From Phyllosticta citribraziliensis (lineage: Eukaryota): a DNA stretch of 64,000 bases. Of this stretch, positions 1 to 64,000 are shown piece after piece. The stretch lies in NCBI RefSeq assembly GCF_038025025.1, contig NW_027117342.1:868001-932000 (forward strand), given 5' to 3'. How positions within the stretch are numbered: position 1 is the first letter of the stretch; every line of letters starts with the position of its first letter. Position numbers and translations under genes: made by a program. The notes under the pieces are model-generated. The model was not told the DNA's origin. It ran no database searches and worked only from the letters and a program-made list of their open reading frames with translations.

Positions 1-919
1 AAAGAAAGCAAAATTCTGTACTTCGAGGGCGGGAGTGATGGAGCGGACCGCTGCCTATACCGTTCCCAACACTAGCCAACGGCAGCGGCACGCCCCCATC
101 CGTCCGCCCTCCCGTCCTCTACACTAGACACCGATGCACAGGGTCCCTACCTTTCCTTACTCAGGCAAGCGTGGGGAGAGGGGGCACCGGGCAGCAAAGA
201 AAAACATCAACGGGCCAGCTGGGCACGGGCACTGGGTGCACTGCAAACGACTCATTGAGCTAGGGCGCGGAGAGCTTCTCCATCAATCAAGCAGCACCGC
301 GTTGGTATCGGAGATTTGCAACGTGGTTTGTCGACGCTATGGTAAGGGTACTGCACATTATCTGGGGGCCAGGAGACGAACGGACCCGCGGGCATTTGGA
401 TGGATGCGGCAGGTCCCGGTCGCGAATGTGAATGCGGATTTGGGATTTGGCCCGCTTGCTTCCCCTCTCCTAATCAAGTGGTGGTGGTGGTGTTGGTGGT
501 GGTCTCAAGTTCCGAGGCTACATACATAGCTATCGGTGGTCTGGGAGTTTGTTGGAGTGGTGGTGCGCTTGGGCCGAATGGGTGTGGTGCGTTTGACGGG
601 ATGCACACATCAAGGACACATTCGGGTCGCGCTGTTTGATAGATGGGTCTACGTTTGTGTAGACCGGCCGTTTGAACGCCTTCTGCATGAGACGTGTCGG
701 GTTGATCCGAGGGGCTTGTGGGTGGGGTAGGGTCGGTAGCAGATGTGCATGACGTTTGAGCTTTGCTCTGTTTGGTTGCAGCGTGAGTGTCTCCGTGCTC
801 TCCATGTTGCCAGCGGGTTTGAAACTATTGGGACGGCTAGGAAGCATCTGTCGCAAGGCACAAGCGCCATGATCGGGAGGTCTCTCTCCCGCAACGGTTT
901 CTACACACCTACAAACGCA

Positions 920-2158
920 TCAACCTCTGTTCATGGTGTTCCCCGCTCCCTTGGGATTCTCCTCCGTGAACTCGTCCCAGGCCCGCGCCTTCATCGTCTC
1001 CTCATCCGCCTTGTCGAGATCATCCTCATTCGGCTCGGGGCGCATGCCCGACTGCTCGCCGCCGCCCTCGATGATGCCGCCGCGCCGGCGCTCTTCGTCC
1101 AGGTACTCGTCAATCGTCATGGTGGGCAGGCTGTGGTCGGGGCGGAAGACGCCGGCCGCGACCTGCTGCCGGTTGTCAAGCAGTGTGAAAGGTCTCATGG
1201 GCTTCCCGTCGGAGCTCAGCAGCGGACCGTTCCTGGCCGTCAGCGACGACAGCGGCGCATCGAGCCGCTCAGAGTACCCGACGCCGCCGCGCACCCGCTG
1301 CCGCGCGTCTTGCTCTGCGGCGATGGCGTCGGGGGAGGCGCCGGTTGGGGCCGGTGCTGGCGGCGCCAGCGCGAGGATTTGCATCTCCTGCGCAATCGAC
1401 TCGAGTGCTGCAAAGGCCGTGTGCACGTTGAATGCGATGTTGGTGAGATGCAGGTCTCGGAGCGCTGCGTCGTCGTTTTGCAGCGCGCTCGGGTTGGCTC
1501 GTAAATGCTAGATGTCCTGTTACCACACGTGCTCCAAGAAAAATGGAGATGTACCACGATTCCGTGGTATTTGTGCTGGACGTACCTCGAGCTTGGTCTT
1601 CATATCCTTCTCGGCGCGGAACCGCGCAATCTTGGTATCGCGTCGCGCGGCAGCATCAGTTGTCGACGCCGTCGAAAAGGAATCCGGGGCGTCGGTGTAC
1701 TTTTCAAACAGCTGGGCATCCGACTTGGACAGCAAGTCATAAGAATCGAGGAGCTTTAGGAACTTGGCATAGAAGTGGCGGGCCTTTTGCAGATTCGACT
1801 TGCGGAAATCCGGGCTGGTGGCTTTTATCCTTTGCGCGAGCTCGGCGATGTAGAAGTCGATGAGAAAGTATCTATGCGGCTGGTCAGAAAATGACGTCAA
1901 GCGGCTCGACAGGGCGAGGGCGAGGTCCTACTGCAAGTCTCCCGACGAGACATCTTCCAACGATTCGTTGGGACTGAAGAGCGACACTTGGCTGGCGACT
2001 TTTGAGCACTCGTTGTATGTGGCGATGGCGGAGGCGAGGCTGTCCTGGTACTCTTCGCTATTCGAGTTGTAGGACGACTCCAGGGCCTGGCGCTTGGTCT
2101 CTGCGTCGCCGAACAAAGCGCGCAGGCTTCTGGGCTCTTGGTCTGTCGTACTGCTCAT
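920..2158 (-). CDS. tap42: TAP42/alpha4 (IGBP1) PP2A-associated regulatory protein, 3 exons
   Basis: Spliced ORFs (introns ~1931-1872 and ~1585-1508) give SLFSPNESLEDVSSGDLQYFL...RRDTKIARFRAEK...VFRPDHSLPTMTIDEYLDEE...KARAWDEFTEENPKGAGNTMNRG, the typical TAP42 C-terminus. Confidence 0.93.
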
Positions 2159-2722
2159 GATATTGACGGTGATGGTTGTGATTGCGGCGATGAAGGACAC
2201 AGCAAAAGGTAGAGACTGTCACGTGTGGTCGCGATGAAGGTCCGGACGGGATGTTGATAACGCACGGACCACGAGCTAGCGACGACGGGAGCTGCAACAC
2301 CACCTCACGCCCACGCCCACGCGTCACAGGAAATATCCCGATCATCAACACGGCCCGCGTGAGGGCAGCTCTGCCTTCAATTCTTGCGCATCCATGGAAC
2401 TGAGAGCCTGAATCTATCTCAAGCCTGGCGGTGCCAAAGCCCGTGGGCTGGCCCGGCAGCTGCGCAGGCGGTGGTGCTGCAAGTTGGCCCGAGCGCCGAT
2501 GACTGCAAACAAAAGGGAAGCTTAAGGACAACTGCTCGTCCTCCTGCACCTCTGCTTCCATGACTTGACACTCTCTTCGATCCTCCCAAAGATCAGCTCA
2601 TGCACCAAGCTTGATTGAAGTTGTGCTCTGCTGTGAGGTGCCAGAGGGACCCGTTGCTCTCACGCCGGCAGGCTACTTTGCCCTCTGTCCAACAGGGCCT
2701 GTGATCTGAAGCCATCTCGACC

Positions 2723-5700
2723 ATGGATCAAGCTCGTCTTGAGAGAGGAGGCCCATTGCCGACAGATGAAGTCGACAGGTCCAATGAAAGCTCGGTCAAT
2801 GTCGTCGATGACAAAAACTCCAACTCTGCTGACCCCACCTCGATCATGAACGATGCAGATGCCATTGCCGCCCAGAATGAAGCAGACGACGTGGATTCAG
2901 ACAGCGATGACGACCTCCCCATCTCCAATCAGGCAAAGGACTCGACAGAGAAGCGCAAGGCCCAGAATGCTGCTTTCAACTCGTGGGTCACGCAAAAGGC
3001 CGAACAGGTTACCCAGAATGAAGTCAAGGAGGCATTGAAGACGACCGATGACGAGGTCCTCTCTGTTCGGAACATGCTCGCCAAACAAGAATCCAATGTC
3101 ATTGCAAGCCCAAGGGAGTATCAGATGGAGTTGTTTGAGAGGGCCAAAGAAGACAACGTCATTGCCGTTCTTGACACCGGCTCAGGCAAGACCTTGATCG
3201 CTGTGCTCCTCTTGAAGCACATGTTGGAAAGAGAAGTTGAAGATCGTGCGGCTGGAAAACCTCCCAGGATCTCCTTCTTTTTGGCAAGTCTCCCACCTGG
3301 CAGCTGTATTCCTGCTAACACTCTCAAGGTTGACTCGGTCACCCTGGTGTTTCAGCAATTCGCTGTCCTCGAAACCAACTTGGACTACAAGGTCGATCGC
3401 TTCTGCGGAGCGATGCATTGCGAGTTGTGGTCCAAACACACATGGGAAAAGCACTTTGCCGAAAACATGGTCATCGTCTGCACTGCTGCTGTCCTCAACC
3501 AGTGCCTGATGCACTCTTTCATCAAGATTGATCAAATCAACTTGTTGATTTTCGATGAGGCTCATCACGCAAAGAAGGGCCACGACTATGCCAAGTAAGT
3601 CAGATCACAACACCGAGTCTATGAAAACTAATTCTTGTCCACAGAATCATCAAGGACCATTACGTTCCCATGGAGGAGAAGTCCCGCCGCCCCAAGATAT
3701 TCGGCATGACGGCTTCTCCTGTCGATGCCAAGGTCGATGTTGGCCAGGCTGCCATGTTGGTTTTCCACACTCCATTTTCTGGGCTGCCGCTAACTGTTTG
3801 CAGGGAATTAGAGCGATTATTGCACGCCAAGATTGCAACGACCAAGAACCTCGATCTCTTGCGCAAGACAATCAGCAAACCTGAGGAGGTCGTGGTCAGA
3901 TACGATCCTCTGCGCAAGCCGTTTGAGACACCACTGCACGAAAAGCTCAAGGAAAAGCTCGGCGACATCCCGGCATTTGATACACTTTTCGAATCTGCTA
4001 GCAAGGCCAGCTCTGAACTTGGAGCTTGGTGCGCCGACCTGTACTGGTCTTTTGCACTTGCAGACGAAGAAGCTCGCAAGCTGGAAAGTAAGCGTGAGCA
4101 GGCTTTCCACAGGGACAAGAAGAGGAAGACGGTCTCTGGACTGGATGCAGAAATCGCACGGTTGAGAGAAGCCGTCGAAATTGTCCATCACCATGAGTTT
4201 GGACGCCCAGTAGCAGAACTTACTCACCTCAGCTCCAAGGTTCTGGCGCTTTACCGTTGGCTTATGCGCCAATTCGAACGACCTACCGAGTCCAGGGCGA
4301 TCGTTTTTGTTCAGCGTCGACAGACTGCTCGTCTCCTCCACGAGCTCTTCTGCCGTCTTGGTGGACCATACTTGCGGCCTGGTATCATTACTGGCAACAC
4401 GTCCAAAACCGCTGACTTAAACATTTCGTTCCGCAAACAAGTCATGACCATGATCAACTTTCGGAAAGGCGAGGTCAACTGTCTCTTCGCAACATCGGTT
4501 GCTGAGGAGGGCCTCGATATCCCAGACTGCAACCTTGCGATTCGATTTGACCTTTATTTCACCATGATCCAGTATGTCCAGTCCAGAGGACGCGCCCGGC
4601 ACAAAAACTCCAAATACGTCCACATGATTGAAGACAAGAATCAGACGCATGAACAGACTGTGCTCCTGGCCAGAAAAGCCGAGAGGGCGATGCGCAAGTT
4701 CTGCGAGTCGATGCCCGAGGACAGGATTCTGCACGGCAATGACGCCGACCTTGAAGACTTGATGATCACTGGAAAGGGATTTCGCACTTACACGGACCCG
4801 AAAAGTAAGGCAAAGTTGACTTACAACGAGAGCTTGGTCGTTCTCGCTCATTTCTGTAGCGTCCTTCCACGCCAAAGCGACGTCACATCTGACCCGCTTT
4901 ACATCATGTCTTCGCAGGGCGGCAAATTCATTTGCGAGGTAATTCTCCCAAGCCAGGCACCGATAACCTCTGTCATGGGACGACCCGCGAGCAAAAAGGC
5001 GATTGCCAAACGATCTGCTGCTTTCGAAGCCTGTCTGCAGCTGCGACAGCAAGAATTTCTTGATGAAAATCTTCTTCCGATTTACACCAAGCAACTCCCC
5101 GCCCTGCGAAATGCAAAGCTTGCCCTCAACTGCAAAAAGACGAATTCATATGAGATGATGACGAAGCCTGCTTTCTGGGCTGATCTTCGTGGAACGGAGC
5201 CCGTGGAGCTGTATGCTACAATCATTGAAATTCCAGATGGCCTGGATCGCCCTTATCAACCACTCGCCATCTTCACCAGAAAGCCGTTGCCCGAAATCCC
5301 GAGCTTTCCTCTCTTCCTAAACTCTGGCAAAACGAGCCGAGTTGACCTGCGGCCCGAAAACATCAAGTTCACATGCAGCCATGAGCAGCTGGTGAAGCTT
5401 TCGAGCTACACCTTTCGCATTTTCTTCGACATTTACAACAAAAAGTTCGAAGAGGATATCGCGAATCTGTCGTACTGGCTAGCTCCGGTGATGCCTTCCT
5501 ACATCATGAGGGGGAATCGTGAGGATCTCGAGGAGTTGCTTGACTGGCCTGCTCTGGAAGCTGTTTACAAAACAGACGAGCACAAAGGCTACAGGTTCAG
5601 GCGCGGCGAGTATCCGGACGACTTTTTGCTGAACAAATACCTCGTGGACCAGTTTGACGGAGGCAGGCGTTTCTATTCCGAGAGGATCAATACTGACCTA

Positions 5701-7641
5701 AGGCCCACTGATCCTGTCCCTGAGGATGCAATCAGGGCAAAGAAACCCGAACAGAGGACCGACATCCTCAACTACTCAATCAGCTTGTACAAGATGTCCA
5801 GACAGAAGCAGGACCCCATTTGGGACCGCCAACAGCCAGTCGTCGAGGCCCGGCAAGTTTTGCACAGACGGAACATGTTGGCTGAAGCCGAGACAAAGGA
5901 ATTGGACCTACGCACGAAAGTCTACCTCTGTCCTGAACCGCTCAGAATTTCGGCCCTCAAAGCTGAGGCGGTTACGACGGCGTACGTATTCCCGGCCATC
6001 ATTCATCGTGTCGATGAGTACCTGATCGCTCTGGAGGCTTGCGAAATGCTGGGCATCAATGTTCTTCCAGAGCTAGCCCTCGAGGCATTTACGAAAGACT
6101 CGGACAATACCGAGGACCATACTGGAGAGGTCATCAACTTTCGACGTGGCATGGGAAAGAACTACGAGCGACTCGAGTTCATGGGAGACTGTTTCCTGAA
6201 GATGGCGGCATCCATTGCTCTATTCGGACAATGTCCCGACGACAACGAGTTCTTTTGCCATTGCAACCGGATGAACATGGTCTGCAACCAAACTCTCTTC
6301 GAGACGGCCAAGAAGATTGAATTGCCCAAATACGTCCGCAGTATGGCGTTCAATCGCCGTACCTGGTACCCAGACGGTCTCAAGCTCCTCGAAGGCAAAG
6401 GCCACAAGGCGGGCGGTGAAAACAAAATGAGGCATTCCCTGGGAGACAAGTCAGTTGCCGACGTCTGCGAAGCTCTCATCGGCGCTGCATACATTACCCA
6501 CAACAATGTCGATGTTTGGGAGCCTTCGCTCTGGAACGACGCCGTAAAAGCTGTCTCGAAGCTTGTTTGCAAGCCGCTGCACACGATGGAGACTTGGTCT
6601 GGCTACATGGACGTCTACCAGCGTCCTGCGTACCTCGATGGCGCTTCCCCTGCCGCCGAGCTCGAAATGGCCCGCAAAGCTGCTCTTGAACATGCTTACC
6701 AGTTTCGTAACACGAAACTCCTTCGCTCAGCCTTCTGCCATCCATCCTATCCCATCTCCTGGGCCAAAGTGCCGTCCTATCAACGTCTCGAGTTCCTCGG
6801 CGACTCGCTGCTTGATATGGCGTGCGTCAACTACCTCTTCCACCGCTTCCCCGACAAGGACCCGCAGTGGCTGACAGAGCACAAAATGGCCATGGTGGGC
6901 AACAAGTTCCTCGGCGCGCTGTGCGTCAAAATCGACTTCTACAAGCATCTCATGTACAACGACTCGCAGATCGAGCACCAGATCCGCGAGTACGCCACCG
7001 AGATTAATGAAGCCGAGGCCGAATCACGGGGTGCACGCGACTACTGGGTGGCCGTCAAGGAGTCGCCCAAGTGCCTGCCCGACATCGTCGAAGCCTACAT
7101 CGGCGCCATGTTTGTCGACTCCGGCTACGACTACGGCCAGGTGGTGCGCTTCTTCGACACGCATGTGCGCTGGTTCTTCGAAGACATGACGATTTACGAC
7201 TCGTTCGCCAAAAACCACCCGACGACGCGGCTGCACGCCCGCCTGAGCGAGGAGCTGGGCTGCGCCGACTACCGCATCCTGGCGCGCGAGATGGAGAGCG
7301 TCGTCCCCGGCGCCCCGACAAAGTGCGTCGCCGGTGTCATGGTGCACAACCAGGTTATCGCCGAGGGCATGGCCAGCTCGGGCAAGAATGCAAAGGTCAA
7401 GGCTAGCCAGGCCGCGTTGGAGAAGCTGAGCGGCTTGGTGCCGCATGAGTTTCGGTTGCAGTATGGCTGCCATTGTCGCGTTGAGGTGCAGGCTGAGGGA
7501 CAGGATGACGTTGTGGGTGGACCGGGCCGTGACGGCGAGGCGGTATCGCAACAAGATGTGGCGATGGTGGCAGAGGGAGGAGCTGCGCCAAAAGCGGAGA
7601 CGGCGACGGCTGCGGCGCAATCTGCGGACAGCCTCATTTGA
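2723..7641 (+). CDS. dcl1: Dicer-like protein 1 (DExD/H helicase, dimerisation domain, PAZ-like region, two RNase III domains, C-terminal dsRBD)
   Basis: Motifs [45 protein letters not shown], RNase IIIa [14 protein letters not shown], RNase IIIb [15 protein letters not shown]-terminal C..H..CHC. Introns 3284-3328 (GC-AG), 3595-3644, 3756-3803. Confidence 0.96.
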
Positions 7642-9269
7642 GGCATGACGACATTTTCCACCATGACGAGCGTGCGAACGAAGATTCCTTCAAACCAAGA
7701 TTTCCCATTTCTTCTCCAATGCTCTGGCTCAAACATCGGAAGAAGGCCAACAGCCAGCCACGAGGCAAATCGACATTTTCCACGGTTGAATCAACCTCTC
7801 TCTCTCTATCAAGGTCTGCAGAGAACGGCACTCGACGTGTGCAGCCGGCCATTTCCATCTGAAGTTCTCTCTTTCTTTTCCTCTTTCTCCCCTTTTTCAC
7901 GTCCTCCACTATTATCCCCTTTCTCTTTCTCTTTCTCCCTTCCTCTACGATCTCAACGAGCGACCAGACATGAATGGACCAGGCAGGCGTACAGGCGCAA
8001 AGGGTGCAGTGTCTGGCTAAACTCGAAGGAAGAAGGAACTGCTTCTCTCAGGCTCTAGACAGATGAGTAGAAAATGATGACGATGATCATGAATTCCAAC
8101 CAACCGAACATATTGACTCGCGTGCGTGCTGTGAGCCAGTGATCCGATTTCTGTTTCTCACTGCCTGTCGCACGGTGCATACGTGTAAGTGATGATGAGA
8201 TAGGGATGAGGGATAACGCGCCAGAAGTCAAGGCTGCTTTGACCTGCCTCTTCACCATCACGACCGCAAAAAGGCAAGACAGAGGAAAGAGGAGCCTAAG
8301 GGAGCAGTAGACGTAGCAGCGGCAGCAACAGAAACAGCAGAGAAGCACACAAGGATAATGAATACCAGTTAATTCAACTGACACAATAAAACTACAACTA
8401 CACCGACCGACGGATGACCGATACCAGCATACGATACCAGCGGCAAAAATGAAAGCGGACAGAGCGAGCAGCCATTCCACACTGATGACACACACACACA
8501 CATAACACCCCTGACGCTGTCCATCCACCCTTGATCCGCAGTCTCCTTTCCTCTGCTCCTTGCATACATGCATGTACGCCTTCCATCCGCCCATCCCTCC
8601 AGCAGTGTCGTCATTCGCCAAGGCCCGGACAGCAACAAAAAAAAAAAAAAAAAAACAGACAGGTAGCGATACAGCGACGACAACACCATAGACTATGCGA
8701 ACCGGCTTTAGAGCAAGGGCAATAATGCAGGGAAAAAAGAAAGTTGGACATTCCTTTTGCAAGCAGCGCTCCGAGAGGGAAAGTGTGTAGACCGAGTCCC
8801 CCGAGATTTTTGTTCTTGTTTTCTCATCTTGACAAAGTTTTCGTTGTGACATCGGAGAGGCGTCGAGCAGGGCGTGAGTGATTTTGATTGTTGAGACATC
8901 ACGAAAGAATACGGACAGAAAAGCAACAAGCGCAGGGCCACAGTCAAGAAATAGTTGCAACTTCCGCCACCAAGACGGGAGCCACGTTGCTCACCTGATG
9001 TAATACAATCCGCTACTGTCGAGTGTAGCTCCTTCGTAATAATTCCGACTGCGCCATGCGAAGAAGCACAAGACGAGGAAGACGACGACAGCCGTGATGC
9101 GGATGCCAGTGTTGACGAGCAGGATTGCGGGCCAGGGAGCTCTTTGAGGACCAGAAAGACATGAATCAGTTATTCGCCAGGCCGGATTTTCGAAATTGTG
9201 AATTTGGTGATTGGATAGGTTTGAAAGAGATGGATTTCTCTTCATCTGTGTGGAGGAAGATTGTGATGT

Positions 9270-10707
9270 CTATTGCTGCTTCTCATACCCCTCTGGCTTC
9301 TGCATGTTGTTGGTTTCGAAGAAGCGTGCCGTGCCTGTTGTGCGAGCGGGATTAGCATGTCAGCCCTTGCAAGCGACGATCAAGGGGTTCTTACATGAAT
9401 ATCCGTTCCAGTCAAAGTTGTCCTTGGGATTGCAGTGGCACTTGTTTTCAGTGCGCACCTTTTCGCTCGTAGGGCAGTGAGTAAAGGGCACGTGGTAGTA
9501 TGCAATGTCGTCGAAGAAATGAAGCTCGTTCTTCTGAAGCATGAGACCGGCGGCGATGGAGTGAACGGGAGCGTCGCCCCAGCGTTCGTAGAAGAAACCA
9601 CCATCCTTGTCAAGGTGGTCGAAGAAGTCAAGGTAAGCCTGGCTCCGAAGCCAGTCGAGGTTGCCGATTTCGAAGTTTGACCACTACGAGTCATGTTAGC
9701 AACCTTTTTGTATTTTTGGCGTCGCCTGCAACCGTGATTGGAGATGTGGAACATACAAAGTGACAGTGGTTGTAAGTCTTGCCATCGTCGTCGCTGAGGA
9801 AAGACATGGAGTTGTCCTTGGCAATGTGCTGAGGGTACATTTGCATGAATGTCTTGACGCTGTCCCAGAGAGTGGGGATGGTCTCGACGTATTCGTACAA
9901 ACTGAGCACAAAACTGTACTTCTTCTTGTGCTCGGCCATGAACTTGAACGTGTCGTATCCAATGTCGCAGAAGAGCTCGATGCTGGGCTCGACGCGCCAG
10001 TACCACTCGTAGTCCAGCATCAACGGGTGGCGGAAGAAGAATCCAGACTCGTAGCGGCACATGTGGCGGTAGCTTATGGAGTCGCCGTAGATGATTTGCT
10101 TCTGCTTCATTTCGTCGCGGACCTTGGCGGCCTTGTTCGTATCGATCCAGGAGGGGAACGACCAGTGGTCCGAGTTAATCTTGCCATACTTGGTCTTTCC
10201 CGAAACCAAGGAAGTGGTGACTTTGATGAAAGTGTCGTCGAAGTCGTTGTCATTGAGGAAGACCCAGTCGTAGTTGTACTTGCGGTTGAAGCGGTCCTCG
10301 ACTTGACGAATGGAGCGAGCAATCTCCCAGACATCCGAGTTGCGCGCCAATGTGACAAAGGTGGCATTCATGCGCTCACCCGGAGCCGTCTCACCCAGAC
10401 GGTTACCAGAAGTGTTTGGAGTCGTGTCCTTGTCGCTCGAGACCTTGGGCTGGCTCGAGGCGTCCTTGACGCCAGAGTCGGCGCTGGTGGGCGCCGAGCT
10501 ACCCTTCCATTTGGAGCCCTGCTCTTTGATGATTTCGCTGGCGCTCTGCAGGCGGGCACTCGGGACAGGCGAGGAGGAAAAGAAGAAGACGAGGAGAAGG
10601 CACTGGAGTCGGACAGTCAGTCAGCGCAAGCGCGTGGGCAGGGATCGGGAAAGGCATACAATGAAGGCGAATATGATGTAGCGCAGGTAGCGCTGGGTGC
10701 CGGCCAT
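9270..10707 (-). CDS. kre2: Alpha-1,2-mannosyltransferase, GT15 (KRE2/KTR/MNT1 family)
   Basis: N-terminal TM segment, then [51 protein letters not shown] and C-terminal [16 protein letters not shown]; three introns. Confidence 0.93.
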
Positions 10708-11384
10708 GGCGTCTGATTTCCCGGGAGAGAGAGAGAGAGAGAGAGAGAGAGTGAGAAGTTCAACGCGGATCCCGCAACGGGGTCGCCAGGGAAAAAGAGC
10801 GGATGGAGAGCAACTTTGTAGGGGGCTGGATGTTGTTTCGGCGGAGGGGCGGCGGTGGTTTGCCGGTCAACAGAGCGGTGCAATACGAGATGCGATGGGT
10901 CCGCGCAGGAAGAGAGTGGAAGAAGAGGGCAGACAGGACGGGGGAGAGGGCGAGAAAAGGAAAAGACGACGAGGTGAGCGAACCAAGGGCGCGGTGGATT
11001 GGATTCCTCTTGTGGTTACGCGGCCACTAGAGTTGCGGCTTCCACAGTCCACAATGGCGACGACAGCAAGGGAAGGGAAGGGCAGGGCCGGGGCCGGGGC
11101 CGGGTCGACTAACAAGGGCAAGGGGCGGCCTGTGCTGGGCCCACGCTCACCTCCAGTAACTGACCTGACTGAACTGAACCCCATCGCTCACCCACGCACC
11201 ACGGCCATCCTATCCATCATCGCTCATTGTTTGCTCAATCAGCGCCGTCTTACTGTTCGCTCCATCTTGATCCCCACCAGTCGCCCGGCCGCGTCCTGCG
11301 CGCCACCGACCTCACCCATCAGCGACTAGAAAGACGCGTCGCTGGAACCTGCGCTCATCCCACATCATCACCACCCCCGCCATC

Positions 11385-13994
11385 ATGTCCTTCTTCGGCT
11401 TCGACACCACCCTGCCGAGGGACCGTCCTGCTCACCACCCCTCTGCTCCAGGCTTTGGACAGACCCCCGACCCATGGGCTGGCCTGTCCAGAGGTGCATC
11501 CGCCAACGCCGACGATGCGTAAGTCTCATCGCCATCGCCTGCGTGCTGCCCAACCTAACCTTCTTCTCTGCCCAGAATTGACTTTGAAGACACCTACGAC
11601 GGCCTCGGCGACCGCTTGGACGAGACCGACGATGCCTTCAACGACGAGACGTTTGGCGGCGAAGAAAACAATGTCGGCAAGGATTTCGACTTCTCCGGCC
11701 AGACGGCCAAGGTGGCCGACACCATGCAAGAAGAGCAGATGCTCTACACCGTCCGCCAGCCCCCCCGGAAAGAGGAGAAGCAGCCTGCCAAGACTGGCTA
11801 TGAGAACTACCAGCAGCCTGGCTACATGGGAAATTTGGAGGCCAGCGCCGACATTTGGGGCTCCATTCCCAAGAGGTCCACTCCGCAGCAAGAGTCTTAC
11901 AAGCAGCCCAGTCCCGCTCCCGCTGCTGCTCCTCAAAGGAAGTTCATGAGTCTGGAGGAAGTTGAGGCGGCTATGCTCGCTCAGAGCAAGCCAAAGGCAC
12001 AACACGCGAGCCCTGCGCCAGCGGTCCAGCAGCCAACTCCACCGCAACCTCAAATCCAAATGCCCGCCGGCCCTCCCCAGCAATTTCCGCCTGGCTACCC
12101 GCAGCACCCGGGATTTGGAGTTCCGCCGCAGGTCCTCCAACGCCCCCAGCAATTCGTCCAGCAGCGTCCGCAGTCGATCCCGCAACAGCAAATGCCGTTC
12201 GAGCTTCCAGGCCAGGGTATTCCGCAGCCTCAAGTCATGCAGCACCAGATGCCGGAACATGCGGCTCGAGCAACCCCTCCGCAGCAACAGCAAATGCATC
12301 AGCCCCCTCCTCACGCCCAAATCCATCAGCCCGTGCCTCAACAGGCCCGTCAGATCCTGCAGAACCCGAATCGTCTTTCCGGTCACGGCCAGCCGCTTGC
12401 CCAGTCCTTCAACCGCATACCTCCTTCTGGACCAGCGCACAACCGCGGTCCTTCCTACCAGGGTCCTGTGATTACGCATCCCGAACAGTTGCTGCGTCTG
12501 TCGGACGCTGAGCGTGCTGCCTTTCTCGAGGAGGATGCCAAACGTGCTAAGAGGATACACAAAATTCACATGCTGTCCAAGGACAACGGTCTGATGACGC
12601 CCCAAGACAAGAACTTCATCACTCGCATACAGCTCCAGCAGCTCGTGGCCGCAACTGGAAACATTGACGATCAGGGTCCCGAAGCGGCATTGGCCGAGGA
12701 CTTTTACTACCAGGTCTACTCGCAAATTCGCGGTGCACCAAGGCAGAATCCTCACCAGCCTGCAAACCAGTTTGCTCAGACCTACCTCTTCCAGACCGGT
12801 AGCCGATATGGCATGGGCCGTCGCCATCACCGCGGAGGCGACAACCATGTACAGCGCATGGAGCAACAGGTGCAACGCGCCGTGGAGGCTGCCAAGGCCA
12901 AGCCGAAGAACAAGCAGCTCGTCATCGAGGGCAGCCTCGGCAAGATTTCCTTCAGCAATGCCAAGACTCCAAAGCCTCTGCTCAACATCAAGAAACCGGA
13001 GAACAGCGATGCGCGACCCAATGGCCCTGGTCGTCGTCCAAGCAGGGTTGCCAATGACGCTGCTGACAGAAAGACTGCGCTCCGAGACATCGAGGCGATA
13101 TACGGCATTTTGATGAAGATGGAAGATCACGAGCGTAACATGCCTCCGCCTTTGGGCGAGGAGAGCGACCCTGAGGAGATTCAGCTGCACATGGAATGGC
13201 GCCAGAAGATTCAAGACCTCAACCAGAAGCTGTGGCGGAGCTTGAAGGTCATGGAGCCAATCATGCCTAACTCCAGCATCCCGCATCCTTTCATTGCTAT
13301 CCTGTCCACTCCCAAGGGCAAAAAGGCCATCCCTCGCATCTTCCGCCATATTGACGAGCAGCAGCGCGTCACGATTCTCACCATGATCGTCGTCCACCTT
13401 GATACTCTCGACGTGGTTCAACACGGAATCCCGGTGGACCCCGCAGTACCCCTTTCTCGATCCGTGAAGGAGGAAATAGAACTTTTTGCACACGCTGTTA
13501 TGCCGCCTCTCTTTGCCTACGTCAATGAGGCTCCTCTCAACATCGTCATTGGTCTTCTCGGTCTTGTTCTTGAGCGCACCAACATTCCAGTCCTCGTTCG
13601 GACCAAGATTGGTCTTTCTATTCTGACCATGTTCGTTTCGCGCGCCGAGCTGGTCAAGCAGTCGACTCCCCCTTCGCCAAACGCAGCGCAAGATCTTCAG
13701 CAGATTGAGCAGCTTTACAACCGCCTCTTTGATGTGATTGAGCCGATCTTGCCGTACATCTTCCCCGGTAGCGTCAAGGACGACGAGGACGTGTACGTGT
13801 GGCAATTCCTTGCAGCCATGGGGGTGGGAGCTAGCGCAGAGCAGCAACAGCGCCTGGTGCTCGGAGTCAAGGATCGCGTAATGGAGACTGTCAATGTCTG
13901 CAAGGCGCTGCCGCAGGAGCTTTCAGCGGCTCGTTTGGGTCACGTCAATTTGTTTATGCGTGCCATTGGCCTGGATGTCGAGCTGCTTGGGTGA
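11385..13994 (+). CDS. pat1: Pat1 mRNA decapping activator (topoisomerase II-associated protein)
   Basis: Starts MSFFGFDTTLP; one intron ~11519-11575; acidic DAFNDETFG, P/Q-rich middle, GLMTPQDKNFITRIQLQQL, EDFYYQVY, C-terminal VNLFMRAIGLD. Confidence 0.95.
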
Positions 13995-15429
13995 GCAACG
14001 AAACCTTTTGGAGACGTTCTTTTCATCCCTCTCTTTATCCTTTTTTCTTTTTCCTTCGAGCCGCGCAAGACGGACTCGATTGGTTTGCCAGCGCGGCGAC
14101 ATGGCGATCACGACGGAACCAAGTACAAAACAGGTGCGCGGATGATGTGGTTTCTTGAGACATAGACGATTGATGGGCGGGCTTTGCTTTCCTATTCTCT
14201 TGATTTCGAAGCAAAGCGAAATGCGAGCGGGGAATTCAAAATGTACAAATATGATGGTCTTGCGAATACATGGGGCGGATGGATGAGCAGATGAGAATGG
14301 GTTGATGAGGTTTCGAATGGACTGCGAATAGCGTTTGCGATGAGAAACGACTGGTGGACATCATGGACGTTGTCAATGAAAAGGTGGTGGTTTTGGGTGG
14401 AGGGGCGCGGGCATGTTTGGGGCGGATCAAGAGAAAAGACAGCGAGACAAAAGAGATATGATGGCAGTGCTTTTGTCCTGAGCTCTTTGACCAGGCGTGT
14501 ACATGCCGAGGTTCCAAATGCAATGGATTCGTTTCGTCCAGCTTCGCCGTCTCATGGCTCCGCGCCTCCTCATCTGCATTGACATGCGGCATCATCTCGT
14601 TGACAGTCTATTGGGGCATGTCAAGGCTTCCGAACGGTGGGGTCGATGCACAGAAGGAAGGAAAAGAGACGGTGCACGCGCTTCTAACGTCGGGTAGAAG
14701 CAAGGGCGTGAAGTGAGTGAAGGGTGAGACGAGACGGCTCGAGATCAACGAGACAAGGCCGGGCGGGCGCGATGGACGCGATGCGACGCGACGCGAGGGG
14801 AAAACGAAGTTATGTGGGCGCAGGTAAGATGCGGTGATAAGAAGGTATGCGGCGGTAGATACCTGTACATGTAGGGGCCGGCAAGGAAGGGGACACACAG
14901 GAGAGGGACGAGAGATGGACACGATCAACAATCATCAATTCCATTCGATTCCATTTGCCAAACGCGACTCTGCAACTCCTCCTCGTACTACGCACTCAAT
15001 CAAGCATGTGAAGAAGGGCCATTTTGTTGCGTTTGCAACTGGTATATTCTGTCTGATTACAAGTTGCTGGAACGGGAAAGGTGGATTGGGAGAAGGGAGA
15101 CAGAATGGCCTCTCTGGTTGACAGCTTTCCTTTTGGTGTCTGCTACCACAACAACGCCGTAAACGCCAGGCCAGCCAATGCATTGTGGAAAGAAAAAAAA
15201 GGGCCAAGGGACTACCGTCGATTTGTGGGGGGCCGACGTCTTTTGCGAGTACTTTCGTCTCCTCTCTTGATTCCACCGCTGGCCTTTCCCAACTTTTCTC
15301 CTCGAAGCTTGCGAACAGACGTGCTGGCTCCACTGGAGACAATTCCCGTGTGGCTGCTTGTGGTGCTGCGCATGCGAAAAAGACTTCTTTTTACATTGCT
15401 CTTTTCGTCTCGGAAGGTAACTCGAAAAG

Positions 15430-16415
15430 CTAGATGGAAATCTTGCCCGACTCGATCATCTGCTGCAGGCGGGCAACCTCGTCCAGGGTCTTTGCGTTCT
15501 TGAGCAGCTCCTTGATCTTTTCGCGCTCTTCGCCCGTGAGCTTCGTGAGGCCGGCGCTGTTGGACTTGTCGGTGCCGTTGCTCGTGTCAATGGTGGTGGA
15601 GCGCTTGCTCATGATCTGGGGAAAATCTTGGTCAGCGCTAAAAGGGTCGATAGGAAAATGATTGATGCGCACCTGCATCGCCAGCTCCGTGGGCTCCTCT
15701 TCCGTGCCGAACGACTCCACGGCTTTTGTTCTCTCGGCCTGCGTCACGCGCTGACAGTCGAGATAGTGGAGGTTCTTGCAGCGCCAGATTATCCAGAGGC
15801 GGTAGTGCTGCACATGATTTAGCTGGCGAAAATTGAGGGAACATTTTGTGGCCGCCTACCTCGTTGCTTGTAACCGGGTTCCCCATGAGGTGGACCGAAG
15901 TCAGCTTCTGCAGCTTGCCCAGCGGATCCAGATCCGCCAGCTCCTTAATTTTGTTATCCGTAGCCATCAAGTTCATCAAGCTTGGCAGCTGTTCGGCGAT
16001 GGTCGGCTGGATTTGCTGAAGACGGTTTTTGCCAATGAGGAGCGTACACACGCGGGGGAGCTTGGGAAAGTTGCCAAGGACGGTGATGCGGTTATCCACG
16101 AAGTCGATGCATTCGACATCCTAAAATTTGGAAAGAGTCTTGTCAGCTTCGAGGTTTCTTGATTGTTTGCGCTGCTCCAGTTCGGCGCAAAGAAGAAGCG
16201 GCACACCACTTACTTTCGAAATGGTTCCCATGTTTTCAATCACGGTGATCTGATGGCCTGTTCAAGGCAGAAATGATAGTATCAACACAGCTCCTTGCGA
16301 CTCAAGTGTAGCATCTGTTCTTCTCAGTGTACGCACCTCTCAGCAACAGTTCGCGCTCACCGAGCGGGTTGATGTAGGACAGGGCATTGCCGATGAGCTC
16401 GGCGGACAACCGCAT
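15430..16415 (-). CDS. lea1: U2 snRNP protein A' (LRR + LRRcap)
   Basis: MRLSAELIGNALSYINPL..ERELLLRG, IDFVDNRITVLGNFP, NPV...HYRLWIIWRCKNLHYLDCQRV, C-terminal AKTLDEVARLQQMIESGKI; four introns. Confidence 0.9.
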
Positions 16416-17620
16416 TTTGAGTGGAAGATTGACTCAGGTCAAGTCGGCGCGGCGAGAGGGTACTTGGGAGGAAATTGGTTGGATTGTCGCAACGTCGCGT
16501 GCTGGATGCTGGAGTTTGGTCGTGGCAGTCGCCGCGACAATCTGCCGCGAATGCCCTGATGGGGCGGTTTCCCAGGCGGTCAGAGCTTATGCCAAATCTT
16601 ACGTCATCACCCACTGGTACATCACGACCTCATTCTGCCTGTTGACATTGACAATTCTTGCTCTTTCATTATATATTGAGATGGGGACGATATTTGTCTT
16701 TCAGATAATGGCTGGACATGGCCCTGTACTGTGCCAGCCCCAACGTTTTAATACCAGTCATGCAAGAGCTGGTTTAGGAATTGATGGATTCCGGCCTCGG
16801 CAGTCGACGTCCATTCTCCCTCCATCTTCTTCCCTTCTCTTTGATTACCTCTTCCCCCGGCTTGTAACGCTGTGGACGGCTAGAGCTTACCAGCGACTTC
16901 CCGAATCTGGCCCTTGAACGACATCGAAATTTCGACGCAAGTGCCTCGGCCAACTTCGAAAATCCAAGCTCCCACATCGAAAGCTTTGAGCCAGCTCCAA
17001 CATTCATCGCTCAGCTGTACGTGCTTCGTTCTGCGTTGATTGATTTGAATTCGGTGCATGTGCTTCTAGACTGTGCAAGAGTGGCGATTTGGTCAAGGCT
17101 GCCAGTCAATCACGAAGCCGGGTTGGGGGAAATCTGGAGCACCCTGCAAGATGCTCATACGGGTGAGCCCAATGGCAGGAAACAGAGCAAAGGTCAAGCA
17201 GGCGTATAGCTTCACGGGTGCAGATGTCGAGCTCGGGCACACGCGTGGCGACTGGAGCTTGAGCATGTCACAGACAGCCATGAGCCACTGTCATGTTAGT
17301 GAAATGGGCCGCGAAGCATTATGAGGCGGCCTGGGCATCGTCAGCTCTAGTCCCGGCTCGAGGGCAGAAGTTGCCATCGCAAGGAGATATCGTCAAATGA
17401 CACCCAGCAAGAACCCGAGAGGCGTGTACACACGCGCAGGGACGGGCAACTGTGGTAAAGAAGTCAATGATTGTTCGAGCCTTGCTTTGCTAAAAAGGCC
17501 TACCATGATCCCATCATCAACAATGCGCACCGTCCCAAGTAGTTGTCGAGCAGTCGAGCAGCTCGAGTGAAACCCTTTCCCGGCCACCAACTCCAAAGCG
17601 CCAGTCTTTTGCTCCCGCGA

Positions 17621-18051
17621 TCAATGATTTCTGAAATTCTTTTTCTGGTAGAACAAGTCTGTTCTCGAACTTCCCAGGTTGATGATCTTGGGACAGCCGT
17701 CGCGGTCTTTCTCCAGGCGCGTGCACTCGAAGCAGTAGAAGGCGTCCGAAATGCCCTATCGACGTCTCATGTCAGTCTCCTGCCGGGGACATTGTATTCC
17801 TAGCCACTCACCTCGCCGCCGCAAACAACACATTTGTTTTGGTAGTTTCCAAAGGAGCATTCGTCGCAAATGCGCACCAAAGTAGTGGGACGAACGTAGC
17901 TGTCGCAGACCGGGCACTTGCCGTCGCATTTGTCGCAGAGGCGTCCGATGGCGATACCGGGCTGCTTTCGGCACATGACCAAGTCGCTGAGTAGCTGTTA
18001 GCATAGCTTCATCCCGGGGCGCGCGAAAACTTACGGGTGGTGGCGAGACAT
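17621..18051 (-). CDS. rds3: PHF5A/Rds3/Ini1 SF3b splicing factor
   Basis: [39 protein letters not shown]...[28 protein letters not shown]; two introns. Confidence 0.96.
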
Positions 18052-18384
18052 GTTGGACGAGGTTGTGCAGCTTCCGCAAGCGAGATGATTGAGCGTGTAG
18101 GATTAGTTGTAGCGTAAGTCAACTCTTCAGCGGCAAGTCTTGGAGGTAGGAGAGGCAATGGATTGTTAAGCGGTGGTTCACGACGGAGCTCCCGTTCGAA
18201 GGCACCGCCGCGGAATTCGATGAAGTGATAAGATAAGATGCGGCAGCTTAGGCCGCGCCTCGGCCCGGCGCCACACGCCTCTGGATCATGTCGCGTTGCC
18301 GACGCCGCAAGATGCACTTCGTTTCCCCAGTTGCGCCTGACACCTCTGCCATTGCTATTCCTCCTTTCGCTTGCTGATTTCAAC

Positions 18385-19475
18385 ATGTCGGAGGAAGAAC
18401 CGTGAGTACCGCACATTGGAACCACATGTCCCCGCTGACTCGGCTTGCTCAGAGTCCTCGCCTCGGCCGTCTTCGTACCTGACAATTCCCCGCCTGCCAC
18501 CTCTCCGCCTCGCGACGCTCCCTCTCACAAACGAAGACAGTCGTCACTTTCCGATATCGGTAGCAAGCGTCCTCGTCTCAGCTTAGACCGCACCAACGAT
18601 GAGTCCCAAGATGGCCCTCCGGCAGAAAACACGACCGACCGCGCCGCTGATGGTCGTGTCGACCGCCGCAGGAACGGCAACGTGGAAGAGCGCAAGCGCG
18701 GACAACGGTTGTTTGGAGCGCTACTAGGCACACTTTCTCAGAGTTCTTCATCGGCGGCGCAAAGGCGACGAGCGGATATTGAAAAGAAACAACAGGAGAA
18801 GCTGAAGCTTCAAGCCGAAGAGTTCGACCAGCAGAAGAAGCAGAAACTGGAAGATCTGCTGGTGGTGAGGCGCAGAGAGCAAAAAAAGTTTGACGAGCAG
18901 TCGGTATGGTGGCCCCGGGGAATGAAGACTGGACGATTACTAAGTGCTCAGCAGATGCGCATCCGGCACTCCAACATGCTCGCCATGTCTCACTTTCTTC
19001 AGACGGAGACTGATCCCAAGCTTGTACGAATGTGCCCTTTTACGTGGCTAGAATCCCTTGCTAATTAAGATGGCAGTATTACAAGCCTTGGGAATTGAAG
19101 GCCGAGGAAGAAGAGACCATAAAAAGACAAATCGAAGAGGCCGAAGCAACTGTCGACAGGGAACTCGAGGAGTTTGAACAGCACAAAGAAGCTGAGAGGC
19201 AGCAGGATGAAGAAACGAACGGCACGACAGCTCAGGACGAGGTTACCCAGCCGGCAGACACGGTGAAGTCAGAGACTGGTAATGACGAACGCCCCAAGTC
19301 GTCGGATCAAGAAGCAAGTGAGACTACTAGACTTGAGCAGGTAACCTCGGAGACGCAGCCAGAAGCCCAGCAGGACGACAACATGAGCAAAGAAAACGAT
19401 GACAAGAATGACGAACACGCGCACGACAATGGTGAAGAAGTGCTGGAAGCGGAGGAAGACACTGTAATCTACTAA
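18385..19475 (+). CDS. Pinin/SDK/memA-domain protein
   Basis: EERKRGQRLFGALLGTLSQ, RRADIEKKQQEKL, HFLQTETDPKL/YYKPWEL, acidic tail ending EDTVIY; three introns. Confidence 0.85.
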
Positions 19476-20267
19476 CGCCTTTTTTGGCCTGGGACCCAAC
19501 TGGTTCCTTTTGGCTTGTCTGTTACTAACGTCTTCGTCTTTTGAGGATTTATTTGGGCACAGCATGATACCATAGCGATAACAGTCCTGTCGATTCAGGA
19601 GTTGGTCGGTTCAAAAAACGGCGACGCTGTATACTAGCGCACGATGATCATATTCGAATGGACCAAAGCAAAAGGTTCTTATTCAGGAGAGACCAACGGG
19701 CCGTGGTGAGTGGCATTTCCAAGAGTGCCATAGACGGAGCGCTTGACCGAGAACCATGCGGCGCAACATCATCGTCGGCTTGTCAATCAAAGTAGCGCGC
19801 GCAAGCCTCTAGTCCATGACTCTCGATTTCCTAAACAGATCATCCAAGACTATTGCATCACTGTCTTCATGTGGCATTTGACCCGGCGTGGCTTGGCATG
19901 AGGGGTCAGATGTTGTCCTACCCGTTCGTGGAGTAGTTCAAGAAGCGTTCGCGAACAAGGTCAGCCTGCAGCGTCAAAAGCATCCAAGGATTACTCACTG
20001 CTGTATGTGGCATGAAATTGGCGAATGGTGGCATGAGGTGGTTACTCGGCAGGCTGAACGACCGGCGAGGAGCCCCGTTCAGGGAACCTCGGCCTAACTG
20101 ATAGGGCTCCTGGTGCTCCACAAGTTTCGCCCGTAAAACGACGGCACAGACCAGACGGATCAGTATATTAACGACGACACTGTCCCTGACCTCCACGGTT
20201 CTGAAGGCGGTATTGAAGTGCTTTGCGAATTTGTTCAGTTGGGAGCTTCCGACACTTGATCATCACC

Positions 20268-21581
20268 ATGGCGTCAGTTACGCCGATCGACCCCATCTCA
20301 GACCCACGTGTCGAGCACAAGACGGCCGTCCTTAATGGTCACACGTACCGTATGTCTGCGAAAAGAATTCAAATCAAGGCATTGAAGAGCTGACTGCTTT
20401 GCTAGATTACATTCTCGGTGTGCCAAAGAGTGGCCAGTTTAAGGCCACCATCGTTCTTGTAGGGCAGCAATGACAGACTGCGACCATTTTAGGAAACTCT
20501 ACTTACCCATCGTCTACTCGACTTTCAGGTTCATGGATGGCCCGATCTCTCATTCGGTTGGCGGTACCAGATTCCTGCTCTCATCGAGATGGGCTACCGC
20601 GTCGTAGCCTTGGACATGATGGGATATGGCGGCACAGTAAGTCCTTCCAACAAAACGCAAATTCCAAAGAGACCAGTCCTAGTAGTCTCCATTTGAAGAC
20701 GTCAATATCTGACTGTCCCAGGACGCCCCGAGAGTCCCCCCCGAATCCATCAAGTTGTACGGCTTCAAGCGCGCGTCCGACGACATTGCGGAGCTAGCCC
20801 GCCAACTCAACGCGCCCAGGATCGTTCTGGGCGGCCACGACTGGGGTGGAGCTGTCGTCTACCGCGTTGCGCTGTGGTACCCGTCGCTCATCTCGCACGT
20901 CTTCGCCATCAGCACGCCTTACGCGCCGCCCACCAAGACGTACCTCTCGCTGGAGGACGCCGTCGCCGGCCCGATCCCGCAGTTCAGGTACCAGCTGCAG
21001 CTGGCAGCGGGCGACGCCGAGGTCCTCACGACCAAGGAGGAACTGCGCAACTTTATGAAGTTTGTCAGCGGTGGTCGCGGTCCGAACGGCGAAATTGGCT
21101 TCCATCCGCTCAAGGGTGTCATTTTGGAAAATCTGCCCAAGCTGGAGAAGGGCCCGTTTATGACTGAAAAGGTGCGTTCTTGATCCTTGGTCACTGGACG
21201 CATGAAATTTGCCAGAAAGATGGGAGCGAGCGAGCGATTGTCTGACTCTCACAGGAACTCGACTTCTACGCCGAGCAATACTCGCGTAACGGCCTGCACG
21301 GCCCGCTCAACTGGTACCGCACGCGGCAGGCCAACTTCGAGGACGAGCTCGAGCTGCGCAACGGGCCCAACATTGACTGCCCCGTCCTCTTCATCGCCAC
21401 GGCCAGGGACGCCGTTCTCAAGCCCGAAATGTCGCTCGGCATGGAAAAGGTCATCCCCAACCTGACCAGGACGAGTGTGGATACGAACCACTTTGGCCAG
21501 TGGGAGAAGCCGGACGAGATTAACGCCATCTTGAAGGACTGGAGTGAGAAGGTTGTGTTTGGTGGCAAGAGCTCGCTCTGA
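20268..21581 (+). CDS. Alpha/beta-hydrolase, soluble epoxide hydrolase type
   Basis: HGWP oxyanion motif, DMMGYG, nucleophile GHDWGG, YQL and NWYR tyrosines, C-terminal His (TNHFGQWE); four introns; ends -KSSL. Confidence 0.88.
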
Positions 21582-22058
21582 GCGCTTTTTCTTGGAGTGG
21601 TTTAGCATTTGAAAGGTTGGGTGCATGCGTGGGGACCTGGCTGCATGGAAATGGTGGATGGCAGCATTCGCATATCAGGGTGTTCTCTGTTGCTTTTGGT
21701 TTTATTGAGTAGTCGCTCACAAAAATTCAGTCAGTGAAAGTTCGAAGAAGATTCAACGACCGGGTATGCTTCCAGTGCCAATAATCACCGCTTCAGCTGT
21801 ATTTGCGTCGTCTCGCACAGCAGTCCCTGGAGTTCAATATATCGCACTGAAGGATAGCATCGATCTTCTTCGCCTGACTCCCGCCCCAGCAGTACGAATC
21901 CTATTCCTCTTGCACCGCGGCATATTTTGGGACCACGAAGGGGACAGCGGTTAAAAAAGAGGATGTTAAAGCTTCCATTCACACGCCAGAAATTTTCTCT
22001 GAATGCAAAAAGCGTCTGAAAAGACCCACCTGAGTTACCATTTTTGGCAATTGCGTTC

Positions 22059-22941
22059 AACTTTGAACGTCTATTGAAGAGCGGACGCTTGAATGCTCCC
22101 AGCCGGAACGTCCACCACCCGCGCTAGACATCTAACTTTGAATGTCTACTGAAGAACAAACGGTCGAATGCTCCTAGCAGGAACGCACTATCACCTGAGC
22201 TACCCTTTTGAGACATGCCATTTAACATCGAACGTCTATTGAATAGCCAACGCTCGAATGCTCCCAGCCTGGACTGTCAAAATCAGCGGCTCCCATTGTT
22301 GCCTAAAGCGGCAAGTTGATGTGCCGTGCCTGCTTGGTCCGAGCACTATTTCCAGGCTCAAATCCTCAAGCAGATACAAATCTTTTTCCTCCGTGCGACA
22401 GACTGTTTTTCCGGTGAAGTAGGCGTAGTGGGACTCCACTGCAGAACCTGCAGGAAAATGGTCTTCACTTGTGTACACCATGGCGCAATAGCGCAGCTTT
22501 GTCGTGAGGTCGATCTGTGGCCGCTGGCAAGCGGCAAGAGGGTAGCAAGCAAAAACGTTGCCCAGCAGACATGTATCTGCTGCGATCACTACAAGGCTGG
22601 TTGAGGCGTGGTCCTGCCACTTTCGATTGAGGCTGGCTGGCGCTTAGGTGACTGTCGTGGCTTTGCATGTGTCAACGCATCAGTCTAGGGCATTGATAGG
22701 TTGTTGTGCTGGCCTAACAGAGTTGAGCGGCCTTAGAACAGCTCAATTCTTTAGTGGGTTACGGTTTGAAGTGGAGGACGCGTGATGGATTGTATGAGAC
22801 AAGATGTCGAGGGGGGTTGCACGGTCGCTGGCACAGCTTTTTGCGCGGACGCGCTGATAGACGTTCGATGTTGGAAAGATGGGTGGGCATTGCCGCTCTG
22901 AGGCGCATTCGTGAACGTAATTGCTCCAGACGTGCGATGTT
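22059..22941. repeat. Degenerate repeat family: three direct copies (22059, 22134, 22224) and two inverted copies (ending 22872, 22941)
   Basis: Core AACwTyGAAyGTCTAyTGAA..GAATGCTCCyAGC; 22224-22239 is the exact reverse complement of 22857-22872 (16 bp). Confidence 0.8.
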
Positions 22942-23835
22942 GGAAGAAAGGGGTGTTACTGCTATGGGTCCCGTGATGAGCATTTCTATAAATACAGGCT
23001 TTGCTGCAGTTGGCCTCTCAAATATTAGAAAGTAAGGCTGAAGCTTCACTTACGCGCACAACCATGATTCTTACCTTGGACATTAATCTCATCCAGGAAT
23101 CTCCATCAATTATCAGATGCTGACAAGTAGATCTTCACTACCTGTAGTTTATACAATGCACTGGCGATCCTTAGAGTCTCGGATGCCCCGAAGCGTCCAA
23201 CTTGCTCATGCAACGTTATCAGGAGTCGGTGACTGTTGTGAATGAATCAGCTCCATATTTGATAATCCCCACTTAGCTTGCAGGATAACAAAACTGCGAT
23301 TTTCCGGGGCCAACGTTTCACGGGATCTTTTGACTTTGTTAAAAGGTTGGTGTAGGCGCCTTTCCGCGAGCCAAAAATTCGGAATCGGTGCTTGGGAATC
23401 TCTGGTCAAGACTGTTCTAAGGCAATAAAGTGGGTCATAATATGCCATGTGGTGTGTATGAGCCTTGCATGCAGCGATGCAAGCCCCCAAATGTAGCCTC
23501 TTGGAAGCGATTGAAACCGAGGCCAATCGTATCAGGTCAGAATGGCACTCATGTCCTGTGCCGAGTTCAATTGGGGGAGCATCTACGCGAGACTTGATCA
23601 GTGAGGCGAACGAACTGCGAGATAATCTGATCAGAGCAGGGCGCTCCATTGATAAGATGCGATATCTTCCTGCATATCCGGTGAGCTCTCCGGGAGCAAG
23701 ATCAAATAATTGAACGTATCCTGCCGCGAATCAGCAGTCAAGCGAACCGGGCAGGGCCAAGGGCACCAACGGTCGAGTGTGACGAATGTGCAGAATCTGG
23801 AACAGCGCCTCGATTTGAAGATGGCTGGGGTCTAG

Positions 23836-23843
23836 TATAAATA
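23836..23843 (+). promoter_or_regulatory. TATA box of the polyol dehydrogenase gene
   Basis: TATAAATA ~55 nt upstream of ATG 23895. Confidence 0.6.
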
Positions 23844-23894
23844 CCCTTGGAAGCTTCGGAGGGAGTCTGGAGGAAAGCTTTTTGAAAGATAGCC

Positions 23895-25239
23895 ATGGCA
23901 CCTTCAGCACTTGTGGACCAGCCCCAGCAGCAGGGCAAAGCTGACGGCAGTTCCGGGACCAGTCGAGCTTCTGTATTGCATGGAACACGCGACCTGCGTA
24001 TCGTATGTCTTCTTTGCTGTCCGCAGTGTCGGTACTTCCAATTCGCCAATGGCTGACCACAAATTTCAGGAAATCAGAAACATCGCGGCCCCGCTCGCCG
24101 GGGAGTTGCAGATTGCGATCAAGGCCACGGGGATATGCGGCTCGGACTTGAGCTACTATACCAAGTTTCGCAATGGCGATGTTCACGTTCTTTCCCCGCT
24201 CTCTCTTGGTCACGAATCGGTCGGAATCGTCGTTGGCATTGGGCAAGAGGTCGAGGGTTTCAGACTTGGCGACTATGTGGCCATTGAGGTCGGTGTGCCC
24301 TGTGGCTTTTGCAGGAGCTGCCAGCGAGGGCGGTACAATCTTTGTCCCAAGATGCGCTTCAGAAGCAGTGCAAAGACTGTGCCGCATTTCCAAGGCACGT
24401 TGCAAGAGAGAATAAATCATCCTGCAAAGTGGTGCCATAGGTACAAGCTGTTGTCAGTCAAGGTACTTGGGACTAACGTTTTTACAGAGTTCCGGACCAC
24501 GTCTCCATCGAATCAGTGGCTTTGCTAGAGCCTTTGGCTGTAGCAATCCACGCAACCAGGAGGGCCGCGGTAGAGCAGGGCGACACGGCCATCGTTCTCG
24601 GCGCTGGTACTGTCGGTCTGCTCACCGCTGCGATGGCTAAACTTTCTGGTGCCACGACCGTTCTCATTGCAGACATCAATGTTGGTCGGGTAAAATTTGC
24701 GCTCGACCACGGTTTTGCCACAAGAGGCTATGTTGTGACTGACAGCTCCCATTCTGCCAAAGATGACCAGCAAAATGCCGGTGCTAGACAGCTTGCTAAT
24801 GATGTCGTGGCAATCGCTTGTGCCGACGAGCTAAATGCCGAAGGTGCTGAGGTGACTTTTGAGTGCACGGGAAAGGAGGTTTGCATGCAGGCCGGGCTCT
24901 ATGTAAGTCGAAGGGCTTTGTAACCGTGCATGTCTGACATTTCCACAGGCTACAAGACCTGGAGGAAGACTGATCATGGTGGGTATGGGAACGCCTGTTC
25001 AAACGCTGCAAATGTCGGCAGCGCATTGGAAAGAGGTCGATATTCTTGGTGTCTTTCGATATGCCAACGCTTATCCAATCGGCTTGAAGATCATCGCCGC
25101 TGGGGTTTTGCCGAATCTAGATGCAATAATAACGCATCGTTTTCAAGGACTAGAAGCGGCAAGCGAAGCATTCGAGCTCGCGGCGAGAGGAGTGGACGAT
25201 AAGGGAAATCTCGTCTTGAAGGTTCTCATTGAAAATTGA
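23895..25239 (+). CDS. Zn-dependent sorbitol/xylitol dehydrogenase (MDR family)
   Basis: ICGSD, LGHE, structural Zn CGFCRSCQRGRYNLC, LLEPLAVAIHA, Rossmann GAGTVG, FECTG, GVFRYAN; three introns. Confidence 0.92.
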
Positions 25240-25575
25240 GACTGAAATAGAGGGGACGAGTGACTGAAGCCGGTGTGTTCGATTCAACAATGAGATGAAG
25301 CTTGGTGATTGAATAAATGAAGGAAGTCATCGGATGCTGTGGTGTTGGAGGAGGGAGAGGACAGCCGCGGAGGGAGCGGCGATGACGCTCGCTTCCGCGG
25401 TGGTAAGTGGTCCGTGCTCACCGCGCCTGTACGGTAGCTCGACGCTGCTCTGCTTGACAACTCCCACTCCACGCTCCTCCTTCAATCCTCTCGCCGGCTC
25501 AGCGCAGCCATCTTCCTTCGTCTCACGGTCCATTCCAATCCCATCTCTGCGGTGGGTCCGATCAGACTGTCCAAC

Positions 25576-27079
25576 ATGACCGAAGGCTCGGAAAACCCGC
25601 TCATATCAACCACGAGAGCTTCCGACACCAGCCCGCATGTCCAACTGCACCCTCTGGTCCTCCTCACCGTCTCAGACTACATCACACGCCATACCCTTCG
25701 TCAACAAAGCGGTCCAGTGGTGGGAGCTATAATAGGCCAGCAAAATGGCCGCGAGATCACAATGGAGGTCGCGTTTGAGTGCAAGCTGATTCCTGGCGAG
25801 GATGGCGAGGCCAGAATAGATCACGACTGGTTCTGCACGCGCCTGGAGCAATGTGAGCTTTTCATGCTGGTGGCATATGTCACAAATCTTGCTAACAAGC
25901 GCCACAGACAAGACAGTGTACAAATCCCCTGCCTTGGACCTCGTCGCCTGGTTTACCCTGGGGGCACACACTGGACCTGCGCCGCACCACCTGCCCATCC
26001 ACGAATACATCCAGAACGTCCACAATGAAACGTCGCTTCTCCTCCTCTTCAACCCAGAATCCGTGCTAGAAGGCAATGCGACTGGTGGCAGATTGCCTCT
26101 TGGCGTGTACGAAAGTCTGTGGGAAGGCAGCAGCGGTAGCAATGACAAGGGGGCGGCAATGGACATTGATGGCGCAACACCGGGCCAGGGGAAGCAGCTG
26201 AAGTTCAGAGAGCTGACGTATGCCGTGGAAACTGGAGAGGCAGAGATGATTGCGGTTGACTTTGTGGCCAAAGGCGGCGGCAACGCCACGGAGATTCCCA
26301 AAGCTACGGCAACAGCAGGTCCCAGTGACGCAGGCAAAGGCAAGGGAAAGAAGAAGGCGGAAAACGTGAATGGTGCCATCAACGAGGACTCGGTCCCTCT
26401 CTCCTCGGAAGATGAAGAGCGTACGTCTTAGATTGAGCCCATACTGAGCATCTGCTAACGAAACGCAGTCCTTTCTAGCCTCACCGCAAAAACGAACGCC
26501 ATCCGCATGCTACGCACACGCGTCTCCCTTCTTCAAACCTACCTCGAATCGCTGCCTCCGAGCTACCTCACCGATGCGTCCATTTCCATGACCACCTCCC
26601 CCTCGGAACAACCGAACCACGAAATATTTCGCTCCATCAACTCCCTCGTCTCCCGCCTCCCGCTCCTTGAACCATCGGATCGTGAGACATTCGCCCGCGA
26701 AGCTGCCGAACAACGTTCTGATGTGGCGCTGACATCGCTCCTTGCTGGAATTACCGCCTCGCTGGCAGACGCCAGCCAGTTGGGCAAAAAGAGCGCCATT
26801 GTCGAAAATGCACGCCAGGCAAAGCTTATGAGCAGTGGTGGGGGACCACCTGGCCTGATTCGCGGCCCTGGCGGATTCGGCCGTGGCAGCGGAGCTTTTG
26901 AAGCAGAGAGTCTGATGGGTATGGGTGGCAACGGCGGAATGGGAGGCTCTGTCAGCGGTGGCTTTCCTGGCATGATGGGTTCGGGATCAGGTGGAGGCAG
27001 GAGTTTCGGAGGCCCTTTCATGAGTCCAGGAGACGGCAGGAGCGGCGTCATGAGCATGATGGGCCGAAGGGGTGGCTGA
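25576..27079 (+). CDS. csn6: COP9 signalosome subunit 6 (MPN- domain)
   Basis: VQLHPLVLLTVSDYITRH, VVGAIIGQQNGREITMEVAFE, LDLVAWFT, YAVETGEAEMIAVDFVAKG, NAIRML; two introns. Confidence 0.9.
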
Positions 27080-27565
27080 TGACTACGGCGCAGTGAGAAG
27101 GTTGAAGACTACGGTCAGGAGGCTTTTGTTGCTTGGGCAAGCAAGGCGTCTTTGGCGTCGGCTTTGTCGTTGAAAGATGGCTGGAAGGCATGGCCCATAG
27201 AGGCCGCTCACATTTTCGGAGGGTAATACCCATCTAACGTTGCTCTAATCAGGACTGCTTGCCCTCAGTAACGGTGAGCCTGAGTGAGCTGGGAGGACGA
27301 GCGACATCATCAGAATCTTAGGATGATGCATGGCAGCGGGAGAGGCAAAGATTTTGCTTCAACAAATTCACAGAGGGTCAAAGACATGAGAGAAAAGAGC
27401 ATATGCATTCAGCACAGAGACCGACAGATAGTCAAGTCGAGTAATGTAAAGACTAAGCACTTCCCGTTTCCTTCAACTGACAGGACTGCCGAAGAAGGCT
27501 GATGTTTCGCTGATGAGTATGAAAGTCCAGCCCTCAACCACTTTTGCTTCCTTGTCTGCGATCGA

Positions 27566-28260
27566 TCTCAACTCCTCCACATTCATACACTTTCGCCACC
27601 ATTGTCGCAAGACGTTCATCTATCCAAGCTACCAGATAACTGCAAGACCATCACGCGAATTTCCGACATGCTGAGTTGACAAACCACACGGCGCAAAGGG
27701 AGAGACAGGCAACGGGCAAGCAACGCGCCGATTCAACAAACCCCGCCATACCGCCCAAAGCAAGCAGAAGAATTAGACGCCAAAAACCAAGGCCAAGGTG
27801 CACAAAGTAAAAGAAAAAAAGGATGATCCCCCAGGATCTTCGACAGCCTGAACGAGTGAAGGCGTTAGACACGCTGGGAACCCACCCACCCAGGCTTTGT
27901 TGGAGAGAGCAGCCTCGGCTCTCATATGCTGTGCAACGAGGCGGAAGAGAAGGGGGCAGCGGCTGCAGGCGAGCTATCAGGCCAGCAGGAAACTGAAGAG
28001 TAAGGAAGAAGTTCAGGATATGAAATTGCGTCGGATTTTCCCGCAAGGGCCAGCAGGCGCGTGAAACGAGTGTGAGCCACTGACTCCCAGCAAAACCAAC
28101 CCACCCGGGCCTTGACGGTGGCAAGCGGCCCCGACTCGAAATGATGGTGCGGACGGAGGTCCTGTTGCGTCTTGTAGGCGGTGCGTTGTAGATTGAAGGG
28201 TGTAGATTGAGCGTTCTTAGATGAGGTTCGTAGATGTGCGGTGGAGAAGGAGAGTTGGAG
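27566..28260 (-). ncRNA. Candidate non-coding, structured transcript (class unknown)
   Basis: Promoter-like motif stack upstream (28278-28448), pyrimidine/CA-rich leader, no ATG-initiated ORF over 50 aa, nested complementary blocks; no family motif recognised. Confidence 0.35.
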
Positions 28261-28277
28261 AAAGGGGGAAGGCGAGC

Positions 28278-28448
28278 TTTTAAGCCTGCGAGGAGGTAGT
28301 GCTTGAGTCAGCGAATCGGCGAGTCGGAGGGTCCCTGGCCGTTGGTTTCTGGTGCTGTGGAGCGAAGATTTGGTCGAGGGGACGGAGTACGGAGGGCGAA
28401 GGGCGAAGGGACAAGGTGAAATTTTGGGTTAGGGCAGCGATCCATTGG
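28278..28448 (-). promoter_or_regulatory. Promoter-like module: CCAAT, Tbf1-type GCCCTAA, RRPE-like AAAATTTCA, TGACTCA, TTAAAA
   Basis: Read directly: ATTGG 28444-28448, GGGTTAGGG 28426-28434, TGAAATTTT 28417-28425, TGAGTCA 28304-28310, TTTTAA 28278-28283. Confidence 0.5.
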
Positions 28449-30050
28449 TTGATTGACACATCGGCCACACCTGAGACTCAACGAATGTGAGTAATGTAGA
28501 AACATTTCATAGAGTCTGCTGTCTCGCCGGTCCATATTTCTAGAAACAAAAGCACCTTATCAGAAGCAATATACACAGCTCAATGCTATCCACCATCGAA
28601 ATGACCTGATCATGAATCCCAGCATGATACGGAATTGGCGGAGTCTGGTTCCAAGTCTAATCTCTGACAAACCGGCAAACTAAACATGCACAGGTACAGC
28701 GGGACAAGAAGAGAAAATATTGGAGTGCGCAGCACCAAAAGAAAGCAGTGCACGAGGTTTACCATGTCATCGAGTTTGCTCCGTGTCATCGTCGGAGCGC
28801 ATATTGAAATGTAGGAAACCCAGGATAAACGTGAGGGGTCTATATAATCGATCCCAGCCGTTGCCACAGGCAAGCAGGCCGACGCGTGACTGTTCTCTTC
28901 CAACATACCGACAGTCTAGAGCTATCTCCCTGCTTGGGCAGTCTTCAAAAAGGCCCCGCTGCTACAGCGCTCTCACGACAAGTCGAAGTCGAAAATGAAA
29001 ATATTCAGGGGTAAGCACCGAAGGGGGCGCCGGTGGTCTGGCCGCCTATTTTGTTTCCTTCAGCGAAACTCAAAGGATGGGATTGTCATTCCTACGGAGA
29101 AATGTGAGCCAGCGACGTCCCATAATGGTGGTCTCACAGGGGCGAGCAACCCAGACGCGTGCGGTGACTGCGCCAAGAAAACACAAAAGAAGGCAAAAGC
29201 CAGTGATGCATGTTTTGTTATGGCACTGAAGCCGTCCAAGGAAACCAAGGAGGGCTGGAGCGAACTGAGGAGAGCAGTCTGCGGGACGGCGGAAGATCTT
29301 TTATACTACCCGGAAGTCAAGTCTGTCACATGCAGTCAGGGTCTTCGAACCTGCGAGAGGCGCACGGGGAAAGACTGAATCACGCGTGCAGAGCTTGACG
29401 GCCCGACAAGTGCATTTTGGCCTGTGAACGGAACCTCAAAAGAGCTGGCATATGTTAGTTGAATTAGCTACCCGCAGACAGGATATAGACGAGAAAAAGA
29501 CGGGTTGAGGCCCACGACTGCGACTCTCGAAATTTTTGAAGCGCAAGGCTGATAGAGTGTTGGCAGGTGTGCCTACATGGAACCTTGGCGTCATCGTCGC
29601 ATGTTGCTGCTGATCGAAATCAGGAAGTGAAACGGGTCCCGTCAGCAGATCGAAATGACGAGTACCTACCCATGCCGCTGAGGTGGAAGAAGTATTGGGG
29701 CAAGTGGGCAAAAGAAACAAGCCCGCTCATAGGGGATGTCGCAAAACAGATACAAAGTCGGCAAGTCCGTGACTTTTCTTTCGGGTTGTTTCTTGTTGTA
29801 TAGAGTTGTTGTCGCCGTGAGCATAGAGAAGAAAGGAGTGGCAGTGGGTGCTTTTATACCGAAGATTTAGGTACGAGCACATGCAAGCGGGAGCGTGTGG
29901 TCATTCAGTGTGTAGAAGATGCGACTGACTCTTCAAGCTTTTTGCTACAACTTTTGGCACCAGACCTCGCACCAGCCACAGTCCGCAGTCCGCAAACAAT
30001 CGTTATTCTTACCCTTCATATGAGCACCACCGTCTTACCATAATGTCTCT

Positions 30051-31735
30051 CTAGACGCTTCGGTCGTCCCCGCCCCTCACAGCCACCGACGGCCGCTTGT
30101 GCCCATCAACACTGGCATTGTCTTCGTGCTCGCTTTCAGAGAAAGATGGGGCTGAATTCTCAACTTGGGGACTGAAGGGCAAACAATTAGTGATAAGACA
30201 GCTGGTGGAGATACAGGAAATACTGACTCTGTTCTTTTGACATAAAGACGCAGCAGATGCGTCGAGATGATTAACAGAATGGCCGAGCCAAGGCAGAACG
30301 CGTAACCCTTAGGATACCTCGGAGCCTCGACGGTGGGCAATACCAGGAGAGGCGTCCAAGCCGTTGACGACTGAGCAATGGCGTTGATGAGGACTAACGT
30401 GAAGGACCTTTCAGCTGGCGAGGATCGCAGTTGGGTATTGACCCAGCCGTGAAAAACGCTCGACATGGCAGGCGAAGCGTAGGCGGTCGAGAAAGCGAAC
30501 CACTTGGCCGATTCAGGCACGTTCCAGATGACCAAGATGACCAAGCCGATAATATTCCAGGTGTGCGACATGGTAATGGCCCAGGCCGGACCAAGGACCA
30601 GATCCGAGGCGAAGCAAACAAACAAGGTGTAGAAGATACCCAGACCAGGCGCAATTGTGCCGAGTTCGTTCACCTTGGACTCGGAATACCGCTTGAGACT
30701 CTTAATCCAGAGCAGGAAAGCTCCCGAACTGGTATGGATGCCAGCGTTCCAGAAGAAGCAGTCGACAAGAACGATGGCCCAAAATTGCCGCGACAACAAC
30801 ACCCGTTTCATAGAGCTGAGCTTGAACTTGCCGTGTGAAGTATGACCGGCGCGCTTCAACCTCTCGACGGCTAGGTCGATGTTTTTCTTCTTGAGCACCA
30901 AGCGATTGGGCTGCTCTGGCGTTCCAGGGATGACGAAGTAGCCCAGAATACCGATCGGAATCGTGATGAGTGCGCAGATGATGTACATCCATCGCCAGCC
31001 GGCCAGTCCATGTACACCGTCAAGTCTTGCTGAAGCTCCAGCTTGAATGAAACCGGCAGTGAGCGTACCCAAGGAGAGGCCAACATAGAATATGCCACCG
31101 CGCCGGGCGATTTCGTGTCCGCGGTACCAGGATCCTGCTCGACGTTAGTCTGTGAATGAAAAAAGAGGAAACAGTCTTGGCTTACCAAACAGATAATGCA
31201 TGGCTGGGAAGAAGGCGGCCTAGAACAACAGTCAGTGACCAACACTGCTTCAACACGCTTGTATACTGACCTCGAACCAGCCAATTAGGAACCTGTATGC
31301 CGCCAATTCAGCGTATCCCGTAACGCGGTACTGGAGAAGGGTGAAAACACCCCATGCGACGTCGAGAAACGGAATCAACCAATGCATCGGGATGTACGTG
31401 AGCAGAAACATGACAGGAATCTGCCCCACAACAGCTCCGATAACATAGTAGGTCTGGAGTTGGACGAGCTCGTTGCCATTGAATCCAAGGTCCTCCTTGA
31501 GTCCCGCGACATAGGCGTTGTCTGTTCTCGTCAGCGACTGGAAACACAACGCTCAATTCTTCGCCTGCGAAACCTTACTGAGATTTGCTTGGTCAACGTA
31601 CTTGACCCAGTAGGACAGGACCGCGTAAGGCACAATCAGGAGGTCCAGCCGCAAGATGAGTCTTTTCTCCTCCGGCGTGTCGGTGTCGGCGAACCATTGG
31701 ATTTTCCACCACTTCCTGTGCGGTTGAACAGCCAT
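30051..31735 (-). CDS. MFS transporter, DAL5/ACS family (SEO1/FEN2/Liz1 pantothenate-type)
   Basis: EEKRLILRLDL..YVDQANL/NNAYVAGLKEDLGFNGNEL, RFLIGWFE, GSWYRGHEIARRG, GLAGWRWMYII, PTVEAPRYPKGY; multiple TM segments; four introns. Confidence 0.9.
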
Positions 31736-34700
31736 GATGGAATAGAAGGCAATCGCTAGCAAAAGCTAGCCAAACACGACGTCGGACTTCTCCAAGCTTT
31801 TAGTACTGCGGCTCATCCCACCCTGCAAAGTTGCGCCGCCATCGTCTTCGCACGCGATGCAGGGCCTGAGCCATCAATGGCCAAACCTGGCGAAGCGGAA
31901 CTTGGCGCTGGAGACGACCAAGGAAAAAAGACGGAGACTCATCTGTACTGCGTAGTGGGATCCGGCTTGAAGACCGACGGGGGGCGGCGTAAGGTAGTAG
32001 CAGAATGTTTGGGATGGCAATTGCACCATCACAGGGCCCATTGATGTGAGGGATGGGCTCATTGGCCCCACCAATGATTCCCCAACGTCCTTCTTTTCGT
32101 GCCCCACAACACCGCGGGTGTATTTCACGGGAATGCGCGAAGGAGATGGCGAAATGGGAGCAAGCCACGCTCAAAAGCTCAGAGTGACCCCTCCATCTGC
32201 GTGTAACGCGTTTGCGCACGTCTCTGACGTGCTTTCGGCGTCCGGCGCGGTGAAGGACATTTTGTCCGTCTTTGCGGGAATCAATCCCAGCCGATATGCG
32301 CTCTGCTCGAGAAAGAAAGCTTCGAGGAAGATTCAAGCGCGGGTTGTTGTTCACTGTTGTTTCTTGACGGCGGCTGAGGGCGGTTTGTATTTCTTCGCAC
32401 AGACCAGTCGCTTCTACGTTTAGCCACATCATCAGCCACCAGTCACCAGCCACCAGCCACGCCTTTCTACCACGACGCGACCCTCCAGCGTCGGCCGACT
32501 ATCTACCTTAACCACTATTCAGCAACAGCAACAGCACAAACGCAGGGATAGTCGCTAGTACCCACTTGTTGTCGCCCTCCTCTGGTCAAGGCGTTGTTGC
32601 TGCTGCGCCCACAGAGGAGACAGCTTACAGTGGCTTCTTTTATGCTCAAGAATCAGGCGTCGGCACGAGAAAAAGGAGCAGCCGACCTTGCAAGCCAATC
32701 GGGCAGGAGCCACGTGCTGAGAGACTACTCCAAGATTACTACCGAAAATTTGAAAAATGAGAGAAAAGCCTGCGTCCAAGCAAGAAGGAAAGGGCCAAGA
32801 AATCATGCCCCACAGACATCAGGCATTTGGCACTAATGTTGACTGATTCAACGGCATGATGAAGACCATTTCAGCGAAATGATGCAGATCTCTTGCTACT
32901 GAGAACAATTTTAAGAAGAAAGAGACAGGCCGGATCTGCCCTGTGAGGCACCACAAAGAAGAAAGAAGGAAAGTGCTCGAGGTCTTCCGTCATTGCTTCA
33001 CGCCAGCCAGTCGAAGCAGCGAGCACAACGAAGAGAGAGTTCCACGACAACGCCGCGTCTTTTATACCCAAAAAACACCCGTCCTTCACATGCCGGCCAA
33101 AGTCAATCTTCACGCGCAGACTCAAACCACAAGGAGCCGCAGTCCGCCTGACCAACCGCAGCACCCTCGTGCAAATGGCCTGAGCGCAGAGGGGAAGTAT
33201 AAATTCAACACCAATCCCACCCTGACAGAACTCTCCAAAGCAGCGCAGTCCTTCAGCAACCGCTTCATCAAGTAGGGTATACTGCTGTCTTGTCCTGCAT
33301 AAACAAGAATTCGACTCGTTGCTGTTTTGTTTTCTTTTTCGTTCTACGGTCGATCCGACACTGGTTCTAGTATCTTTCGCGGTTTGTCCAAGCTCCATCG
33401 TCATCACTTTCTACGCACTTCTTCAGCGCCACGGCGTTGTGATGTTTGCCGCCGTCGACGCGTATTGCCGCTTTACCTGACCCTGCGGCGCGCAGTGGAT
33501 GGAGACATGGCTGCGGCGAGGGGGCCCCGAACCACAACAGTAGACACTGGCGAGTTTACTGAAACTCCCACAGTGCAAAGGTTTTTGCATAGTTCTCAAG
33601 ACTCTTCGAGTCTGCACCCTGGAGTTGCACCGAGGAAGGACGGGCGGCAAGAGCAACGCCTTTTATACCCAGCAGACGCAGCGGCACATGGCGGAGCGCA
33701 CGGGAGTCGAAGAGCGCTGGAGCGGCATGTGAACGAGTGGCAGACAAGCATAAAAAGAGCGACTGTGGCCGCAGTTGATCAACACTCCAAGCACCAAAGA
33801 CGCCGAAAACGAAATGCGAGCTAACTCAGCAATTCACTTGTGCGCGTCGCTGCTCTTTCGTCGCTACTTTCGCGGAGCGCCCTGTGGCTCAGTCGACTTG
33901 CCTCTGTTTTATCCGCTTGTCTTGAGGATTTATCTGCCAAAGACTTCATCACCAGCGCTCTATGCTGCTGCACCAAGTCTTCTCGTGGTACCACCCTTTA
34001 CCATTTCCCCATTATATCTTGTCAGGATAGACGCGGAAATGGCAATTTCCGCGCTTCCTTTCCCGGACGGGGAAACAGTGTAGCGCGCAAGGATTGCAAA
34101 GCGAGACAAGACCCTCCTCAGTGGACAGTTGCATTCTCTGTTTCTGTTTCCCGAGACAGTTGGCGGACTGCGCTGTTGACGGCGAAGTACGAGGAGGTCG
34201 AGACGGTTTATATACTTTCGGCCTGTGGTCTGAGCGCTACCGGTACATGTGCCGGCTTAAAGGGCATATCATGTGCAGCGGGCTCATCCAGACGTCGACA
34301 TGGACGAAGAGAAAGGACTGTGTCGCACCAACTGCGCGGTAAGCTTTTCGCAGAACCGGCATCCAAGCCCACTGTTTCCCTCCATGGCACCACAGTGCTG
34401 CATGCCATCACCTCGACAAAATGCTCTTCTCTCACTAGATCTTCCAGAGGCTGGGAAAAGACACGACTTTGCTGAGCGCAACAGCGGCAAAGAAAACAAA
34501 AGCAAGTGTTGTGGCATCTGTGGCTGACAGTACCCAGTTAAATGTCAAGGGTTTATGCAGCCAGGCACTGGACCTGCACTGTGTTGACGACTTCTCAAGG
34601 GGAGCAGAAGAGCGAGTTTTATACCTCAGTCGTGGGGTCAGAGCGCCGCCTCACGGGCAGGCGAACCGAAGCAGAGGGAGGGCTGTCATGTGCGCTCCGC

Positions 34701-35640
34701 CAGCGCAGCGGCAGCAGCATAGGCAGCAGTGGTGGCCGCGTGAGCATGAAGTGAGCGTGATTCGACTCGATTTGGCCTGTGATTGTGCCTGTGCGCCTCG
34801 AGTCTACGGCGGAGGAGGAGGTATAAAAACCCTCCTTGCTGTCCTGTTTTCTTGTCTGCAACGAGCTGAGGCCGTGAACGGGTGGTTTCTTCGCCAATCG
34901 AACGAGATCGTGGATCACATAAATTTTACTTTTCTCTGCCGGTTCCGTCTTCCACGCCCAATGTCCCGCCCAGCGACCATATTCAGATCCACCCCTGAGC
35001 CTACCCAGCACCGCCCGCCGCACCACCCCATGATGCCAGCACCTCTCACCATCCCCCCAACAAGCTGCCTACCACCACAGCAAAACGCAGAGCCCCATCA
35101 CTCTGCTCTGCCATCCTCCTCTCCAGCAACCACGCGGCAGACCTGCGCAGAACCCGGCGGACAAGAAAAGTGCCGACGACGACAGAGGCACAGAGGAGAA
35201 ATTAGATGTGTGCATAGTAGATTTCCTCAGTAGTAAAGCCTTTCGAACACTTTGAGTACGTTGTGAGTCGAGCGCCGCATTGCAGTCGTCAAACCCGTCG
35301 GCGAGCAGGACTTTATAGCTGTGAGGTGGTGGAAGTGGTGATGCACGTGTCTGTGACTTCGCTGCTCGCGCGCATGTGGTGGTGGAACACGGGGGTAGTG
35401 CTGGCGCCTGGGTGGTGGGGGTGTGTGCGGAGGCACTTGATCGTGGAGTCACGGGCATGGGATAGGCAAAAGGGGACGTGACGTGTCTGTCACGCAGTGA
35501 GGACATGAAGGCGTGTCGTCAGATTGAAGTACTGGTGTGTTGATTCTCGATTATTTGGCGTCCGAATCTCTGACCAAAATTTCCGGTACTCGAGAGGCGC
35601 AAGGAACTCCCTGAGCGTAGCTACAACGGCTGGCGCATGA

Positions 35641-35805
35641 ATGAACGCTCCTAGAGCGCAGCAGTTACAGTGGATGAGCACTCCCTAAGCACACCAGTCA
35701 AACCGATCGAACGGTCCCTAAGTGCAGCAGTTGCAGTAAACGGACGCTCCCTAAGCGCAACAGTCATAGTAAATGAACTTTCCCTATATGCAGAAGCTGC
35801 ATTGC
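35641..35805 (+). repeat. Five degenerate 33-bp tandem units
   Basis: Units start at 35641, 35674, 35707, 35740, 35773; consensus ~ATGAACGCTCCCTAAGCGCAGCAGTTRCAGTAA. Confidence 0.85.
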
Positions 35806-36482
35806 CAGAAGGTCTGTCCCATTTCTTTCGACACTCACTGGAGACGAAGAGAGGAAAGCAAGCGGCAGTGCCATTGACCCATCAGCGAAGCTACAATAAT
35901 GAGTCAGCACAACGAGGAACGGAGCTACTGAAAGAAAGAAAGAAAAACCAAAGGAGCAGCGAAAGAATAGAAGAAGCAACAGGGAGTGGCGGTGTCAATT
36001 CCAACAGCCGAATCCATCCACCAAATCTTCGTCAATTCAAGCACGAATAATCGAACAAAAAGCGAGCGAGCGAAGAAGCGTCCTGGACAGCCTCTCCTCG
36101 TCTCGCTCAACACCGCATCTCCTCACGCCCACCGCGGACAAGCAAAGTAAGAGAACGAAAAGATCGATTGCGCCGCATCGCGACAAAGCGCCGGGTATAC
36201 ACACAGTCCACACACACACACACACAGACAGCACTTCCAAACACAACTCGCAAAAGGAGGAAAAACTCCAACCACCGGCACGCTGCTTGTGTCTTTTCTT
36301 TCTTGCTTGCTCGATCCTAGCCCAGTCCAGCTCAGCCAGCCAGCAGTCGCGATATTAGATAGTAGCGGTAGTAAGTAGTAAATGGTGGGTCGGTCGGTAT
36401 TTACAAAATCCGCATCTCTGGAAGTGCGGTTAAGGCGCGGTGTACGACGCCAATGCTTCCAAGCCACGGCAGCTGCCGTCGC

Positions 36483-37766
36483 TCACTGCTGTCGTAAAGG
36501 CAGATCGCTCCTCGAGCCTCCGCTGAGATGCTGAAAGGCCTCGGTACGGGGCGTCACGGCAGGTGGCTGCTGGTATTGCTCCGGCTGTTGATACTGCTCC
36601 GGCGGAGGATCGTACGCAGGACTCTTCATGGGGGCCATCGAGCCGCCCGGGCTGACCGGCTGGTAGTACTGCTGCTGCGGCTGCTGCTGCGGCTGCGGCG
36701 GATAAGTATGCATCTCCCACTGCTGCTTGCTCCAGTCGACATCGCCATCAGCCGTATAATGCACAGGGCTCTGGGGCGCGGCTGCGTAATGCGCAGCCCA
36801 CTGGCCATAAGGCGACGAGGGCGCGGCAGCGATACCACCGGGCGACATTTGCGGGGCGAAGCCGGGCGAGCGCTGGAATTGGCCTTGTTGCTGGGCCCAG
36901 TATGGGTCGACGGACATGTGGGATGCTTCCTCGGCGTAGGCTTTGGCTTCGGCGTCGATTTCGGCTTGCAGTTTGGCAATCGCGGCGTTGCGTTCGCGCT
37001 TTTCGGCTTGTTCTGCTTCGTATTGCTCGCGTTGGGCGGCGGTGGGGATTGCGGAGTGGATGGAGAGGATGACGTAGATGCAGAATAGGACACTGTTCCA
37101 ATTAGATTTATGACTTGTGAGAGCTGGGGAGACTAACAGAACCAGGACTGTCACTACAAATGCGCTTTTGGCTTGAAGACAGTATCCTTTCAGCGTGCTT
37201 GTACTGGCGATATCACAGCTTTCTTTGATATACCAGGGGAGTCCGGTCGAGGGGCGCCGTGGATCAAGCGTGTCGTGGCCGGTTTGGCCGTAGGCGCTGT
37301 ACGAGTATAGGGCGAGCAGGAAGCAGTGAACCAGCAGTGATAGCATTGGATAAAATGTGTTGAGGGTAATCATGGGGATTTTGCATATCAGGATGAATGT
37401 TTGGAGGACGGAGATGACCAGGTTGAAGTTGGTTAGACTGCAAAGGTCAGTGGAATATTCCTCGGCGGAGACGTAGGAGAATGCTCACTGTCCACTCCAC
37501 ACCAGAGGCGTCTTTACAGGTTTGTAGTTTGCCATGGCATAGAGAATCGCATTCGGCGCGCTGTTGTAGCCAAGATCTGCACCTTGTTGCCAAAGTTTGG
37601 TCCGGTAGGTGTTGGGATGAGCGATGCCGAACAAGGTCAGGACGGCGACGACGAGTGGGAATTCAATGGCCATGAGGATTAACATGGTCCTTTTCGTGCG
37701 CCAAGCAGGCGATACGAAGAGCTTCTTGGTGCGGCCAGAGACGGACGCCAAAAGATTCCTTGCCAT
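36483..37766 (-). CDS. Fungal membrane protein of unknown function (about 4 TM segments; Q/P/Y-rich C-terminal tail)
   Basis: Spliced ORF MARNLL...FGIAHPNTYRTKLWQQGADLGYNSAP...PLVWS/..GQTGHDTLDP...PWYIKESC...YCLQAKSAF; two introns. Confidence 0.8.
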
Positions 37767-38812
37767 GGCGAACGATGGGGCCAAGAGCGAGCGTCTTGTC
37801 GGATTTGAGGCACTCTTGGGGGGGGGGGGGGGGGGGGATGGTGATGACTGCAGACGCAGCCAAGCGGCAGGGACAGAGTAAGAGGCTTGCAAGAAGCAGC
37901 AGGGTCAATTAGAGAGAAGCATCAAGATGGGCGCACAAAGGTGTATAGAGGCAGGACGATGCTTTGGCAGAGGGGAGCAGATGGACGAGGTTTTGACGCG
38001 ATAGGCTGTGGGTCAGCCGATGGCACGTTTTGGCATGCCGGAGAGATGCAGAAGTCACGTCGACGGGCCGGCCAGTCAAAGGCGTGCAGTGCGACGCTGG
38101 GGGGGAGCTGGAGGCTCATGGCGACTCTCGTTGGCTGGCGACAGCGGGGAGTGGGCGCTTAGCTGAGGGCGCTGTCCCAATGGGAGGGCTCAGCGGCACG
38201 CGGCAGCAGGCGAACGGCTGGAGTAGCTTCTGCCGCATCATCTCGGCGTTTAACAGAGGCTGCATCGTGGAGTTGCCGGTCGAGCATTGGTGTTGGTGTC
38301 TGAGGTGAGGTGAGGTGAGGTGAGCCGTGGACAGACACTCGACTCGACTCGACTGTGGCTCAGCTGGGTCTAGCCGGGCTGCACCTCTCCCCTTTGGGAC
38401 TAGCGTCATCTGCCAACTTTGAACGTCTGAGCGGTCAAAATGGCCATCCATCCTCTTTCTGGCCACCATCTGTTTGTTCTACACCACCCCAGCCCTGAAT
38501 GACGTTGACTTTGGTATCGTTCGGGTCGCCACGGACTGGCGACATTGGTGAACATGAAAGCGGACGGGAAAAACAAGTCGAGAAATTGGCCCAGATGGGC
38601 GAGATGAGGACAGCGCTGGAGCAGAAACGAGAGAAAAATCAAAGGAAAAAAGAAACATCAGTCGGCCAGGTGGACTGCTCTCTGGCTGCATAGCAGGTGC
38701 GTAGCAGGAGCATAGCAGGAGCCGAAACCATTCGGATCGCTCCGGAAAGCACCCACCTTGTCCATCTGCATGTCCTGCTGCGCGTAGCACATGGTGATGA
38801 AGCTGTGACGTT

Positions 38813-38826
38813 GGCTGAGGTCAGCC
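38813..38826. promoter_or_regulatory. Inverted GGCTGA pair upstream of xylulokinase (possible XlnR-type site)
   Basis: GGCTGA-GG-TCAGCC ~470 nt upstream of ATG 39291; resembles the XlnR GGCTRR consensus. Confidence 0.3.
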
Positions 38827-39290
38827 TCCAGCATGCCATCGAGATGCTGCAAAGGCTGCGGAAAAATTCGAGCAGTCGAGTCTCGACCTGAAGATCCAAT
38901 CAATGGTGTTGTTGGCGGGCGACGTTTGACGAGCACAGGGCTGAAGCTCTGTTCCCTGCACGGCCGAATTTCTCCAGCTGTCCACCAGACAACAAACGTC
39001 ATTCAGCCTCTCCCGTCTGCCCCTCCAGCCTCGCTGTGGCTGCTTGCTCTACTGTCACTTGCCCCGCTCGTATTCACAGTCCTCCATCTTCATCAATTGA
39101 ACCCCTCACCACCACGTTTCATGTCCGAGACTCTCTTCTTGTTGCTCGACTGCTTCTTGACTCTCATCTAGCTATTTTGTCCCTCGCCAACCTCTCATCC
39201 ACCTCTTCACAAATCCCACGGCGAATTGAGCTCGAGCAGCAGCTTCATCCCAACACCAAAGCTACCAGCTTCCGCAACCTGCACTGCAAA

Positions 39291-41507
39291 ATGGCACGCG
39301 ACGCCGAGGGCGACCTGTACATGGGCTTCGACCTATCCACCCAGCAATGCAAATGTACGGCCTGATGAGAGCTCCAATTCCCTCCAACTCGCGGTGATTT
39401 CCATCCCCATTATTCTGTTGGAGTCTTGCAAACTCAAAGCCCCTCCCGCAAAAGCCAAGACTAACGACCCCTCCATCGAGCAGGTCTCGTGGTCGCTTCC
39501 AATCTGAAGCTTGCACACTCCGCCACGGTCGACTTTGACGCCGATCTCTCCCACCATGGCATAACCAAGGGTGTGTTGACCAATCCCGACGAACATGAGA
39601 TATTCGCTCCAGTTGCCATGTGGTTGGAGGCCCTCGACTTGGTCTTGACCCGCTTACAGAAAGATGGCCTGGATTTTGGAAGAGTCAAGGGCGTCTCGGG
39701 CGCCGGCATGCAGCACGGGACTGTGTTTTGGGGCCCCAAAGCTGAACAAGTGCTTGGTCATTTGGATGGGAATAAAGGCTTGGCCGAACAATTGATTGGG
39801 AGAGACGACAGGGGAAACTGGAGGGACGGTGCCGAGCAGGGCGTTTTGGCTCACGGGCACAGCCCAAATTGGCAGGACGCGAGCACGCAAAATCAGTGCG
39901 AGGAGTTTGACAAGTGCTTGGGTAGTCCTCAAAAGTTGGCAGAAGTGACTGGTAGCAAGGCCCACCATGTAAGTCTTGACACCACGTTGGTGGCCCAAAG
40001 TTACAGTGAACTAATACACATGAAGCGATTCAGTGGTCCCCAGATTATGCGCTTCCGCCAGAAATATCCGAACAAGTACTCCAAAACCTCGCGCATCTCC
40101 TTGGTCTCGTCCTTCCTGGCCTCCGTCTTTCTAGGTCGCATTGCGCCCATAGACATTGGCGACGTCTGTGGCATGAACCTGTGGGAGATCAAAACTGGCA
40201 AATGGCACTCGGAACTCCTCTCTCTCTGCGCCGGTGGTCCAGACGGCGTCAAAGCCCTGTCAGAAAAACTCGGTCCCGTCCCTGAAGACGGCGGCGCGGC
40301 TTTTGGTCCCATTTCCTCCTACTTTGTCCAAAAGTACGGCTTCAGTCGAAACTGCGCCGTGGTGCCCTCCACGGGAGACAATCTTTCCACCATCATCGCC
40401 CTCCCTCTCCGCGAGGGCGATGCCATTGTGAGCTTGGGTACGAGCACGACGTTCCTCATGTCGACGCCGCAGTACAAGCCAGACCCAGCCTACCACTTCA
40501 TGAACCACCCCACCACCGCGTCTCTCTACATGTTCATGCTGTGCTACAAGAACGGCGGACTGGCTCGGGAGCGGGTCCGCGACGCTCTCAACGCCCTTGC
40601 CAATGACGACTCAAAGACGTGGGACAATTTCAACAAGACGGCGCTCAGCGACTCGATCCTGGGTCAAGCGGACCCGCAAGACGCCTCTGCACCCATGAAA
40701 CTGGGGCTCTTCTTTCCTCTGCCAGAAATCGTCCCCAACGTCAAAGCAGGGACGTGGCGCTTCCTCTTCACCCCCTCCAAAGTTTCCTCCCCCTCCTCAC
40801 TCTCCGCAATCCAGTCCGCGCTCACGCCGCTCGACGCCGACGACGCCGCCTGGGGCGGGCCGCAGACGGACGCGCGCGCCATCGTCGAATCGCAATTCCT
40901 GTCACTGCGACTTCGAAGCGCCAGCCTGGTCTCGACGCAGCACGACGCGCCGACGGGCGCGACGCTGCCGCCGCAGCCGCGCCGCGTGTACCTCGTCGGC
41001 GGCGGCAGCCAGAACGGCGCCATCGCCGACCTCTGTGGGCAGGTGCTCGGCGGCGCCGAGGGCGTCTACAAGCTCGACATTGGCGGCAACGCGTGCGCGC
41101 TGGGCGCGGCGTACAAGGCCGTCTGGGGCGTCGAGCGGCGCGTCTTCTCCTCCCCCTCCACCACCAACGCCAGGGACAGCGCGTCCGCGCAGAATGTGGG
41201 GTTCCTGGACGGCAGGGAGCAGGCGCTGCCGCCGCCGCCGTCGGCGACGCAGAAGGAAGGCGAGGGCATCGAGACGTTTGAGGCGTTCATCGGCGCGCGC
41301 TGGGACGAGAGCAATTTCGTCAAGCGCATTGCTGACGGCTATCGCCCGGGCGTCTTCGAGCGCTACGGCGAGGCTGTCACGGCGTTTGATGCCGTGGAGA
41401 AGAGCGTGTTGGCGGCGCAGAAGGAGGATGGCGGCAAGGGCAGGAGGAAAGAGGGACGCGGCGAGATGGGGTCGGCGTTGGCGAGTCAGAGGGATGTGGC
41501 GGCGTAG
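39291..41507 (+). CDS. xks1: D-xylulose kinase (FGGY family)
   Basis: [84 protein letters not shown]; introns 39355-39483 and ~39968-40025. Confidence 0.95.
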
Positions 41508-42566
41508 AGATGCCGTTGCTGATTGTCGCTGAATGATCAAGGTGGATCGAGAAGGCAGGCTAATGGCTTGAAGAGGTACCTTGGGTGCTGGAGCTTTTGA
41601 TGAGCGTAATTGGAGGACTACGAAGGTGTCGTCACGACGTTTCCCCCGAATAGATAGAGATAGAATATAGAAGAATGCTTGCACCTTCTCAATACATGCT
41701 AGTAGAAACAAACGCTCAAACGCTCCAAATGCTCCAAGCAGTCAAATGCCCAATATCTATATGCGTCTACCTCCAGCAATCCAACAAGGATAAGGTTAAC
41801 TCTCCAACGACAACAGGCATGCATGACCGAGCCTGCGCCAACAGCGCCGCTCTCTTGCCACCACGGCTCCAGAGCCGGCCGTCACCCACTCGTTCAGACG
41901 ATGAGTACGCGGGGTATGTATGGCAAGGACGCCGGAGGAGATGAAAGGCGACCATTCAGGGAGTCAGGGCAGCGAGCACCCCAGACTCAGTGCTGGCGAC
42001 GAGCGTGCAAGGCGATCCGAGGAGGCCGCTCCCGCCAAAGGAGTGAGGACGGTGTAAAGATCTCTCAGCATCGCCGCGTACCAGGACTCCCAACAGTTCA
42101 AGCACGCGCGCTGCCACTTCAGTCTCGCCGCCGACAGCGCGGCGGGTTACCGTTTTCCTCCTCCCTCTTCTCCGACTCCGACAGACACGAGCGCTTTGCC
42201 AACAGCCAGGTGGACGGACGCGGTGGAGGAAGTGAGCCTGCGAGCGGGAGCGCGGCGCTCCCCGCGATGGCGGTTGTAACCTGCGCGTCCTGGGATCTTT
42301 TAGGAGGCTGCTCCTTTATCCAGGGTTCATCGTCTCTCTGCCAAATTGGCAGGCAAATGGGCGCCGCGCCTTTTGCGGAGTCCAGGTCTGGTTCGATAAA
42401 TGCGTGGCATGGCGCCCCAGGACGAAGTGCTGTGCGTGCGCACGCAGCCACGCTGAGACGGGTGGACGTGGAACACGTCTCGCGATGGCAAGGGAGAGAA
42501 AGCACATGTGCCGGCGGCATAGGCACGAAAGTGTCAAGCCACGACAACAGCACCGCAGTCCCTCAC

Positions 42567-44081
42567 TCACTCCGCATCATCATCATCATCACAATCATAA
42601 TCAAACCCCACCTCCTCCCCCGGCATCCGCACATTCTCACCCGCATCCAACCAGCGCCACCCAGCACCTCTGGCCGTAAACCCCACCCTGAGCTGCACCT
42701 GCTCCAACGCCCTCGGCAAGAGCGTCCGCAGGCACCGCCTCAGCAAGCCCGGGAGCTTGTCGTCGAGCTGCTCCTCGAGCCACTCCTCGTGCTCGCGCCG
42801 GAAGTCCATCAGCGCGTCTTCGATGGCTTCGTGCACCGTGTCGTGTTTGTCGCGGAAGCCGCAGTCGTACAGGTAGTCTTCGACTTGGTCGGCGATGGTC
42901 GCGGGGTTGTCTTCTTCTGGCGTCGTCGCGGCCGGATCCTCCTCCTCCTCCTCCTCCTCCTCCTCCTCCTCCTCATCCTTCTTTTGTCGTGGTTGTTCTT
43001 GTTGATGTCGGTCTAGTTGCTCTTGTTGCTGCTCAATCTGCCGCTGCTGTTTTTCAATCTGCTCCTGCTGCTGCGCCGTCTGCTTCTGCAATGAATCGAT
43101 GAGCGTCCGCAGCTCTCGCACCGAGTCGTCCAGTCGCTCAAAGTGGTCGGCCACGGACGCATCCTCGGTCGGGGTGCCGGCCACGTCCTGCTCCGCCAAT
43201 CGCCTCTGCACTTTTGACGTTTCGAGCTCAACTTGTAGCAGGCGCCGCGCCCACGGATCCGGCACTCCTGGCGCGCGGGGCTTTTTGGACGCGCGAGACG
43301 AGTCGCTGGGGCTCGAGGGCGGCCCTGGAGGTTGTCAGGCAAATCACTACACGCGGAGGAATGCAAGTTACTAACGTTTTGCGTGCAAGTCTCCCGGCGG
43401 CTGATTACGAGGTGCGAGGTCATCATAGGATGGAGGAGACTGAGGGGCATCCTGGAGCAAGCTACTAATGTCTTGACCACCCGCACCGCCATACAGCATC
43501 TTTAGGGCGTATTCATTACCACCTGGCTGAAGGTTTCCCGACGCAGCATCATCACAAAAGATACCAATGCGGCTGGTCAATTCTGGGTTGCTCTCCTGAT
43601 TTATTGGGAGGTAAATGATGATATGTGTAGTGTAGGACAAGGATCGTAGGGCTTCAAGGATCTTGCCGTAGCCTTCCCTTGTAGGTGTAAGACTTTTGAT
43701 GGCTGGAGGTCCGATGATTTGAATAGCGGAAGGGTCTTGGAGCAGGATCCGAATGGCGCAAACATCTTGAGCTGAAGAGCATGGCGTGACACCAGCGATA
43801 AAAGCGTTGGCGACTAGTCCCGGAGCTTCTTCTGCCTGCACCGAGACCTCGTGTATTTTGTTTGGATAGACTAAGATGTAGAGCGGCACCTTTTTCCGGG
43901 CTTCTTTCAGCCCAACAGACACGCAAAGCCGCAAGGTGGCCTCGTGTTTCGATGCGTCGAATCCAAAATCAGCAGAAACAGAGCATTGCTGTGCAGGATG
44001 CCCGGGGCCCAGGTACTGAGGTCCATCCTGGGCTGTCCATTGCACCATGGCAGGAGAGCCGCGCGCAATGTAGCGAGACAT
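42567..44081 (-). CDS. Hypothetical protein (~490 aa): globular N-domain, PPSY motif, coiled coil, poly-Glu tract
   Basis: ORFs 43371..44159 and 42567..43265 join in frame through a GTTAGT..CTGAC..CAG intron (~43376-43326); likely start ATG 44081. Confidence 0.75.
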
Positions 44082-45120
44082 GATGACCTGTCGGTATATG
44101 TCAGCAAAGAAAAGTCTGTGAACCCTTGACGCTGAAAACGCATCAAGATACCCGCCCACCCAGGCTTTGCAGATGTTGAATCTTCGAGCAGCCTTGACTC
44201 GTGGCTTTGACTTGGCGCCGAAGTGCTCTCAGACGCATCCGAAGACAAATGAACCGTGGAACGGCAGCCCACGAGAGACTCTCGTAGGCCCCACACAGAC
44301 CCCCTACCGAAAGGCAGGGTGCACGAAGCATGGCCTGCTCCAGGTGTCTGTTTGTCTCCAGCACGCCTGCGCCCACGTGCAGCTAAAACCGTGTATTCCA
44401 ACGGGTCGCGACCGAGCATTGCCAGTGATTTTGTGACGTTGAGGTCCGGAACAGCGACGAACCCGCAGCAGTTCAGCTCAGCGGCGTCACGCAGACCAGA
44501 GGAGCCAAAAGACGCCGATCCAGCGACTGGCACCCAGTAAACAGTGTTCAAGGGCCCATTTCAGAACACGCACCGCACCAAAAGGCAACAGTGTGGCCTG
44601 CTCGCTGGAATCCATCCGTCTTCAGCACGCTCTGCGCTGACGCGCCCAGCAACCCGTCTCTCAACAGGTCCTGTTTCCAAGCCGACCCACTGACAGGATC
44701 CGACACTGTCCCGCGCTCCGCTGCCTTACCCCTGCCTCCCAACCGGGCTTTGTGATTTCGAGCAGCCCTGACTCTGGACGGTGTGGTGGGATCCTTACGT
44801 TCGGACGGGTAGGCGCTCGCTCAGTGACCGGAACGATCTGATCAATGGGCGCGTCGGGCGCCGTCGATGTCGCGGACAACTCGGAGTCGACAGCGAAGAT
44901 GGGCCTTTGGAGTTGGATCAATGCATCAGTGGGAACGGGTGACGGAAGGTGGAGGTGTTTCGTAAGAATAGAGGTGGTTAGCGTTCGAGGTCGGTCAAGC
45001 TAGCCAATAGATCCGAAGTTGTGCCGACCCGGCCACGACCTTCCCTCCTTCTATCTCATGAGCCCACTTGTGTACATGTACTTACTGCCTTGTATCCGTC
45101 CGTTAATTCTATCTCACGTC

Positions 45121-45400
45121 TAGGCAGGTACCATTCAATTTAGCCACTCGGCTAGACTAGAATACGTCCGTCCTAAAAAGCATCTAAGCCACCCCACCGT
45201 AGACCACTCAGGAGCTTTCGAGCACCCAAGTGTGTAGAAGTAGGGAACGTCTAGACTGCCTAGCAAAATGCTGACAAGGACAACATAGTTTTGAAAGCTA
45301 GGCAAATGACTTAAAGTTTCTTGGTGATTTGCTCTTGGGAATACCCCTAAATCTAGCTTAAAGTAACGAAGGCAATCCATGTGTAGGTGTAGCTGATTCC
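45121..45400. other. Short TpA-rich patch, possible RIP-mutated repeat relic
   Basis: Hand count for 45121-45360: ~20 TpA versus ~10 ApT, many TAG/CTA. Confidence 0.4.
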
Positions 45401-48052
45401 GTTGACGTTGCTTACGAGGGAGGGGACTCAATTGCGTTGAGCAATTCTCGCAGCACGCAACGAGCTGTCTCAGCGCTCCGCGCAAGCATGCGCATGCCCT
45501 TTCCTGACCAAAAATCTTGCACAAACGTACCCACAGCGGTAGCAAAAGAAGCACCGTGCAGAGGAGAAGACAAGAAAAACTCCAATGGCACCATGCATTT
45601 TCTAGTCACTCTCGGCAGTGGAAATGAGGCGGGGGAATCGCGCCCTCCCATGCCCCCTACCCTGCCAGCGGCCCGGCACTTGCTCGTCCCGGGCCTGGAG
45701 ATCAGAACAGTGGATGGGTAAGGTATGTATGAATGTAACGATGTGGGTGCGATCGGCGGGCCCGGATGGCGGACTGACCGCGTGCCGTGCCGACCGGCTG
45801 CTATCAAGGGGCAAGAGTTTGTAGGCAGGTGGCGGGCCAGGAGCTGGGGCAGGGGCGGGGGGCTCAGGAGAGGCGAAGATCGTGATGGCCGTGGTGGTCG
45901 TGGTGGTGTGATGTGGGCTTTGGACCGAAGTTGCGTTGGAGAACGTCCGTCAAACAATGTTTGCGCAGACGAGAGACTTTGTTGGCTGCGTGCACGTGGA
46001 GACGGCGCGGTCGGTAGACGGACGGATGAAGTGCCGGAGGCAGAGAGAATCTGCTTGTGGAGACGATTGAGGTCCGGGCCGTGTGGCGAGGACAGCCACG
46101 CACAACGAGTGACAGCGACAAGAATCTGGCAGACAACGGCGACGACGACAAGGGCCGCGCGAGGACGAGCAAGCTTGTTGTTGATGTCCGGACAAGTCAC
46201 GGACGGCGGGCAGGCAGCCGGTCCAGTGGTAGGTGGAGACTCAGATGGGGCTGCTCCCTCCGCCCTGGACTATGGACGTGCTCCCGGAAATGGCCACGTT
46301 CAAAACGTGCGAACGGAGTCTGGACTTTTTTGAAAGCTTGAACTAGGTCTCCACGTGCAAGCGTAATCAGAGAGGAGGGGTTGAGCACGGGGCGAGTCGC
46401 AACGGGATAGTAGGCCGCCGAATGACGGTTTCGGTTCTCTTGACCTGTCTATATTCCATCTTTAGAAGACTTTGGCGTCCCAATAGAACATGCAGTGGCG
46501 TGACTGAAGTATTGTGGAGGCGGAAAGCATAGAAAAGATCAGCTTTGTCGACGAATCCGAGACAGACGCGCGCGCACTTTGAAAAAAAAAGACTAGCATC
46601 TAGTGCAGTTAGCGCAGGGGTTTGAGGTGGAAAGAAGAAGTTTGCGGGTACAGCGTCTGCAACAAGGACACAAGGCCTGAGCTGTCAAGGACCAAGCATC
46701 GACTTTCATCAGCCAATGAGCCTAGGGAAAAATAATCTCCGTGTTGTCAGGAAGCAGGGAGAAATCGCTTCACCGCAGCGACCCACAATATCTCCTTGCT
46801 CTTTAGTGACTGCGCTCAGCACCTCCGGACCCAAATTTGTCGCCGCGGTGTAATGAGCGGCCAAGATGGCAGTTGGCAAAAGTTGACGGCTGCAGGAACA
46901 CGTGCTATGGGTCCAGGTGGATGGATCTGGAATGGACTTTCAAATTCGCAGAAGGCGCTGGCATATGTTTACGCAATGCAATGGTCCAGGGATTGCGGAG
47001 TGAAGTTGGGCTGTTTTCTGGGCCTTTGCAGTTTGCATCTTTTGGATCGCGTCTTGATACAAACGGTAGATGGGGGAGCCCACTTGAGCCCACTTGTTTC
47101 CTGGTTTGGCAACGACCACACTCTCAATAGGACAGCGACAAGGGCAGGGAGTGGATATTCTTTTCCACTTGGCCTTGGTGCAGGAAAACGCCACGGCCTA
47201 ATCTTGCGGGAGCGGGAAAACGAACGGGCCGCCAGGGGGCAGGAGCGAGGACGATTCATGGCGATCGCAGCGACGGCCATGTCCAGTGTGTTTGGTCCGG
47301 TGGACAAGTTTGGAAGAGCAACAGGTGTGCAGCTGCATGGGGAAGGTCGGGTTTGGAGGTTGGGGTTGGCCGGGACCAGGACCAGGACCAGGATGAGGTG
47401 CCGTGGTCGACGGGCTGATGGTGCGGCATCGACGTCACAGAACAGACGATGCGGTCGACACGGCAAGACAAGACGGAAACAGAGGAAACATGGATGGCAG
47501 GCAAGGCTGAAGTGAGAAGGAAGTGAATTGAAGACCGACCTGAGGACAGGACATGACATGGACATGGACATGGAGCAGGCCGGGGGCGCTTCGACTCGTC
47601 TCAAGAGGCGTACCTTCCCTTCTCGTAGCGAGCGCCGGGGCCGGGGCCGGAGCCGGAGGCGGAGGCGGAGAGAGCGGGTGTGTGTCTCTGAGGTGAGGTG
47701 GTCGACTCGACTGGCTGTGCCACATGGCATTGATAAGCTGGGACTGGACGGGACTGGGAGAACAAGCGCCACATGGTATGAGCATGAGACTCGGTTGTTG
47801 AGGGCGTGTATCCGGAGTACTGTACAATATTATTGCTGGGTTGGCCTGTCTGGCGGCCTGCCTGACTCCGCCGGCGTGGGTCGAGGGCCTGGTCAGAGAG
47901 CCCGCCCATGCTGTCGGGCCAAACGCCAGACGTCGCGAGAGAAACAGATGCATGTCAGAAAAGCATCGGAACGGCGGCTGCAAGGGCAGAGACGAGGACG
48001 ACGAGGGGGTCGACGAGAGTGGGATCCAGCTCCGGGCCGTGTACTGTATGTG

Positions 48053-48280
48053 TGTATGTATGTATGTATGTATGTATGTATGTAGGGAGTGTATAGTGTA
48101 GGTACCGTGGACTCTGTCGGTCGGGCGGTAGGGAGCAGGGAACCCGCTCTGTCTGCGGACCCGGCGCTGTGGTGAGACTTGGCCTTGGGGCCGCCCGCTT
48201 AAATGCCTTGACCCCCAGCTGCCCGCGGGCCATGGCGACGACCTGAACCTGAACCTGAACCTGAACCTGAACCTGAACCT
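48053..48280. repeat. Microsatellites (TGTA)n and (ACCTGA)n upstream of the Cys/His repeat gene
   Basis: (TGTA)8 at 48053-48084; (ACCTGA)6+ at 48241-48280. Confidence 0.9.
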
Positions 48281-48397
48281 GCTCCTGATCCTGACTTCGC
48301 TTCACTTCGACAAAACATATTTATGAATTGACGCGCCCGCCCCTCCCATCCCCTTCCTTCCCCCCCGCCCCCGCTCCGCACCGCACCGCACCGCACC

Positions 48398-49615
48398 ATG
48401 AGTTCCTCCGCCAAGGACCAGAAACCCGACGCCCTGCAAGACCGCAGGCAGAGCATTGGCAAATACGTCAAGAGACTGCGCACCGTCCTCAAGAAGAATC
48501 CCTCCAAGGACTCGTCCGCCGCCGCCTCTGCTTCCGCCTCCGACTCCAAGGACCATTCTTCGCTGCCTACCAGGTCAGTCTTCAGCTCCACCACCCCCCC
48601 CCAAGACATGTTGCTGACGCCATTCAAAAATCAGCCCACCCGAGACAAAGCCCGCCGAGTCCAAGCCCGTCTCCTCCACCGTCGGCCAAACCTCTTATCC
48701 TCGCAATGCCGCCCAGCAGGAGCGTGCCCGTGCCCTTTTCGCCAAGTACGGCCTGACCCTCGAGGCCCACGAATGGATCACCTCGGGCATCTCCAACGAA
48801 AACGTCCAGCGTGTTGAAAAGCCTATCCGCATGCGCGTCCACCGTACCTGCCATCGTTGCCAGACCACCTTTGGCCCAGACCGAGTCTGCCAAAAGTGCG
48901 AGCACACGCGTTGCAAAAAGTGTCCCCGCTACCCTGCCAAAAAGGAGGACAAGGCCAAGGGCAAGGCCAGGGCCGGAGAGCCCCAAGCTGCCCCAGTTGT
49001 CGCCCCGACCCAGCAGAATGTCCCGAGGATTGGTTCCAAGCCTGCGAAGAAGGGTGACTGCCTAACCATGAAGAGCCGCACTGGCGGTCCCGACCTCGAG
49101 CGCCGCCCTCCCAAGCAGCGTGTCCGCCGGACGTGCCACAAGTGCGACTCTCTGTTTATTCCTCCCACGGCTGCGTCTTGTACTAGCTGTTCTCATGTCC
49201 GTTGTACCAAATGCCCCCGTGATCCGGCCAAGAGGAAGAAGTGGCCAGACGGATACCCTGGCGATGCACCAGCCTCCGAGTCTGAAACAGACGTCGATGC
49301 TGTCAAGAGACCGGATCGTACATGGCGGAAGCCGCGTCAACGGGTACGCTGGACGTGCGAGAACTGTCAGACTCTATTCATGGAAAAATCAAAATCGTGT
49401 GCCAATTGCGGCCATGACCGCTGTCTAAACTGCCCACGGGCTCCGTAAGTCTCCGGCCCACTCCTTGTTGGGAACGTTGCTAACCGACAACAAACAGGGC
49501 CAAAAAGCATCGCAAGGAGACGGACCCCGCAGTCCTCAAATCCGTTGAAGAAAAGCTCTCGCGATTCAAGGTCAACGAGCCTGCTTCCGACACGGAAACC
49601 ACGCCTGACGTTTAA
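48398..49615 (+). CDS. Protein with three CxxC-x(8-11)-CxxCxHxRCxxCPR putative zinc-binding repeats
   Basis: RVHRTCHRC..CQKCEHTRCKKCPR, RVRRTCHKC..CTSCSHVRCTKCPR, RVRWTCENC..CANCGHDRCLNCPR; introns ~48573-48634 and 49445-49497. Confidence 0.85.
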
Positions 49616-50228
49616 ATTGACGCTGCCACTGCCTCACTGACTTGATTCCCCACAAACTCTGTCCGCGCGATCGCATCACGTCATTGGATTCTTACGACTG
49701 ACCGTTTTGGAAATGTTTGGACTGGCGAAAGAGAATGACACGGCATTGTTGACGCGAGGAGCAAGCAGTGAGGGATGGATGGCGAGATATGCTCGTCTTT
49801 GTGTCCGGAAACCCATTTTTCCTTGCCACTTTCTGGACAAAACTAGAACAATTCCAGCGACGAGAAGCCGCCGACGACCGCAGACCAGCTTTGGATGATT
49901 GGCTGCGTCCCGGCGGTGCTTCGCGTCTTTGCCTCCACAACAGATCCGCTCCTCCGCGTCGACCTTCCCACCAGCTTTGCAGGAAAGCCTGGAGGCACAT
50001 GTGAATAACGTCAAGCGACTTGACCCTTGCACCCCAGTTCTTTTTTGTTTGGCCCGGCAAACGCCGTTTCATCGGCCGGCAAGTATCCCTCGCATGCCCT
50101 GGCTGCCCCCCGGGGCATTCCAGGCAGGAGGCCAAGAAAAGGCCTTCACCGACAACGAGTATTGGCACAAAGTCTACTCTCTTTCGCTCCCAAGGCCGGC
50201 ATGCCTGCACACTCACGCTACATGGCCT

Positions 50229-53200
50229 GACTGATAGACTGACTGACTGACTGACTGACTGCCGCGGGTGATGATGCCCAGGAGTCCATCAGGTCACATC
50301 GCGACACTCCTCCCGTTCGTTTCGCCAAGCTAGCCGACGTTTCTGTCAGGATTGTCTCTCCATCAGATCCTGCTTGATGCACGGCGACGTATGTACGCAA
50401 AGTGCGGATGAGCGAGCCTATTTCCCCGGCCCGCCCGCTCGCTTCTCTTCCCTGTCTCTGTTCCTGGCGTGATTGACAGACCAGGCGGTTTGAACAGGGG
50501 ACGGACGGCAGCGCAACAAACGGGCGACCTACTAGGTACCTAATCCCAAGGTTCCTGCATCTGTGTGGCCTGTTCCACGTTGCTCTTAGCAAGCCGTCAT
50601 TATGCCCCCTTGTCCTTTTTCCTCCACCACAGACTAAAGGAAGGGAAGGGAAAAGAAAGCGTGTCTGTGGAGTGATGAGATTAGATTGCATCGCCCCAGC
50701 CCAGCCCCATGTCCGCTCGCACAACAAGCCGTCCATCCGCCCGCGTGGTGAGGTGATGCGGTGACTGGAGATGATGACCTGATGATCTGAGACGTGTAGC
50801 AGGCAGCAAGCAAGCGAATGAGAAGATACATGGAGGGTGACGATGGTTGGAGCGCTCGTCTGTGGCTCCGAGCGGCGGCACCGGGGACGCCGCCAGTCAG
50901 CCATGCGACGGCCACGTGGCTGGCTTGCTTAAAGGGAAGAGGGAAGGCAGGAGACGTGAAGGAAGGGAGGGGGAAGGTTTAGCCGCGGGGGGGGATTGAT
51001 TGATGGGTGAGTTTTAGTCCACCACCCATGCACCTGTGAGGATACTGTTGCTTTGTTATGCAGGCTGTGAGAGCGCACACGTGGACAAAGCCGACCGCAG
51101 CAACAGCAGAAGAAGAAGAAGCATCGTCTCCATTCGCTTGGAGCGGGCTCCGCAGGCAGCTGAATGCACGAACGAACAACGACCTTGAACGAGTGGTTGA
51201 CATGGCCGGACAGCTTGGGGCCAACCCAGCATGCCGGCGCCCGAGGGAGGTGCTAGTTGGATCCAGACGGCGGGAAGCGAATTAAAGACTCTCACTTGCG
51301 TGTGTGAAGAAGGAAGCATCAGGACGCGACCGACAGAGAATACGACGGATGCGAACGCCCATGATCCTCGCGAGGCGCAAGTGGATCGCCCGATGAGAAC
51401 AACGCGTGCTTTATTCCCAGAATCTCCGTCCGCACGAACAGTCGTCGACCAGCTTATTGCAAAGACGGAGCGCGAAAAAAAAAAAAAAAAAAAAAAAAAC
51501 CCATTCACGTTTGTCTGGTATATGGCGAATAGGCATCAACGGCGGGCTGCGCTGCGCGTGGTGGACCAAAAAGAAATGCCGGGAGGGAGGGAAAAAAGAA
51601 AGGTTTCCCGTCTCTACGGCTGGACGGACGGCCCCCAATCCTGGTGCGTGGGTGGCTTACAACTCCCGCCGTGCGGGAGCCGTCGCTTGTTGGTTGGACT
51701 ACTCTACTACTTAGGTTGCTTTTTCCCGAGAACGCGTCCGTCCGTTCGTTGACGAGCGACGGCGTGGCGAGGACGACGACGACGCCACTAGTGACGCGCA
51801 AGATTGACTGACTGACTGACTGACTGACTGATTGAGCGACTCAAGTGCCTGGCGGATCCGGCGGACCCCGGGTCTGGCATGGTTGGGTCCCCCGCCGGGG
51901 AGACGGTCGCTGGGTTCGAGAGTTTCCGTGGGCTGGGCCTCGCGTGGTCAGCCTGGGATACGGGAGCCGTTTCCTTTCGCTTGTTTCCACCCTTGGACTC
52001 GGCTTCTGCTGCATTTCCCAAACTCTAATCAAGGTTGCGGATGGCGGATGGCTGACGGCCGCTTCCACGGATGCGGTGCGGTGCGGTGCGGTGGATTCCT
52101 TCGACTTGGACGACTTCGCCGGCCGACAAGGCCACTCTGCTCACCGTCTCGCTCCAGGCTCAGGCTGCTTGTCTTCACCGCCACCTCCATGTCCACCTCA
52201 CGCTGCCGTGCGACACGTCTCACGGCAGGCCCCGGCAGAAAGTGTGCCCGTCCCTCGCTCCAATAATAATAATATACTCGACACTCCCGCCCGTTGCCAC
52301 CATCCCCGTCGACCCGTCTGAACGCCAGCCAAGCCAGAAAACATGAGAAAATGTGTTTCGTCGTTGCTCACTTCATCCCTGCATCCCCGACCACAGGATA
52401 GAACCACGCATCAAGGGCCATGACGCAGACCGTCCTGAACACGACAACGCTCTTCCTTGCTGTAGTGGACCTGTAGCAGCAACACGGACGATACGAGCAA
52501 TAATGCCTTCCACGCCATGGCGCACCGCAGCAGCAGCAGCAGCAGCAGCAGCCCGCCTTGTCTTCGCGTCCGCAAGTCCGTTGCGGACGGCCTAAGGCGT
52601 AGACAGACGCCACATTTTGCCCGTTGACAACGACCATGTTTATCTCTGGTGGCGACCTACCTGCCCCGGAGCCTCACAACGCTGGCCGCTTGCCGAAACC
52701 CGATGCTGGGTCCGGACAGCACATGGATTCGATTGATACTGCTTTACCCCACACAGAGCGAATAGGCGAAGTGGCGTCCATCCCGGCGTCAAGCCAAAGC
52801 AGGCAAGCAGGCGAGAGACCTCTCATCCAACGGCCAGCCACCCTGTGGACATGATCCTGCCCTTGCATGGGCTGGGCTGCCTGAACGTGGTCCTGGACCT
52901 CCTTCTCCTTCTTCCTCTTCCTTGCCACGCCGACACCGTCAACGGACGACGTGCTGCATGCATACATACATACATGCATGCATATGCAGTGCACCAACGA
53001 CGAAAGAGCCGCTGCCGCCGCCCGGACAGACTACTGGACAGGGACTAACTACTGGAGTGACGACTCACACGCATCGCCGTTATCCATGTCGGCAGTCGTC
53101 CACTCCTGCTGGCTGGACATTATTGCATGACCACAGCCACCGCGCTGGCGCCGACGCACAAACGGCGCGATAGGTATGTAGCAATCTGGACCCGCTCGTC

Positions 53201-53895
53201 TGGGCAAGACCGCCGACGACGCGGCGGCGGGCACGCTCGCTGCTGACACGCACGGCCATCTCATCCCATATTCCGTACCAACTCGCCGGTCCTCCCTTCT
53301 CTGCGTTCCCAGCTGGATGATCACGATCGCATCGCCTCGTATCGCATCTACTCGAGCAGAAGAGCGCGAGAAGGGGAAGGGACACGGCAGCTTGCCTGTC
53401 TTTCTGTCCGCCCCGAGGGATTCGTATCCTGCTGACGGACCTCGACGGCGGGTCGAATGAGGACCGGGGGGCTTGTCCTTGTCGCGTACGTGACTGGATG
53501 GTTGTTTGGATGATGGCCTTGTGCGACGCTGCGATTTGCAATTGCGCCGACTGGTGACCGTCTCACGGCTTTTGCTTGCCGCTCGGCCTCCTCCTCCTCA
53601 CGTATGCATGCTCTGTATGGACCTATGAGGCGAGGTAGGTATGGATTGCAAGCACAGTGGCATCTGGCACAACACAACCGACGACGGCACGGCGCAAACA
53701 CATGCACATACATGCGCCGTGTATACAACAAACTGAAGAAGGAGGAGTACATGAAAATCACAGCACAAGCACCAGCAGTCAACCCATCTGCCGTCGTGCG
53801 CTCCTCCACGACATACATACACATGCACTACACAAAACACCTGTCTCTCCTTCCACTGCATATACATACATGCACGTGTCTCCGTCATCCCTACC

Positions 53896-53930
<35 letters not shown>

Positions 53931-54510
53931 CAAACACACCCATCTCATCTCATCTCGCTCCCTTTATCTCGATCCAGCGATCTCTACACACACTTACATG
54001 CCCACCTACCCAGCTCCCTGCCATTTCCCCAAAAGGCCGAGGCGTACTTGCAGGCTCCTGCCGTGACGACGACGTCAAACCCCTTTCCATCTTCGACGCG
54101 AACCCCCGTGATATAGGTGATGGCGCCAGAGCAGAGCAGAGCAGAGCAGAGCAGCCGTCGGCCTGGACGGACCGCCTCGGCGCCCTTTTTGTTTGGTGCG
54201 TGATTGAAATGTAGCCAGCCGCTTTGTCGATTTTCATCCCATTCGTCGATGCTGTGTTGGGGGCCTTGTTGTTCGGCGACATGACCAGGCACAGACAGAC
54301 AGACAGACAGTCTAGACTTTTTGCATGGGAGAATGTGCGCTTATACCAGCGGCGCCAAGTCGCAAGGCGCCGCCATTTTATATACATGCAAGCGTCCCCT
54401 CTTCAGACACACATGGTGGTGATATACACGAGGAGGACCTCCTCAGTAGATCCGAGAGATGGCCAGTAAAAGGAGAATGTGACGAAGGGAAAGAGAAAGG
54501 GGGGGGGGGG
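50229..54510. repeat. Simple-sequence-repeat-rich intergenic tract
   Basis: (GACT)n ~50229-50260 and ~51806-51830, A25 51475-51499, (GCA)n ~52527-52551, C30 53900-53929, (GCAGA)n ~54128-54153, G run ~54499-54510. Confidence 0.85.
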
Positions 54511-54782
54511 AAAGTGGTAGTACGCCGACTATGACTCCCTTTTTTTTGGTGCCCACCACATACATGCCCCCAGAACACCCAAACGCCGGAAATGCTTCAA
54601 CAAATGGACGGATATGATGCCGCCGCCAAGCCCAACTAACTACCTGCTTTGCCCAACAACTGATCGCCAACGCCATGCGTGAAAAGATAATGGTGGTAAA
54701 GGGTAAGAGGAGCCGGGGGGAAAGGCGCAGAAAGGGACAATCGACACCAACGCAACAACACCCAAGAGCAACTCTCGCTGGC

Positions 54783-57700
54783 TCAAGAGAAAAAGTACTG
54801 GCTCTCCCTCAGCACACGCACGTCGAACTCGCCCTTTGCTGGGACATCCGGGAAGCTCATCGGAATCCAGAACTTGCGCGAGCCGGTTTTCTTTGGGTAC
54901 TTCCGCTTCGCCGCCTGTGTGGGAGGTTTCTTGTCACCGCCGGCATCGGCTACGGCAGCATCGGCAGCAGCAGCAGTAGCAGCATCGGTAGCAGTCGACT
55001 CCGCTTTTGCGTTTTCGCGGGCCGTCGCTGCAACCTCGTCGTTGATGTCTTGCTCAGTGGGGAGGTCAACTTCGTCGTCACCCTCGTCGACTTCATTCTC
55101 TTCGTCGACGGTGGTGGGATCGATCGCGGAGCCAGCCGAGCCGCCCCTGTCGTCCTGCTGGCCCAGCTTGGTCACAGCAGAGTCTTCTTTGTAGGCTTCG
55201 AGCCACTCGGGGTGCTCGGTGACGGCCTTGTCGTACAGGGCGGCCGGCGTCACCATCTCGCGGCCCCTTTGGCGGTCCTCTTCCTTGTCGCTGTTCAGCA
55301 GTCTCCAACGCTTGTGCTCCATGCACAGCTCGGCCAGCATCTTCATCTTGTTGGACGCGCGCCATTTCTTGATCTGCACCGCGAGCGGCGACAAAAGGTG
55401 GACAGAGTGGAGGTACATGGAGCCCTTGTACCGCACGGTAAACTCCTCGTGCAGGCGTCCGATGATGTCTTCGGAGTGCATGGCCACAAAGGCGTCGCGC
55501 AAGACGCGGTTCATAAGAGGGACGTCGGCAGCGTGAGTCCAGAACGAGTCGTGGACGGAGGAGAATGTCAACCCCACCTCGTGGCTTTTGATAGCCGACA
55601 GAAACATGTGCGTGGCGTCGAGGGAGTGGATAAAGTTCGGAGGGAACGCTTGGAGCTGTTTCCTCTTGTTGACGGCATCGATCGCATCTGGGTTTTTCAG
55701 ATTCATGTTCTGCACCTTCGTCTTGACCTGCTTCATCTTAGAGCTGCGGTAGGGCTGCACGACGGGCATTTTGAGCGGTGTCGTCCAGATTACGGGGGAT
55801 CGGAACTGATGCTTAATGTTGGCAGATGTTGCTTTGTCCACCCAATCCGTCTTAGCTTTTTCCAGCTGTGCAGAGGACGAGCGTTTTTTCTTAGTTACTT
55901 TTCCGTCTCTGTTTTTGAAGCGCGTGCCCTGCGTCAAGTCGCTTGTCGTTTTGTTTTCCAGCAGCCTTGATTCAATGTATTTGACTTGTTCCGGTGTAAG
56001 GCTCGTGGAGATGCGATCGGCGCATACTCCAAGCCATTCCTGAATTGCTTGAGCACCGTTGAACATCCGACCGAGGGCTTTGAAAATGAGTTTGGCAATG
56101 TAGGAAGCCAATTTCATCCTACCGCCGCCCCTTTCCAACTCCTTGTCAGTCATCAAGTCTTCTAGTCGGTTCTGGACTTGCTCGCGAGCGCCGGTAAAGG
56201 TGACTCCGTAGACATTGGTCATGACCGTCTGCTTGACGACTTTGCGGGTAATCTTGTCCTTGACAGCGACTGCTTCCGCGACGCCGTTGGCAGCATCTTC
56301 AATCACTTCTGCCTTGACCATGTCAGCGACTGCGGTGTAAATGTCGGATGGTTTGTCGCCAGGCTGCAAGTTAACCTGTGCAGCCCCGGCCTTGTCGCCA
56401 CCCAGCGCCGCATAGTGCTGAAGACCATTGCAAGTACCGTCCTGATGCACAGGAAGATGGGACACGTAACGCGTGGGATCAGGGGAGTCAAAGGCATTCT
56501 TCAGCTCGTAGCACGTTGCCAGGCATTGCCATGGGTCTTCAGCCTTGAGCCACCATCTTCGTCCGGTCAGAGGCTTTTCGACAGAGTCGTAGACTTCAGT
56601 CAAATGTGCCATAGCAAAGTCCTCGCGGTCATTCAAGCTGGCCTTGTCGAATCCGTAGACGTTCGCAAGATGGATCTTCAGCCAGCGCAAGCCACCTGTT
56701 CCAAGCTCTTTACCCTTTGCAAATGTGAGAAGGCCTCGAGCCATGTCAGCACCCATGTGATTGAGCAGGGCGGGCAGAGGATAAGCACGGCCGCGGAAAT
56801 CCATGTTGTGAGGAAAGTAAAAGACCTCGTCTTTGAATGCGTGAGCAACCTCGAGTTGAAAGTTTTGGAAACAGCGTTGTGAGTGGTATGCAGACTTCAG
56901 GTTGTTGATCTTTTGCTTTGCGATCATGTATTCGGCCACCTGTTTTTTCGTGGAGTCTGGCCCAGGTTCAGGGGGGTACTCGAATTGAGGGTTTTCTGGA
57001 GCAATTGACGCCATTTCTTCTCCGCTGTTCCACACTTCGATGATGACTTTGAAAACTTCGTGATTCACGCGCCACGCAGTCTTTCCGAGGACCGTAAGTC
57101 CATGCAGAACGTCTTTCATGTCTCCTCTCTGCACTGCCGCCAGGCAGTATAGCCGTTGATCTTCACTTGTCGTCGTCTTGATTATGGCTTCCGGATATCG
57201 AAAGTAGCCACCTTTCTTGAAGCCGGTCCAAGGCAAGGGCTCCACAATCATGGGGTATTTGGAGCCAATCGAACCGCGGAGGGGCTCCCGCTTCAATTTG
57301 TCCCGGACAACAGGGTGAAGCTTCAGGACTCCAGTCTTGCGGCCCTGCTTGTATTCGGACAGGTGGAAGAATGCTGGCTCGTTCACCGCATACTGCTTGC
57401 CAGAATCTGGATCGACTCGGTCAACTTGGACCTTGGCCGTCTCCAAAACTTTGGACAACAACATTGCGCCGATTTTTGCTCTCAAGGTAACGCTCCATTC
57501 AAGGGATCTAATCTCGCCCAAGGCCCCGTACGAGCTCTCGGTGATCCGTGAATCTTCCCCAAGCGCGTCCTGGCCCTCTGGAGGTGGAGACGCTGTGGTG
57601 GCTGAAAATTCTGGTGACAGCTCTTTGCTCGTAGACATTCCGTACTCTGTGGCCAGGTGCTTTCCGAGGTCCATGCAGACACTGGAGACCTTGATCCCGT

Positions 57701-59114
57701 CAATGTTTTTCCTGCCACCAAATAACGGAACCAGGACGAGCAAAGTTGTAGCAGCCAGTCGTTCTGCCGTAAATGTCTCGAGGTATGTGCCATAGAAAAG
57801 GCGATCTTTGTCTTGTGAATCGTTCGAGTTTACGGCCTCGGACGACAACTTGAGCTCCTCTTGCATGACCGGAATCAAGGCCGAGTACCACTGCCACATC
57901 AGAGCCTCCATGGGTTTGGTGGAAAGTGCTGAAGTGATGCCCAATTTCTGCATGTTTTCATTCTCAATCCGCCAGCGCCCAACAGCTGCATCTACTCCGT
58001 CCTCCTCCAGACGTATTTGTCGCTGACGATTCCATAAATGGTCTTTTTGCTCCGGGGTAAGGTCCTGAAAGTCGTCCGGATAAGGGATCTCTTTCAACAC
58101 TTCTTTTGAATTTGAGAAAAGCGAGAGGGATTTCTTGACCGTCGCTAAACCAGCGCCCCTTTGCTGCACCGGTCGCAACTCCGGCAGGTCCGAGACATTT
58201 GGCTTCGAAAGGCCCTGAGCTGTTGATGCCGAAACCGGGGAAAGCCCCTGTGTGATTCCTTCTCGCGCATTGTTGTCAAACAAGGGTCCGAATATTTCGG
58301 GCACTTCCTTTTTCAGCCTCGAATATTCCTCCTCTGTAAACAGTTCCGGGTTCCTGAGTGTCTCGACTTCCAAATCTCTCGATTTGTTTGCCATTTCACA
58401 GAGCCTCCTCAAAGACCTCGCCATTTTGACACCTTCCTCTCTGGCGAGGCACGCCTTTATCAGGAGCACAAATGTTTTTTCGTTGGTCGGAATGTCGTTG
58501 TCCTGCATATTCACAATGACCCATTTAAGCATCTTGGAGTACTCGTAGCCGGGGTGCTGCCTCAAGACCATTTGCAGATGCACTGCTAGATATGTGTTGT
58601 GAGCATGCACCAGTTCGGATGCAGTGCCGTTGTATACTTCCCGCAGCCGGGCTAGAATCTCATCGGCTCTTTCCATGCGCCGGACGCGCAAGCTGGCCGT
58701 GAGGTTTGAGAAGAGATCAAAAGGATCGCCGCCGATGCCACGGATGTACATTAAGCGTGGAGCAGGCGTGGTCAAATCTTGACGGACGATAATAGGTCGT
58801 TGTTCTCTGGGAGAAGGCGATGTGGGTTCGGGGCCATGAAGAAAGCCATGCGGAGAGGATTCGGACAAGTGTGACTGTTCGTATGGTATCGACGGTTCGG
58901 AGGGACTGGTGGCTGTGGCGACGGAGCGAGACTGGGTCGTAGGTAATAGTCGCGACGTCTGAGTCTTGTCATCTCTGCGCCTGCGCGTTGAGGTGGAGTT
59001 GGAACGCCATGAAGTCGATTGGAGAGAGGTCCTAGCCTGAAGAAGACGATTTGGCGGTAGAGTCAAGTGGTGCAAATGGCGTTGTGTTCGCGGCCTCGCG
59101 AGGCGCGAGAGCAT
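54783..59114 (-). CDS. rpo41: Mitochondrial (T7-like) RNA polymerase, intronless, with an N-terminal presequence
   Basis: HNMDFRGRAYP, motif A HQDGTCNGLQH, motif B RKVVKQTVMTNVYG, PNFIHSLDA, motif C VHDSFWTH, C-terminal YFFS; Arg/Ser-rich MLSRLARPR start. Confidence 0.97.
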   Translation of the reverse strand: MLSRLARPRTQRHLHHLTLPPNRLLQARTSLQSTSWRSNSTSTRRRRDDKTQTSRLLPTTQSRSVATATSPSEPSIPYEQSHLSESSPHGFLHGPEPTSPSPREQRPIIVRQDLTTPAPRLMYIRGIGGDPFDLFSNLTASLRVRRMERADEILARLREVYNGTASELVHAHNTYLAVHLQMVLRQHPGYEYSKMLKWVIVNMQDNDIPTNEKTFVLLIKACLAREEGVKMARSLRRLCEMANKSRDLEVETLRNPELFTEEEYSRLKKEVPEIFGPLFDNNAREGITQGLSPVSASTAQGLSKPNVSDLPELRPVQQRGAGLATVKKSLSLFSNSKEVLKEIPYPDDFQDLTPEQKDHLWNRQRQIRLEEDGVDAAVGRWRIENENMQKLGITSALSTKPMEALMWQWYSALIPVMQEELKLSSEAVNSNDSQDKDRLFYGTYLETFTAERLAATTLLVLVPLFGGRKNIDGIKVSSVCMDLGKHLATEYGMSTSKELSPEFSATTASPPPEGQDALGEDSRITESSYGALGEIRSLEWSVTLRAKIGAMLLSKVLETAKVQVDRVDPDSGKQYAVNEPAFFHLSEYKQGRKTGVLKLHPVVRDKLKREPLRGSIGSKYPMIVEPLPWTGFKKGGYFRYPEAIIKTTTSEDQRLYCLAAVQRGDMKDVLHGLTVLGKTAWRVNHEVFKVIIEVWNSGEEMASIAPENPQFEYPPEPGPDSTKKQVAEYMIAKQKINNLKSAYHSQRCFQNFQLEVAHAFKDEVFYFPHNMDFRGRAYPLPALLNHMGADMARGLLTFAKGKELGTGGLRWLKIHLANVYGFDKASLNDREDFAMAHLTEVYDSVEKPLTGRRWWLKAEDPWQCLATCYELKNAFDSPDPTRYVSHLPVHQDGTCNGLQHYAALGGDKAGAAQVNLQPGDKPSDIYTAVADMVKAEVIEDAANGVAEAVAVKDKITRKVVKQTVMTNVYGVTFTGAREQVQNRLEDLMTDKELERGGGRMKLASYIAKLIFKALGRMFNGAQAIQEWLGVCADRISTSLTPEQVKYIESRLLENKTTSDLTQGTRFKNRDGKVTKKKRSSSAQLEKAKTDWVDKATSANIKHQFRSPVIWTTPLKMPVVQPYRSSKMKQVKTKVQNMNLKNPDAIDAVNKRKQLQAFPPNFIHSLDATHMFLSAIKSHEVGLTFSSVHDSFWTHAADVPLMNRVLRDAFVAMHSEDIIGRLHEEFTVRYKGSMYLHSVHLLSPLAVQIKKWRASNKMKMLAELCMEHKRWRLLNSDKEEDRQRGREMVTPAALYDKAVTEHPEWLEAYKEDSAVTKLGQQDDRGGSAGSAIDPTTVDEENEVDEGDDEVDLPTEQDINDEVAATARENAKAESTATDAATAAAADAAVADAGGDKKPPTQAAKRKYPKKTGSRKFWIPMSFPDVPAKGEFDVRVLRESQYFFS

Positions 59115-59540
59115 GGCGGACCGGCAGCAAGCAGACTCGCGTGAGAAGTACAATACGGAATAATGGAGCGCAATGAGGCAAAATGCGAGGCGCAAAGGGA
59201 GAAAGGGCAAAGGAGAGGGTCTAGGTAGTCGAGGAAGCGCACTCGCCCGGTCAATGCTTCGACGGAGGGTTTAGATATCGAAGCGTTGGACATGGCAAAA
59301 AAGTCGACGACGCCAGCAAGTAGCGGCAACCGGCGGCGAACGCACACACCGCCGGGCGGCAGACTCCCGGCCGATTCCCGCACGCGCCCCCGACCTGGCG
59401 TTTCTCGGCCCCGGCCCGAGTCTGCGGGCCTCGACTTGAAGCTCTCCCGTCACGTCTCATGGATTTCTGTGCTGTTTGAATATCTTGTTCACATCATACA
59501 TGTATCTAGCGTTACTACGTGCATAGTCGCCCGCACTTCA

Positions 59541-61653
59541 TCAACACGACCACATGCCAACTGTGCCGTCTCTCCTACCTTCGACCAGGTAGCCATCTCT
59601 AATCCCGACCTTTTCAATCGTAGCAGCCGACGACGTATTCGTCTCCTTGCGAGCCCCCGGCCCGCAGTCCCAGTGCGTGCTTTCCGTCTTGTCATAGATC
59701 TTGACCACGTCTTCACCAGCAGCGGCTGCGATCCTCCGCGCATCAAACATAAGACTCGTGACGGGGTGATCGTACGCATAAGCATCGTATATGGAACCCA
59801 TACGGAGATCCCAGATCTGTTGGTCTGATTAGCCGTCTTCGGATATAAGCGCAGCCCCAGCAAATACTTACCCGAATACTCCTATCCATGCTACCAGTGA
59901 CGAGGTGGACATCGTCGAATTGCAAGGCCGTTACAGGCCCTGTGTGGCCGACAAGGCTGCGATGGACCTGGCCGCTTCTCAAATCCCATAAGCGGACCAT
60001 GCCATCCGCTGTTCCGCAAGCCAGTGCGGCATCGAAACACTGCAGAGCGCCAACAAAGTCGGCCGACGCGTCTGGCACGCGACCAGTCTGGCGCCAGCCT
60101 TCGCCAGGACCGAGCGTGGAAGAGGCTTGAGCAGCTGCCCACAACACATCCAAGGTCTGCACACAGCGACCCTTGACGAGATCCCATTGTCTTAGCGTCT
60201 TGTCCGCCGAGCCAGATACCAGGGTGTCGCCACGAAAGTAAAGCGCGGTAACTTCTGCGACGTGCGCGTCGAGGGTGAACAGTGGGCAATCCCGCATGCT
60301 TCCAGCAGGAGGAGGGGGGATAGCATCTTCCGGATTCTCGAAACCCAGTGCAGCATCATCATCTTCTTCGTCGTACCTGTTGTCTCTGGGAGCGTATTCG
60401 GCGCGGCTCAAGTCCCAAAGACGAATCGTGGCGTCCATGGACCCAGTGGCTACAATGTTGTCCTCGACTTGAAGGCATCGGACAGAAGACAGATGGCCCT
60501 CGAGAAGACCCATACAACGTCCCGCATTCAGGTCCCACACCTTGACGGTGTCATCCAAGGATGCGGTGACGGCAGTGCCAAAGGGCATGTCGAAGTCCAA
60601 AGCAGTCACGATGTCATCATGAGCTGGTAGTTCCTTGATCTTCGAGCCCGGCTCCAGGTGTTCGTGCAACACCGGCATTGATATTCGGCGATGAGTCTTG
60701 CGCTTCTTCTTTTCCTTTGGAGACTGGGCGGGCAATTTTTCATAGATGGATTCGGACATGAATCCAGGGGACCCATCTAGATCGCCTTCGGAGTCGGCAA
60801 TGGTCACGGTTGGCGTTTCCGGTGACCTTTGTGAAAGCTGGGCCTGTTCCTCGAGCTCTTCTTCCATGTCCTCCAACTTGTTGCCCACATCTTGAAGGTC
60901 ATGCTCGAGTTCCGACTCTTCCCTCTCCAAATCAGCTAGCCTGTCCAGAACAATCCGTCGCATGACATTCAAGTTTGCAATCTTCTGGTCGATTTCCCTG
61001 ATCTCCGTGCTGCACATATTCTTTCGCACGCCCATCATTTCGAGCCGGCGAGTAAGATGGCGCTTGTCTTTCTTGAGCTTGTCTAACGAGAGCGCACCTG
61101 AGCCCTCGTCATCGCTACCATCGTTGTGATCTATCAGTCTCTGTCCCCGAGAATTATGTTTGGGGCCCCGCCGTTTTCTGTGGTGGTGTTTCTCGTCTTC
61201 TGTTGTTGCTTGAAAACCCTGGAATAGCGAATACGCCGGACCAGTCTCTGGTATATCGGCGAGGAGCTCGTCGGGAAGGTAGGAGAGGGCTCGTTGCTGG
61301 ATCTCAGGGACGGAGAGTTTGGATCTTACGAGTTCCCTCGGCGTGGTTTGGGTAAAGCTGAAGACCGATCTTTGGATTCCCGGTCGCCGAAGCTCGCGGT
61401 GGAGCTCACCGAGCGCATTCTGATAGTGATGGCTGATTCCTCCATCAGGTCCAATCAAATGGTTGGCGGTTGCTGTGACCTTGCGGCCAAACGCCTCGAG
61501 TTGACGCGACTGCTACAAAATTAGTTTGCACTTCAATTGGCTGTACGAAGAGCATACAGCGGATACAGCCTCATCGTCGACATCCGAAGATGACGTCGGC
61601 CTTGATTCGCTAGCTCTGCCGCGGGGCGAATCGTCTCTACCAGAGGAGGCCAT
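59541..61653 (-). CDS. mdv1: Mitochondrial division protein Mdv1/Caf4 (coiled coil + WD40)
   Basis: [20 protein letters not shown]-terminal region, coiled coil, WD repeats [46 protein letters not shown]; two introns. Confidence 0.93.
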
Positions 61654-62004
61654 GGGATGGGCAGATGGGATTGGGAGAGCGACGCGACAAAACGAATTCC
61701 ACTTCAGGCGGCGGCAACCATCGTGGCGCGTCAAGCAAACCGAATCGGGGTCTCGTCTGGGAAGGTCGTGGAGCGCAGCAGTGCCGATTCGAGGCGAGTC
61801 GTGTGAGGGTGTTGGTGTGTGTGTGGATTGCGCAGCCCACAAAGTGCATCATCCGGGGTCTGGTGTGCTTGCAACTTGCCGCAACCTGGAGGCTCGGCAA
61901 CCGAGCAACACCTGGACCTCTGCATGCTGACCGCCAGCTCTTCTCTCCAACATGCTATATACACCTCCGCCTTCTCCCTCGGGCGTGCCACTTAGGTCGA
62001 TTCA

Positions 62005-62925
62005 ATGATGGACACTGCCGTTGGTCTTACCGACGCCGACCAGGTGCTCGACCTCAAAAACATTCGTTCCACGCTCATGTACAGGACCCCGCTGTCGTGG
62101 CTTGCCATGCGATACTGATCTGTGGCGCAGCCGCTTGGAAGACACCATCACCGTCTACCTCATTGAGCGCGTACAGTATCCTCTGAACCGTTCAGTATAC
62201 GTCCCTGGCGCAATCCAAGTCCCCGACGAAAAGCTCAGCTTTTTGGATTGGCTCCTTTGCGAACAAGAGCGCCTCCACTCACGCCTCCGCCGCTACCAAG
62301 CGCCCGACGAGTACCCATTCTTCCCAAACGCGGTGCGCACTCCGGTGCTTCAGCCCTTGGACTATCCGCCTGTCCTTCATCCCAACAATGTCAATGTGAA
62401 CGACAAGCTCAAAGACATCTACATCAACCGCATCCTTCCTACGGCGTGCGCGAAGCCCGGCGACTCGGAACGCGAGAATACATCCCACTATGGCTCGACA
62501 GCCGTGAACGATATCGCTTGCCTGCAAGCGTTGTCGCGCAGAATCCACTACGGCAAGTTTGTCGCAGAATCAAAGTTCAGGAAGGAGACGGAGCGCTTTG
62601 TCAAGCTCATCAAAGCGGAGGATCGCCAGGGAATCGATGAGGCCATCACGGACGCGGCAGTGGAGCTTAAGGTGCTCGAGAGGCTGAGGAAGAAGGCTAC
62701 AAATTACGGGGCAGACCCGGAGAATCCGACGGCCACACCACCCAAGATCAACGTGGAAGCGGTGGTGAGCATGTACAAGGTATTCCGACCTACTGCCTGG
62801 CTTTGTGAAGCCATGACTACCACCAGGTGGGCTAATTCGATACACAGGACTATGTTATTCCCCTCACCAAGGAGGTCGAAGTGGAGTATTTGATGCAACG
62901 CCTTGCTGGTACCGAGTGGGAGTAA
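62005..62925 (+). CDS. aro7: Chorismate mutase (eukaryotic AroQ type)
   Basis: LDLKNIRSTLI/RLEDTI, RRYQAPDEYPFFP, YGSTAVNDIACLQALSRRIHYGKFVAESKF, YVIPLTKEVEVEYLMQRL; two introns. Confidence 0.96.
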
Positions 62926-63481
62926 CCCCACTCTTGGTCATCCTTGGGATAGAAAAAGATTCAGGACGGTGATAGAGAGATTGAAGTTGCTGGATAAAGC
63001 ATGAGACGGCTGCGTCATTCGCAGACTTGGCGTATACTGGTATTCGTGGTTGTTGTATTCGAACAACGGAAGCTGGACCCTGTGTCACGCGGTCAGTTTG
63101 TTTCGAAACTTTAGCCTGGAGTTCGTGTTGACTGCGCCTGTAACTGTATAGAATGCAGCATGAGCAGTCTTCGTGTCTAGATTGAGGCAGATCTTCTCCT
63201 TGCCGTAAATGAGGCCGTGACTCTCTCCATGTCGTTCAGAATGTTCATGTTGTAGCCCAAGGGGTTCTAGAAGAAACGAAGGTAATGCACTGTGGCGGTG
63301 CACATGCGTCATCGCGCGCTCCGCCGTTCAACGCCTCAACCCTGACCGATGCCTGTCCGGGTGCCTGTCGCTCAGGTTATTCCTCGAAGCGCGGCCTCAT
63401 AAGCATCCTTTCCCTCTGCTCGCACATCCCTCCAACTCTGAGATCCGCGACACCGTTCTTCTCAAGTGACATCTCCACATC

Positions 63482-64000
63482 ATGTGTGGCACCGACATAT
63501 TCCTCGCCGTCCTTGCGGTCCTGTTCCCGCCACTCCCCGGTAAGTCCATCGGCAAGCCCCCGCATCGTCCGCACGCAGGCATCTTGCATTCACCAGCGTG
63601 GCAGGGGCCGTTCTCTACACCACTACCGTGCGCAAGGCAGTGGAAAGACGATGCTAACACTGGTACAGTCTGGGTCAAGCGCGGCGTGTGCAGCGCCGAC
63701 TCACTCATCAACATCGCCCTCTGCTGCCTAGGCGTCCTCCCCGGCCTCCTCCACGCCTGGTACATCATCTGGGCGTACCCAGACCCGGACTACGAGTACG
63801 AGCGCGTCGACTCTGAAGCCCCAGGCCATGTCACCTACTACTACGTCGCCCACGGCCCAACGCCCCAGAACACGCTGAGGGGCCAGCCCAAGCCGCAGTC
63901 CCAGCCGCGATACGGTGCCACGGGAGCCGGCATGCCCGCCAGCAACCAGCAACAGTTCCCGGGACAGCAGACTGGCACAACGAACAGCTTTACGCCTCAG
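63482..64000 (+). CDS. Pmp3/RCI2/Sna-family small membrane protein, runs off the window end
   Basis: MCGTDIFLAVLAVLFPPLP/VWVKRGVCSADSLINIALCCLGVLPGLLHAWYII; intron 63540-63668. Confidence 0.9.
   Translation, partial: MCGTDIFLAVLAVLFPPLPGKSIGKPPHRPHAGILHSPAWQGPFSTPLPCARQWKDDANTGTVWVKRGVCSADSLINIALCCLGVLPGLLHAWYIIWAYPDPDYEYERVDSEAPGHVTYYYVAHGPTPQNTLRGQPKPQSQPRYGATGAGMPASNQQQFPGQQTGTTNSFTPQ

Follow-up and report, generated by a model that had tools for sequence, protein, structure and literature searches.

The region downstream of csn6 (COP9 signalosome subunit 6) in the 64,000-nt window analysed here (the whole stretch of DNA, in which an earlier note had flagged positions 27566–28448) is transcribed, shows no splicing in assembled contigs, is conserved in a related species, and has no match to a known RNA family or fold above chance. 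We give about an even chance to its encoding a lineage-restricted, mRNA-like lincRNA convergent with csn6, the effect of which, if any, would be exerted in cis on the csn6 3' end. The earlier note had proposed an unannotated non-coding RNA unit with a snoRNA-type promoter and a structured product; the ORF-poor transcription unit proved real, but its structure and promoter class had been over-read. The flagged stretch is single-copy in the source assembly (31.4 Mb; telomere repeat TTAGGG).

Transcription and orientation of the unit

The features of the locus that bear on transcription are the following.
25576–27079, plus strand: csn6 coding region, the convergent neighbour, with introns 25853–25907 and 26421–26468 and splice joints seen in contigs
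27080–27467, plus strand: csn6 3' UTR within the extent of the X2 contig, with a putative end
27560–28378, minus strand: predicted non-coding transcript of ~820 nt, unspliced in contigs, its strand and 3' end both predicted
27848–27868, minus strand: CTAAC..CAG acceptor-like word (CTAAC at 27868, CAG at 27850–27848)
27581–27589, minus strand: TGTATGAAT, resembling poly(A) signals, which would place a 3' end near 27560

The third exon of csn6 has full identity to a Csn6 protein recorded under the genus Phyllosticta, and to the right of the unit a 1.6-kb gap is followed by an MFS transporter gene on the minus strand. Three sequencing runs (X1, X2 and X3), available as assembled contigs and not as reads, cover the stretch, and all three are RNA, as the csn6 or MFS introns are removed in each. 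In X1, from the same organism, a single contig carries both csn6 splice joints, is unbroken across 26469–28378 and ends in adapter letters, and in X3, from a related organism, one contig spans the region unspliced. The presence of an unannotated transcript was thus borne out, though such contigs give neither strand, RNA ends nor level, and a contig over two genes is not equivalent to a single transcript. The unit is transcribed and longer than 200 nt, in keeping with the definition of a lincRNA. The acceptor suggested in the earlier note is present as a word, but splicing at it is absent from both contigs that cross it (X1 and X3).

The X1 contig has a mean depth of 2037, versus 67 and 201 for its neighbours, and depth arithmetic would place the region at ~6–7 times csn6, though contigs cannot rank genes. 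No X1 cover was found for 28379–29956, and X2 includes only trace contigs in the region (27596–27746 and 28259–28452; depth 2–4) versus a depth of 81 for csn6. An RNA that is poor in poly(A) or specific to a condition could explain the excess in X1; neither depth nor missing cover was used as evidence.

Two further features lie around the X1 contig end.
28417–28448, minus strand: promoter-like words CCAAT (28448), GCCCTAACCC (28435–28426) and AAAATTTCA (28425–28417)
28374–28416, minus strand: pyrimidine-rich tract around a predicted upstream start at ~28378–28395

Together with TGACTCA at 28310 and TTAAAA at 28283 (minus strand), these words make up the motif stack described previously, and each was found at its reported place or within 1–2 bases of it. 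Within the 64-kb window, RCCCTAA (2 occurrences), AAAWTTTC (6), TGACTCA (3) and TTAAAA (5) all occur seldom, in contrast to the common CCAAT (98) and CTAAC..AG-type words (21). Tbf1 and RRPE are described as tied to ribosome-biogenesis and snoRNA genes in budding yeast in the source cited (PMC5416754), and the likeness of the unit to the promoters described there lies in an RCCCTAA word adjoining an RRPE-like word. However, GCCCTAA followed by AAAWTTTC within 30 nt occurs once in the genome, as does the reversed control (a tighter GCCCTAA and RRPE pattern occurs once versus 0 in the control). As the pair is single and equal to the control, it is not a recurring promoter module in this genome. 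The label of a snoRNA or ribosome-biogenesis-type promoter is a budding-yeast analogy that was not supported, given the control count and the position of the RRPE-like word in a block that is unaligned in the related species.

The A/T box (the AAAATTTCA region) is located 39–47 nt above the X1 contig end in the minus-strand sense, and transcription starts in Aspergillus nidulans are described as having pyrimidine enrichment from -50 to +25 and an A/T peak from -45 to -30 (PMC4046813). A minus-strand core promoter at ~28450–28375 would thus fit the stop of the X1 contig. The RNase MRP RNA gene of this genome also has an AAATTT word ~50 nt upstream followed by a pyrimidine tract, so that the unit has the layout of a housekeeping core promoter. 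As TGACTCA and TTAAAA both fall within the X1 contig, neither is upstream of its end, though a second start near 28255 could be served by TTAAAA. On the minus strand, the unit has a C/A-rich 5' quarter and a U- and G-rich 3' half. The minus strand is favoured because X1 ends in a pyrimidine tract below an A/T box, the first 452 nt are free of AUG, and the U-rich 3' half includes poly(A)-type words (TGTATGAAT, poly(A)-signal-like by the usual consensus).

Plus-strand RNA of csn6 ending near 28378, as an isoform with a long 3' UTR or as read-through, with the minus-strand promoter a coincidence, would also account for the joining of csn6 and the region in a single X1 contig, for the UTR-level conservation reported below, and for the C-rich to G-rich skew, which is identical from either strand. 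However, no A/U-rich poly(A) words are found above 28378 on the plus strand, such words being found instead at 27443 (TGTA/AATGTA, 27443–27448), shortly before the X2 csn6 contig ends, and the promoter layout suits the minus strand, leaving this explanation improbable. The sequence GAGTAATGTA..AC is present twice (27439–27453 and 28489–28503, plus strand); the first copy, just above the X2 csn6 contig end, may be the csn6 poly(A) signal and the second a distal one.

Conservation and coding potential

The sequence of the unit was compared with that of the related species (X3), and the frames on the minus strand were examined. The relevant features are as follows.
27801–28285, minus strand: conserved core of 485 nt, which differs at 36 sites and by 8 gap letters, starting at TTAAAA (28283) and ending just past a T7/T4 tract (27820–27809)
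27717–27800, no strand assigned: diverged block of 84 nt, equal in length in X3, carrying the last codons of the 50-aa ORF
27773–27925, minus strand: 50-aa ORF, the longest started by ATG, with a hydrophobic end and no homologue found
27651–28307, minus strand: 218-codon stop-free frame with no ATG until 27749 and no credible homologue

In the core, substitutions amount to 7.4%; the figure for the three listed blocks of intergenic DNA on the right of the unit is 15.2% (96 substitutions and 50 gap letters in 630 nt; Fisher p=5e-5), and gap letters number 8 versus 50 (p=1e-6), where only the three listed intergenic blocks were counted and four further aligned pieces fall outside the substitution count. 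Conservation beyond that of intergenic DNA, by which the earlier proposal could be judged, was thus found (36/485 versus 96/630), with one related species and its aligned blocks as the basis; 40 of 241 substitutions were visible, all in csn6 or to its left and so none in the unit. The aligned share is likewise higher in 27462–28331 (85%) than in 28332–29897 (42%). In two csn6 exons, 19 of 371 sites and 16 of 513 sites, respectively, differ from X3, as do 7 of 98 listed sites in the csn6 5' UTR, from which the unit appears to be constrained about as much as a UTR, the core being at the level of the csn6 5' UTR. The segment that holds GCCCTAACCC and AAAATTTCA (28285–28507) is unaligned, and 586 other letters stand in its place in X3. 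A core bounded by a TATA-like box and an oligo-U tract fits a discrete shorter RNA equally.

The first minus-strand ATG below 28378 is found at 27925, which agrees with the earlier observation that no protein gene lies downstream of the promoter words. However, the first 452 nt of the unit lack an ATG as do 81 of 1000 shuffles. Searches of the frames returned no exact protein record for any of 3 ORFs, no homologue of the 218-codon frame among 1314 candidates, no Pfam family for the three minus-strand frames tried, and no usable ESM Atlas match for the 50-aa and 57-aa ORFs. The one match among 1.84 billion proteins was rejected as chance, as it was the sum of seven copies of one repeat at 26 bits each.

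A micropeptide mRNA, translated either from the 50-aa ORF (27925–27773) after a 450-nt AUG-free leader or from the 218-codon frame at a near-cognate CACC-ATC at ~28146, was also considered. The composition is mRNA-like, the leader is free of AUG, poly(A)-type words are present, and there is no deletion in 27810–27983 in X3. Against this, the last codons of the 50-aa ORF fall in the diverged block, the 218-codon frame has a 1-nt deletion at 28092 in X3 (insertions being outside what the alignment showed), and the searches that were run found no homologue, exact record or Pfam family, making a micropeptide rather unlikely.

Folding and comparison with known RNA families

One feature was central to the earlier proposal of a structured RNA.
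27569–28257, no strand assigned: nested complementary blocks, 27569–27580 with 28241–28257, and three inner pairs

The four nested pairs and a hairpin at 27905–27923 are present in the sequence as listed. However, folding of 27560–28265 (706 nt) gave z=+1.55, a stability matched by 19 of 20 shuffles, and folding of 27560–28378 (819 nt) and 27810–28260 gave z=+3.3 and z=+1.45, respectively. None of 95 minus-strand windows of 80–200 nt was below z=-1.7. The best nested chain of exact helices of at least 6 bp amounts to 57 bp, a value attained in 8 of 300 global shuffles, in 30 of 300 made within 200-nt blocks and in 57 of 300 made within 100-nt blocks, and the duplex between the two 60-nt ends was matched by 59 of 500 shuffles. 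The fold is thus not beyond chance, the energy being no better than that of shuffles and the blocks falling within composition-preserving controls, and the claim of a structured RNA could not be upheld; nor could that of a hairpin milRNA precursor, as no long stable hairpin above chance was found. The caveat that the blocks might reflect strand composition was apt, as they mostly reflect a C-rich 5' part and a G/U-rich 3' part. As the blocks are Watson-Crick only, they are uninformative on strand. The RNase MRP RNA of this genome, used as a control, scores only z=-1.2, so structure of the unit is unsupported rather than disproved, and single-sequence folding has little power.

A G-U-rich stem of ~16 pairs (27845–27896, minus strand) around the CTAAC word recurs in both folds, in a window no stabler than shuffles. 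A 21-nt direct repeat (28094–28114 and 27879–27899, 18 of 21 positions alike), with GGGTGGG tracts on the minus strand, has both copies in the conserved core; its score was reached by 0 of 200 shuffles and by 7 of 77 window tiles.

Rfam at gathering score gave 0 matches in the window and 0 in 13 of 80 csn6 loci, and at E<=10 only an unrelated plus-strand element below its cut-off was recorded in the 861 nt at the locus. A further local Rfam search likewise gave only sub-threshold unrelated matches, 6 in number, so that the Rfam comparison, run as the earlier note had suggested, matched no family at the locus. Elsewhere in the genome, an intron-sized tRNA gene match (L098:525-637, contig C1 of G000; 113 nt, 50.7 bits) was seen, as was a 2,251-nt insertion in a large-subunit rRNA gene (G000:C11:356555-358805; L003:56-2306, minus strand). 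Within the insertion is an open frame of 480 codons that weakly matches a His-Me homing endonuclease (PF05551, E 8e-4, below cut-off); the insertion is probably a group I intron with its endonuclease.

Among snoRNA classes, no C/D guide (box C/D with at least 10 nt of rRNA antisense) was found on the minus strand, and the contigs show no splice joint in the region, arguing against a snoRNA host. The 21 rRNA antisense words of 10 nt or more that were found are at chance level. A long H/ACA RNA was also considered. The unit falls in the length range of such RNAs (snR86 is given as ~1 kb in PMC7601244 and PMC5824354), has ACA and ANANNA words, and carries an AAACCA at 28348 that is complementary to 18S. 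However, it differs from snR30/U17 and long H/ACA RNAs in having no m1, no ACA after the m2-like word, and no hairpin-hinge-hairpin fold or pocket above chance. The best pocket located 14–16 nt from an H or ACA box against the rRNA of this genome was 13 bp with 2 G-U pairs, which 35 of 64 control tiles reached, and that for the remaining large-subunit parts was 11 bp, while the candidate 3' hairpin (27435–27570) gave z=+0.57 and no stable windows were found. The defining feature of snR30 in the source cited is the placement of m1 and m2 on two sides of the 3' pocket, with m2 close to the ACA (PMC7601244). In this locus, the m1 word ATTCC is absent from both strands, and the minus-strand AAACCA has no ACA within 12 nt. 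The letters of m1 and m2 were checked against the 18S of this genome. With the best pocket within controls and m1 absent, the long H/ACA reading was not sustained. A search for snR30 elsewhere gave 8 pattern matches versus 5 in controls; none of the 6 scanned with Rfam was a hit and none of 2 read by eye (one among the 6) was convincing.

The unit resembles RNase MRP and P RNA in its C-rich 5' and G/U-rich 3' halves, its complementary ends, an AAATTT word ~50 nt upstream, and one CR-I-like word. However, the RNase MRP RNA gene of this genome is on another contig (G000:C2:838353-838806; L094, minus strand; 97.7 bits to RF00030), with AAATTTT ~50 nt upstream and a pyrimidine tract, and the unit was rejected as its locus. 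The only CR-I-like match in 27300–28500 is GGGAAAATCCGAC at 28043–28031; CR-IV and CR-V are absent from the unit (by the usual patterns for all three), there is no local RF00009 match, and words common to the unit and MRP RNA have BLAST E values of 0.6–7. The search for RNase P RNA elsewhere by RF00009 returned none among the 15 of 1791 candidates scored. The CR-I pattern gave 25 matches versus 19 in controls, 0 of 25 having a partner (20 of 25 scanned), and an MRP-P3-based pattern gave 2 matches, one of them MRP itself; these searches say nothing about absence.

Three other candidates were rejected. The word CCCTAACCC is a template-like, 1.5-repeat match to the TTAGGG telomeres of this genome, but it lies ~50 nt past the X1 end, outside the contig and in the unaligned block, there is no local RF02462 match at E<=10, and the unit is ~0.8 kb, unlike the Pezizomycotina telomerase RNAs of ~2.0–2.4 kb described in PMC3592445. 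A genome-wide search with RF02462 under a stricter filter found nothing anywhere, the true gene included. Of the elements of a Pol III type 2 gene, a T7 tract (27820) and a B box with 1 mismatch (28141) are present, but by the usual consensus no A box stands at the expected place upstream. A hammerhead-like CTGATGA..GAAA (27510–27524, plus strand) is without stems by inspection.

These results bear on the possibility that the product is a discrete and stable RNA that lacks a poly(A) tail and is of a kind either undescribed or very diverged. It would be ~440 nt long (TTAAAA to the T7 tract, Pol III-like) or ~690 nt long (the 28257/27569 helix) and act as an RNP scaffold or guide, with a diverged nuclear RNase P RNA as its extreme form. 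TTAAAA and the T7 tract delimit the conserved core, A7/T7 runs being found 7 times in the window; a near B box (TTTCGAGTC, 1 mismatch) is present at 28141, the CR-I-like word GGGAAAATCCGAC is found at 28043–28031, and the terminal helix resembles the P1 ends of the MRP RNA of this genome. However, the fold is worse than that of shuffles, no A box precedes the near B box, such B boxes occur at 4.6 per kb, there is no CR-IV, CR-V or Rfam family, and the words common to MRP RNA are of E 0.6–7. We regard a stable RNA of this kind as unlikely, and a bolder version, in which an abundant non-polyadenylated RNA outside Rfam of ~440 or 690 nt, with a ribosome-biogenesis-type promoter and conserved within Phyllosticta, would scaffold or guide an RNP via short conserved words, with a diverged nuclear RNase P RNA at its far end, as somewhat less likely still.

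The csn6 locus in other fungi and a possible role in cis

The DNA of the unit was sought in 80 metagenome csn6 loci and no real match was obtained, the one match, of 20 nt, being due to chance and outside the unit. The upstream dehydrogenase is kept in the same arrangement in 9 of the 80 loci. Among 63 loci examined downstream, 11 ORFs encode an unnamed protein that starts with a Cys/His cluster and is convergent to csn6 (members include L006:4260-5528, L042:8083-9372, L044:6610-7920, L061:4913-6358 and L064:8072-9349, all minus strand). The invariant N-terminal Cys/His residues of this family form a possible zinc site, and no Pfam family was found for the one member scanned. None of the window ORFs to the right of csn6 matches any of the csn6 loci.

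The unit could also be a relic of this convergent gene, its frame decayed and its promoter and end signals kept, as it has the same position and strand as the Cys/His gene in several metagenome loci and as a query with one Cys/His member found no match in this genome. However, a profile built from 8 members gave no match at the locus (its best window, with E 0.28, lies elsewhere), and the gene that comes next in the syntenic order is likewise missing from the window. The joint absence of a trace of the Cys/His gene and of the next syntenic gene points to a rearrangement breakpoint and not to decay in place, and descent from such a gene is very improbable.

Returning to the lincRNA convergent with csn6, we infer its strand, ends, abundance, polymerase, polyadenylation and role in cis as follows. 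RNA polymerase II would start at ~28380 from a compact minus-strand core promoter made up of the A/T box and the pyrimidine tract, with a possible second start at ~28255, below TTAAAA. The product would be an unspliced, mRNA-like RNA of ~0.7–0.8 kb without a stable fold, with its 3' end near 27560, at a distance of ~100 nt from that of csn6, and the unit would fill the slot where other fungi carry an unrelated convergent protein gene. Its most likely role would be in cis, in that convergent transcription, together with the start and end signals, bounds the csn6 3' end and limits read-through into the gap, the RNA body being held only at UTR-level constraint.

This reading has parallels in other filamentous fungi. 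The unit shares with the intergenic and 3'-convergent lncRNAs of A. nidulans described in PMC4046813 its paucity of ORFs, a pyrimidine-rich start region and an A/T box 30–45 nt upstream. Like them, it is found where a protein gene of the opposite strand ends, but it is conserved to the level of a UTR in a related species and its overlap with the csn6 mRNA is only putative. Such RNAs are also reportedly found in Fusarium graminearum and Trichoderma reesei. A loose query of the literature on Phyllosticta non-coding RNA found no paper on this locus, which points only weakly to its being absent from print.

The nuclear RNase P RNA gene of this genome would be worth locating, the searches made here being weak. 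Should the product be a discrete stable RNA, it would matter more, as the housekeeping RNAs of filamentous fungi are poorly catalogued, and a stable RNA without a strong fold would be one of a kind that all structure-based screens would miss. As a lincRNA, the unit would be a gain in annotation, adding to the conserved transcripts of a fungal genus one more that annotation lacks, and its cis effect on csn6 would be open to testing.
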